A DNA stretch of 53,426 bases, filler included, from Circinaria calcarea (lineage: Eukaryota), in assembly GCA_051942165.1 (NCBI GenBank). It is 3 parts of 3 records of this genome, joined end to end, with 100 filler letters (N's around TTAATTAATTAA, not from the genome) between each part and the next. Parts side by side here need not be neighbours in the genome. Positions count along the whole stretch, not along the records: positions 17,884 to 35,608 come from JAVECS010000257.1; 2 more parts are not named here. One strand, given 5' to 3'. Numbering within the stretch: the stretch's first letter is position 1; every line of letters starts with the position of its first letter. Shown here piece by piece: positions 1 through 53,426 of the stretch. The position numbers were made by a program, and so were the translations under genes. Under the pieces are notes generated by a model. That model had not been told where the DNA came from, did no database searches, and saw only the letters and a list, made by a program, of their open reading frames with translations.

Positions 1-293
1 GGAGGGGGGAGAACGAGGAACGAGGATAAGGATGAGGACGAGGGCGGGAAATGGAAATTGTGGGATTGCGCGGATAAATCAGGGAAGAGTAAAGTTGTTT
101 ACTGTATAACTTTTCGGGTAATGCTATCCTATCCCCGTAACGCCACGCTTAAGAAGTACACACATCGGAGACACGGTAACGGTGAACCAACCGATCCACA
201 CGGAGGCCACCCATCTACTTATAACAGACAATTCATGACTGTAATCTATATACACCCCAAAGCCAAAAACAAAACAGTGACATCCACTCCCAC

Positions 294-1501
294 CTAATGA
301 ACCATCGACTTGCCAATTTCACTCTTCCAGTTCTTGGCCCTTTCGAAACCGTTCGAGTGCGTTTGGTAGTCCATCATAGCCTGGTAGACATCCTCTTGCG
401 AGTTCAGCACAAAAGGGCCGTACTGGACGACTTTCTGATCGAGAGGGAGGCCGGCGACGAGGACTGAAAACTACAGTCAGCCATGCGTACAACATGATTC
501 AGAAGAAGAAAAGACTGAAGCTTACTGAATCGCCCCTCTTCCCTTGCGCCCTTGGCGACCTCTGCGCTTACCGAGTCGCCCTTTTGCTCAAACACAACAT
601 TGTGGTATTTCCCTACCGTCGTCTGGTTTTTGCCGACGCCAAAGGCAATATCTCCCTCTAGAAGATACGCGAAGGCGTTCCATCCGGTCGGGAGATCCTG
701 CGTGACCTTCCCCCCTGGCTTGATCGTAACATCGAAGATCCATACGGGTGTGTACGCGAGCTCCTGCACGCTGTCTGTGCCGTGACTCTGCCCACTGATG
801 ATTTTGATCTGCACCTTGCCGTCGTCAACCTCGATTTGGGGGATCTCCTTTGCCCGCAGATCCCGGTATCTCGGTTCGCACTTCTTCAGTCTCTCCGGTA
901 GATCCACCCACAGCTGCATGCCCACATTGGCGCTCCCATCCGGGTTTTGCCGCGGCATCTCAGCGTGCATGATCCCCTTTCCCGCGGTCATAAATTGCAA
1001 GTCGCCGGCTTCAATCGTACCGGCGTTACCGGCAAAGTCCTCATGGTCCACGGCGCCTTGCAGGAGGTAGGTGATGGTTTCTTGTCCACGATGCGGGTGG
1101 TCCGGGAAGCCGGCGCCGGGGTGAATGGTAAAGTGGTCGAGCATGAGGAAAGGAGAGAAGTTCCGAAGTTTGGCGGTCCCAATGCTCCGGCGGACACGTG
1201 CACCCGCACCTTCGGATTGTTCAATGGCGAGGAAAGCCTGCCGGACAGCTCGAGGAACGGACATGTTGGAGGGCTTTGTAGAGACGAAGGAAGAGGAAGG
1301 AGTGAAAGGAAAGCTGTTGTAGATGTTTGAGGGGTTAGAGGTGGTGAGAAGGGAAATTTGGTTAGCGAGTGTAGCGAAGAAGCAACTACTGAGAGGTGTG
1401 AACCGAAGTAACGAGGAGAGCTGTGTTATCAAAATCAGAAGGTAAAACGTTCCGAGTGCTGCAGTAAGGCAGATGAGGAGGGAAGAATAGAAAAGCTGCA
1501 T
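294..1501 (-). CDS. Pirin family (bicupin) protein, 2 exons; conserved core begins at ATG 1264, upstream in-frame ATG at 1501
   Basis: Pirin motifs EGAGARVRRSIG, PFLMLDHF, GFPDHPHRGQETITY, QFMTAGKGIMHAE, QLWVDLP. Intron 525..464 (GTAAG...CAG). Last exon reads ILVAGLPLDQKVVQYGPFVLNS...SMVH*, stop at 294-296. Confidence 0.93.
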
Positions 1502-2686
1502 GGAACATGGACGACCTTTATAGCAATGAGACGGATAGAGCGACGGAACGACCGAGTGACTCGAACGTTCCTTTATACCCCAAACCGAACTGACTACTCG
1601 GACTATTCTAATGCATTAGCTATCACTGACTAAGTATAGAGGTCGATAGTTGTCAGCACGGCTTTGTGTTGGGCTTCCCCATTGACTGAGGGCATCGGTC
1701 CTCTTCTCGGTCATGCTGATGAAGACCATCGTAAGCAATTTGATATCCTTTGACAGAAGCCCGGATGATGTCAGGGGATCGGTCGGCCCGAAGCTACGGC
1801 CACTAGCGTACTGGTCTGCAGGGGTATTGACTGTTAGCGCAGTCTCTCCCGGAATTTCTATATCAAACCCAAGTTACGTTTTAATTGAAAGAACAGCTGG
1901 AACATATATATTCAAGCATAGACCTTACATCAGGAGCATTCTTTTCCTTAAACCTTTCGAGTATATTGTATGCTATACAGGGGGAGGTTGAATAATGGCG
2001 CTGGCAAGCAATACACCTGCAGACCAGTAGACTTCTTTTGGGACTCGTGGAAGCAGAACTTATAAGATGTACCGTTGCTGAGAAATTCCGAGGGATGCAC
2101 AAAGATGGGTCGATCAAGGCAAATGGTCAGTACATTGCGGCTGATCACCAGCTGCAGCATGATGCACCTATACATGGTATCGTGAGATCACCGAGGCGCC
2201 ACATGTCCATGGTCATTAACTATATACCAACAGTAACTGTCCGATTTCTTCCCAACTCCATCCGTCTGGATGGCAACCACGAGTGCACCGTATGGGTCTC
2301 TCTACGATGACCTCCCTCCAAGAAGAAACAGCCAAGCGCCTGGAACAGGCTCATTCACTTGGGAACTAACAGCCGGACACGTGAGGAAGGGAAGTATTTC
2401 CTATGCTTGAACGTTACCTCCGCCGCCACTGTTATACAAAGTGGTACTATACGCCAAGAGGCGTATCGCAACGGTCGGAAGACGCGTATGGATAAAATTA
2501 CCCTAGTGCACGGACAGTGCCCCGGGTGGATGCTATGGAGACAGTCAGGAAAGAATGTCCCTTTGCCCAGGCCTTCAATGTCAGAGTATATACATAGATG
2601 CCGTAAATGCTTTCATGGGACTGTGTCGGCTGAGCTTAGACAGTATCGGCCTGTCTGTCTAGCTGGACGGGCCCCCAATGTCTTTG

Positions 2687-5600
2687 CTAGAACCCAAACG
2701 GATTCTGCGGCGCTACAGAAGTTGGTTTGTCAGCATACTATGGTAGTGGAGGTGGCAAAGAATGAGAACTTACTGGCTTGCGACAAATTGGCTTTCCGCC
2801 CCGTTGGTTGCGGCAGGAGTTTTTTGGCTTCGCCTGTCACACCGAATCGCACCGGCGGTGGCGGACCGGTCTTTTGCGGCTGCAAAGGTGCCAAGGTCGG
2901 TAGCTGAGAAACAGGAGGGGGAGGCGGTGGAGGCTGTATTTGGCCAAACCCAGGTCTACTGAAGCCATTTACTCTAGTTTGTTGGGGCTGTAGCGCTGGA
3001 GAAAGTACGGAGTTGATGGAGCCAGTCTGCTGGGGTAGCAGCGGGTTGTAGAACGAAGTCGGCGACGGTTGATAACCTCCCTGTTGTTGGGAAGGTCGTG
3101 GATCCCCAAATGGACTCCCGGTCTGGTGGCTGCCAAGATATAACGGGGATGACTGGATGCCAGTAGGCTGCGGTTGCAGGTTTTGTTGAGCGCCGTAAAT
3201 ATTAGGTTGTTGTCCAACACCGTTACTGAATAGGGGGAAAGTCTGATTCGGCTGTCCGTATGCCGTTAGCTGTGGCTGTAGACCCTGTTGCTGACCGTAT
3301 TGCTGTTGAAAGCGCAATTGGTTCAGGTCGTTCAAACTGGGGCCGGATGATGTATTCTGATTGTGAATGAACCCCTGATTGGGAACTCCTGTTAATTGAG
3401 GCTGTAGAGGTGGAGGCCCGAAATTGCTCGGCTGAGATACATTTTGGGGTGCCGAGAGTGGTCTTATTGGAGGGGGAGGTAATAGAGAGCCTTGCTGCGC
3501 AAACTGTGGAGCCTGCGGGCGCTGCCGTGGGGCCGGGTTGAGTATAAATTGTGAGGGCCCTTGTGCTGGCTGCTGAGGATTGTAAGATTGCAAGGATTGA
3601 CCTGGAACTGCGGGGCTCTGTTGAGACGGAGTTCCTGTCAACTGCTGGTTCAAGGGAGCAAAGAATGCGGGATTTGCTCCGGTAGGCTGCTGTGGGATTG
3701 GCCGTTGAAATTGTGGCTGTACAGATGGCGGCGACTGTAGGTGTTGCTGCTGCTGGATCTGGGTAGGTGGCTGCTGGATTTGAGGTATTTGCTGAGGTTG
3801 AGTAGACTGTTGGTTCGGCAGAGTCTGCTGCGCACCGGTCTGATGTACCACAATAGGCTCCAATGGTGTTGAAAGCAATGATAATTCAGCTAATGATCCA
3901 GTCAGTGGGGCCGGAGATGGTGCACTGGCCGAGGGCGCCGGAGCTGGCGACGTTGTCTGGTTAGAACTCGCTTGTTTCGATGGCTTCACGTCCCATGCAT
4001 CATCGTCAAATCCTCCAACAGCTTTGTCCGTCGGCTTAGGCACAGAAGTTAGAGGTGTCGGAGTCTTCTCTGAACCATCAACTCCGGGTCCGTTGTTTGC
4101 GTTTGTGTTTTTCTGGTGAAATGCTTTTGGATCGACGGTATCATTGGTCTGAACAGCAGGTGCTGGACGACCTTTCCGAGTGTTGTTCCGCAACGTACCC
4201 CCAGGTCCTGAGAAGAGCCCCCCACCTGGTGATGAGACACCAGCCTCAACCTCTTCCTCATCTGCTATGACCTCTTTCCTGCTGAAGCTCACATTGCGTA
4301 ATTTCGACTTGCCATCGGAGCGGCTGAACTTGATATCAAGGAATTTCATAACTCGAAGTATGTCACCCTCCTTCAGCCCCAAAGTCCGCAGAACGGATGG
4401 CGTAATATCGGGAAGTACACCTTCGTCCATTGAATCTCGATTGAAGTTGAGAGCGTACCTTTCGCATTGGGATGGGCTCACACCACATTTCAGAAAAAAA
4501 TCAAACCAGTCATATTCAGGCGGTTTTGGTTGTTGCTTGACCGATGCTCCTGGTTGCGTTGTACTTGGCGATGGTATCGGTTCTTTTCGATCTTTGCCAC
4601 TGGTCCCTTTTTGGCTTTGGCTTTGGCTTTTGCGCCGGATATCAGATAAAGGTTTATCCTCATCCAAGGAGACACCGGTCACACGCTCGACATATTCAAG
4701 ATCTTCTACAGCCATCTTCACCACAGGAACCGCAATTTTAACACCATTCAGCTTATGCAGATGAATCTTACCATCCTTCAAGCCGATGAACTGAGCTTCA
4801 ACTTTGAAAGACCCAGACCTATCTGTCCACGTCCGCGTCTTGGATGCATCAGGTTCTAAGAATCAAACGTCAGCATGTCGTTACTATCCATACCAGTTGT
4901 GCTGCTCATACTTGACTTTGATGAAGAGCTTGCTTTCGTATCAGGCCGAGTGTCGTGCTTATTTCGCTGCGAAGATGACTTGTTATTATCATGCCCTCCC
5001 AAGCTACTGCCACGCTTGGGCAATTTAACACCCGGGCCTACCTCTGAGCCCTTTGCATCACCGTTTTCTTTCTTTTTTGACGCTTTGACAGCTTCCTTTG
5101 CAAGCCTCTCTTCCTCAAGCCTATTCTGGTCCACCGTAGAGCGGCCTGCGTTTAGGCCCGATGTACTCGACGGAGGTGGCGAAAACACACCAGTGACTTC
5201 AACATAGCTGCTGGGGACGACGCCCTCTTTCCCATTCTTCAGCCGTCGCACCATCCACCATTCTTCGCTCTTTGTGTCGTCGAGAACGATAACTTCATCC
5301 CCAACAGCAACGGTGACCTCATCATCTCCCTGAGCCAAGAACTCGTATAGCATTTGTCCCTTCCTTTGGCTTTTTACTTGCCCAGACCCTGCCGCAATGA
5401 CTTCCCGAAGCCCTTCAGCTCGTACCGCTCCTGCCAGCTCGCCTAAGGCGGCTACAATTTCGTGAGCAGTGTCCTTCGTGCCTGCATGAAAGTCTATGCT
5501 TTTACTAGGTCGAACGAGCTCCATGAAGACGTGTTTTCCCTCAATTGAATAATGAGTCAGTTTCTCCGCTGTCCACTCTTGTTGCGATCCATCACGAGAC

Positions 5601-6574
5601 TTTTCTGGCGCAATCATGATTTTACCACTAGCAAGATTAATGCCTAGAGTCGTTGGCACCTTCTTCTTTTTCCCGAGAGCGGAGATCATCTCGTTGATAT
5701 TATAGAGACGAAATCCCCCCGGGGAGGTTGGCACATGATTGTCACCAAAGCTTCGCTGGACCCGATTATAAGGCGGGGATTCGAGAATCCCAGGGGCCTC
5801 AGGGCTAGGAGGTGAGACATACTGATTCGGCAAAGGCGAAGCTTGTTGCGAAACAGGTCGTTGGGGGAGCGAAGGCGGGGGTGGAGTCAAGGACTCCTCG
5901 TCGGAATCGTCTGGTGTATACTGTAGTTGATTTTGATGCAAGGTTCCATTGGACGAGGAAGATCGTTGTGCAGTTTGCGATGTGGCTGTCGATTGTTCAT
6001 GTATAACTCCTGCAAGAGCAGCGGCTGGACTCTGTGGTGTACTAGTAGCTGAGTGTCCAGTTGGTCGATAGTCCACATCTGCTACCCGCTCCAGAAATTG
6101 GGCTGATGGCGTCGATAGCGAAGACGGCTGTTCAGCTTCACTCGTAATCTCAATGTAGTTTGCCGGTGCAAATCCATATTCGCCATTCAGGCCAACCAGA
6201 GTCCAGTCAGGATCGGAGGTGTCATACACTGAAAGGGCCGCGTCTTCTGTGAATGACAGTTCCTCGCTTGTCTGCCGAGTATAGTCATAGAGAGCCTTTG
6301 CATGATGGGTCGGATGCGCCTGAAAGGCACTGATTCAGCATCACTAACCAGCCGATATGCAGCTCCGTATGCTCACCTCTTCTACATAGTTGTTGGGTAT
6401 TAGCCCCACGGGGTCTTCCTTTCCCTCCTCTAATGTCTTCTTCGTTGCCTTCGACCAATCGTCTTCGGTGCCCTTCTCGAGAATGAAAACAAGTTCTCCC
6501 TCCTCAAGAGGCAACTCTCCTTCACTCTGAGGAACATATTGGTAAAGAGCCGTGCAGATTGACAGGAAAACCAT
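2687..6574 (-). CDS. SLA1: Actin cytoskeleton-regulatory complex / endocytic adaptor Sla1, about 1237 aa, 4 exons (6574-6377, 6319-4912, 4855-2774, 2712-2687)
   Basis: Three SH3 domains (ALYQYVPQSEGEL, LYDYTRQTSEELSF, MLYEFLAQGDDEV), SHD1 (RTWTDRSGSFKVEAQFIG), SAM-like SHD2 (YDWFDFFLKCGV), QxTG repeats, C-terminal TPQNPFGF*. GT-AG junctions keep the frame. Confidence 0.95.
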
Positions 6575-7122
6575 CTTGATAGGATTTGGGTGCTTCGCCA
6601 ACACACACAATAGATGTTTTGGAAGGGTCAGGTGCAGATCCTAGGAGACTCTTGCCATCGGGAAGGCTACAAGCTGGGCAGCAAAGTCGTATGCGCAAAG
6701 TCTCATGCACTTGAAACAGGTACAGCCATTCTTGGACGTGGGTAGACTTTATGATGGTCCTGGGTTGGCAGGCGTTCACGGTCTTGAAGGGGCCCGTCGG
6801 GCCGTTTGCTCCCTTATGATGAGATGCCGGCTGATGTCTATAATCCTACCCTACCTACTTCATATTTACTACAATATAGATAAAGCCCCTTGCATTAGCT
6901 CTGTTTTGGTAATCCTGAAAAGGAGCTTTGCTCTCCATACGACCTTACAAGACACAGAGCGTGAGTACAATGGGCAATGCGGATCTGGAAAACGTTTATT
7001 TGATTTATTATCTAATCTGCTTTCTATTCTAGCTTACAAGGCTTATGCAAGGCTTCCAGGCTGAGACGGGCTCTTCTCATACTCGAACACCTTCCATGGG
7101 GTCTAGTACATACTGCAGAAAC

Positions 7123-8280
7123 TCAATCACTTTCCGTCAACATGCTCAAGGTATCAAGCTCCGTGCGAACTACCCTTGTGAATTCCTCCTGCTCCATGCC
7201 AACTCCGCGAGCAAGTCGGAATAAGTTTTTGATGCTGGTACTGATGTGTTGCTGAACCGTGATCTCAACATGCGTTTGCGAAGCTGCCGAGTCTTCCATT
7301 CGAGTGACGTCGACGGACCCGGACGAGGAGGTAGACACGGGCCTGGGATGGCCCATGCTAGATAGAAAGTGGGAAGTTTGTCTTTCCTCCTCCACGGCCT
7401 GAGGAGGTGGATTACTTAGTCCTATTCTGGCGGTTGATGCCGATGGGATATCTGCGACAGAATTACCGTTCAGGGTGGATGCTCCAATTGCTGTGTGATC
7501 TTCAGATGGGTCATCGTTATCCATTGCTGGCTGTACATGTGCATATTGTGCGAAATATTCGGCGTCAGACGTTGTTCTTGCACGCCCGCTATGATTCGAG
7601 TTTCCAGCAATCGTTGGGGAATGTGGTTTTGCAGGTGTTCTCGCAGGTGTAGTATCATACTGTGCCCAGTAATCATCATCTCCGTCTTCGTTCTCATCAG
7701 GATTTTGGTTGGAAGGTGTTTGCTGGGTTGCGCACTCTTCCTGACCCAACATTTCGGTAGTCATGGCTGTCTTTGCGTTCTCATCTGCCTCCGATATAGA
7801 ACGCAACCAAGAATGCCTGGGTATTTCGGAATTGGGATCTGTTGGGCTGACTTCCGAAACGCGCCAGCCACTCCCTCCACCTGCAGCGTCTCCCTCACAC
7901 CATAGATATATAACTACCAAACTGAGGTCTGGGATGCAGACTCTGGCCTGCAGTGTTTCCTCATCCAGCCGTCTGTAGCTTATATTCTCAACGTCTCTGA
8001 ATTCGATCTCGCCAGACACTGGATGTAGTTCAAAGGCATCACTGGCCACGATATCTGCCAATCTCTCCGCCTCTCTGGTTTCCCAGCAGAGTAAAGGGAG
8101 CCACGATTCCGATGTAGTTGTAGGGCTGGGAGACAGGAGCTGAATGCGTTGTCTCAAGATAGGAGAAAGGAGAGGTAGTAGTGCGGGAGGGGGTTGAGGC
8201 GACGCGAACGCCGTGGGGAAACAGGCAAGCAGTGGTGGCAGTAGGTTTCGCGGATCAGGAGGTGGAATGTATTGGGCCAT
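7123..8280 (-). CDS. Hypothetical fungal protein (about 385 aa, single exon)
   Basis: Long uninterrupted ORF from ATG 8280 (MAQYIPPPDPRNLLPPLLACFPTAF...) with acidic DDDYWAQYD motif and helical C-terminus; function not recognised. Confidence 0.75.
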   Translation of the reverse strand: MAQYIPPPDPRNLLPPLLACFPTAFASPQPPPALLPLLSPILRQRIQLLSPSPTTTSESWLPLLCWETREAERLADIVASDAFELHPVSGEIEFRDVENISYRRLDEETLQARVCIPDLSLVVIYLWCEGDAAGGGSGWRVSEVSPTDPNSEIPRHSWLRSISEADENAKTAMTTEMLGQEECATQQTPSNQNPDENEDGDDDYWAQYDTTPARTPAKPHSPTIAGNSNHSGRARTTSDAEYFAQYAHVQPAMDNDDPSEDHTAIGASTLNGNSVADIPSASTARIGLSNPPPQAVEEERQTSHFLSSMGHPRPVSTSSSGSVDVTRMEDSAASQTHVEITVQQHISTSIKNLFRLARGVGMEQEEFTRVVRTELDTLSMLTESD

Positions 8281-8924
8281 GGTCAAGACTCGGGCCGTAG
8301 GCAATACCTTGCAACAGGTTCAACGATGCTTGTAGGAAATCCACGTAAGTCAGTGCTGTTACAGTGACATGGGCAGAAGAATAGTGACGATTATAAATGC
8401 CGACATGAGCCTGACCAATTGCTGCACTTCTCGATTTCTCTGAGATTTCTCTGAGTGCTGTCAGCGAAAGGGCATCTCAAGGTAGCTTCTAAAGGTGCTC
8501 CACAGCATGTGATGAGATTGTTACTGGTACCTCCTTTCACCCGAGCCTGGGGGATCACCAGTAGCCACCTGCCTATCAGAAAAAGTGCCGGACAGCTGAT
8601 GCACACTCCGTTTGAGAATCAGCACATACATGCCGTAATCAATCTCATCAGGGGCTCTAATCGCACGGAGTCATGGAGCTCTTTGCCCTTTGTCGAGACC
8701 GGATGAAAGATGGTGATTCACATGCCGGATCATCATTCTCCCCCGGAAAAGCCCTCGCCTCTTCCCGCCGCTAACCACTATCAAAGAAGGCCCGGAGAGG
8801 TTCGGGCCAAACCTTTTGACCTTCGAGTCTCTAAAGAGCGACGATCGAGAGTCTATTGGATGGCTATACATGCAGAATGTATGAGTAGTTCATCCGGTAT
8901 GGCGCATAAGACTGGGCAGTCGCC

Positions 8925-11123
8925 ATGAGACTGAGCAATCCCACAACCCTACATGATACTTTCAACGACCATCCACGCATCGAGTCACGACTAAAGATCA
9001 TGTCTTCAAAGTCATTCTCATCAACAGAGGCCATCCAAGCGGAACTCGTCCCCAGGACTACGCAAACAGCCAAGGACAGAGATGCCCAGTTACGGAGGAA
9101 GGCTGATTGGAGGTTATGCACGATAGCAGGTCTCTACGTCTCTTTCTTGATGTTCGGATTGTCTCTGTGTTACTCCTCAACCTTGTACTAATGCTCCTAT
9201 TTCAGGCCTTTTGGCCAGCCTCAATCTTTTAGACAGCGGCATCATATCTAGTGCCTCCGTCACTAGCATGTTGAAAGATCTGGACTTGGAAGGAAATCGT
9301 TATTCTGTTTCGATTTTCATCTTCACAGTCGCGAGCGTTTGCTTCCAATTGCCAGCAACAATAGCTGTCCGAGTCCTTGGACCACGTATATTCTTTGCCT
9401 TGATAACGTTCTGCTTTGGGCTGATCACACTGGTAAGGTCAATAGCCATTCTTATAACATGTCTACTCGACCGGCAGCTGAGAATAAATTAGTGTACCGC
9501 ATTCATCCGAACATGGAAAGAGATGATTGCCATGCGAGTATTGCTGGGCATTGCCATGGTATGAATCATGCCCCGTCTCAGATCAACCAGCTGCTTAACC
9601 CTAGAGGTGTTTAGTCAGGGATCTATCCAGGGCTGACCTTGCTAATCTCGAGCTGGTATACGAGAGGTATTAGTACAAATTTAACAGTCTTGGACAGCGA
9701 TGTCACTAAGATATAATCTCTTAGAGGAACAGCAGTTACGCTTTGCATTTCTGCAAAGCGGAGAAGTGATTGTATTAGCGACGGGTGGGATCGTTAATTT
9801 TGGGGTTAGTTCTTCTGCATCGAGGGACTTGTAAAGCTAAATCTTCCAGTTGAATCACCTTGATGGTCGAGGCCATTTGAGAGGATGGCAATGGATGTAT
9901 CTGGTTCAAGGAATTGTATGGGGTGCCTTTACGAGTTCGCGTTCTGAAAATGCTGAAAGGAATTAGGTGACTTGCCTAATTGGTATACTCACCTATTGGT
10001 GGATAGTCGACTTCCCCGAAAAGGCACATCTTAGCTTCCACTTCCTGAACGAGTCAGAAACCGAAAGAGCTGTCGCTCGTATCCAGTTCGATCGCGGAGA
10101 TGTTCAACCGGCGCCATTCAGTTGGTCGGAGGTGCTAAGGCACTTTGGAGACTGGAAAATTTATGGTTTTGCAGCCATGTTCTTCCTTCTGGTGAGGCAC
10201 CGAGCCCTTTCATGAGATTGGAGGAGCTTACATTTTGTAGAACCTTGTCTCCACGGCTCTGGCTTATTTCCTGCCGATCATGTATGTTGAGAGCTTGAGG
10301 CCAAGGAACGTGTGTTAAGTTTCTTTCATAGTCTTCAAGGCGGCATGGGCTTTTCCTCCAATCAAGCCATTTTACTATCGTCTCCTGTGAGTTTCAAGCA
10401 GCCTCCTAACCTCGAAGAATCATCTGACTCAAGAGTAGCCGTACTACTATGCTGTCATTCCAGTTTTACTGTCGTCTCGCGTTGGTGATAGTAAGTTACT
10501 TCCGCTTATAAGCAGATAGAACGTGCTGAAGGTTTCAGAATATCGCCTCCGAGGGCCCGTTATTACCTTCAATTCTCTCTGCTTGATCGCTGGCATTGCT
10601 ATGTTGGGGTTCTCAAGGCAAGTGACAGTACGATACATCGGCGTTTACCTTGCCACAGGGGCATATGTCTCCAATTGGGCAGCACTAAACAGCTACCAAG
10701 CAAACAACATCACCGGGTAAGTCGATTTGCGGCCAGTCTTGGTGGTTATAGCTAATGTTTTGAAGTCAATGGAAGCGTGCTGTCACGGCAGCTGCGGTAA
10801 CAGCTTGCAATGGTCTTGGTGGTATCGCGGGCAGCTTTATCTTTAAGCAGAATGAGGCTCCACGTTATATCACGGCTATTTGGGTGTCCATCGGGTGAGT
10901 AGGTCTCGTACCCACTGTTCACATCGGCCGCTAACCTGTCCAAGATCTCATATTCTTATAATTGCCTTTGTATTAGCGTTCTCCGTGTATTTCTACACCG
11001 CCAATCAAAGGCAGAGGAAGGGCAAAAAACTCATCGAGGGAACAGTAAGATGAACAGCCGTAGTCCCTGGTGCCCTCTCGTGCTAACCGTCTCCAATAGG
11101 AGGGCTTCCGATATACATACTGA
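8925..11123 (+). CDS. MFS transporter, Dal5/anion:cation symporter (allantoate/nicotinate permease-like), about 13 short introns
   Basis: Exon peptides LRRKADWRL, LRGWQWMYLVQG, WWIVDFPEKAH, RLRGPVI, NNITGQWKRA, final EGFRYTY* (TGA 11121-11123). Start is ATG 8925 or 9000. Confidence 0.88.
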
Positions 11124-11951
11124 CACTACATCCTGAAAACGGATCTAGAGGGAAGTTAATGGCTTCTTATGGACGCTGCTGTGTTCTAGAAGGATTGTAG
11201 ATAGAAGTGATTCCGCTGTTGAACAACTATAGCGTTAGAATCGAGATATAATGCTGGTGACCGTTGTGGTATATGTGCGGTATTTAGATTTAGGCTTCTT
11301 CCTTTTTTCAACCAAGCATCTCACCAAACCTTGCAACCATCACAGCGTCGTCGAGCTCCTGTTCGTTAAGCTGAGGTTAAATTGGGGTATTCAGCATGGA
11401 TTGAGGAGCCTATCATTAACTTCTGCTGCTTGGCGGCGACCTTGAAGTCTCGAGTCGGATGGGAGTCGAGGCCGGTGTACAAACGTGGTAACTGATGAAA
11501 GGCGATCGGTGTATGAGAGGTGCTCCGTTCGTACTACCTAGAGGACTAGTATATAGAGTCGTCTATCTCGGACTGCTCTACGTTCAAGGTCTTCTGTTAT
11601 TCGAAGCGCCAGGATTTCTGTGTGAGAGGGCCCCCAGTACCATACCGGTACCCCTCGTCGCCCTCCTTTAGCTCGACCTGCAGGGCCTCGTAAAAGCTTG
11701 GGCCACTACCTAAATAATTTTGGCTTAAGCTTGGATGCTGTGAAGACACGAATGCCGAGTGGACAGCAGGAGTAGTTGTTGGCCTGCAACGACAAGAATT
11801 TGGACAGTCACGATAGGGGAACTCCTTTCTAAGTAAGTATAGTTCTTCGAGGGATAAGGGTTTGAAGCTGCCAAGGGGCCATATTCAACGGCCCCGAGAC
11901 ACTGACGGTTCTGCGTACCAGCTTCAGTCGTTACCTTCCACCTTACTCGAC

Positions 11952-14453
11952 ATGTCTACCACTCCCGGGTCCATTCGCCAGCGAGGCGGACCCACCACGA
12001 AGAAAGCACCTCCACCACCTGCGCCCCTGGCTGTCCGAGATGATGACACCAATGGCTCCTTGAATAGCAATAAGAAAGCGGCGGGCATCACGGCGGAATG
12101 GGACTACAAGGTCGCCTTGGCCGTTATAACAGCTTTGGCCTTCGCGACGAGATTTTGGGGTATAGGGCACCCTGATGAGGTTGTATTTGATGAAGTGCAT
12201 TTTGGAAAGGTATGCTACATTTTGGGGGCCCTCGAACTGTCACTTTGCAGAAACTAGTGGATGAGGCTGATACGGGGGACTATGCACAGTTCGCATCATA
12301 CTACTTGCAACGGACATACTTCTTCGACGTGCATCCTCCGTTTGGCAAACTTCTCTTCGCCTTAATGGGTTGGTTCGTGGGTTATGACGGCCATTTCCTT
12401 TTCGACAACATCGGAGACTCTTATATCGACAACAGAGTGCCTTATGTTGCATTCCGTGCTATGCCAGCTCTGCTCGGTGCTCTCACTGTTCCTACTGTCT
12501 TCTTGATCATGTGGGAATCTGGGTATTCGGTGCCAGCTGCTGTAGTAGCCGCCGGCCTTGTACTCTTCGACAATGCCCACATTGGCCAAACACGTCTGAT
12601 TCTGTTGGACGCAACGCTAGTTTTTGCCATGTCACTCAGCGTACTTTGCTACGTCCGGTTCTATAAACTCCGGCATGAACCGTTTGGCCGAAAGTGGTGG
12701 AAGTGGCTTCTCTTAACGGGTGTCGCTCTTAGCTGTGTCATATCCACCAAATACGTCGGTGCCTTCACCTTCTTTTCAATTGGCTGCGCGGTAGTAATAG
12801 ATCTGTGGGGTCTTCTCGACATCAACAGGCGACAGGGGCCGTTGAGTCTTCCGGAATTTGGCAAACATTTTGGGGCACGCATCTTTGGTCTAATCATCGT
12901 CCCGTTTTTCTTCTACCTATTCTGGTTCCAGGTCCACTTTGCAATCCTCACGAGATCTGGACCGGGGGATGATTTCATGACACCAGAATTTCAGGAAACT
13001 CTGAGTGATAATATCATGACATTGCAGTCTGTCGGGATTGACTATTACGACAATATTGCAATCCGCCACAAGGAGACCAAGACCTATCTGCACAGTCATC
13101 CTGACAAGTATCCTTTACGATATGATGATGGAAGAGTCTCGAGTGCCGGACAGCAGGTTACTGGTTATCCTTTCAATGATACCAACAACCATTGGCAGAT
13201 CCTATCAGCAAAAGCATTCCCACAAAATGATTTGGTCGGGCATCACGTAAGGAATGGAGATCTCATCAGACTGCGGCACGTGGTCACGGACACAATTCTT
13301 CTGACTCACGATGTGGCTTCGCCATACTATCCTACAAACCAAGAGTTTACCACCGTATCCCGCGAAGACGCTGAAGGGGGACGGTTCAACGACACGCTCT
13401 TCGAGTTGAAGATTGAGCAGGGAAAAGAAAAGCAACCCTTCAAGAGCATGTCGGGACATTTCAAGCTTGTTCATTATCCTACAAAGGTCGCAATGTGGAC
13501 GCACACGAAACCATTGCCTGATTGGGCTTATAAACAAGCTGAGATTAACGGAAATAAGAATATTGCACAGTCTAGTAATGTATGGTACGTCGACGAGATA
13601 CCTTCCCTATCTCCCACTAGTGAGCGTCTGAAATTGGAGCCTCGAAAGGTCAAGCATGTACCATTCTTGAAGAAGTACTTTGAGCTTCAGCGAGCAATAT
13701 TCTTTCATAACAATGCTTTGACAAGCAGTCACCCTTATGCTAGTCATCCCATACAATGGCCTTTTCTTTTACGAGGAGTTAGCTTCTGGACCCAAAACGA
13801 GACCAGACGCCAGATCTATTTTCTGGGTAACCCGATAGGCTGGTGGCTAGCTAGTAGTCTCCTGGCAGTTTTCGCCGGCATCATAGGAGCCGACCAGGTC
13901 TCTCAACGGAGGGGCGTGGATGCATTGGATGAACGTAAGTCATGGTTCCTATATCAAATTTAATACTTTGATGGTGACTCTGAGCTAATTTGTTGAATTA
14001 GGGACTCGATCACGGCTTTACAACTCTACCGGCTTCTTCTTTCTCACTTGGGCCGCACATTATCTTCCGTTCTATCTCATGGGCCGACAGCTTTTCCTCC
14101 ACCATTACCTACCTGCCCATCTCGCTTCTGCCCTGGTTGCAGGGGCTTTACTCGAATTTATCTTCAACCTCGATCCTGTCGGTCTTGATGAGCCCAGCTA
14201 CGCTCCACCATCAGACGGCAAAGGTGGAAAGAAGAAAGGTAGCGTGGAAGCCAATAAGCGGAGCATGCCAGCAAGCGAAAGGATGGGTGGACAGAGCATG
14301 TTGGCAATGTGGGCGGCTGCCGGGGTGGTGCTAACTCTTACCATTGGTGGCTGGTATTTCTTCTTACCCCTAACATACGGAAAGCCAGGATTGGATGTCG
14401 CGCAAGTCAACGCACGTAAGTGGTTGGGGTATGATTTGCATTTTGCGAAATGA
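11952..14453 (+). CDS. PMT4: Dolichyl-phosphate-mannose:protein O-mannosyltransferase, PMT4 subfamily, 3 exons
   Basis: PDEVVFDEVHFGK|FASYYLQRTYFFDVHPPFGKL, MIR domains, HPYASHPIQWPFL, GRQLFLHHYLPAH, C-terminal LHFAK. Introns 12210-12289 and about 13935-14001. Confidence 0.95.
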
Positions 14454-14744
14454 AGCCTTCTCTTTCAAAAGTCCTCGGCTTGGTGCTCGTTGGCACATAT
14501 AGAACCGATGGGGATACTCCCTGTGAATTTATACTATAACTCAAACCATGCGCTCTATGGGACGGAGTAGTTTGTACAAGTCTCCTTTTGGTATTAGTGG
14601 CACAATATTTACGATGATCTACATAACGCCGTCTATCGCTTCTGCATGCCGGAAGCATCAAGAATATGAAGTTCCGCGTCCTAAGATCAAGCTTCCACGT
14701 CCGGTAGAATACATATAGCTAATAACCATCTTAACGGGCAACCT

Positions 14745-15178
14745 CTACTTCGCCTCATCCGCCATCTTCATTGTCAGGTATGCCTCCAGATCGAATTTTG
14801 GATCATTTGGGTCGGTGATAACTAGTGGCCTCCGAATTAGCATAACGGATCTGAATGGGACTATCATTTATCCAATTTCGCAGCTATGACTCAACGTCCG
14901 ATGTACTTACTGCCTCCACCAGCTGTCTTTTTGTCTGAAGGCATCGTTTTCTTTGTGAACTCCGCCTTTGCCTTCGCTATCAGAGATTGCTTTGCCTGGT
15001 ATTCCCGATTTATATCATTAAGCTTTTGTTGTGCGGTCAGGGAGGACTGATGGTAGAAACCGTAACAGACGCCAGCAAGGAGAGCGGAATAGCGCAGGAC
15101 CTGGAGCAATGTACGATTTAGATAGCTCCTAGAGCTAGCGGTGGGCTGACAACTCACATTGACGCCGGAGGACGCCAT
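14745..15178 (-). CDS. ATP21: Mitochondrial ATP synthase subunit e, 3 exons
   Basis: MASSGVN|VLRYSALLAGVCYGFYHQ...AKAKAEF...|ITDPNDPKFDLEAYL...EAK*, typical of fungal Atp21/Tim11. Confidence 0.9.
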
Positions 15179-15594
15179 GGCAACCTTTGCCCTTGGAGGT
15201 ATTGGGTAGTGGTTCGAGAGCCTTCCTGGCAGCGATTGAAGGATATCAGAGAGGCAGTCGCATGTAGACTATGAACCGTGCTCGATGTGGCGTATCGTAA
15301 TGTCAATTGAGGGCCTGTATGGCTATGTTATTGAGCTCCGATGAAAAGAAGAGGTTGATCTTCAAAGAATGAATGTAAAGGAAAGCTCGGACCAAGCGGA
15401 GGGTGCCAGTATAAACATTAGACTAATTGTTAGGTACGAAGTACATAAACGCCCATGGGCTCGCATGATCGCCACCAAACCCGGACAGCGACCTCTACTT
15501 GTTAGCAATTGGCCGACGATTGACCATTTCATCCTAAGCTAGGGGGAGTGATGCAAACCTGCTCTCCCTCATCGAATTAATCCGAGTCTCCATA

Positions 15595-17783
15595 ATGCAG
15601 CAGCGCAAGGATGAAATTCTTGCGAAGAAAGCGAGGCTCGCGGAGCTCAGGCGCCAAAAGGAATTGAGGCAGAGAGAGTTCACTCAGCGAGTGTCAACCC
15701 CAGAGGTATGTAAAGAAGCCAAGTGACTGGGTGTATGGTTGACCATGTTAAACATAGCTAGCAGCTCCGACACCTGCCCGAGGTGACGATCGAAAAGAAC
15801 TAGATAGCCTGGTATCAGGTTTACTGGGAGAAAGAAGCAGTAGCACTCGTCCGCCGGCTATCGAAACCACTCGTCCAAGCTCCGCTTCGAGCTCCAGCCA
15901 GCCTCGTGGTGGCAGCGCCGAGCATGCTGAACCACGCGCAGAGACTCCTTCGGTGGAAAAGACATCTATAGCAACGCAAACACTTTCCACGATACCAGTA
16001 TCAATAGTTTACGAGTTTACCCCAGCTCCCAAAATTGAAACGCCCTCGTACAGCGTCGGGATACAAACTACAGAGCCATGGTCTCACCAGCGGAGAGATA
16101 CATCCACAGATGGAGTCTCAGATTCGGATTATGATCAATTGCATGGAGTGATACGGACTCCAAAAGCAACCAAGCGCCTAAGCCGTAAGCAACGGGAGCG
16201 TGAAGATGAGCTTCGTCAACATCTTCGACAAGAAATCGAGGAGGAATTCAAGACTGCCAAAGGCTCTACGCCCAATGGGGCTGGTTCACAGGGTGCACAG
16301 AGCTTTCCAGTTCGAGCCCTGAATACTGAGGAGAAGAACGCTATTACGTCCTCAGAGGACTTTCAGGAGTTTATTGAAAGGTCTAGTAAAGTTATCGAAA
16401 AGGCATTCGACCAGCAATATGATATATTAACCGATTACGCCCTTGATGGCCTCGATGGATTGGATGAAGAGGAAGATGAAGGATACGTAAGCTCACGTGG
16501 GAAGAAAGGTAAAGGGATAAAGGAGATAGCTCAATTTTACGACGAAAGGTGGAGCAAAAAACGCACGATCAGCGACGTCAACTTCTCGCCAAAAGTTAGT
16601 CCGCCTTCTGTTGGAGCAACACTGTACGACGCTGACAACGGAATATCTAGTTTCCTGAGCTCCTCCTAGCATCGTATACCAAAAACCCCTCAGCATCCCA
16701 GGATCCCTCTGGTCTCCTCCATATCTGGAACCTCCATCTCCACTCCCGGCCTGAGTATACCTTTCATAACACGTCTGATGTCCTCACTGCAAACTTCTCA
16801 CCCTTTCATCCGTCTCTCATTCTCGGTGGTTCTTATAGCGGTCAAGTCCTCCTTTGGGATACCCGTTCACGATCTCCTCTACCCGTGCAAAAAACCCCCT
16901 TAACAGGTGCCAGTTCGGGTGGTCACGCCCACCCTATTTACAGTATAGAGGTTGTGGGTACCCAGAACGCAAACAACATCATCTCCTGCTCCACGGATGG
17001 CATTGTGTGTAGCTGGACTGTCGACATGCTTTCCCAACCACAAGAGTATCTTGAGCTCACTACTCCGCCCCCAAGCAAAACCGAGGACTTGAGTCCCACA
17101 TGCATGGCTTTCCCGCCATCGGATCCTACATCTTTCCTTGTCGGTACCGAAGAAGGCACCCTCTACTCTTGCCATCGGTATGATCGTGCCGGTGCTAAAG
17201 CGGGAGTTGATACCCGTATTCGCTACCGAGGTCATGCCGCCCCTGTTATGAGTGTGGATTTCCACCCCGCGCGGGGCCCACTTGATCTGAGCGATTTGGT
17301 CCTGACTACTTCCTTGGATTGGAGCGTCAAAGTCTGGAAAACCCGTGTGCCTTCTTCGGCCGCGGCCGCGGCTGCTGCGGCCACAGCCTCCTCTACTTCT
17401 GCAACGAGTACCTTCACTACCACCCTTGGCGCGATTCCCTCCAGCTCATCCTCCTCGCTCGTGCAAGACATCCTCCCTGTCCTGGACATCTCCCGCGAAG
17501 ACGTCGTCTACTCGGCCCGCTGGTCCCCGACACGGCCTTCGATCTTCGCCCTCGTCGATGGTGCCGGCTCCCTCGAGATCTGGGATTTGAACGCGGAGAC
17601 GGAAGTCCCTGTCGCGAAGGCCAGTCCTGATGCTCAGAAGAAAGTGTCCGGGTATGCGGCGAAGAGTCTGAACAAGGTGACGTGGGAGGGGAAGGAAGGG
17701 AGGAAGATTGGAGTTGGCGGCGCGTCGGGGGTCGTGAGTGTTTTTGAGGTTGTGCCAGCGCTGGGTGGGGAGGGGGAGAGCCG
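15595..17783 (+). CDS. PAC11: Cytoplasmic dynein intermediate chain, WD40 repeat; 3' end cut by the spacer
   Basis: N-terminus MQQRKDEILAKKARLAELRRQKE, TYSVGIQT-like light-chain site, DILTDY, WD40 segments (GTQNANNIISCSTDG, LVLTTSLDWSVKVW, WSPTRPSIFALVDGAG). Confidence 0.92.
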
Positions 17784-17883
17784 NNNNNNNNNNNNNNNNN
17801 NNNNNNNNNNNNNNNNNNNNNNNNNNNTTAATTAATTAANNNNNNNNNNNNNNNNNNNNNNNNNNNNNNNNNNNNNNNNNNNN
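17784..17883. other. Artificial contig-joining spacer N44-TTAATTAATTAA-N44
   Basis: Exactly 100 bp with a central 12-mer giving stop codons in all six frames; identical structure at 35609-35708. Confidence 0.97.
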
Positions 17884-18572
17884 TGGGAAAGGAGTTCCAA
17901 TCCATGCTTCTCTCACTGAGGCTTTCCCTGAACCCATTCTCCTCTGGCACAAGGTCGGATTTCTTTCTAGTATTCTTCGTCACGCCCCATTTACTCAGAT
18001 ACTTCTTATACGTGGTCACACTAGTCATGTCAGCTTGGCTTGAATTCTGACATACACATCACATACGATGCTGAGAAGCCATACTCCTTCTTCATAAATA
18101 TTCTTATTGCCTCGAGTGATTTCTTACAATAGAGCCCAGCGATAGTGTCGCGGTATCTCTCCCACTCCTCGGGGTCGATGCGCTGGCGAGTTGCTTTCCG
18201 CAACGTCGGACTTGGTGGTTGCTGGGGCATTGTTGTTCGCTCGACCGGGACTGGCATATCTGACCCCATTGGCCCTGCTGATTGCATTTGGGCTGTCCAA
18301 TCCGTTGTATTTGGGTCGCTCGAAATGGAACTTGATGAGGGGAGACTAAATATCGTCCCATGATCGTTTGCGGCACCAGACGAACAGCCTAGGTCTGCCG
18401 TGAAATCCCAGCGCTTTTGCGGCACCAAACAAGGAATTATGTGAGGCTGCCATCCTTCTGGCAAAAAATCAGACGAAACCCTTTCGGCTATTAGTGTCTC
18501 CGGGGCTTGAAGACTAGAGACGGTATCATCGTATGCATCGGAATCTATATACTTCTCGAATAATGAACCCAT
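17884..18572 (-). CDS. Clr5-domain protein, 3' end cut by the spacer
   Basis: IDPEEWERYRDTIAGLYCKKSLEAIRIFMKKEYGFSAS | intron | VTTYKKYLSKWGVTKN matches the Clr5 pattern (WE..R..I..LY...L..V...M...YGF.AS...YK..L.KWG..KN). Confidence 0.8.
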
Positions 18573-18686
18573 AATCTATATACGATCGCACTAACGTACT
18601 ATGTGAACGTAATCGATGGTAACAATGAGCTTCGGCTCTCGGCGGCGGTCATCGAAGGAGTTGTGGGAAGTCGAAAGATGAAAGAT

Positions 18687-18824
18687 CCTAAAGGTTCTTA
18701 AAGTTCCCTAAAGGCCCTTAAAGGGCGCTTAGGTCTAAGCCGAGCGACCGATGCTGTGTGACACCAAAACAGAAACGAGGCTACCGATCAGCGTGACAAA
18801 AGGACTCTAAAGGCTCTTAAAGGG
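18687..18824. repeat. Imperfect 10-bp tandem repeat CYTAAAGKYY (4 copies at 18687-18725, 2 at 18805-18824) upstream of the Clr5 gene
   Basis: cctaaaggtt/cttaaagttc/cctaaaggcc/cttaaaggg, then ctctaaaggctcttaaaggg. Confidence 0.7.
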
Positions 18825-19453
18825 TACCAAAGAGCCCGCTGATGTCATACCTACTCTTAGAAATGAAAGTCGGTACGGAGCTATCAGGAGACAGATTCTT
18901 TGATAGGACCAAATAATAGGCGGTGCTGCCAGAGCTTCAATCAGTTTACTGCGCCCCGATGAGATCACACTGTTGTTGTCTACCGCAATTTACACAGCGA
19001 AGGGCGGGCGAGCTCCATCATCCATGGCGATGCCTCTTCGCAAACGCCCTTTTTTGTTCCATTGGTAGGTAACTGCCAACGGGTTCCCCCGACGGTTCTT
19101 GTTATGTCCAAGATGGGTACCGCGCCTGCAGGGATCGCATGGTGTATCTGTGCAAAAAGGGCGAGCAAAGGGCCCCAGGTTGCAAAAGGTTACGAATACC
19201 TATGGGAAGTTATCAAAAGTCCCTCTTTTTAGTCGCTTGCAGTACCCCATCCTCGCGTAGTCAAATGCGTATATAGTCTCCCTTTCCCCCGTCTCCATTT
19301 GGTGCTTGGATCAGTCAAAAGCAATTCCGTTTGTCTTTCATAAATACCATTCGGTACTTAAACAGTCAAACCGATCTTTCTCCTTACCTATCAGTACTAC
19401 GGCCCTCATCGACCCGGACAAAGACCTATATATCCCCCTTACCTTTGACCGAG

Positions 19454-20134
19454 ATGGCCTACCCAAACCAAAGCTCCGATACATACACCTACCAAGAACC
19501 CTACTATCAGCAGTCGACAAATTCAGAGGTAAACGCCACCCCACACCTCCTATACATAGTACTAACTCTCATCCCTCCTGCTTAGACCCATCCATCCTCC
19601 GCCGAAGCCAGAGCCTACCAGTCCCCTTACTATCACGTCGACCGCTCCACCTGCTACACCCCCACATCCACCTCCTCTTCTGCCAGCACAGGGGCTTACC
19701 AGTCCGCCCATTACACTCAACTCTCTCCCTCATCCACCTACCCCCAATCTACCTCCTCTTCCTCCAGCACAGGGGCCCACCAGTCCCAATACTATCCGGT
19801 TGACCGCTCTGCCTATTACCATCTTCCTTCGTCCTCATCCACCACTTCTCACTCCAGCACCGGGGCCCACCAACCCCAGTACTACTCCCAAACCTCCTCC
19901 ACCTCCCCCTCTTCCTCGTTCCAATCCTACAACCCCATGCAACGTTTCGAAAACGAAAGCATGAGAGAGCAGCCCTGGAACGGAATTTCCGAGTTCCAAG
20001 CCATGGGGGAGCTGGCTAAGACGGAAAGAAAGGAGATGAGGAAAGAAGGGAAGAGGGATGGGACAGGAGGGAAGGGGTGGTCTTCTGCTACTGCGGAGAG
20101 GGGGAGCGGGAGTCGGAATCGAAGTGGGCGGTAA
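19454..20134 (+). CDS. Orphan 207-aa Ser/Tyr/Gln-rich protein with 4 imperfect internal repeats, 2 exons (19454-19528, 19586-20134)
   Basis: Intron 19529-19585 has GTAAAC donor, ACTAAC branch and TTAG acceptor. Spliced frame is open to TAA 20134 and absorbs ORF 19937-20134. Confidence 0.65.
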
Positions 20135-20389
20135 GGCGAGCGGTACGATGGAGGATGGGGGATGATGTTGAGATTAAGGGTAAAGGGCCGAAGGGCCGAA
20201 GGGGCGTTTCCTAGGGGTTGGGGGCGGGATGGGTGTTCTGGTCTCTGTCTGTGGGCGACCGGAGTTGAGAGGCAGCATGGATGGTTTGCTCGTTTGTTAT
20301 CTAAAGTGTAGTACAGGCGCCTTTTTCCGGGGGTCCAATTGATTTTCCCAGCGATCTCCGCAGGGATTCAATGAAGGCAGGTATTCTAG

Positions 20390-20780
20390 CTGGCTAGAAT
20401 AGCAGTATAATAATTACTTTAAAATTTGTTCCCGAGCAAAATATATAAAAGACCCCAAATTTATATACATATATTAAGCAGATTAAAATGTTTTTTTTTT
20501 CAGTTTTAAAAAGGTGGGGATATCTACTGTGGTCGCAGGCATATTATTTATTGAAATCATTCATTACCTCGTTGTACTTATAATAAGGGTTGTTTCCATC
20601 ATCGGATAAGGTATTTCCTTCTAGCCTAGCGGGGTCTCCTTTTTTAAACACAATGAAAGTCGTTTTCTTAATAAATCGAATGAAGGTGTATCTGTTGTCT
20701 TTTTTTGGTCGAGACCGGGAAAAACAAAAGGTCCAAAAAAGGGCGGAGGATCTGCGCAGGGGTGATATCATATGGTATGC
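20390..20780 (-). pseudogene. AT-rich, TpA-rich relic, possibly a RIP-degraded gene or transposon fragment
   Basis: Visible drop in GC. The minus frame of ORF 20544-20771 continues past isolated TAA/TAG stops, compatible with C-to-T decay. Origin not recognisable. Confidence 0.35.
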
Positions 20781-21454
20781 GCCCTTCGGATCCGTCCGCG
20801 CAGCCCGCCCATGCGCCGATCTAACCTTAGCTTGATGTAAGCTACCTTATGTACGGAGTACTGGACGAGCAGTTGGGGGATTGCAAGGGAAGAAAGATGG
20901 AGGTTGTGTCAATTTATCGAAATACTCGCCATCATGCGTCCAGAAGTCAACGACATTAGGATTTTTCTATTGTTCTTGCCTCTCGTTTATTGGACGGATG
21001 GGTTTCTTTTACCACAAGAACCGGCTGCTTTTCCTTACTTGCCGAGGCTAGAGTCAGACGCTATGCTCGTCCAAATTTCTTCCACTGAATTACCTAGACA
21101 TTTTAGAGTTGGGTCGTTGTCATGGGAAGTGGCAAGCATCATGCAGAAATAGTGATAGAATTGCTTGATTCTATCTATTTCTCAAAGGCAGGCTTCAAAA
21201 GGCCCAAGGCCTCGGTTAGCCAGCTAACCTGCTCCTTCCTTCGCATGATAGTCTTTCAGGTCCAGACAGGATGCCTACTCCAATCGCTTGCAACCTTGCG
21301 CTATCGCCATCCTCCCCTTCTGGTTTCACGCGGGGAACATAACTTGTGCTCATCTTTCAGCTTCTCAATCAGAAGCCTCGTCCGATAGGCTTCTCTGATT
21401 GTGAATTGGCCCTTTCTCAGAACTGTATCACGACCTTCTGAAGTTATTCACTTC

Positions 21455-21574
21455 CAGGGCCGCCAGTAGTCCAAACAGTCCAGTCCAGCGCCTGGGCTGA
21501 GACTGGCTTGATGGTCCAAAGGGTGGACTGGGACTGGTAGTTTAGTCCGAACTACTAGACTACTGGCGGCCCTA
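21455..21574. mobile_element. 120-bp MITE, hAT-like (terminal inverted repeats plus 8-bp TSD)
   Basis: Perfect 16-bp inverted repeat AGGGCCGCCAGTAGTC (21456) / GACTACTGGCGGCCCT (ends 21573). Flanks TTCACTTC (21447-21454) and TTCAATTC (21575-21582) match 7/8. Internal AGTCC/GGACT motifs. Confidence 0.82.
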
Positions 21575-22779
21575 TTCAATTCGCGTTACACCTTACGGAA
21601 GAGTGAGTGACAGGTGGAGGAAGGTTTTCTCGAGTGCTGTCTCGATGGTATATGCTTCGATGCTTCTTTGTATTTGACTCTGCTGTAGTTGCAGTATATA
21701 TCTTTAGGTTTTGCGATATTTTCCATGTCGAATAGTCCAGCCGAACCACGACGATTATGCCAAGTTAGATTTGTCTAGCTCGAGGAATTGGAACGTCATA
21801 GCCGTGGCTGAGCGACAAGAATAGGTGTGACGGTTTTTGCTCCAAGGGCTGACCGTTTGTTCACTGCAATAACCGGGAACACGTGGTACAGCTTCGAGAG
21901 TGTGAACTAGCTTTTGAGACGTTAGCATCTGCCAAGAACGGATTGGACGGCTTCAGGAGGCCCTGGACTGTACTGGAGTGTAAAGCTCATCATGGCATAT
22001 ACACGTTATTACCAAAGCGAAAACAATCGTATGATCATGGCGCTCTTGCCGGTTGACTTTTCTTTTTATTCTTCTGAAAACCCCAAGCCACTTCGAGAAT
22101 TGATCGGGATCGCGCAGAGAGGCACTATCATGACTTTGAAGAGTAAGGAATCAGTCAGCCCTGACATATCCTGCTTACGATCGGCACTTTAAAGGGGTCC
22201 ATGCATCTTCGGTCAACTCCGCGGGCTCTTCCGATTCGCTAGCTTTTGTCGATCTGGTCACGAATCATAAACCACCACATCAATTCCAACGGTACAGACA
22301 ACGGAGAGAATATCGTCTACCAGTTTAGCCACTGTTATCAAGGCTGCGTCAGCAACGCTCAACTTCATCTGTACATGCCGCAACATCTACCTTTAGAGAG
22401 TTATAGGTCACAGATTGGACTTGGTATAGTACTTAGCATAAGAACGCTCACAATACTTCTATCCAGCAGATAAGTCGTATATTATATTCGGAGGGATAGG
22501 GAATTATGCGCTTTCCTAGGCTTACCGCTGGGATGCAGTGGACCGCTTTCCCAATTTTCGCCACTGAGATATGCAGGCGAGGTCTACGAATTGCGGAAAA
22601 GGTAAAGTTCAAGGACATGTTGGGCTGTGTACTCACACACAGTATAGGCTTGCAGATTCGAAGAGAACTTCGACGGAAGCTGAGTGACATCTATGTGTCT
22701 GTCGGGTCTTGTTATGATTCTCATACGTTTACATAAGAAAGATGAATACATTTCTTTGTGTGGTTGTACCAATCTGTTT

Positions 22780-24035
22780 TTAAGAAGATAGAACGGTTTC
22801 TGGCCAATTGGGAAGAGTAAAGCCCTCCGTTTTCTCAACTATGCCCACACCGGCCATTTGGCTAGCAGCACCCTTCGAATCGATAATCTTAGCTGCAAAA
22901 CGCTCTAGCAACCTCATGAGCTCGTTCGGTCTTTCCAACTGAATCCAGTGTCCGCAGTCAAGCAGTTCAACTTGTAACTGAGGACACCACTCTGTCGATT
23001 TCATGATCTGCATGTCCGCGCGGGTAGCATAGTCAAGCTCCGATACAACCAACATTGTTGGAAGGGGGCATGATCTTTTCTCGGTCGGTACTGCATCCTC
23101 GTCTGCTGTGTTGACTCCTCGCATTGCAGCCTTGTACCAGCTTAGAGGCCCGCGGTAGCCACCTTTGGTTAGAATTTGATCCCGAACAGCGTACTCCTCA
23201 GCAGACACCCACGACGGCAGTGGTGTAGTCTTACCGCCGCCAACGAACGCTGCGGCTTTCCCTACAGGGCAGAAATCTGTCTTCCATAATTCAGGATCAC
23301 TTGGGTAGAGCAATGAAAAGACAGAAGCTGGCTGCAGATAGATTAGGGTTAGTTGAGGTAGCTTAAAAATGACAAATAGGAATTAACATACATCTTTGTC
23401 ACAAGACTTGACGGCATCCTCGGTATTGTGCCACGGCCAGTACCCATACGTTGCATAGCCGAAAAGATTTTGGGTGAGCTCGATGAACATATCTATTTTG
23501 TTAAGACATCTCATGGGAGCACGAAGAGAGGAACGTACCGATGTCCCACACAAGTCCTGGTTCCAAATAAGATACCGACAGTGGCACGATTCCGTAGAAT
23601 CTATCGGCATGGTATGTTGCGAGACGGGACATCAAACCAACGCCCCTAAACACAAGGAAACCTAATCAGCTCTTTCCCAAACCTCGTGGGTAAGAAACCA
23701 TACCAATCATGCGCAACGGCAATGCAGCACTGAATACTTTCTATATCAAGCAACTCGATCATGTGTCCAGACATTGCTTTCATGCGATATGCTCCAACAT
23801 CGTTCGGCTTATCTGTATCGCCATAGCCCAGGAGATCAGGCGCAATGAGGCCGTACCCGGCACTCTGGAGTCCACTGATTTGATGGCGCCAGTCGTAGCT
23901 TGATGAAGGGTAGCCATGCAGCAAGAGGAAATTGGGCTTGGTTGCCGCCGAAGGTGCGACATGCACATATCCATAAGTTGTTCCATCTGAAAGAGCTACC
24001 TTCTTGGCGAGCGATGGGAATGCAATAGACGCCAT
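22780..24035 (-). CDS. Alpha/beta-fold soluble epoxide hydrolase-like protein, about 363 aa, 4 exons (24035-23704, 23645-23539, 23492-23392, 23331-22780)
   Basis: HGYP oxyanion motif, nucleophile AHDWG (spliced), candidate lid tyrosines YGYW and LSWYKA, acid ELDYA, catalytic GHWIQLERP. Confidence 0.88.
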
Positions 24036-25491
24036 TACGAACTTCTAAATAGGAGATGACAATGGCTATGCAGACTTTTTGGATAGATTCTAAGAGCAAA
24101 ACGTTTGCTGCAATATATACGGGGTATACTCTCGAGCAAAGCCGGGTTAAGCCACCTACTCCACGCGGGCCGAGGACACCAATCTGTGTTCCATAGATAA
24201 GGAGCTTTCAGATTGGATGGCATCGTTCTTACAATAGCCTGCTTCATAGCGGTAAGGGGTGACGGAGCAGCTACCCAGCACCTGAACCAATATTTGGAGA
24301 TACCCGAGACCCGTAATACTTTCCTGATTAGGAAATCATCACGATTACCGGTCGTGTAATAGACGAGCTCCGAAGCCCTAGCTTCGAAGGTGATGCACTG
24401 GAGATGGTAGCTGCCGCAGGTGAGGTCGATGATTGACCGAGTGTAGTTCGTACAATCAGTTCTCACATGTAGCCCAAGGAGTTGACGTCGCTTCGAATCC
24501 TGCAGCTTGATAAGGTGATTCGAAAAGAACATCTTGCCCAACTGTAAGCAGTAGCCGCAAATGGCCTTCACTGTGTGGTTTTTTCAGTTGGCTTAAGGTA
24601 GGTGCAGCATCTGATCATCGTAGTAAATACGTTGGTCTCAGGCCGATGATGATAGTAAAGGGTTGCTGCAGTAGCGATTGAAGATCATATTGGTCACACA
24701 GTCACCTGATCTACAGAGTACCATACGGGTTTCGGTTTATTTCTAAAGCTAATCATCACGAGCGCATTGCCACACATACGGCGCTGCATAACGCTTTTCG
24801 ACTCCGGATTTGTTACCGCACACGAGTTTCAGCTCTATTGTCATTTTTCATTTGCTTTTGGGGCATGCTCCGTGTTCGGTGATACTGAGATAACAACCTT
24901 TACCACATTTCTTGCTATAGAGCAAAGCGGATCCGTCGTCATGCTGATGGCACATCTTGTAGCGTTAGAGAAGGATGGAGCCATATTTCAATCTCCAGGG
25001 TGAGCGCCGCATACCACGGCGAAGGTAAGGATGACCAAGCCACGGGCTTATGCTTTATGCCTAGGGTTTGGGTAACGATCTCGAGGGGAATAATCTTAGA
25101 TCGTTTATGATTCACAGGTATATATTTAGATCTTTTTACCGGGTCACTCGTTTCGGATATCACAAGCGGGAGCAATGCATATATGCGATGATGCGAGCAT
25201 GTTGTCAAAATACACGCCAGATGGGTATACAGATGGTAATCTATTAGCGCGGCAAGTTATTGCAATATATTCTACCCCAAGAGATCGTGCATGGGCGAGT
25301 AAAGCCGAAGGCTGACATACTAAATGATTTTGATGACAAAAGATACCACGTCTGCTAATCTACCTAGGGCCCATATCGGGTAAGCCATCTATGCCGCAAG
25401 ATCCATGCAGCAATCTCTGATAAACGCCAGTCAATAAATCAAGCCCATCCAAGCCCCATGGACGATCTAACATCCGAGCCGTGAGCCACCT

Positions 25492-27386
25492 TTACTTGGA
25501 CCCAGAGTCCAGGGTGATAAGTTCCTTCGGTGTAGACGGAACGCGCTTCGCCAGATACTCATCCAAATAGCCGTCATAGGCATGTGGGCCGTACGGCGAA
25601 AACAGTTCCGAGAGGAAGTTGCCCTTACGGCGGGACTTGACGCCTGCTTCACCGAGGAGTTTGTCAAGGTACTGTCAGCCGTCAGGTTAGTATCATTTAG
25701 TGCTTTGTGTAGGAAGGCCTCCTTACCGGAATCCAATCAAACAGAGCGTACGGGTAACGCTGGCCACAACTCGCATAGCGTTTACGTGTCCAGGCATTCC
25801 ATTGCGCAACCTCCTTGATCATACTGTCTTCATCAGGCAAAGGGACTTCGTCAAGCAGGTACAAGACACCCCAGAAGGATTGGATCTCTGAGATGGTCGG
25901 TGTCTGTGTTGTGTGGATCTGGCCAAGAATAACTAGTGAGCGATCTCCAGCGATGGCGTTAGTCAGGGGGACTATTCGGTTGTACAGCCTCCAGCGCCGC
26001 GTGGGCTGGACACGTGCAGGATGCCAGTTGCTGTAGTCTGGTCCACTGGCAAGAAGGGGAAGCTCCTTGTTGATATGCTTGTCAGCCGCGAGGTCGTGTT
26101 TCTCCCAGGCCATGTCGGCAGCTTCGGAGCTTGCAACGGTAGTCTTGCCGTATGAAGGGATTCCGAGCTCGGCTTTCAACTCAGGGGAGAAGATGCTGAA
26201 GTGATCGCCCCAGCCGGTGCAGGAGATGACTGTGTCGGCCTGGATTTCTTCGCCGGAACGGAGAACCACGGATTTCTCGCCAACAGTATCGATATTTTCG
26301 CGAAGGATTTTGAGGTTCCCTCCTTTAAGGGTGCTCCAGAAATCGTCGAGAGTCACTAGGCCGAGACTTGAGTCGCACCAGAAGGTACTATACTCATATC
26401 AGTACCAAGGTAATGTGAAAACGCGATTATGGAAGTACCTTCGATCCGGCATCATCGGCTTCAGCGCTGCAATATTCCCACCATCGTGGAATCCTGCAGC
26501 TTTATAGCTCTGATGCGTATTCTGTCTCCAGTGTGCATTAGTAAGCCACCTTCCTATCGATGTTCTGTAGAAGAAGTCGGCAAGCAGTCCCTTGCTGTTT
26601 AAAATCGAAGGACTAAGGTAGTTCATAAGTCGGGTAGATCCAATGGAAATTGTATTCATGCCGAGCATCTCAGCGGGCATGATAGGCATGGGCCCTGCAC
26701 CATCAGGTCGGATAATCCAAGTAATACGTTTACCCATGGAACACAAGAGATACACAGCGTCATACGCCGACTTTGCTGCACCAACAACAACTACACTGTG
26801 GACATCGTCTGAACCAAACTTTGGAACATTTGCTGCAATGTCCACCGAGTGGATTACAGGGATCGAATTCTTCTCAATCTTGAATGGCGGCACATTAGGA
26901 ACAGAAGTCAAGCCGGTGGCAACAATTAACTTGACGGTCTCAATGTAACCGTCCCCAACCTTCAACCTCCAACCTAGAGGGCATCTCTCGGCCTTCTCAA
27001 CCCAAGTGCTGAATCGAATACGGCGTAGGAGGTCATGATCCTCGGCGTACTTCTCCAAGTAATGCTGAATCATGAAGCCAGTGACAAGATGATGATCAGT
27101 TTCGCCTGTCTTGGGCATTGGACGGTCCGGATAGTTGAAGAGACCATGGGGAACCTGAGCAACGAGATTGGGATAAATGCGCTTCTTACTCCAGACACCA
27201 CCTACGGAATCATCAGATTCGATGATCGTGAGGTTCGTCTGCGGTTCAAGCTTCAGGTAAGTCTTGGCTGCTGAGAGCCCGTACCATCCTAGGACGTCAA
27301 TCAGCATCAGAAGTTGCTACAACATATGAGAACAGACCGGCACCGATGATGACGACGTCGAGGACCTTGGTTGGCTGTGGTGCCAT
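25492..27386 (-). CDS. FMO-like (class B) FAD/NADPH monooxygenase, about 579 aa, 4 exons (27386-27338, 27288-26439, 26387-25727, 25671-25492); DEP4-like
   Basis: MAPQPTKVLDVVIIGAG|WYGLSAAKTYL FAD-binding, VGGVWS, LIVATG, IHSVD fingerprint variant, VVVVGAAKSAYD NADPH-binding, VISCTGW. DEP4 resemblance is recalled, not searched. Confidence 0.88.
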
Positions 27387-28318
27387 TGCGAGTATTGATG
27401 AATGGGATACGTCGGGACTTCAGTAGCACTTCTGGCCGAGGATTAAAAGGTTGATGATTCTTCATCTTGGAAGAGAGACGGCACGAATAATGGTCTTTTA
27501 ACAATCTCTCGGGATTATCTTGATTCTCCCTTAGCCAATTCAACATATCCGGCCCGAAAGCTGTCTTAGGTTCTTGAACGCTCGGGGCAGCCAGCTCGGT
27601 GGAGATCGCTGGGGTAAAGCTACACGTAGAATTTATACGAGTGTAAACGGCAGTCATTGTGCGGCATGCAAGATTACTAATCTGCTTACTCCGTACGTGT
27701 TGCATATCACATGGTATATACAACATGATATGACAAGGCTGATCTTGGAGGCTCTTACAGAAATACTTCCATAGTTGGCGGGAATCCTTCCGGCCTGTCC
27801 ACTCTGCGATGCGGCATCCTCCGAGGTCATACAGCTCCCACGCCATGTATGCAACTTGCACCGGGATCAACGTGTTCATAGCTAATCTGTGGGTTCTCCT
27901 CCGGTCGTGTACACCGCTGCTCTAGGGTAACGACTTACGCTCTTTCTCCCATTCCTATGTTAGGATGCTGATTAGCCATGGCAGGAGGCGTACTATCCGG
28001 AAATGGCTCAGGAAAAGCGTCTATTGTTTTAACGCTAATAATATCTCATTCACCGCAACCATGTCGTATAATCTCGTCGTTAAGGCTAGGTTACGCGTCT
28101 GGTGCTGTACCTACTATCTACATCTGCTGTCTGTCCATTGAACCCACTCTCGCGGTCCGAGTTTTCTTTCAGGCTGCACAAGATGGTGGGGTGTCGGTAT
28201 CAATGGAGGACCGAGTAAATACGTCAATGTGCTATGATGGTTTATAAAACACAGGGCCAGCCGGCTTCTATTCTTCCTACGGCAATGCCATCTATCCTTG
28301 ATATCCTTGAATAACAAT
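27387..28318. promoter_or_regulatory. Bidirectional promoter region shared by the monooxygenase and the PKS
   Basis: Head-to-head ATGs at 27386 (-) and 28319 (+); TATAAAA at about 28243 upstream of the PKS. Confidence 0.6.
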
Positions 28319-31300
28319 ATGCCATACATTATAGAAGCCGCGGCGGGCGACACCTTGTTGGAGCCAATTGCCATCGTTGGCATGGGTAAGCGTTCCCCGA
28401 CATGATTTGATGGCTGTATCAGTCGAGTTGTGTGTCGAGTATACTGATACTCCATAGCATGTCGGCTCCCAGGATCCGTCGACTCTGCGTCATCCCTATG
28501 GGATGTGCTCAAAGAGAAGAAGTCGGTTCAGACTAAGAAGGTCCCGGCCAACCGTTTTAATATCGACGCCCACTATCATCCAGACCTCTCCCGACCTGGT
28601 AGCTTCCACGCTGAAGGGGGCTACTTTCTCGAGGGCGACCTTGCGGACTTTGATCCCACTTTTTTCGGCATGACTCCAATTGAAGCCATGTGGCTGGATC
28701 CACAGCAGCGGAAGATGCTCGAAGTCTCTTACGAATGTCTCGAGTCAGCGGGTCTTTCACTAGAAGTAGTGGCCGGTAGCAATACCGCCGTATTTGTGGG
28801 TAGCTTCACGAGTGATTACCAGCAAATGTCCACCCGCGAGCCTGATTTCCGGCATAACTACACAGCTACTGGCGTTGACGTAGGCATCATCAGCAATAGG
28901 ATTGGAAATACGTTTAACTTGAATGGTCCTAGGTAATCCGCGGTCTAGTCGCTTGATCTGATATACTTATCTAATATTTGTTAGTTTCACTATTAATACC
29001 GCATGCTCATCTTCGATATACGCCATCCATAATGCGTGTCACGCTCTACGTACCGGAGATTGCGAAGCTGCGATTGCTGGTGGGGTTAACTTGATCCTCA
29101 CTGTTGATCAGCACATGAATACTGCCAAACTGAGTATTCTTTCACCAACATCGACGTGTCATACTTTCGACAGCTCAGCCGACGGCTATGGACGAGCAGA
29201 AGGTGCTGGCGCGCTCTATCTCAAGCGCCTTTCTGATGCCGTCAGAGATGGGAATGTCATCCGTGGAATCATACGCTCTTCGGCCGTTAACACAAATGGC
29301 AAAGTTGAAGGCATGGGACTCACTCATCCCAGTGTTAAAGGACAAGAGACAGTGGTCCGCAAAGCTTACGAACGTGGAGGTCTCGACCCCAACAAGACAG
29401 CCTACCTTGAGTGCCATGGAACAGGAACCCCAGTCGGTGATCCTATAGAAGTTCGGGCGGTATCAAACGCCATGAATGATACAAGAAGCCCAGATGCACC
29501 GTTACTGATCGGTGCTATCAAAGCAAACATAGGTCACAGCGAAGCAGCAAGTGGCATATTCGCTGTCATGAAAGCGGCCATGGTGACCGAGTCAGCCATA
29601 ATACCTGGCGTCTGTGGTCTCCAAAATATTAACCCAGCCATCAAAGAAAGTGAGTGGAACGTGAAGATTAACGTCGACACAAGGCCCTGGCCTAAGGAAT
29701 TCGAAGTTCGAAGGGCTAGTGTCTCATCATTTGGTTATGGCGGAACCAATGGGCATATCATCGTGGAGTCTGCCGATGGATTATGTCCTTGGTATGAGCA
29801 TGGAAAGCCAAAAGCCATCGCAAAATATCAATATAATACTGCCAGACCGTTCTTGATTGGACCATCGGCTCACGATAAGAAAACTTTGGTCAGGAATATC
29901 GAAGCTTATCAAAAGATCGTTAAGGATTTCTACCTTCCTGACATCGCATACACTCTCAATTCGAGAAGAACGAGATTCTCCAATAGGGCTTTTATCATTA
30001 CAGCCGAACAGCAAGAAGCTAGTGCCTTCGATACTGGTTCCTTCACGTTTGGGGTAGCAAGTTCCCGTCCAGTGAAACTCGGGTTTATATTCACTGGTCA
30101 AGGAGCACAATGGCCAGGCATGGGGGTTGAAGCTATGAGAACCTTCCCTGCCTTTGGACGGACGATTGACGCACTCGATGCTGTCTTGCAATCAGTTTCA
30201 CCGGCCCCAACCTGGACACTAAGGGAAGCCCTTGAATCGCCTAAGGAGTCGAGCAGGGTTTCGGAAGCCGAGATCTCCCAACCTGTGTGTACTGCAGTTC
30301 AAATAGCCATAGTGGATCTTTTTGCATCATGGAATATAAAACCTGCCGTGACAGTTGGCCATTCATCGGGCGAAATCGGAGCAGCATACGCAGCAGGGCG
30401 CTTATCAGCTCCAGAGGCTATCTTGGCCGGTTTCTTTCGTGGTTTGGCTGTGAAAAAGGCGGCACCCGTTGGCACTATGCTTGCGGTAGGTATCGGTGCA
30501 TCTGCAATACAGCAATATATCCCTGAGTTAGTTGCTGAGGAAGTGACGATAGCCTGCGAAAATTCTTCCAGCAGCGTAACTTTAAGCGGTCTTTCTCCGG
30601 GTATCATTATTGTCAAGGAACGGCTCGACAAAGCTAAAATTTTTGCACGGGAACTTCCTACAGGAAAGGCCTATCATTCGTCTCAGATGAATGCTGTCGC
30701 AACTCTTTACAGTACGCTATACACGAGGGCCTTTAATACCCTTGACGATATTGATTTCGAATGGCGTCAACCAAAAGCCCCCATGGTCTCTTCTGTTACC
30801 GGTAAGCTATACACGAGGGACGATATCTCCATTCAGTACTGGTGTGATAATCTCAGAAGCCGAGTTTTGTTCGACTCTGCCATGACGACTCTGGGACAAT
30901 CGGAGTTATTCTCAGATGTTAGTTATCTAGTTGAGATTGGACCTCATTCTGCTCTAGCTGGACCAATCAAGCAGATATGTTCCGCGAACGAATTCAGCCA
31001 TCTTGCATATACCCCAACATTAACTCGTGGGTGTGATAGTTCTGTTGCATTGCTCAAAACTGCGGGCGAGCTTTACATCAAAGGACTATCCGTCGACTTC
31101 CAACAGATTAATCGTATTGAAGATTCTGCAGATCCTCTTTCGGGCAGGAAGCAAAACTTACCTCGATATCTCGTCGACCTACCCCCTTATCAGTGGAATT
31201 ATGAGAAAAATTTCTGGTATGAACCTCGATTTAGCCACGAGCAAAGACGTTCGAAATTTGCACGACATGATATTCTTGGGAGAAAGATATTCGGTCTGTC

Positions 31301-34300
31301 CGACAATTCTCTTACCTGGAAAAACACTTTACGTCACAAAGACGTCCCATGGCTAAAAGATCACCGCCTTGGTGATGCAGCTGTTTTCCCTGGAGCAGGC
31401 CATTTCTCCCTTGCGGTCGAGGCTTATATGCAAGCCTTGGACGTTGATGAGGACAGTATTGCGGGAGTTACCCTGCGCGACGTGAATATCAAAGCAGCTC
31501 TTATCATCCCCGAAACCGACGATGGAATTGAAATCCAGACAAGAATGCAAAGAGTTTCCCAATTTGGAAGCGATAGCGTTTGGTATGACTTCACAGTGGA
31601 GTCAATTGATAATGGTGTATGGACAACACATAGTAAGGGGCGGATTGGTATGAACCTGGTTGAACGCCCCTTTAAACAGGACTTCGACTGCCCTATCAAG
31701 CTTAATAAGCTTCATCAACACACATTAGCCAAGCGATGGTATGACTCATTCAATCTTGTTGGTTTCGAGTATGGTCCATCTTTTCAAACCCTCAGCCATA
31801 TCCGGACAAACGGCAAAGATCGGGCTGCAGCGGCGGATGTATATGTTACGAACGATTGTAGATTGATGAACAAGGAGTCTCGGTATATGTTACATCCTTC
31901 AACAATAGATGGCTGCCTCCAACTCCTCAACGTGTCAGTTCATTCAGGGCTTCATAAGGACATGCCGTTCGGTGTTGTGCCCCTCGAAATGGAGGAGATT
32001 AGTCTTTTCTTCCCTGGCTCAGACTGCGCTATTGATGGTAGTGCAGTGGCATGGACTGATAACACCAACGGCCGCTACTTCAACACCAACATTCAACTAC
32101 TTGGTACCTCTGGCAAGCTCATCCTCGATATCAAGAATCTCCGCAGTGTGTCATATGAAGCTGCTGTTCCTCAGCGCCGTTCAGATATGCCCACTCGACA
32201 ACCATACTCACAGATTTCCTGGAAGCCGGATATTACCGCATTGTCGGACGTCCAGGCGAAGAGCGTTTTCCCATCAAACGTTCAAAAGGACCAGTGTATC
32301 GCAAGAATGATCGAGCTATTGAATCATCAAAAACCTGTACAGAATACACTCATCCTTGGGAATGCGTCGATACATATGTTGTTAGCTGTCAGAAGTTCAA
32401 TGCTGACTACGTCGATATTGACGGTCGGCTTAACTTCAGCAAAGGAAGCTGAGAAGCTCGTTTCAGAAGTAGAGGGCTTAAATATTTCAATGTTTGTCTT
32501 ACCAGATGATAACTTAGAGCTTGCTGAAGCCGTTATCGAATCCCATGATCTCTTCATTCTTGATGAGAGTCTAATCTCGCGAGCATCTACTTCGGATTTG
32601 GTCAACAAGCTCAATTCCAACGCAGTGAAGGGAAGCCACATGATTGCTTATTTGCAATTATCTGATATGAAAACAGCTATATCTAACTCGATCGGATTTA
32701 CGCCGCCTCAACTTTCTATTGATTGCGGAAGCGTGAACATCATGTTAGCAAGCGCAGAGCCACACCAAAACAGAGTCGTACACCTCCAACGACGAATTGC
32801 AATCCTCTCGCATTGGAGTCCCGACGCAGTATCTAAAAAACTTGCTGAGAAGTTTCAAGAGAACGATTGCGGCATTCTTCTGTCCAAGATCGACGAAGCC
32901 AACATTGCCAATGTCAACGAGATTATCATAAACGACTGCCATGGAACTTTCCTGTCCGCTCCTACCAAAAAGTCTTTCAATGCCCTCAAGGTCGTTCTCT
33001 GTTCCGGGAAATCGATTGTCTGGCTTACTAAAGGGGTCAATCAGGGTAATACCATATCCGGTGGAATGAGCCAGGGGTTTCTTCGTGCCGTTCGGTCTGA
33101 GCAAGCTGCAGCCAGAATTGCGCTGGTGGATATCGATGAGGACGTGACCATTGAGGATGTGACTCCAATCCTTCTTGACAAACTTGAACACAATAGTGTA
33201 AAGGATTCCGGACTCGACACAGAATTCTGGATACGAGGTTGCGGTATCGTACATGTGCCTCGGCTTATCTCGCAAGACGCCCTTAACTTACCCCTTTCGG
33301 ATGACATAGTGTCAGCCATCAGCGTACCAATTGATGAAAATGTCGAATACGAAAGCTCCATCAACGGTAATGATCTCGTCTTCGAGCCTAAGCGCAGCTC
33401 AAGTGGCGATAAAGATCTTGATGTGCTTGAAGCCGAAATACAAGTCATATACTCGGAACTCAGCGCAGAGGATCTAAGTACAGGCTCTCAAAGACCACGC
33501 ATTGTACTCGGAAAGGTCCTCGATATTGGGTCAGGGCTTGAACAGTCGTTAGTGGGCCAGGAAGTTGTCACATATATTAATAGATGTTTCGAGACTAGAA
33601 TAAAGTCCTCAGCTTTTGTTAGAATATCGACAGCTGCGGATGCATTACCTGAAGCTCCGCAATTCATCGCCACTTTGCCCAACCTCTGCAAAGCCATCGA
33701 TGCTATTGTCAAGACCGGAAAAGCCAGGAGTGGAGATCATGTGCTCTTATTACCTTCAGCGTTGCCCTTCGTGGATGCTGTCGCTCGACTCAGCCGTGTC
33801 CTTAGCTTCCAATTCTCAGCTGTGGTTATGGATGCAGAAGAAAAAGATGAGTGCATTGCCAGATATCACCTTGACAGCGCGTCATTGCTTTTGGCTAAGG
33901 ACGTGGAGGCTATTCGAGAACTTATGACTTCAGCGGCTGCTCCAAATGTTGTGATCGCACATTCTTTCTCAGCGCTTAGCCAAGAGACCTGGCGGTTCAT
34001 GGCTTCTATGGGCAGGTTCGTGCTATGTGACGCTGCTATAGACGTGCCGCTAGATACACTCCCGTTCACCAAGGGGGTCTCATTCTTGACTACTGGAATT
34101 TCCACAAGGTTCACGAGAGATAAATCTTCGTTGAACGATTTACTTCAATCAGCCGTTGAGCTTATTTGTGGTAATAGCGATACTCTGACGCGGAATCCGC
34201 TCGTTATGGATATCGGGAGGCTTAGTGATCTTCAAAACGCTCGATCAGATGGAGCGCTACTGGAACCGAATGTTCTCAAGGTCTCTTATGGTGAGAGCAT

Positions 34301-35585
34301 CATCAAAGTAGGTATTCCTTCAATTTTTGTGAATCGCAGGCTAAGATTTGATTATAGACGAGAGAGACACAAGAGAATCTTAAATTCTCTTCAACTGCAG
34401 CATATCTTCTGGTCGGCTGCCTTGGTGGTCTTGGTCGGAGTTTGACTACCTGGATGCTGGAACATGGATGCAGAAATTTCGTCTTTCTCTCCAGATCAGG
34501 TGCAGATAAACCTGAGGCCGCGGAAGTGGTCGGCTCTCTGCGGAAAGCAGGAGCATCAGTTCAAATATTCCGTGCTGATGCTGGCGACAAAAAGGCTGTT
34601 GCAAACGTCCTTTCGATTGTTAGCTCGACGATATCTATTCGCGGTGTGGTTCATGCTGCCATGGTTCTTCAAGTAAGCCATATTTCTGCATCAATCACAA
34701 AACAAGGCTAATTTTGAACAGGATGGGATGTACGAAGGAATGTCTTTTGAGAAGTACATTTCGGCCGTCTACCCAAAGATGCTCGGTGCTATAAGCCTTC
34801 ATGAAGCGTTGAATAACACCCCGTTAGACTTTTTCGTCATGACAAGCTCCATCTCTGCAGTATTGGGCAACCCAGGACAAGCGAATTATTGCGCTGGAAA
34901 CAGCTACCTCGAGGCTCTCGCCTGGTATCGCCGTAAGCATGGCTTAGCAGCCAGTGCTATCGCCCTACCCATGGTCCTAGACGTAGGAGTCGTTGCCGAG
35001 AATCAAGACATCGAACTGTCTCTGAACCGCAAGGGCATGTACGGCATCGACGAGCGCGAGATGCTCGCTGCCTTCGAGGCCGGCATGCGTCAAGGTCCTC
35101 CCAAAGACGGTCAGGCACATATCGGCGAAGCACAAATCGCTCTCGGTCTCGATCCAGCGTCTCTTGCAGCAGCCGTTTCATCTCAGGATACTGCAAACGT
35201 CTACTGGTATAATGACGCCCGCCTCAACAACATCCGTGCGGCTGTCGAGGCGCTGAGCACCTCTGGATTAGACACCAGCGGCTCTGCCGCTGCTGGCTTT
35301 GTCGGCTCGCTTACAGGTAAGAGTCCACAAGTGGTGATTGAGAGCATCGGAGAGTACATCATCAAGCGGTGCTCCAGCATCTTGATGCTCCCGGCCGAGA
35401 ACTTCGAAATGGAGAATAAGTCGGTGGGGTCGTATGGGTTGGACAGCATGATCGGCGCGGAGCTGCGCACGTGGTTGTTCAAGGAATTTGGGCTGGAGAT
35501 TGGCTTTCAGGTGCTGTTAGGGCAGACATTGACGTTCACTGCGCTGGCGAAGATGGTGGCGGAGGTGTTGGGGTTGCTTGGGTAG
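28319..35585 (+). CDS. Iterative type I reducing polyketide synthase KS-AT-DH-(degenerate ER)-KR-ACP, about 2347 aa, 5 exons (28319-28385, 28458-28932, 28985-34307, 34358-34672, 34722-35585); DEP5-like
   Basis: KS EPIAIVGM, DPQQR, NTACSSS, HGTGT, GHSE; AT GQGAQW, GHSSG, AYHS; DH DHRLGDAAVFPG and IDGCLQ; KR GCLGGLG, VLQD, YCAGN; ACP GLDSM. Spliced length 7044 nt is divisible by 3. Confidence 0.96.
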
Positions 35586-35608
35586 GGTAGGGTAGGGTAG
35601 GGTAGGGG
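35580..35608 (+). repeat. (GGGTA)5-GGGG pentamer run overlapping the PKS stop codon and reaching the contig end
   Basis: gggtagggtagggtagggtagggtagggg immediately before the Ns. Confidence 0.85.
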
Positions 35609-35708
35609 NNNNNNNNNNNNNNNNNNNNNNNNNNNNNNNNNNNNNNNNNNNNTTAATTAATTAANNNNNNNNNNNNNNNNNNNNNNNNNNNNNNNNNNNN
35701 NNNNNNNN
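35609..35708. other. Artificial contig-joining spacer N44-TTAATTAATTAA-N44
   Basis: Same 100-bp six-frame-stop linker as at 17784. Confidence 0.97.
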
Positions 35709-38090
35709 AACAAATGCTAATGTCTGATCCCACATGTCACGATTGACACTCCTTTTCCATTTAGTCTCGAGATATTCGATCCACCAATTCAACCACGGGG
35801 TAGTCGATGTGTTCCAACTCATGCTGGGCCTTTGAAACAGGAGACGCCAGTACTCGATGGCGGCGTCTAGTTGGACGGCCTTTTGGCCGGGGCTGCGGGC
35901 CAGGACAAAGGTGTGCTTATAGACGCGCTTGAAGAAGGATTGATCATTTGCGAGGTTGTGCCGTAGAGTAGCCATGTGGGCTTGTTGTTTCGAGAGGCTG
36001 TCTGCATTGTGAAACAGCCAGTATGAGACAAAGCTTTCGCGGCTAAGTTCCCCCATGATTGGCGCGTTGAGTTCGGTGAGAATGGCAAGCACGGCGACTT
36101 CATCAAGGTTGACGCCAAGATCACCGAGGTACTTGATGGTGCCGTCGACCTCGATAGTGTGGGGACTCTCCTTCGGGTCATCTATGGTACCTAGTCAGCG
36201 GGGTTTACAATCAGCTTAGGATGATTTCCATCGTACCTCGATATCTGTCGAACAGCTTGTGTACATTGGACGCCAATGACGATCCCGATTTACCCGACGA
36301 GGCACTCTGCACTTGAAAAAAACTAGTATAGAAATGACCATTGTTAGCAGGGATCCTCCGCTTCCGCCATGCTCCCAGGGTAGCAGGATTTATTGAGACA
36401 GTATCGTCAGCACTCTCATCTTCCGAGAGATAATCAACCGCCGGCGTGCTACAGCCGCCCTTTGTCTGTTGCAAGGAGGAGGCTGTTGTAATTGTCATGC
36501 CAGCAAGCCTACGTAACTCCTGGATAGCTTCCCCATCACTGCCGAAAGCATTCGACCTAGGGCCCTTGGACTGATCCAGTGCGCTCGGCGTAGCATGAAC
36601 ATAGCCTTTGAGTGGTGAGGGCTGAACATTCTCCTTGTCCCAAGGAATCCTAGTGTTGAGCGTTGCTTTCTGGATCTCCCTTACACCGGGCAGACCAACC
36701 TTTGCTCCTAACTTGCGAGATGCGCGTGAAGACATGCTTAACCCCAAAAGATCTTTGGTATCAACTTTGTCTGGAGGATCAGGTGTAGAAAGTGAGAGAT
36801 TCCGGAAAGTATCACTGGGCTCTGGAGCAGAGGGCAGACTTGCTTCGAAATTCTGTATGATATCCACAACGTTTGCCGAGAGCCGTGGTTCTGTAGCTGA
36901 AGCTGTAACCTCAACGCCGAAGTAGCAATCTGCAGGGACCTCATTCTCATGGAGTTTCATCGATAACTCTCGATCGGAAATGTTTGGCATGCCCAGCTCT
37001 GCGCGGAATCTGGATGGGGCGTCCTCGAAAGGAATTACGGATGTCATTACATCCTTGTGAATTGCTTGCAATCTCGTTCGAATACCGAGTTTGAGCCTAA
37101 GAGTAGGCACTTTATCTGCGTCCCATTTTCGTTTGAGCGTCCCCTTTTCTTGATCGTGATGATCTTCAAACCAAGGATCAATCCCGTAGAATTTGAGCAT
37201 TTTCAGGAATTTTTTTCGTGGCATCGCCAAACGATGGATCCGATATCTGAACATCAAAGGAAGTTTGCGCCATGTTATCCAGTGAGACGGATCGTCGGCC
37301 TTGGCCATCCAATCTGTAAACTTCTCCTTAATGCAGACATGGTAAAGCCTTCTTTGCTCTTCTAACCATTCTCGCACCCACACCCTGTCTATTGGCTTCT
37401 TTACAGCGGACAGTACTTCTATCATACGCTTCCCTTCCCAAAATCGTTGGTGAACGGGCATCTTCTCCAGCGCGTCTTGACAATACTCCGGAAGGTATTC
37501 AATAAGCATTTGATAATTTGCAAGTTCCTCGTCTAGCGGATGATCTTTTTCGTTACGAGACACGACATAGCCACCCTGGGTCACGACCACGAGCTCTCGC
37601 TGGGAGCGCGTCCACCCATCCTCTTCCAATTCTTTGCCTTTTTGACTCGGCTGCTTCATCTCACTCGCGTTTGCCATGTCCTTGAGTGCCACTGTCGGTA
37701 TTTCCAGAGAGGGGCGCACCTTGAGACCAGGACTGCCTTTGCAGATGTAGGAACCTGTAAACTGCCGAGACTAGATGGGTACTTGTGGCATGATGCTGCC
37801 TAGGTACAACCAAGGAAATTGATGTAAAGAAATGCACATACGCGTTTATGGCTTGCTCAGCGTTCCACCCAGTCAACTTAAGTTGCTAGGGAAATGAGCG
37901 TTAGCACTTAAAATAGCTCTTGCCAAATTGGACGAGGATCATTAGTGTGACAAAGACCGCTGTGCCCACAGTACAGGATAGCGCTGGATGGGGATATACT
38001 CACTTTCGCAGCTACGCTCTCCTTTGCAGAGGTAACGGAGGTGAACTGGGCGATTGCACTCCTCTGGGATGGAGTGTAGGCTGGTGGCAT
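35709..38090 (-). CDS. DCN1: Defective in cullin neddylation protein 1 (UBA-like + PONY domain); exons 38090-38004, 37885-37842, 36322-36237, 36181-35709 (3' end cut by spacer)
   Basis: MPPAYTPSQRSAIAQFTSVT...QLKLTGWNAEQAINA|FFQ...LFDRYR|DDPKESPHTIEVDGTIKYLGDLGV...MGELSRESFV...FKRVYKHTFVLA...GQKAVQLDAAIEYWRLL...SVNRDMWDQTL. All junctions are GT-AG and in phase. Confidence 0.92.
36323..37770 (-). CDS. Long stop-free ORF (about 482 codons; first ATG 37677) inside DCN1 intron 2, in frame with DCN1 exon 3; unknown protein
   Basis: ORF-track entry 36211..37719 (502 aa) reads through the DCN1 branch point and acceptor into FFQVQSASS...LFDRYR. No recognisable domain. Confidence 0.65.
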
Positions 38091-38560
38091 TTTGGCTTGC
38101 ACCTTACAGCAATTGGTAGTGGGAAAAGGGTTTAACTTGTCAACGGGGGAAGACTCTGAAGGAGCACACGACGTTGGAGGTTGAATGTCTACAATCTACG
38201 ACATATTAGATACTCCGATGAGTAGGCCCGGTTTGAGGCTGATGATGGCTGGTGACAGGGAAGGTCGGGTCGGAATATTATAGTCCCTGACATTCACACC
38301 CCTTGACAGCTACTTCATAGGTTGGGTGAAAGCCTTTGAACAACCATTAATGACAAAACCACAAATGCTAATTGGTCTGGCATTTTCGAGTGACTTGATT
38401 TACGCACCACTTTTAACCCTCAGGTGTTCACTCTGTTATGTTCCTGTCCCCAAAGCAGCGAAATTCCAGCGCCACCCTTAACGAAATCTCTCCGCCAGAT
38501 CTGATCAGCAAGTATCTCAATCCGCAAATGCCTTATAGTCCTCCTTGAGAGCCTGTAGCC

Positions 38561-38580
38561 AAAAAAAAAAAAAAAAAAAA
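38561..38580 (+). repeat. A20 homopolymer
   Basis: 20 consecutive A. Confidence 0.9.
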
Positions 38581-39744
38581 GCCAATGGTTGCAATTAGCA
38601 GTTTATGATTTGGGGATGGAATGGATCAGAGTCGAGCCAAGGAGATTCGAATAGCAAACACTTTCTAGCTTTCGAGAACACAACGACCAACATGCGCGCA
38701 AGCTTCTCTTGAATACTATACTCTCCACACGGAGGAAAAGACTCGTTTTGAGACGGAGACCAAATGTCTACCCCCTTCACAATCCGCCCGAGTTGTGATT
38801 GTACGTACCTCGTCAGGAATTCTTGAGCCTACCCAGGCCCATTCCTGGGGGTAACAAAAGCACGCGCGTATCGAACACAAGCACCAAGTAGCTAGCTCAT
38901 GTCAGAGTTCCGAAGTACAGCCCACGGCGGTATAAACGCTGGCCCTTTTCGAACCGTTGAAGCTTGGTCTCCCAATAGTCAAAGAAATATATGCCCTGTC
39001 AAGCGATATAATAGATGAGATTTCAGAGACCTTCCACTCCTGATATTTTCGACAGAAGTGTGAGTTACGAAAGCCACTGACTTCTGAAAAGTGACTTGAT
39101 TACCTGGTTGTATCTATGTTGGACAACTCCCGGTCTTGAGGCCAATACGGGGATGAGAGTATGGAGATGATACATGCCGTCATCGTAGCCCTTTACATGT
39201 GTGGACTATTATCAATAAGGCTGCATATGAAGGCTCCAAACTAAGCCCACTGATTGGGAACAGCAAACCCCGACTTTCAACACCCCGCAACGCCTGATGG
39301 TATAGGGGGAGATTACAATATTAGATACTTACTTCAGGCAATGACTTCTTTCTGCCCAGCCCGGCCTCCCTCTACAGAGGTAATATGAGCAATTAGCGTG
39401 CCTCATATTCCGGTTGTACCCCAGCTTTGACCCTGACATCGATGGCGATTCCGTGAGATCTTTCAAATCACATAGAAATATTCATGGTGCACAAGGTAAG
39501 TACGAGGGCATAGGCCTCACGATTGACTAGACATTACTCAGATCCCCTTAATTGCACAGTGACCCGCCAAAGGGACCAGGGCCTTTTCTGTCAACCGATC
39601 GGGAGGAGTATTGTCAAAAATGGATGTATTCCGTAAAGCCCTTCCTTTCGAAACAATCTGAATATGCTGGGCCTGAGCTCCTTCAAGAAATGCTCACCCC
39701 CCTCCCAAAGGACGACGATCTAGCCCCTCGATCCAACACCAGCC

Positions 39745-42173
39745 CTAATCCCCCAAGGGCATGTTGTCAACCTCTTCACTCAATGCCCTCCAATTGTCGG
39801 CTTGCAGCTCCGCATACTTCACGCGCTCTTGGCTCCAGTCTTGATGTAGCTTACTGACATGGTATTGTGATTGCTGGAAGAAGATCAACTCATCTCGAAT
39901 GCATTCCTTAATGAAAACTCCTCGCGCATGCTGGTTCACGATCGACTGCTTGTCCTGTGGATAGTGTTAGCCATGTTGGAGACGGAAACGTGGGGCAAAC
40001 GCTACATTTAGTATAGCTTGTTCGACCTTCTCCTGCTCTCCCGGTTTTACTGTGCCTTCTGGTCTAGCTCTTAAGCCAGCTAACTTGTTCTCGTTGTTCT
40101 CTATCCTACGTTCCAGCTGCGGAATATTATCCTTCGCATATCGATCCCGACGGTCGAACATGTCTCGAACGCCTACAAGGGTATCCCGTTGCCGCTTTAA
40201 ATCCTCTAGAACACCCACATCCCACGCACGGGCTTCATCTTCCAGAAGAACCTGGCTGATTTCAAGATGCCTTGCCGCGGATTGAATTCCCTCGTTCAAA
40301 AGCGGTACATCGTTGTTGTCGATCGCATAAGTTCCTTCGGATTCTTCGGTCAAGCCCTTGAGAGCAACCGAAAACCGGAGATAGTCGGATGCTATCCCTT
40401 GATTTCGCTTGGCGAGTCTCTCAAGTAAGTTGCAGAGGCCTATATAGGTCTCGGCAGATCGTCGAACGCTGGCACGAGCGGTGTCGAACGTCTCGGTGAG
40501 ATTTGTCGGCAGCGAGTCTTCTAGCCCTGGGGGTAGAGACTTTCCAGTGAATTCTTCTTGTACAGATATCGTCGCTTGTTTCCGCCATACTGCTAATTCC
40601 TGGTTGAGTATATTAGTTTACTAAGGAACGACTGCGACGCGGCGACTCTTTTACCGTGGGAACCGTCAAGAACATGACTACGAGCTGCTCCTGGCTCAAA
40701 ACAGGATGCCTCACAAGGGCATTGGTGAATCGAGCTAGACCACGTCTACGCTTTTCGATAAAAGTCACATCGGAGGATAAATGTCTACCATTGACTTGAG
40801 ATGGTCCAAGATCAGCTAGGCCTCAGATACGGGAGGCAGTGAAACTTACCAGCGACTCTTTTTGGTGGTAACAAGGGGAGTTGTCTGAAGGGGTATCTCT
40901 TATGCAAACAATCCAATAACCAAACGAAATCACTGTATCTTCGAATGACTGTGCTCGCCCTTCGAGCACTCTTCACCTCATAATTGCGATGCTGAAACAT
41001 GAACATGCCCTCTTTCTCAGGAAGAACAGAAACCGTAACGATTTCTTCAACACCGCGGCCAATGGCCTTGCCGCCCCCAAGGGTTCTGGAGGGCCTTGTA
41101 TCCGAACTCCCATTTTCGTCGCCTCCGGAACCAAATCCTGAGGGATCGAGACCTTCCTGCTCTCCATTAGGGAACTCACTATTAGCGTTGTCATATGATC
41201 CCCACCCGCCTCCGCCATTGCCTGATGGTACTTCTCCAGAAGGGGGATCGCCAGCTAAGGTCGACGACGTGGATCCTGGTTCCTCCGAATGGGTAGTGAA
41301 TGCGCTGGTGGTTCGTGACGTTCCAAGATTCCCATCTCGATTGGGCCTTGCGGTTATTTCAGTCGGTTTGAGCGTTGCGTCGTTACTCACGGTATGAGCG
41401 TGGCCTTTATGTAAAGCTGGGCTAGCCCATGGATCAGCCTCCGGGTCATCGAGGGAGTCTTTCCGGCCACGTCTTGACTTTGAAGGTATGGCTGCTGGAG
41501 GATGTTCGGGTGAAGGAGTCCCCGTCTGTTGAGGCCGTGTTTCATCTATGGTTTCGGAAACCTTGGCATTTTTCAATTGCTTTAGATAGGGTATCGAGAC
41601 ATCCGGGAGATCTAGGTGATTGTCAGTGAGCTAATGGTGTGGTCTCGTCGCATCAGGGCTGCATCAGGGGCCTTTACTTTTCCTTCGCTCATCCACCCCA
41701 TCCAGTGTAGCCTCCTCGCCCTCCTTTGACAAACCAATTAAAGCAAGTAAGACGTTGAACTCGCTACGACCCAAACTTGTACTTTCGTTGTGCCGAGGTG
41801 CGACGAGGTTAAGTAGTCTTGTCTGGTCCGTAGGCTCCAATCTACTACTCTCCAATATCTTCTTTACCACATTCACACTGATGCCGGATCCAGACCGTTC
41901 ACCCGAGTCCAGGACAGCGTCGAACGCATCAATGTAGCTCTCAGGGACATCCGACGCTGGTAGCAGCCTCTTCACAAGATCGCCCCGAGCCGCTTTCTTC
42001 GGGGTAGGTAGCCCCCACGGAGAAGCGTTTGTACCATTGGACTCGTCGGCAAAGAGTGAAGCGTTGGAGACTGCTCCCGGTGTAGACTCGTCATCGAACA
42101 GTGACTTCGATGTTGGGCGGGCCGGATGATTGGCCAAGCTCGACTCGACCGGCGGGCTCCCAAAGAGCGACAT
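39745..42173 (-). CDS. MVP1: Sorting nexin Mvp1 (PX + BAR), multi-exon
   Basis: MSLFGSPP..., EFNVLLALIGLS, PX domain EGMFMFQHRNYEV...RRYSDFVWLLDCLHKRYPFRQLPLLPPKR, BAR region VLEDLKRQRD, C-terminal WSQERVKYAELQADNWR...MPLGD*. Confidence 0.93.
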
Positions 42174-42637
42174 CTCTAGAACGAACTCGAGGTTGTAAAA
42201 ATGGGGATCGCGACTGATGAATCCCCGATGACCATCGATATCGGACGTGATCTGGAGTCTGCTGCCGGTGGGACCTTTATACTACTTAGAGCTTACTACT
42301 GCCTCACGTTACCTTGGGACTTCGAGTGTTCGCGCTCTAGCGGGTCTCCGAGGACAGGGGTCTAGATTCAGAACCGTACCACCAATGCCAAAGATAACAC
42401 AATCATCTGAGTGGGTAGGAGTAAACAAATAGCACGTTGATAGCTGATGGTTTCTTAGAGTTCGAATAGATATGAGTATCGTATGCTTTATGCGAAGCCT
42501 AACAAAGCCTGGGTGCTGTTTAATGCTAAAATATATATCTCGAAGGTGAGAACGTCCCCCTGGCGAGATGGCCAGGCATATAAGCTCAGATCATGCACAG
42601 CAGACTCTTGGGTCAGCCCACCCTTCCTGACGTCCTT

Positions 42638-45600
42638 TCATGCTTCACTTCCCGTCGTAGCCAAAGATGACCTTCTCGAACCATCGTGGCCAGTATCAGA
42701 TTCCCCCGTGCCGGCCGCTTGCTCCAACGTCGCGATATCTTGCCATCCCCTACCGCCGATTTGCAGGACCATAGCATAGTTCGTGTCAACGGGAAACCAT
42801 CGCTCCCGTCGTGTATGAGCCTTGCTGCCTCCTTCCAACGCTGCACGACTTGCTCGGGTAGTTCTCTGTCTTTTGCCGTTCCTTCCACCCTGTGAAAGCA
42901 AGTTGCTCAATCGAAGTCTCTGCTCCTCTAAGCGCAGATCGTAGGAGACAATGGACCGGACATAGGGCGCTGCATCCTGGAGGATGATCGACAGGGGCCC
43001 GTCAAAAATTGAAATTTGAGGACCTCTTGACTGTGGAAACGACACTTTAGGAGATTCTACGAGAGAGCCGAATGCCGAGGTGATAGTTTGCCGTGTCACT
43101 CTCTGATGGGAATCACTAGCCTGTGTCCTCTGGACGATATAACGATTCATAATATCTTTATCAAACGGAATTATCGAGGGGCCTGTATGTCCGGATAGAA
43201 GTAGTGTTTTGGAACATGCCTTGAGTGATAATGCAATGGATGCGCTTGTATTTGTCGGATCTTGCAAAGGATCTGCATTTAGCACGGGGAATCCGTCAAC
43301 GTAGCTGGCTAGCTGGTTTTCCGTCAAGTCAGGTCCAGTGATGTCGAGGAGGGTCTAAGTATATCAGGATCTCGTTCGCAAATATATTGGTAAATTGGAC
43401 TTACTGAAATATCTTTGCGTAACCCAAGGCAAGGAAGTACATCAGCAGCGCTGATGGAATCTAACACCTGCTCATATGCACTCAATGCCTGTAAGATACT
43501 TCCTCCTAACGATTCGCTTGTAGTGGTGGTCAGAGCATGGCCGTCTATCAAATCATGCCAATCCTCCACATCAACATCCCAACCATACAGGGCTTCCAGT
43601 AAGAGTTCAGTATCTTCCACAGCAGCTCCCGTGTAGGTATTTTGAGGTGTTCGATGTCCCAGCATTCCCATACCTTCGGAATAGCTATGTTTACTTACGA
43701 CACGCTGTCGTTCTCCATTCGTATTGTAGTAAGTATCTGCTGGCGACGGTATTGGCATCCATTCCAAACCCCCTTTAGAATCCCCAACCGCCATTTGGCA
43801 CCAGAAATTAAGTTCTGCTATTGATGCTCGGAGATCACCCTGTTTGGCCTTGTACACCGAAGAGACAGCATCTCGTGAAAGTAGGTGACCTTCGCTACCA
43901 GCTAAAAGCAGGAGATAGTCTACCGCAATTTGCTCTGGTGGTGATGCTAGGCGCAATATAGCATGGAGATTCATCTCGTCCAGAGGCAATCGCTTCTCGT
44001 CGGTGCACGTCATGATAATAGGCCTCCTAGATTGAGATATGAGCCCAAGCACAGTTATCCAGAATTGCTTATCTTCTTCGAAGAGGATGTCAACCTCTTC
44101 TAAGAGAATTAGCGATTGCTTTTGATGAGGCTGCTTCTTGGGATGATCTGATTGTTTTCGGGTAACAGATGTTGAAATATGTGACGTCTTTGACCCAGCT
44201 TTTGTTTTGACGTTCGGATTCAAGAACGCATTTACTGTCCTTTTACTTTCAGGATCTTGTCCCGCAGGCCTAGATTGGTGGCTTCGTTGATTATCATCAC
44301 TCTGAGCCTCAGGAGCTCGATGCACCAAATGGTTTCTTGTCATATCACCGACTTTGTCTAGTATATCTCTACCACTCCTCCTAGTACCGGCATTGATTTC
44401 AAAAATCTCAAATCCAAGTTCCTGAGCGACTGCATAGACTGCGGCAGTCTTACCACAGCCATGAGGTCCACTGATGACAACAGCATTGGTGCTTTTGGGC
44501 GGGTCTCCAAAAGATTTGGAAGGTCCTGACGATTCTCCTGCCCTAATCAGAGATTTTCTAATGAGGATACTATCATCTTTTGAAAGTAATGGATCCTCGG
44601 GATCAGTCAGCTCATCCATCTCATGTGCTTCCTCTTCATTTGAAATTATGAACCCATCTAACTCATCCGCCCTCTTACGCTTCTTTCTAGATTTGACAGG
44701 AGTCCGTTTCGAAGCGATAGAAGATTCGCGAGATCCAGAAGAATCTTTATTCCCACTGTCTGTCGATGTCACAGTTAGATTCCTAAGCCAATCACGTAAG
44801 AGCACAACTTCTCGACCAAGTTGAAGCACATCTGCAGCACACCTGGGTGCATATTTATGCACCCATTCCTGGGACTCACACTCGAATTTGTCGAAAGCTG
44901 TCAAGGATGTCGGAATGCTGTCGAAAAGACGTAAAAGGGCTTTACTGATATGGAGATTACCATTTGGTCCGATAGTACCTTCTTTCAACTGGGAGGAACG
45001 AGTAGTTAATGGCAAGACACTATACAGATTCTGGCGTAAATCTTCCACCAATTCATGACCAGTCATGACCAAACGCTGAGGTTTCTGCACGAAGACTGGT
45101 GGTATGTGAGCATGATCTTCGGCATTCACATCCGTCCGATACTTATGTGCCTGCTGGACAAGAGGGGACAGCACGCTCTCTTCATCAAGGATCTGTACCT
45201 CGACAGTTTTAAGTTTTCTCTGTCGTTTAGGTAAATGGGCATCGTGGCTTGGCTTGTATGAATCTGTAACCAAACACGGGGATAGGTTCCGAATATGAAC
45301 CATATCCTGGGGAGGCCATAAAGACTCGAGGGACCCTGGAAACTTCGGTTTGGTAGTCGAGATCCCTGAATTACGACCCAGGCCACCAAGCTTAGCCCAT
45401 GCCGCAGCGGCATCAACTCTAGAGACTGTAACGGAACTTTTGACGGGGCTAGCACTCTTATCATCCAATTGCTTTACATTTGTGGGCTCGTTACGCGTAG
45501 AGGTAGGATACAAGATTGTCTCGTCTTCTTGATGAACTGCTTTACCAAGGAAAAAAGGATGCATAGGCTTCAAAGGCCCCTCAGTGTGACTCTTCATCTT

Positions 45601-46528
45601 CTCCGGTGACTCCTTAACGGCCGGGAGAGCGTTTTCGGCTTCGCTGATCAGCTCTGTGAGAATGTCTTGTATTTTTCGTGATATCCTTCTACGTGACCCC
45701 TCATCCTTACCGTACTTGATGATCACGATTTTGGTCTCCAAAGTTCCTAGACGGCCGGGTTCACCTTTCTTTCTCTTCGATCTGCCGAGATTCGCAGACA
45801 CCCGATATTTAGGGGATCCCAATTTGCCATCCGAACCAAGTTTCAAAATGTTTCTCTTTGGTGTTCGTTGGTCAAGGGATGGAATCTCCTCGACTGCGGG
45901 CTTTAAGATCTCCAGAGGACCCCTTTCTCGCTTAGGAGACAACAGAATTTGATCGCGTGAAATGTCAGGCTGACTTCGAGCGTCGGCCACTGCTGCTTTG
46001 AGCTGATCTTCCCAGTTTCCCTCATCCCTGGGTTTTGGCGGTGAAGGTGCACGGTCTGGAGACACTGTCCGCTGTCGCTTCCTCCGATCCGTATTCGGAT
46101 CTATGTCAAGGTTCTCTGACACATTGATCACCGAATTGAGGTTGAATGAGGCATTATTCTCTAATCTGGAACTTCTAGTGGTTCTTTGGTCTCTCAAGCT
46201 CTCATCCGTGTGGGACTGCTCATGGTGTATCTGAGGATCTCGATCCAGCCGTAAGCTTGACGTGAGTGTTAGTTGATTCGGCTTAGACGGTTTCCTTGGC
46301 ACTTTTGCTTTCCCAGCTTTCTTGCGCGGGAGGGGCCTCTCATTTTCAGTTATAGGATCATCTTGAGGTGACTGGTCTGGCGTAGAGACTTTTGGGACGT
46401 CTGTATGATCCATTAGTAATTCCTCACATAGATTAAACAGAGAACATACTTCTAACTGATGAGAAAAGTGGGTATGTAGTGTGAGCGGCATCAGCACTCA
46501 TCCCGACTGGTTGGACTACCAAAGCCAT
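42638..46528 (-). CDS. ELG1: Elg1 alternative RFC large subunit (AAA+ ATPase), about 3 exons
   Basis: WVHKYAPRCAADVLQ, Walker A GPHGCGKTAAVYAVAQELGFEIFEINAG, Walker B SLILLEEVDILFEED, GDLRASI, C-terminal RTTRASRAALEGG. Short first exon from ATG 46528 inferred from a GTATGT...CAG intron. Confidence 0.9.
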
Positions 46529-46900
46529 GCAGTTTCACTCATAATGTCCTCTGTCGCTGCTTCCTCTCAAGCATAGAGACGATAGAGATTGATATGATAA
46601 GGCGCAAGGTGCCGAAATTAGGCGTTGGTTCTCCAAATCCCACTGAGACTCCGAAAAGGAGAGCCAAGTAGAATTCGCATTCGATTTGAATGCACCTCAC
46701 GTCGTCTTCCTGAAAGGAGCGCGTCACGACACGAACAGGGATGGGCGTAAGTGGCTGGTGACAGGGGATCAGCCTCAATACCCCACAAAGTTTCGAGAAA
46801 TTTATGACCTTCAGCCTTATGTCAAGTCTGGTATTTGTCTTAAGCTGATTACGGAGTACGAGTATCAATGTCTTGACTGTAAATCTCGAAGAGCGAGAGG

Positions 46901-49738
46901 ATGATACAAAGTCCAATCGTGCTGGCAGAGCTGCCTAAGCCCCTGACGGAAAGCAGAAACCGAGTTCTTGCAGCCGACATTTATGCGGTGGGGGAGAATA
47001 GGAAGAGGAAGCGGTCAGAGCTAGCTGTCGCTGTCGACAGTGTAGGCTTAAATCTCTACGATGTGGGCTGGGATATGATCTTGCTTTGAACGTGTCAACT
47101 AATCTTGAATCAGGTCCGAACCTCCAAGTTGATAACTGGCTACTCAGTGTCCCCGCAATCCTCCTTCACTTGCCCGCCTCTCTCAATTCGCAGAAAAGCA
47201 GCCGATCACAGCTCTACCCGACGCCTGACGTATTGTTCGCTACACGATTCCAAACCAAGTATACGATGCTTTGTGGAAACTTCAAGCAGAAACTCGGCGC
47301 ACGAGATCCGGATATCCACCGCAATTTTCGAGATTGAGGCAAGCAGTCCTATAGTACATTTGGACCTTGTGAATGGTACCCAAAGTGGCACGGAGCCGTG
47401 TTCAAATGCACTCCTTGCGGTGCACGAAGATGGAGATATCAGATGCGTCGCGGAAGATTTGTCAAGGCAGTACTGGAAATCTAGTGCCAAAAGTCTACTC
47501 TCTGACGGAGATCGACAAAAGGGAATCTTCGTCCAGTGCGCCGTAGTACTGACCGTGGATCAAGCCCGCAGAACTTTGCTAAAAAGCCGAGAGGATATAG
47601 TCGCAGTACTCGAGGCGGACATTGGTTCTTCCGTACACTCACAAGCTGTCCCAAGCGTCTTATGCATTGTGTTGCGTAGTGCTGACTCCAGGAGTACGCA
47701 CGTTAAGAGCCCGTTGTACGTACGCCTCTTGACAATTAGCGCACGACCGACGTTGCACGACTCGCGGATAGCGGTACGCCAGAGGCCAATCGAGGAATTG
47801 CTGTCTATGACACTCCCTGAGCCCCCAAACCTTAGCAGCAAAGACTCGACTTGCTATCTACACGAGGGCAGTGGGTCTCTCTATCAGTACGGACAAAGAG
47901 GATTAGCCGTTTATGATCTTACTGGTGCAGCACCACGATTACAGCAGAATGTGCAGCTAGATCAGCAAATCTTATCCTGCCTTCGCCTAGGACCCTCAAC
48001 GGTTATCATGACTTCTCATAGTGACATCTCAATCCTTGATACTCGATACTTTTCGCTCCAATCAACGCTGTCCTTAAAGGTACCGATGGAAACATTAAAC
48101 GAGCCAAATCTCAGAAGAAAAACCCGCAAGGTGCCATCAGATACCCGAATCTTATCGTACTCTTCTCCATTAAGCACAATAGTCGGACTTCAGGGGCGAT
48201 CACTTATTATGTTCCAACTTTCCGGATTACAACCCGATGAGCCACGAAAGCGGAAGAGGGTCACGGAAGGGAGCTTGATAGATGCTATCGGACGTGGGAT
48301 TAACTGCGCTAAAGTCAAGGTCAATGAGTCTATTGCAGCTAGAAACTCCACAGCGCAAGTTCTAGGAGATGCTCTTGCCTCAGATGAGAATTTAAAAGAT
48401 TGGCAAGCTAAGGTGGCCGAGCTGGACTGTTATGTTCAGAAAGGGGACGTAGAACAATTCGATGCAGCTATGGCTCTTCTACTCGAAGGAAGTTCCACGG
48501 TAGAGAATAAAAATAGAGGAAATGATTCAGCACAGAAGCATATGTCACGCCGAGAAGGCAAGTTAAAAGCTTGCCGACACAAGATAGCATATGCGCTAAG
48601 CAAGATATTTGTATACGACAAATCACCGAATGCCGTACCGGGTACCGGCCAAAAAATGCAGCCAAGGCTCAGAATTAAATTTCTCCCTGCAAAAACCTTT
48701 GGCCTGCTCCTTAGCAATGGTTACATCTCTCTGCAACAGATCGAATCGGCTTTGAAACAAACGAAAACTATACCACTGACTACTTCACTGGATGCTACAG
48801 CGTTAATTCAAGCGCTTGCGGCATTTGACGAATCTTTGCAAACACTAAACAATGTTTTTGCAGAACGTATTTATCTAGGACCGCAAGATGTAGTGTATAC
48901 CCTACGGGTGGCCATTGCAGTCTTACGGCATTCAGAAAACAAACTCAATTTAAAGACGATTACGAATGACGAGGCTGCAAGTGACCAAGGATTGGAAAAT
49001 GCTATGCAAATCGTGCATTACCGCGAAGAAACCAGTCAGTTATCAAAGGTGTTAGACGATGAGAACACACAAATTACTCATAGTGTCATAAGAGCATGCT
49101 TGACCAGGTTGTACCACTGCCATGAGTCAGACATTCGAAAAGCCTTGAAGCAGGAGCTGCTTCGGAATGATATGATCTTCTTTATTGATTATCTCCGCTT
49201 AGAACTTGCGCAGGGCGGATGGCTATCGCGTCATGTGGAAAGCGTATCAATACCCTTGAAGGAATATCTTCAGCAGGGAAATCAAATCAGCATTGCTGCA
49301 AAACTCCTCAATTGCGCCATTGACAGCCTCGGAACGGGAGGTTGGATCCTTGACTCTTCTACCGAATACAACATGCTAGAAACCGGAGACACCATCTCAT
49401 ACATGAAAGCCGAGGTCTCGGCTGCCCTCGAAGGCATCGAAGAAGCCGCATACCTACAGGGCATGTTGCAGGAAGTTCTACTTTACAGCAAGACGGCACC
49501 ACATGGATTACCGGAGCCCGGTAAAGCATTGCAAAGACCGAGGATAGTTAAGCCGATTACCGTTCCGTTGGAAGACGAGTTATCACATGCTCTGCCCCTA
49601 GGAATGAAAGGACTGTCGCGAGTGTCGATGACAAAGATTGGCGCCGGGGGGGAGATCCAGAGTCGCAGTATCAGGGATGTTGGGAGGTTGAAGAGCCATC
49701 AGGTGGGAAAGTACAGCTTTGAAAGGATCTTGATATGA
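46901..49738 (+). CDS. UTP8: U3 snoRNA-associated protein Utp8-like (beta-propeller), 2 exons
   Basis: IQSPIVLAELPKPL...RKRKRSELAVAVDSVGLNLYD|VRTSKLITGYSVSPQSSFTCPP, C-terminal EVSAALEGIEEAAYL...RDVGRLKSHQVGKYSFERILI*. Confidence 0.8.
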
Positions 49739-49911
49739 GAGTTGTGAATTATATATTCATTAACCACGCATGCTTTATCCTGTGCGATATAACCGTTTTC
49801 TGATACTCGTAGACATGTAAATCACTCGCGTTGAAAGAGATCACGCTTGGTATATCTACAGTCATCAAACAAAAACAAATTTATAATATTGAGGCTCACA
49901 GAGACAGAGAC

Positions 49912-49984
49912 AAGTCAAAGTCAAAGTCAAAGTCAAAGTCAAAGTCAAAGTCAAAGTCAAAGTCAAAGTCAAAGTCAAAGTCAA
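49912..49984 (+). repeat. (AAAGTC)n hexanucleotide microsatellite, about 12 copies, just past the MHR1 stop
   Basis: Perfect tandem run aagtcaaagtc...; explains the KSKSKS ORF. Confidence 0.95.
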
Positions 49985-49997
49985 GCTATTCCAATTG

Positions 49998-50954
49998 TTA
50001 CACCGTAGCCACAGCAGGTCTCCCGTCCGGTTCCTTCTCCTGCACGTCTAGCCTTTTTACTCTCTTCTCCAAGTTCTTGATTCCCCTCTCCGAAGCCTCA
50101 ACTCCCTCGCCATCATTAGTAACCACCTTTCCCTCCTGACTACTCCCGGCTGCCTCATCCCCCACAGTCTCCTCCTCAACAGCTGGATCCTCAATCTCCT
50201 CAGCCTCCGCCTCCATGACCGGAAACGCTGCCGTATACCGGCTCTTCTCCAACCCGTCATGCACCACCGCTCGCGGCCACGCCTCCGCATACTCGGCATC
50301 TAGCATGTTCGCCCACCGGATGGTCACCCCCTCCACCCCCTTCTCCATGCCCTCCTCCAACACCGCACTCTCCTTCTGCCTCCCCAGCCCCCTCTTCGCA
50401 GGCGGTCGCCCATCCTTCCTCACGCGCCTCTCCGCCCTCTGGATCTGTTCTTTCGAGAGCCCTTTTTCCTGCTGCAGCAGCACGGCCGCCATATCCGCCA
50501 CCGAGTTCGCCAGCTGGTTCATCAGCACTTTGCCCTTCGCTTTTTTGGGCATCAGCTGGCCGGCGTGCTTCCCCGTCGTTTGGGTGACGCGGCTGAGGGG
50601 GTAGGCGGTCTCGTGCAGGCGCCGGTATTCCCGTAGCTTCCGGTAGGCGGTCAAGCCGGAGAGGGCAGAGGGGAAGGAGAGCAGGGCGAGGGGCGTCCAG
50701 AGGTCTTTGCGGAGGGATGCGGGGACGGTTTTCTTGCCGAGGTAGGGGAGTTGTTTGAGGGAGGTGTTGTTCTGTGGGATGGAGGGTTAGAAAGGCTTTG
50801 AGGGGAAATTGAGGATTGGGAAGCAAGGGGGCCGTACTTTCATGGCGCGGGTGAGGGAGTAGATGACTTGTTTTGTGCGGATATTGTTGTAGACGAAGAT
50901 ATGGGTGCCATGTTTTATGGCTTGGGAGCCGGCGGGGAGGGGGGTTGAGGTCAT
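49998..50954 (-). CDS. MHR1: Mitochondrial ribosomal protein mL67 / Mhr1, 2 exons
   Basis: HGTHIFVYNNIRTKQVIYSL | LKQLPYLGKKTVPASLRKDLWTP...GLTAYRKLREYRRLHE...LMNQLANSVADMAAVL...VTIRWANMLDAEYAEAWP. Confidence 0.9.
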
Positions 50955-51633
50955 TGGGAACAGAGAGTGCAAGGAGGGTTGATAAATGAGCCAGGGAGAT
51001 GGTTGATTGAAGTGAATGCGCAAGTCCTAGATGTGATTGGACTTTCTAGACTGTCATGTATGAGTAAGCGTCGGCCTTCTACCATATGCGTGGTTGATTT
51101 TCGGACATGGAGAATATTTCTTCCGTATAGCTTACCCCCCGGAGGCATCCAGTAGGCTGGGATAAAGTTTGAGCTCATATCTTATGTGTATATATCTTCA
51201 AAGCCGGCGACGATCTTCGGAGGCATCCTTCAATACATATGCTGACATCGAAGTTCAACGATGGTTGGAAAAACCTCCATTAGGCCTAGTTTAGGGCTTG
51301 AGAAGGGATTTGTGGAAACCCTAACCACCGAGCAACGCGGGATCTTTCTCCATCTACCTTTGAATGTTTACTGATTTTCGAGCTTTGATACTCTACAATT
51401 CTTCGTGTTTAGCGTGAGATGGCGGGAGGTAATGAAGGACTTGTATTAGTATTTAGTTTCCCTGATCCTGCGACAGCCTTCGTCCTGTGTCTCATCCGTG
51501 ATCTGAACTCAGACTTTATTTCCTATCAAAGGCCAAAAGTTTTCGCGCGTCGTTCAACTGTAATGTGCTCTGGAACAAGGCATTTATTAACCTTTGGTTC
51601 TGATATTTTCCGGCGTATTAAACGCGCTCCAAT

Positions 51634-51768
51634 CAGCGCTACCAGTAGTGCCAACAGTGCAGTCCAAAAGGCTTGCAGTCGAGTCTAGTCTAGCTGCCCT
51701 GGACTGTGGACTATTAGTGTAGACTGCAGTCCAATAGTCTAGTCTAGTCCAGACTGCTAGACTACCTG
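51634..51768. mobile_element. 135-bp diverged MITE related to the 21455 element, with perfect 8-bp TSD
   Basis: Starts CAGCGCTACCAGTAGTGCCAACAGTGCAGTCC (compare CAGGGCCGCCAGTAGTCCAAACAGTCCAGTCC) and ends CTAGACTACCTG. Flanked by GCTCCAAT at 51626-51633 and 51769-51776. Confidence 0.78.
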
Positions 51769-51855
51769 GCTCCAATGGTGGCTTCCCATATAGGGTCCGA
51801 GTACGTGGTAAGCTGAAAGAAGAACCATATTTGAAGACAGGCTCCATCTTCAGAA

Positions 51856-52557
51856 ATGGTTGCTCTCCTCAAGTCGTTTCTGTTAGTACTATATGCTTCT
51901 GTGAACCCCATACAAGACCCCATCGCTTCTCTATCAAACTCGCATCCACAAACACGACCCAGCATGGCAATTGCAGACAGCAAAGTCCAACTCCCTCCAG
52001 GGATGCTCGACGCTCACAACAGGACCATAACTAACCCCTCGATCAAGGATCAAGTCATCTTCGAAAAATACGGCGCAGAAACCGGTGGTGAATATACGAA
52101 GCTGAACATCAAGGTCTCTCCGGGCGGTGGCACAGCAATTCATTATCACAACAGCTATGACGAGACCTTCCACGCCATCACCGGCGATCTAGGCGTTGTG
52201 GTTTGCGAGGACACATTTCAATTGAGACCCGGCGAAACCAGAACTGTCCCTGCGGGCACGAAACACCGCTTCTTCAATCCCTATAGCGATCGAGATGTCA
52301 CTTTCACCACCGAAATAAGGCCCGCGCATGAAGGATTCGAAAGATCACTTTATATCTTGTATGGGCTTGCGAGAGATGGCTACTGTGGTGAAAAGGGCCT
52401 GCCGAAAAGTATGATGCATCTATGTCTAGTGGCAGATATGGGTGATATGTCAGCACCGGGGGCGATAGGAAAGATGATTGTCAAAGCGTTTGCAGCATAT
52501 GCTAGGTGGACCGGCGAGGAAGAGAGACTCCTACAACGGTACTGGTTCATGAGTTAA
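51856..52557 (+). CDS. Cupin-2 domain protein, single exon (alternative start ATG 51964)
   Basis: VSPGGGTAIHYHNSYDETFHAITGDL...LRPGETRTVPAGTKHRFFNP two-motif cupin signature; FERSLYILYGLARDG. Confidence 0.85.
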   Translation: MVALLKSFLLVLYASVNPIQDPIASLSNSHPQTRPSMAIADSKVQLPPGMLDAHNRTITNPSIKDQVIFEKYGAETGGEYTKLNIKVSPGGGTAIHYHNSYDETFHAITGDLGVVVCEDTFQLRPGETRTVPAGTKHRFFNPYSDRDVTFTTEIRPAHEGFERSLYILYGLARDGYCGEKGLPKSMMHLCLVADMGDMSAPGAIGKMIVKAFAAYARWTGEEERLLQRYWFMS

Positions 52558-52728
52558 TTAGGAAAACTGGTCTTCATTGCTTGCCTTTCTGTTGTTCTCC
52601 GGAGTCTATATCACTCAGGGTTCTATATCAACATTGTTGGATCGTAAAAGAGTTTGAGAACATGCCCTGTTTGAGATAGATACAAGGGGCAGGAACACGA
52701 ACCTTCAGCAGACGATCCGACCATTTAA

Positions 52729-53426
52729 CTACATTTTTAACTCCTCACTTTGCAATAGATTTTTTTAAGAAGAACGTCCCCGCTTTCAGAACCCCATCTT
52801 TGCGAGAAATCCCATAATCCGGGATATTCCCTACCTTACAGACCCCCAACAACATATCAGTAAAACCCCGTTTTGGCTATGTCATAGGGCCCGAACAGCT
52901 GCAATGACAGTATGACATACCTTCATATATCTCAAACGCGGATAGATCACCTCCGCCGGACTCCCTGTTTCCGTATCAAGTAACTGCTCCAACAATCAGT
53001 TTATCTCCTCTTCCTTGCTTTGTCAATAGGCTAGAAAACTTACCAGCATCGTCCTCCCGTCCCTTCTCGCAACCTCTTCCAGTTTCCGCATCAACATTTT
53101 CGCCACCCCCTTCCTTCTCCAACTCGGCGCTACGAATAGCTTCTCCACAATACCTCTGAACGGCCCCGTTTGCGAGACAGGTTTGGAAAGCATCACCACT
53201 CCTGCTACTACCCCTCGGCTCTCGCAGCCCCCATCATTCATCTCCGCATTGCTGGGAGGGGCTAAGAGCATTATGATAACCCGGTGACCGGCGGAAACTT
53301 CGGAAGCACGCTCGGTCCACCAGGCAAGGATTTGGGAATGGGAGAGGGGAGGGAGGAAAGTGGCGATTGTGAAGGAGTGCTCGATGCAGGTCATGTGGAG
53401 GGAGGTGAGGTGGGGGAGGAGAGCGG
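52729..53426 (-). CDS. GNAT N-acetyltransferase, 5' end outside the window, 3 visible exons
   Basis: ATFLPPL, QTGPFRGIVEKLFVAPSWRRKGVAKMLM acetyl-CoA motif A, LDTETGSPAEVIYPRL, VGNIPDYGIS...KM*. Frame stays open to the window edge. Confidence 0.85.

What the first reader, a model, noticed from the sequence alone, without database searches (positions are those of the whole stretch)
22780..35585. Depudecin-like PKS + FMO core with an added epoxide hydrolase: candidate new polyketide pathway
Seen: a reducing PKS and an FMO-like monooxygenase transcribed divergently, followed by an epoxide hydrolase with a complete catalytic set. Known: the depudecin cluster (DEP1-6) uses PKS DEP5 and monooxygenases DEP2/DEP4 to make a bis-epoxide HDAC inhibitor and is not described with an epoxide hydrolase. 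Epoxidase-plus-hydrolase pairs build cyclic ethers and diols in the aurovertin and citreoviridin pathways. Inference: from recalled similarity the PKS and FMO belong to the DEP5/DEP4 clades, and the hydrolase either converts epoxides to diols or cyclic ethers (a new product) or gives self-protection. No DEP1/2/3/6 equivalents are visible on this contig.
Basis: partly seen in the sequence, partly recalled or inferred. Interest (0 to 1): 0.75.

Follow-up and report, generated by a model that had tools for sequence, protein, structure and literature searches.

The report
Conserved PKS, monooxygenase, epoxide hydrolase cluster
A lichen-type fungus carries an intact three-gene polyketide cluster (synthase, flavin monooxygenase, epoxide hydrolase) that recurs as a unit in many other fungi, so it is a real but fairly ordinary genome-mining target with an unknown product.

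Summary
Window 22780-35585 holds three intact genes. They are a 2347-aa reducing PKS (KS-AT-DH-KR-ACP, no ER or MT), a divergently transcribed 579-aa FMO-like monooxygenase, and a 363-aa hydrolase just downstream of the FMO. The hydrolase is of the soluble epoxide hydrolase type and has the full catalytic set. No transporter, transcription factor or second monooxygenase lies within 14-44 kb, and the identified flanking genes are housekeeping genes.

The hydrolase is not a local addition. PKS, FMO and hydrolase lie within 8 gene numbers of each other in 15 of 17 other species checked. All linked cases fall in one well-supported clade ("A") of both the PKS and the FMO trees, and the hydrolase tree shows the same groupings. 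Automated annotators use the names DEP5 and DEP4 for members of clade A and of its sister clade, so DEP is the nearest named relative. I could not obtain authentic DEP sequences, so clade membership stays untested. Three of the tested DEP cluster features are absent. The aurovertin and citreoviridin hydrolases are membrane-bound enzymes of a different kind.

The likely function is PKS-made unsaturated chain, FMO epoxidation, then hydrolase opening to a diol or cyclic ether. The product is unknown. Interest is modest.

The parts
22780..24035 (-). Epoxide hydrolase gene, 363 aa. Exons 24035-23704, 23645-23539, 23492-23392 and 23331-22780 (stop included).
   Evidence: The model was built from tblastn with orthologs and read off the sequence. 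Introns are 58, 46 and 60 nt, all GT-AG. Pfam finds Abhydrolase_1 and Abhydrolase_6. HGYP, Asp110, Tyr159, Tyr246, Asp280 and His308 are conserved in 26 of 26 relatives. The ortholog matches human soluble epoxide hydrolase at E = 1.8e-39.
24036..25491 (.). Spacer between the hydrolase start and the FMO stop. No gene was detected.
   Evidence: The ORFs of 70 aa or more in this stretch that were sent to Pfam have no match.
25492..27386 (-). FMO-like flavin monooxygenase gene, 579 aa. Exons 27386-27338, 27288-26439, 26387-25727 and 25671-25492.
   Evidence: The spliced translation is identical to P0001. Introns are 49, 51 and 55 nt, all GT-AG. Pfam finds FMO-like at 49.2 bits and Pyr_redox_3. The FAD motif GAGWYG spans the first intron. 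The nearest PDB relatives are class B FMOs and Baeyer-Villiger monooxygenases, only at E about 1e-7.
27387..28318 (.). 932-bp divergent spacer between the FMO and PKS start codons. Presumed shared promoter.
   Evidence: No significant motif is shared with the hydrolase upstream region.
28319..35585 (+). Reducing iterative type I PKS, 2347 aa. Exons 28319-28385, 28458-28932, 28985-34307, 34358-34672 and 34722-35585. Domain order is KS-AT-DH-(711-aa linker)-KR-ACP.
   Evidence: Pfam on P0121: KS 1.2e-66, AT 6.5e-47, PS-DH 3.3e-26, KR 3.1e-58, PP-binding 1.5e-4. Active-site motifs are present in every domain. The linker has no PDB match at E <= 1 and only a weak PF23114 hit (E = 0.012), so no ER or MT was detected. 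The model is open and equals P0121 except at the first splice junction.

Best explanation
This is a minimal, self-contained three-gene biosynthetic cluster for an oxygenated, partly reduced polyketide.

The PKS has ketoreductase and dehydratase domains but no enoyl reductase or methyltransferase. It should build an unbranched chain carrying double bonds and hydroxyls (inferred from the domain set). The FMO-like enzyme then epoxidises one or more of those double bonds. This is inferred from the obligatory hydrolase partner and from what FMOs do in the aurovertin-type pathways. The soluble alpha/beta-fold epoxide hydrolase opens the epoxide through its Asp110 nucleophile, Tyr159/Tyr246 clamp and Asp280-His308 relay. 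The outcome would be a vicinal diol or, if a chain hydroxyl attacks, a cyclic ether (chemistry inferred; catalytic residues shown).

The three genes are inherited, and apparently moved between lineages, as one unit. That unit defines a clade ('A') separate from a sister clade of PKS-FMO pairs that lack this hydrolase.
For: Shown by tools:
- All three genes are intact and have their active-site residues.
- No other biosynthetic-type Pfam domain lies between 14 and 44 kb. The flanks are Sla1, PMT, ATP synthase e, WD40 and Clr5 on one side, and DCN1-like, Mvp1/Snx8, AAA and Utp8 on the other.
- PKS and FMO hits share organism and contig length in 37 cases among 120 + 120 listed hits.
- The hydrolase lies within 8 accession numbers of the PKS or FMO in 15 of 17 other species looked up. 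It is directly consecutive in C. destructivum (WQF87668/69/70) and Xylaria digitata (KAI0533357/58/59).
- The FMO tree has a 23-row clade holding the window (FastTree 100; IQ-TREE SH-aLRT 100 on 63 of the 120 rows; still 100 with 12 outgroup rows). Ten of its 23 rows are hydrolase-linked, against 0 of the 97 other rows.
- The PKS tree has a 35-row clade (100). It holds every PKS paired with a clade-A FMO and all 9 hydrolase-linked PKSs, against 0 of the 85 others.
- The hydrolase tree repeats the same groupings: Truncatella with AK1849; Penicillium cinerascens with Xylaria; Seiridium with Bisporella, Monosporascus mg162 and Apiospora (compared).
Against: - There is no expression, product or enzyme data of any kind.
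- That the FMO is an epoxidase is inferred, not shown. Its PDB relatives are distant (E about 1e-7).
- No thioesterase or reductase release domain, transporter or regulator was found, so chain release is unexplained.
- In Beauveria bassiana the orthologous hydrolase is on a different contig from the PKS-FMO pair. One Monosporascus case is ambiguous.
- Linkage was read from accession order and contig lengths, not from DNA.
- The 17 species were chosen because a hydrolase hit already existed there. Twelve of the 23 clade-A FMO rows have unknown hydrolase status.
- The hydrolase search covered only proteins of 110-350 aa.
Confidence: 0.6

Rival explanations
1. It is an ortholog of the depudecin (DEP) cluster. 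It makes depudecin or a close analogue, and the hydrolase either converts the bis-epoxide or protects the producer.
For: Automated annotations name clade-A relatives 'reducing polyketide synthase DEP5' (P0145 in C. liriopes and a C. shisoi member) and 'FAD-dependent monooxygenase DEP4' (P0293). The PKS has no ER or MT domain, which suits an unsaturated linear chain.
Against: Only one monooxygenase is present, and there is no MFS transporter or Zn-cluster regulator. The DEP4 name is also given to a sister-clade protein (P0014), so names do not resolve orthology. No Alternaria protein is among the 120 best PKS or 120 best FMO hits, although lower hits were not listed. Passages of PMC10455296 say putative DEP clusters have DEP5 homologues above 65% identity, and I could not compute that figure for this PKS.
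Confidence: 0.12
2. The hydrolase is a general detoxification or housekeeping enzyme that merely sits beside the PKS-FMO pair.
For: Soluble-type epoxide hydrolases are a large family: 160 PDB sequences match at E <= 1e-10. The B. bassiana ortholog is unlinked. No shared promoter motif was found.
Against: Linkage holds in 15 of 17 other species across several fungal classes, and the hydrolase tree matches the PKS and FMO groupings.
Confidence: 0.1
3. The alpha/beta hydrolase is the missing chain-release enzyme (thioesterase or lactonase) rather than an epoxide hydrolase.
For: The PKS ends in ACP with no release domain, and no other hydrolase is present.
Against: The nucleophile is Asp in an HDWG motif, not Ser. 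Both lid tyrosines and HGxP are invariant, which is the epoxide hydrolase/dehalogenase signature.
Confidence: 0.05
4. In this lichen fungus the trio builds the enoate and 4,5,6-triol end of aspicilin, the macrolide typical of Circinaria. The route would be epoxidation of a dienoate beside a hydroxyl, followed by hydrolysis.
For: The window's proteins are identical to proteins annotated from Circinaria calcarea. Passages of PMC12137943 say Circinaria is the only group of its family that may contain aspicilin, and PMC12113121 lists it as a macrolide. The triol logic fits an FMO plus hydrolase (inference; the structure is recalled).
Against: Aspicilin's long saturated chain (recalled) needs enoyl reduction, and the PKS has no ER. 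The same trio occurs in many non-lichen fungi not known to make aspicilin.
Confidence: 0.05

Closest known systems
Depudecin cluster of Alternaria brassicicola (DEP1-DEP6; PKS DEP5, monooxygenases DEP2 and DEP4)
   Same: It is the nearest named relative according to third-party annotation of clade-A proteins. Both have a reducing PKS paired with a flavin monooxygenase and presumed epoxide chemistry.
   Different: The window has one monooxygenase, not two, and no transporter or regulator. It carries a conserved soluble epoxide hydrolase. No paper in the searched library holds 'depudecin', 'gene cluster' and 'epoxide hydrolase' together.
Aurovertin, citreoviridin and asteltoxin clusters (AurA-D, CtvA-D, AstA-D)
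   Same: They share the logic of polyene PKS, FMO epoxidation and hydrolase-mediated epoxide opening (PMC12312803 passages).
   Different: Those PKSs are KS-AT-DH-cMT-KR-ACP and come with an O-methyltransferase and membrane-bound hydrolases. Here there is no cMT domain and no methyltransferase gene, and the hydrolase is a soluble alpha/beta-fold enzyme.
Soluble epoxide hydrolase family (e.g. the human sEH C-terminal domain, PDB 6fr2)
   Same: The alignment runs full length at E = 1.8e-39. HGxP, the Asp nucleophile, two lid Tyr, and the Asp and His of the relay are all conserved.
   Different: The fungal enzyme is a single domain, is embedded in a PKS cluster, and has an unknown substrate.
Uncharacterised PKS-FMO-hydrolase trios in public fungal genomes (e.g. 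Colletotrichum destructivum WQF87668-70, Xylaria digitata KAI0533357-59, Xylographa bjoerkii)
   Same: They have the same three genes, fall in the same PKS, FMO and hydrolase clades, and share the adjacency.
   Different: The window's PKS keeps a linker segment of about 165 aa that six other clade-A PKSs lack. Some relatives have 4-7 further genes between the hydrolase and the PKS or FMO.

Membership tests
Depudecin (DEP) cluster | PKS and FMO orthologous to authentic DEP5 and DEP4 | not testable with these tools
   No tool returned the Alternaria brassicicola proteins. They are not among the 120 best hits. Only automated 'DEP5' and 'DEP4' names on other species were seen, in both clade A and the sister clade.
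Depudecin (DEP) cluster | Two flavin monooxygenases (DEP2 and DEP4) | tested here: not met
   Only one monooxygenase-type Pfam match appears in the window. That there are two is stated in PMC8620734 passages.
   No MFS, Zn-cluster or fungal transcription-factor Pfam domain appears in any ORF scanned.
Depudecin (DEP) cluster | DEP1 (protein of unknown function) | not testable with these tools
   No DEP1 sequence or profile was available.
Soluble-type alpha/beta-hydrolase epoxide hydrolase | HGxP oxyanion motif, Asp nucleophile in a small-x-Asp-x-small motif, two lid tyrosines, Asp-His charge relay | tested here: met
   HGYP 40-43, Asp110, Tyr159, Tyr246, Asp280 and His308 are present. They pair with Asp335, Tyr383, Tyr466, Asp496 and His524 of human sEH through the ortholog alignment (the human numbering is recalled).
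Reducing iterative type I PKS | KS Cys-His-His, AT Ser, DH His/Asp, KR Tyr and NADPH motif, ACP Ser | tested here: met
   The motifs TACSS, HGTGT, NIGH, GHSSGE, DH His and HPSTIDGCLQ, GCLGGLGR, NYCAGN and GLDSM are present. Pfam domains are all above their cut-offs.
Highly reducing PKS with ER and/or cMT | Enoyl reductase or C-methyltransferase domain | tested here: not met
   The 711-aa DH-KR linker has no PDB match at E <= 1. Its only Pfam hit is PF23114 at E = 0.012, in a scan with E up to 10.
Class B flavin monooxygenase (FMO-like) | Pfam FMO-like above cut-off; N-terminal FAD GxGxxG; second dinucleotide-binding motif | tested here: inconclusive
   FMO-like scores 49.2 bits against a cut-off of 22, and GAGWYG is present. 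The second motif is a degenerate GAAKSA, read. PDB relatives appear only at E about 1e-7.
Aurovertin/citreoviridin-type FMO + hydrolase pathway | Membrane-bound hydrolase, PKS with cMT, O-methyltransferase gene (PMC12312803) | tested here: not met
   The hydrolase is a soluble alpha/beta fold. There is no cMT domain and no methyltransferase gene.
Clade-A PKS-FMO-hydrolase trio (operational group defined here) | PKS, FMO and hydrolase each in the clade that holds the linked cases, and the three genes adjacent | tested here: met
   See for the trees, and for the coordinates.

The most novel reading that the evidence does not exclude
The trio is a distinct, old and horizontally mobile three-gene pathway family whose product class has not been described. 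In it a soluble epoxide hydrolase does the job that a conserved multi-pass membrane protein does in the sister ('DEP-named') PKS-FMO clusters. That would be a non-homologous swap of the epoxide-opening partner. In Circinaria the trio could even supply the triol-enoate end of aspicilin.
Probability: 0.15. Interest if true: 0.55.

Novelty: new member of a known kind. Interest (0 to 1): 0.35.

Why it matters
The cluster needs only three genes, is bounded by housekeeping genes, and recurs in culturable fungi. It is therefore an unusually clean target for heterologous expression. Success would assign a product to a cluster family that automated pipelines currently label 'DEP5/DEP4' by similarity alone. 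It would also show whether a soluble epoxide hydrolase can shape fungal polyketides the way the membrane-bound AurD-type enzymes do. For genome annotation, the result warns that a 'depudecin-like' label covers at least two deep sister clades with different partner genes.

Tried and rejected
- Authentic DEP4 and DEP5 could not be obtained. All three word-index searches went on the window's own genes. The representative search returns no names. Two papers were not held: the DOI tried and PMC6510388.
- Paper searches for a characterised PKS + FMO + epoxide hydrolase cluster of this type found none. Searches gave 0 papers. Searches gave 45 and 10 papers, none describing this trio judging from listings and the passages read. 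One search was swamped by unrelated 'DEP' terms and was useless.
- Treconorin, Hypoxylaceae and asperlin clusters were read as passages. They have different gene sets (P450s, an ER-containing PKS).
- The aspernidgulene (sdg) cluster could not be checked. Only reference-list and table entries were seen.
- Shared promoter words between the hydrolase upstream region and the FMO-PKS spacer: two 11-mers against 0.29 expected, with a maximum of 4 in 200 shuffles. This is not convincing.
- ESM Atlas on the membrane extension of P0015 gave only unnamed ascomycete clusters at 0.89, a lead only.
- A tblastn search of that membrane protein against the window found nothing credible (best E = 0.012, inside the PKS on the wrong strand).
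- No fungal genome DNA collection was available, so neighbourhoods were inferred from accession order.
Full report
**What is there.** The window is fungal DNA with short GT-AG introns. Between 22780 and 35585 lie three intact genes.

- PKS: + strand, 28319-35585, five exons, 2347 aa.
- FMO-like monooxygenase: - strand, 27386-25492, four exons, 579 aa. Its spliced protein is identical to P0001, annotated from a Circinaria calcarea assembly.
- Alpha/beta hydrolase: - strand, 24035-22780, four exons, 363 aa.

The FMO and PKS start codons face away from each other across 932 bp. The hydrolase follows the FMO on the same strand after 1.46 kb.

**The enzymes.**

- PKS. Pfam gives KS, AT, DH, KR and ACP, and the active-site motifs of every domain are present. 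The 711 residues between DH and KR match nothing in the PDB at E <= 1. Their only Pfam hit is a weak PF23114 match at E = 0.012. I therefore read the enzyme as having neither an enoyl reductase nor a methyltransferase.
- FMO. It passes the Pfam FMO-like cut-off (49.2 against 22 bits) and has an N-terminal GAGWYG FAD motif that is split by the first intron. Solved structures are only distant relatives, at E about 1e-7.
- Hydrolase. It belongs to the soluble epoxide hydrolase type. Its 82%-identical ortholog P0242 aligns end to end with the human enzyme's hydrolase domain at E = 1.8e-39. HGYP, Asp110, Tyr159, Tyr246, Asp280 and His308 are present in the window's protein and in 26 of 26 aligned relatives; the Gly of HGxP is at 25 of 26. 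The claim of a complete catalytic set is correct.

**Surroundings.**

- Pfam scans covered the main ORFs of 90 aa or more over the whole window (33 ORFs outside the cluster, 16 in and beside it) and a further 71 ORFs of 70 aa or more between 14 and 44 kb.
- They found no transporter, transcription factor, P450, methyltransferase or second monooxygenase.
- One flank carries Sla1, a protein O-mannosyltransferase, ATP synthase subunit e, a WD40 protein and a Clr5-domain ORF.
- The other flank carries a DCN1-like gene starting about 76 bp after the PKS stop, then Mvp1/Snx8, an AAA ATPase, Utp8 and Mhr1.
- The cluster is therefore just three genes.

**Relatives.**

- The PKS and FMO are a very widely conserved pair. 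Among the 120 best PKS hits and 120 best FMO hits, 37 pairs share organism and contig length.
- The hydrolase search returned 45 proteins. Accession numbers from three look-ups place the hydrolase within 8 gene numbers of the PKS or FMO in 15 of 17 other species.
- Consecutive or one to three genes apart: Xylographa bjoerkii, Colletotrichum destructivum, C. tofieldiae, C. liriopes, Xylaria digitata, X. multiplex, Monosporascus sp. GIB2, Seiridium unicorne, S. cupressi, Chaetomium fimeti and Bisporella sp.
- Five to eight genes apart: Truncatella angustata, Xylariales sp. AK1849, Diplogelasinospora grovesii and Penicillium cinerascens.
- In Beauveria bassiana the hydrolase is on another contig. 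Monosporascus sp. mg162 is ambiguous.
- Accession order stands in for gene order, because no fungal DNA collection was available. The species were picked because a hydrolase hit existed, so 15 of 17 is not an unbiased frequency.

**Trees.**

- The FMO tree splits into a 23-row clade A that holds the window and a 97-row remainder. Support is FastTree 100, IQ-TREE SH-aLRT 100 on 63 of the 120 rows, and again 100 with 12 outgroup representatives added. In that last tree A plus a small Letharia group (98) is sister to the rest (90). The outgroup rows have long branches.
- Ten of the 23 clade-A FMOs are hydrolase-linked, one is unlinked and 12 are unknown. None of the 97 others is linked.
- The PKS tree (first 1300 residues) mirrors this. 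A 35-row clade (100) holds the window, every PKS paired with a clade-A FMO, and all 9 hydrolase-linked PKSs. None of the other 85 is linked.
- The hydrolase tree repeats the internal groupings of clade A, including ones that cut across taxonomy. Penicillium cinerascens sits with Xylaria, and Bisporella sits with Seiridium. The three genes have therefore travelled together, probably with some transfer between lineages.
- At 50% clustering the whole A+B family collapses into two representatives (60% and 50% identity to the query). The next relatives are at 43% or less.

**The DEP question.**

- Automated annotation calls the clade-A trio of C. liriopes 'DEP5' (GJC78246), 'DEP4' (GJC78247) and epoxide hydrolase (GJC78249/50). 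The name 'DEP4' is also given to a Lachnellula protein of the sister clade.
- DEP is thus the nearest named relative of both clades. The names cannot say which clade, if either, holds the real depudecin genes.
- At cluster level, three recalled or cited DEP features (a second monooxygenase, a transporter, a regulator) are absent.

**The aurovertin analogy.** Passages of PMC12312803 describe AurD, CtvD and AstD as membrane-bound hydrolases. They act with a cMT-containing PKS and an O-methyltransferase. None of that is present here, so the resemblance is in logic, not in family.

**Mechanism.**

- Most likely (0.6): the PKS makes an unbranched unsaturated hydroxy chain, the FMO epoxidises it, and the hydrolase opens the epoxide to a diol or cyclic ether. 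The residues and the linkage are shown. The chemistry is inferred. Chain release is unexplained.
- Rivals, in order: a true DEP ortholog; a bystander or detoxifying hydrolase; a release hydrolase; and, for this lichen, a role in aspicilin. The last is argued against by the missing ER.

**Novelty.** No paper in the searched library describes this trio. However, the cluster already lies in many public genomes and follows a known logic. I rate it a new member of a known kind, of modest interest. It is attractive mainly because three genes are easy to express.

Noticed in passing
window 17784-17827, 17840-17883, 35609-35652, 35665-35708: Four runs of 44 N form the same pattern (44 N, 12 bases, 44 N) at two places. 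The second starts 24 bp after the PKS stop and overlaps the 3' part of the DCN1-like ORF.
   Followed up: no
window 28385-28472 (PKS first intron): The public model P0121 uses a later acceptor and loses the conserved 'ACRLPG' of the KS N-terminus. The acceptor at 28457/28458 restores the motif seen in five homologs and gives 2347 aa instead of 2342 aa.
   Followed up: yes
window 22780-24035: The public annotation of the same species lists only a 216-aa C-terminal piece of the hydrolase (P0241, starting at a Met in exon 3). The full four-exon gene encodes 363 aa including the nucleophile.
   Followed up: yes
window about 32280-32780 (PKS residues about 1275-1440): A linker segment of about 165 aa is shared with four sister-clade PKSs but is missing from the six other clade-A PKSs compared. 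It looks like a deletion that marks the rest of clade A.
   Followed up: partly
relatives P0015, P0030, P0033, P0066 (not in the window): Four of the 97 sister-clade FMOs carry a mutually homologous N-terminal extension of about 280 aa. It is hydrophobic, looks multi-pass, and has no Pfam family. It has no counterpart in the window. It may be the sister clade's partner protein in place of the hydrolase. PMC13386531 (abstract seen) reports an FMO with a fused transmembrane region in verrucosidin biosynthesis.
   Followed up: partly
window 19261-20134: Overlapping + strand ORFs here are rich in Tyr, Gln, Ser and Pro, with repeated 'STGA(Y/H)QS..YY' units and no Pfam match. This may be a low-complexity gene between the Clr5-domain ORF and the cluster.
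   Followed up: no
window 36214-37770 (- strand): A 519-aa open frame with no Pfam match lies next to the DCN1-like gene.
   Followed up: no
trees: Groupings inside clade A disagree with taxonomy in the same way for PKS, FMO and hydrolase. A Penicillium sits inside a Xylaria group, and a Leotiomycete sits with Seiridium. This hints at transfer of the whole cluster.
   Followed up: partly

Follow-up and report, generated by a model that had tools for sequence, protein, structure and literature searches.

Anatomy of the DCN1 locus

The window is the whole stretch of Circinaria calcarea DNA that was analysed (53,426 nucleotides, filler included), and all positions count along it. It carries a DCN1 gene on the minus strand. 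Exon 1 (38004..38090) opens the UBA-like head with 29 codons, beginning at ATG 38090 and reading MPPAYTPSQRSAIAQFTSVTSAKESVAAK. It is followed by intron 1 (37886..38003), which is 118 nt long and has the form GTGAGT...CTAAC...TAG. Exon 2 (37842..37885) encodes QLKLTGWNAEQAIN plus GC and ends in phase 2. Intron 2 of the canonical transcript (36323..37841) is 1519 nt long, with its donor GTATGT at 37841-37836, a GCTAAC branch point at 36343..36348, and a TAG acceptor at 36323..36325. Exon 3 (36237..36322) encodes the linker FFQVQSASSGKSGSSLASNVHKLFDRYR; its first T completes the GC of exon 2 to an Ala codon (GC+T), and the peptide continues FFQVQSASS...DRYR. Splicing of intron 3 (36182..36236; 55 nt, GTACGA...CTGAC...TAG) restores the family consensus FDKYRDDP.ESPD. 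Exon 4 (35711..36181) starts with DDPKESPHTIEVDG and encodes the PONY domain, which matches Pfam Cullin_binding PF03556 at 9e-23 (81 bits; cut-off 27.9) and covers positions 1-89 of the 118 in the profile. A contig end truncates the gene at 35711, and Ns and linker lie beyond. Exons 1 and 2 are too short for single Pfam scans, but by eye their peptides align with the N termini of canonical Dcn1 proteins, whose precomputed Pfam domains are PF14555/PF22566.

Exons 1-2-3-4 give the same order of head, linker, and PONY domain as fungal Dcn1/DcnA, of which yeast Dcn1 is the type. The junction ...EQA(I/V)(D/N)(A/S)(F/Y)F... is shared with the Dcn1 proteins (275-302 aa) of Lecanora, Thelocarpon, Sclerophora, Letrouitia, Sarcosagium, and Phyllosticta. 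An initial annotation of this DNA had proposed a 1519-nt intron that yields the normal UBA-PONY order, with a GTATGT donor, GCTAAC branch, and TAG acceptor; all of these coordinates, and those of exons 1-4, were confirmed on the minus strand, and the splice restores the usual ...EQAINA-FFQ... junction. It had also placed the other introns at about 45-120 nt, which fits the two others of this gene, the sole ones compared. Intron 2 is ~13-28x the length of either.

In contrast to fungal Dcn1/DcnA, the intron that separates UBA from linker here is itself an open frame, in phase with PONY. The stop-to-stop frame (37770-36211, minus strand) has 519 codons in phase with exon 3 and PONY, versus a longest open frame of 241 codons across 2000 mononucleotide shuffles. 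These data confirm the earlier description of a same-strand, stop-free frame that runs through the branch point and acceptor into exon 3. Of the proposed alternative first exon, the coding portion (36325..37677, minus strand) comprises 451 codons from ATG 37677 and is continuous with exon 3. Together with the acceptor-spanning AGT codon (36324-36322), they place 452 residues ahead of FFQ, the number originally given. Within the ORF, the branch point is read as Ala-Asn codons and the AG of the acceptor forms bases 1-2 of the Ser codon AGT. ATG 37677 has an in-frame stop 31 codons upstream, a purine at -3, and G at +4. GC content at codon positions 1/2/3 of the ORF is 0.56/0.42/0.49, which resembles the long genes of the window. 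The basic patch WRKRR noted at the outset is present at 36355..36369 (minus strand), just ahead of the branch point, and the tails of relatives have R/K-rich stretches at the equivalent place. The NCBI ab initio model of this Circinaria calcarea MAG (P0002) already translates the intronic ORF.

Homologous frames in Lecanoromycetes

Homologous ORFs of ~900-1850 codons occupy the same place in Umbilicaria, Xylographa, Ptychographa, Toensbergia, and Lambiella, and in 20 metagenome loci. The intron that separates UBA from linker measures 1.5 kb in the window and 4-5.5 kb in relatives. The ORF is not peculiar to Circinaria calcarea, and comparison of the sequences identifies it as a shortened version of a giant putative exon found across Lecanoromycetes. 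A phmmer search of 1.84e9 representative proteins gave 19 matches at E<=1e-3, and 18 of the 19 end in ...[A/T][N/D]...[R/S][F/Y][F/Y]Q...LNKLFDKYR, the sequence of exon 3. P0018 and P0021 stop short of this signature. NCBI models from Xylographa, Toensbergia, Ptychographa, Umbilicaria, and Lambiella fuse the ORF to Pfam Cullin_binding. A metagenome scan with the P0026 group returned 385 pattern matches and no relatives, and an A3 profile search of a word-indexed collection (8000 candidates scored) found close relatives only.

The flanking exons were located in the metagenome loci. A tblastn search placed the exon 1 peptide ahead of the giant ORF in 13 of the 20 and exon 2 in 15; the exon 2 of L016 was recognized by eye. 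The exon 2 homologues read QLKVHGWNVEQAID and similar and lie directly upstream of the giant ORF. PONY follows the ORF in all 17 loci with sufficient downstream DNA. Thirteen loci have a single open frame of 1354-1848 codons or one that is open to the contig end. The ORF is in pieces in the other seven (L001-L006 and L015), and in the six of these that reach PONY (all but L015) the PONY domain also has stops. RIP was considered as the cause of the broken copies and set aside: TpA/ApT is 0.66-0.70 and (CpA+TpG)/(ApC+GpT) is 1.28-1.29, about equal to the intact loci.

The initial annotation had named frame-breaking mutations in relatives as a check on the ORF. Every homologous tail that was read reaches exon 3 in frame. 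P0003, the closest relative, shows 72% identity over 405 codons, the alignment needs no more than two one-codon gaps, and the open frame likewise continues into exon 3; P0003 begins at the equivalent of codon 116, and the comparison starts after the first 84 residues from ATG 37677. Among group-A pairs, those with dS >= 0.02 have dN/dS of 0.46-0.65, and the closest pairs have dN/dS of ~1 on few changes. A dN/dS of ~0.5 on the ORF is weak constraint. The Circinaria ORF has lost most of the conserved blocks of the family (the IRSxTPRR, KRKxS, and Cys motifs) and could be in the process of being lost.

Splice signals, ORF start, and predicted products

The splice signals of intron 2 are retained in the relatives. 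The donor is GTAYGT in 4/4 loci read. In all seven loci read at the acceptor, the AG that opens an AGA, AGG, or AGT codon follows CTRAY by 18-25 nt, and GC+N at the acceptor restores Ala and the junction EQA(I/V)(D/N)A-F(F/Y)Q. Canonical 275-302-aa Dcn1 proteins show this junction too. Arg and Ser are the only amino acids encoded by AGN. The acceptor codon is R or S in 29/29 family tails and the branch codons are [A/T][N/D] in 30/30 tails, both scored by eye on sets in which many rows are close relatives. Judged from these alignments, the [A/T][N/D]...[R/S] pattern of the ORF tails is the predicted CTRAY branch point and AG acceptor read as codons. Because the ORF runs through the branch point and acceptor, both signals would be under constraint twice, in splicing and in coding.

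The start of the ORF was compared in four loci. The first ATG is preceded by an in-frame stop 31, 18, 6, or 1 codons upstream, and it has a purine at -3 and G at +4 in 4/4. An own ATG, a closed frame upstream of it, and continuity with the shared exons are conserved across species.

These data suggest that one locus probably gives rise to two proteins, a UBA-PONY protein made by splicing and a long ORF-PONY isoform made from an intronic start. Transcripts from the upstream promoter would join exon 2 to exon 3 with the 1519-nt intron removed and encode UBA-PONY Dcn1. We infer a second transcript that starts within the intron, between the exon 2 donor (37841) and ATG 37677. A transcript started in the intron would lack the upstream donor, so its branch point and acceptor would be read as ordinary codons into exon 3. 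In the predicted long product a 452-residue head would replace the UBA domain, and exon 3 would be common to both products. This head is putatively the remnant, in the Circinaria lineage, of the giant first exon of ~900-1850 codons. The initial annotation had suggested two PONY isoforms from one locus through an intronic alternative first exon, and this proposal gains support from frame continuity in every homologue found and from the UBA exons and skip-splice signals that the relatives likewise keep. The same layout in many lichen fungi suggests that a single gene may make two differently headed proteins.

The ORF could instead be the middle of one constitutive UBA-insert-PONY protein, joined through a short intron such as 37841-37733, with the 1519-nt skip rare or absent. 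The CAG at 37735-37733 proposed earlier for such a splice is indeed phase-compatible and would define a 109-nt intron, and in the public models of Lambiella (P0040) and Xylographa soralifera (P0047) the UBA Pfam domains, giant region, and PONY all fall within a single protein. However, this CAG has no CTRAY, and none of the 29 phase-compatible exon 2-to-ORF acceptors in the four loci has a CTRAY motif within 45 nt. In L019 the frame of the ORF closes one codon ahead of the ATG, and in L016 six codons ahead. The UBA-to-ORF junction is also different in every public model and looks ad hoc each time: the model of the window skips exon 2, that of Umbilicaria uses a donor inside exon 2, and that of X. 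soralifera reads through the donor. All seven loci read at the acceptor retain GC|N...AG|N, the exact signals of the skip. On this evidence, exon 2 and the ORF are not linked by any conserved in-frame path, the ORF is predicted to start at its own ATG, and a constitutive three-part protein is unlikely. A three-part protein is possible in some species, as the exon 2 frame of P0047 seems to run through the donor.

Most public models of species with a giant ORF begin in the ORF without a UBA head, which would fit a locus that makes only the long ORF-PONY protein and whose upstream UBA exons are an ancestral relic with no contribution. Unused exons would be expected to decay, as in the broken copies L001-L006. 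Exon 1 is instead 66-83% and exon 2 64-79% identical to the window, with the exon 1 ATG kept across those loci, despite giant ORFs that are only ~20-25% identical to the window ORF. Donor, branch point, acceptor, and phase are all retained. We regard exclusive production of the long form as improbable.

The frame might also be an independent nested gene or a neutral leftover whose continuity with exon 3 is incidental. The lack of a Pfam domain or a solved-structure match and the weak selection are compatible with this idea. An independent nested gene would require its own stop codon and 3' end within the intron, and no homologue has a stop before exon 3 at identities down to ~20%. Drift would have closed the frame: in simulations of neutral drift to the identity of P0003, it was still open in just 3 of 2000. 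Incidental continuity is very improbable.

Origin from a mobile element or a captured foreign gene, which the initial annotation had raised, is very unlikely. In its favour are the length of intron 2 relative to its two neighbours and a 13/16 direct repeat at its ends (37839-37824 and 36341-36326). Against it, DCN1 is the site of every one of the 20 metagenome loci and of all named homologues, and the search of 1.84e9 representatives yielded no relative that was free-standing or multicopy. There are also no terminal inverted repeats and no transposase-like Pfam match, and composition and codon-position GC match the host. Mobile introns and introners can carry a long ORF that fills the intron in frame with a flanking exon. 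Unlike these, the DCN1 intron is a spliceosomal GT-AG intron at a single locus in the sequences searched, present class-wide in vertical descent, and its ORF has no endonuclease or transposase signature and no typical repeats.

The long head and its counterparts

The head encoded by the ORF was searched for known domains and folds. A Pfam scan of the window ORF gave DUF4298 as its best match (E 0.082, below its cut-off), and a scan of 12 homologues found nothing except Cullin_binding in P0007. A sequence profile search of the PDB returned 0 matches, and an ESM Atlas search returned no usable match. AlphaFold on the single ORF sequence gave a pLDDT of 37, whereas the alignment-based model contains modules of high pLDDT. 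Foldseek with the alignment-based model found no PDB match at E<=1e-3, and the best hit of a wide fold comparison with VIA-align had Z 5.8 over 54 residues, within the stated noise for helical models. The inserted domain had not been recognized initially, and these searches, which include the Foldseek check then proposed, agree.

Two helical modules are predicted in the window ORF. M1 (37132..37395, minus strand; ORF residues 95-182, ...DPSHWITWRKLPLMFRYRIHRLAMPRKKF...) has a pLDDT of 80-94 and is the most conserved block of the family. M2 (36892..37092, minus strand; ORF residues 196-262, ...RLQAIHKDVMTSVIPFEDAPSRFRAELGMPNISDRELSMKLHENEVPADCYFG) has a pLDDT of 95-97. The two modules are related (hhalign probability 91.8%), and an M2 HMM finds 1-3 copies in each of 20 family proteins scanned. 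The N-terminal region is, by these profiles, a predicted array of repeats of a ~60-aa helical module. The alignment-based model fits the earlier suggestion of one helical and one disordered half. The heads of the family contain helical modules, long disordered stretches, KRK/RKRR basic patches, and, in their full-size forms, a CxxC...CxC motif. UBA-like modules were ruled out (hhalign probability 0.3% and 0.2%).

The mammalian DCNL proteins offer a functional comparison. PMC4886823 describes DCNL1-5 (DCUN1D1-5) as sharing one conserved PONY domain, with distinct N termini that govern localization: DCNL1/2 have a UBA there, and the heads of DCNL3-5 are unstructured and bear a myristoylation site or NLS. 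The same source gives D226, A253, and D259 as the cullin-binding 'DAD patch' of yeast Dcn1. The predicted long form is similar in that it would swap the UBA for a largely disordered head with a basic patch. It differs from mammalian DCNL, which are five separate genes, in that both heads lie in one locus; its head is far larger (452 to ~1850 residues) and has its own repeated helical module, unrelated to UBA. By analogy, the long head most likely sets where, or on which cullin complex, PONY would act. On balance we lean towards the view that Lecanoromycetes carry an undescribed second Dcn1 form whose giant, largely disordered head, made of a lineage-specific repeated helical module, would target cullin neddylation to a lichen-specific site or substrates.

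Alternative first exons driven by intronic promoters are reported in plants and animals (PMC2174465, PMC11711277). The arrangement proposed here resembles those cases in placing a second start in an intron and a new N terminus on downstream exons. Such first exons usually end in their own donor and splice onward, whereas the proposed exon needs no splice.

The locus offers a concrete, testable example of how a neddylation E3 could gain different N termini inside one fungal gene. If the two-isoform reading is true, one fungal locus does the work of five mammalian paralogues, and about ten codons are under double constraint as splice signal and protein. The head is a new protein region of up to ~1850 residues with no relatives known outside Lecanoromycetes among the 8000 candidates scored. 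A literature search, with subscription journals outside its range, turned up no study that connects Dcn1 or neddylation to lichens or Lecanoromycetes. At the 3' end of intron 2 the same bases can be read as splice site and as protein, a clean example of dual reading that is visible even in the protein sequence as [A/T][N/D]...[R/S]. Since public models skip or truncate exon 2, read through its donor, or drop the UBA, DCN1 is probably mis-modelled in most lichen genomes.

Organization of the DCN1 locus

The lichen-forming ascomycete Circinaria calcarea belongs to the Lecanoromycetes (Pertusariales). The DCN1 coordinates of the initial annotation were all correct when checked against the sequence. 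The gene lies on the minus strand and consists of exon 1 (38090–38004), a 118-nt intron 1, exon 2 (37885–37842, ending in ...AIN + GC), the long intron, exon 3 (36322–36237), a 55-nt intron 3, and exon 4 (from 36181), which encodes the cullin-binding PONY domain (Pfam Cullin_binding, 9e-23). The long intron has a GTATGT donor at 37841, a GCTAAC branch point at 36348–36343, and a TAG acceptor at 36325–36323. The ORF inside it occupies a frame of 519 codons without a stop (37770–36211), compared to 241 codons for the longest open frame among 2000 shuffles. Its GC content at codon positions 1/2/3 is 0.56/0.42/0.49, the same pattern as in the long genes of the window. Near the two boundaries of the long intron, 2 nt in from the 5′ end and 3 nt in from the 3′ end, are the copies of a 16-nt direct repeat (13/16 identical; ATGTGCATTTCTTTAC at 37839–37824 and ATGGTCATTTCTATAC at 36341–36326, gene strand). 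The repeat may have arisen by chance or may record a reshaping of the intron as the ORF shrank.

DCN1 is located at the extreme start of the third contig (35709–53426, 17718 nt) and is cut off at 35711. The window consists of three MAG contigs, with N runs flanking a TTAATTAATTAA linker at each join (17828–17839 and 35653–35664). The linker has stop codons in every frame. DCN1 is thus truncated by a contig end, and the adjacent polyketide synthase is not a true neighbor. This reducing-type synthase (28962–35585, plus strand; KS, AT, DH, and KR by Pfam) extends to the end of the middle contig. Its last open frame is directly followed by about five GGGTA/TAGGG repeats (35591–35618, plus strand), with the G-rich strand running 5′ to 3′ to the end. 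They look telomere-like, yet the unit is 5 nt and not TTAGGG. The next gene upstream of DCN1, also on the minus strand, encodes an Snx8/Mvp1-type sorting nexin (39970–41630; BAR domain 2.6e-94, PX domain), which places the canonical DCN1 promoter within about 38091–39960.

A family of giant ORFs in DCN1

A word-indexed search of 5.8e9 proteins matched only the NCBI model of this locus (P0002, 692 aa), in which exon 1 is joined straight to the ORF with exon 2 omitted, and one relative (P0003, 406 aa). P0003 is 72% identical to the ORF with two gaps of one codon each, and it is also continuous through ...RKRRIPANNGHFYTR-YFHAQ...DRYR, which is exon 3. A phmmer search of 1.84e9 representatives gave 19 matches at E<=1e-3, mostly of 900–1800 residues, and the C-terminal exon 3 peptide (...LNKLFDKYR) directly follows the homologous region in 18 of them. 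Several family sequences are NCBI models titled 'Scaffold-type E3 ligase' with a C-terminal Pfam Cullin_binding domain: Xylographa opegraphella (1679 aa), X. parallela (1751 aa), X. soralifera (1838 aa), X. trunciseda (1804 aa), Toensbergia leucococca (1674 aa), Ptychographa xylographoides (2029 aa), Lambiella insularis (1657 aa), and Umbilicaria vellea (1580 aa). Two subclasses of Lecanoromycetes are represented. The Circinaria ORF is thus a strongly shortened member of this giant family. In the family alignment, it retains the N-terminal block, the AIxxDV...FR..LG.P..S..EL block, a degenerate DL.GL.M....R.LG.K.GLP block, AFGSD.EA.QEL, and the tail; the IRSxTPRR, KRKxS, and CxxC...CxC blocks are absent from it. 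The ORF had been described as novel, but its Lecanoromycete homologs show that other genomes carry it too.

A metagenome scan with the family alignment identified 20 loci. Tblastn with the window exon peptides gave a uniform order of exon 1, exon 2, giant ORF, exon 3, and PONY, detecting exon 1 in 13 loci and exon 2 in 15; exon 2 of L016 was recognized by eye. PONY is present in 17 of the 17 loci with enough downstream extent. A single long open frame occurs in 13/20 loci, with 1354–1355 codons in L007–L014 and L020, 1474 in L016, and 1848 in L017 and L019; the frame continues past the contig end in L012 and L018. L016 (13967–14206) has no intron 3, and its exon 3 is continuous with the PONY exon (...FDKYRDDAAEEPDRIAVEG...), so the frame is unbroken from the ORF ATG into PONY. 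The giant ORF is fragmented in L001–L006 and L015 (JAABUU010000518.1, JAABUS010007358.1, JAABUT010000227.1, JAABUI010000072.1, JAABVA010000618.1, JAABUL010002314.1, and JAABUW010005518.1, respectively). PONY contains TGG→TAG stops in all six fragmented loci that reach it. With the ORF in fragments and, where it is reached, stops in PONY, these loci are decayed copies of the whole locus. An intact copy is also present in the source assembly for five of the seven, and the decayed loci may be paralogs or may belong to a second fungus. RIP was rejected as the cause of decay, as the dinucleotide indices are not RIP-like.

Splice signals and probable products of the locus

Exon 2 ends in ...GA(C/T)GC followed by the donor GTA(C/T)GT in 4/4 loci printed. 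A CTRAY (GCTAAC, GCTGAT, GCTGAC, or GCTAAT) lies 18–25 nt before the acceptor AG in 7/7 loci printed, and in these the AG opens an AGA, AGG, or AGT codon abutting F(F/Y)Q. GC plus the third base of this AGN codon encodes Ala and restores ...EQA(I/V)(D/N)A-F(F/Y)Q..., the junction of ordinary Dcn1 proteins (275–302 aa). R and S are the sole amino acids with AGN codons. Read by eye from tails that include many close relatives, the residue preceding exon 3 is R or S in 29/29, and [A/T][N/D], which is NCT-RAY as codons, occurs 5–10 residues upstream in 30/30. The splice-signal constraint at the 3′ end of the ORF is visible in the protein sequence. P0036, a Lecanora helva model of canonical length (302 aa), splices to an acceptor that precedes the usual site by 27 codons and therefore includes ...KAEHDADLEMTRW-FHQ.... 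The extra segment looks like the giant-ORF tail ([A][D]...R), and the Lecanora intron probably also contains the ORF or a remnant.

The DCN1 locus probably yields two products, UBA-PONY and ORF head-PONY. Transcription from the upstream promoter and removal of the long intron would give the canonical UBA-PONY mRNA. A start inside the long intron would give an mRNA with the ORF as its first exon. The branch point and AG would be unused in this mRNA because there is no donor upstream, and they would be translated as codons to give head-PONY. In the four loci examined, the first ATG is 154–236 nt past the exon 2 donor, has a purine at −3 and G at +4 (4/4), and is preceded by an in-frame stop 31, 18, 6, or 1 codons upstream. 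Selection for both the ORF-PONY fusion and the skip splice, as suggested by sequence conservation, is held more firmly than the two-product reading, and an internal promoter within the long intron is held less firmly than these evolutionary parts.

A single three-part protein (UBA-ORF-PONY) is unlikely. There is no CTRAY within 45 nt at any of the 29 phase-compatible AG sites for joining exon 2 to the ORF in the four loci. The CAG at 37735–37733, proposed earlier as the acceptor for such a splice, is phase-compatible but likewise has no CTRAY within 45 nt. The bridge from UBA to the ORF also differs among the public models (P0002, P0037, P0040, and P0047): exon 2 is skipped in the Circinaria model, a donor within exon 2 is used in the Umbilicaria vellea model, and the donor is read through in the Xylographa soralifera model. 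We take these bridges to be paths imposed by ab initio gene prediction, and many lichen genomes probably carry incorrect DCN1 models. Somewhat less likely again, beside the exon 2 end and donor shared by four loci, is that the UBA exons are vestigial.

Alternative first exons and head-swapped DCN1 paralogs, to which two products from one locus would be related, are both known kinds. No description of the giant head family, or of a 3′ splice site double-read across the class, turned up in our literature searches, and to that extent both are undescribed. Differing heads on PONY would be common to DCN1 here and mammalian DCNL1–5, whose different heads on one PONY domain are described as governing localization (PMC4886823). 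Basic patches (WRKRR in the Circinaria head, KRKxS and RKRR elsewhere in the family) make a nuclear role for the ORF head a reasonable guess, no more.

Selection on the ORF and structure of its head

The dN/dS values are 0.46–0.65 for pairs of group A, a set of near-identical metagenome loci, at dS 0.02–0.033, and approach 1 in the closest pairs, which have few changes. Such values amount to weak purifying selection, as expected for a largely disordered protein. Even at about 20% identity the frame is still open and still runs into exon 3, which we consider a stronger argument than dN/dS. An incidental or neutral ORF is very improbable, since the frame stayed open in only 3/2000 simulations of neutral drift of window codons 116–519 to 72% amino-acid identity, frame closure being near-universal even with indels left out. 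No Pfam family matched the ORF head. A mobile element is the least credible reading of all.

A PDB sequence profile search with the ORF head found nothing, and no usable match came from the ESM Atlas. AlphaFold with a 23-sequence alignment predicted confident helices at ORF residues about 50–180 (pLDDT 72–94) and 200–260 (pLDDT 95–97); the remainder of the head is of low confidence. The Foldseek search suggested in the initial annotation returned no match to the predicted structure at E<=1e-3, and the best hit of a VIA fold search with the ORF model (Z 5.8 over 54 residues) was not above noise. A relationship between the helical module and UBA was rejected (hhalign probability 0.3% against the UBA head). 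The two confident helical parts are copies of one ~60-residue module (hhalign 91.8%, E 7e-7), and a module HMM detected one to three copies per protein in 20/20 family proteins scanned.
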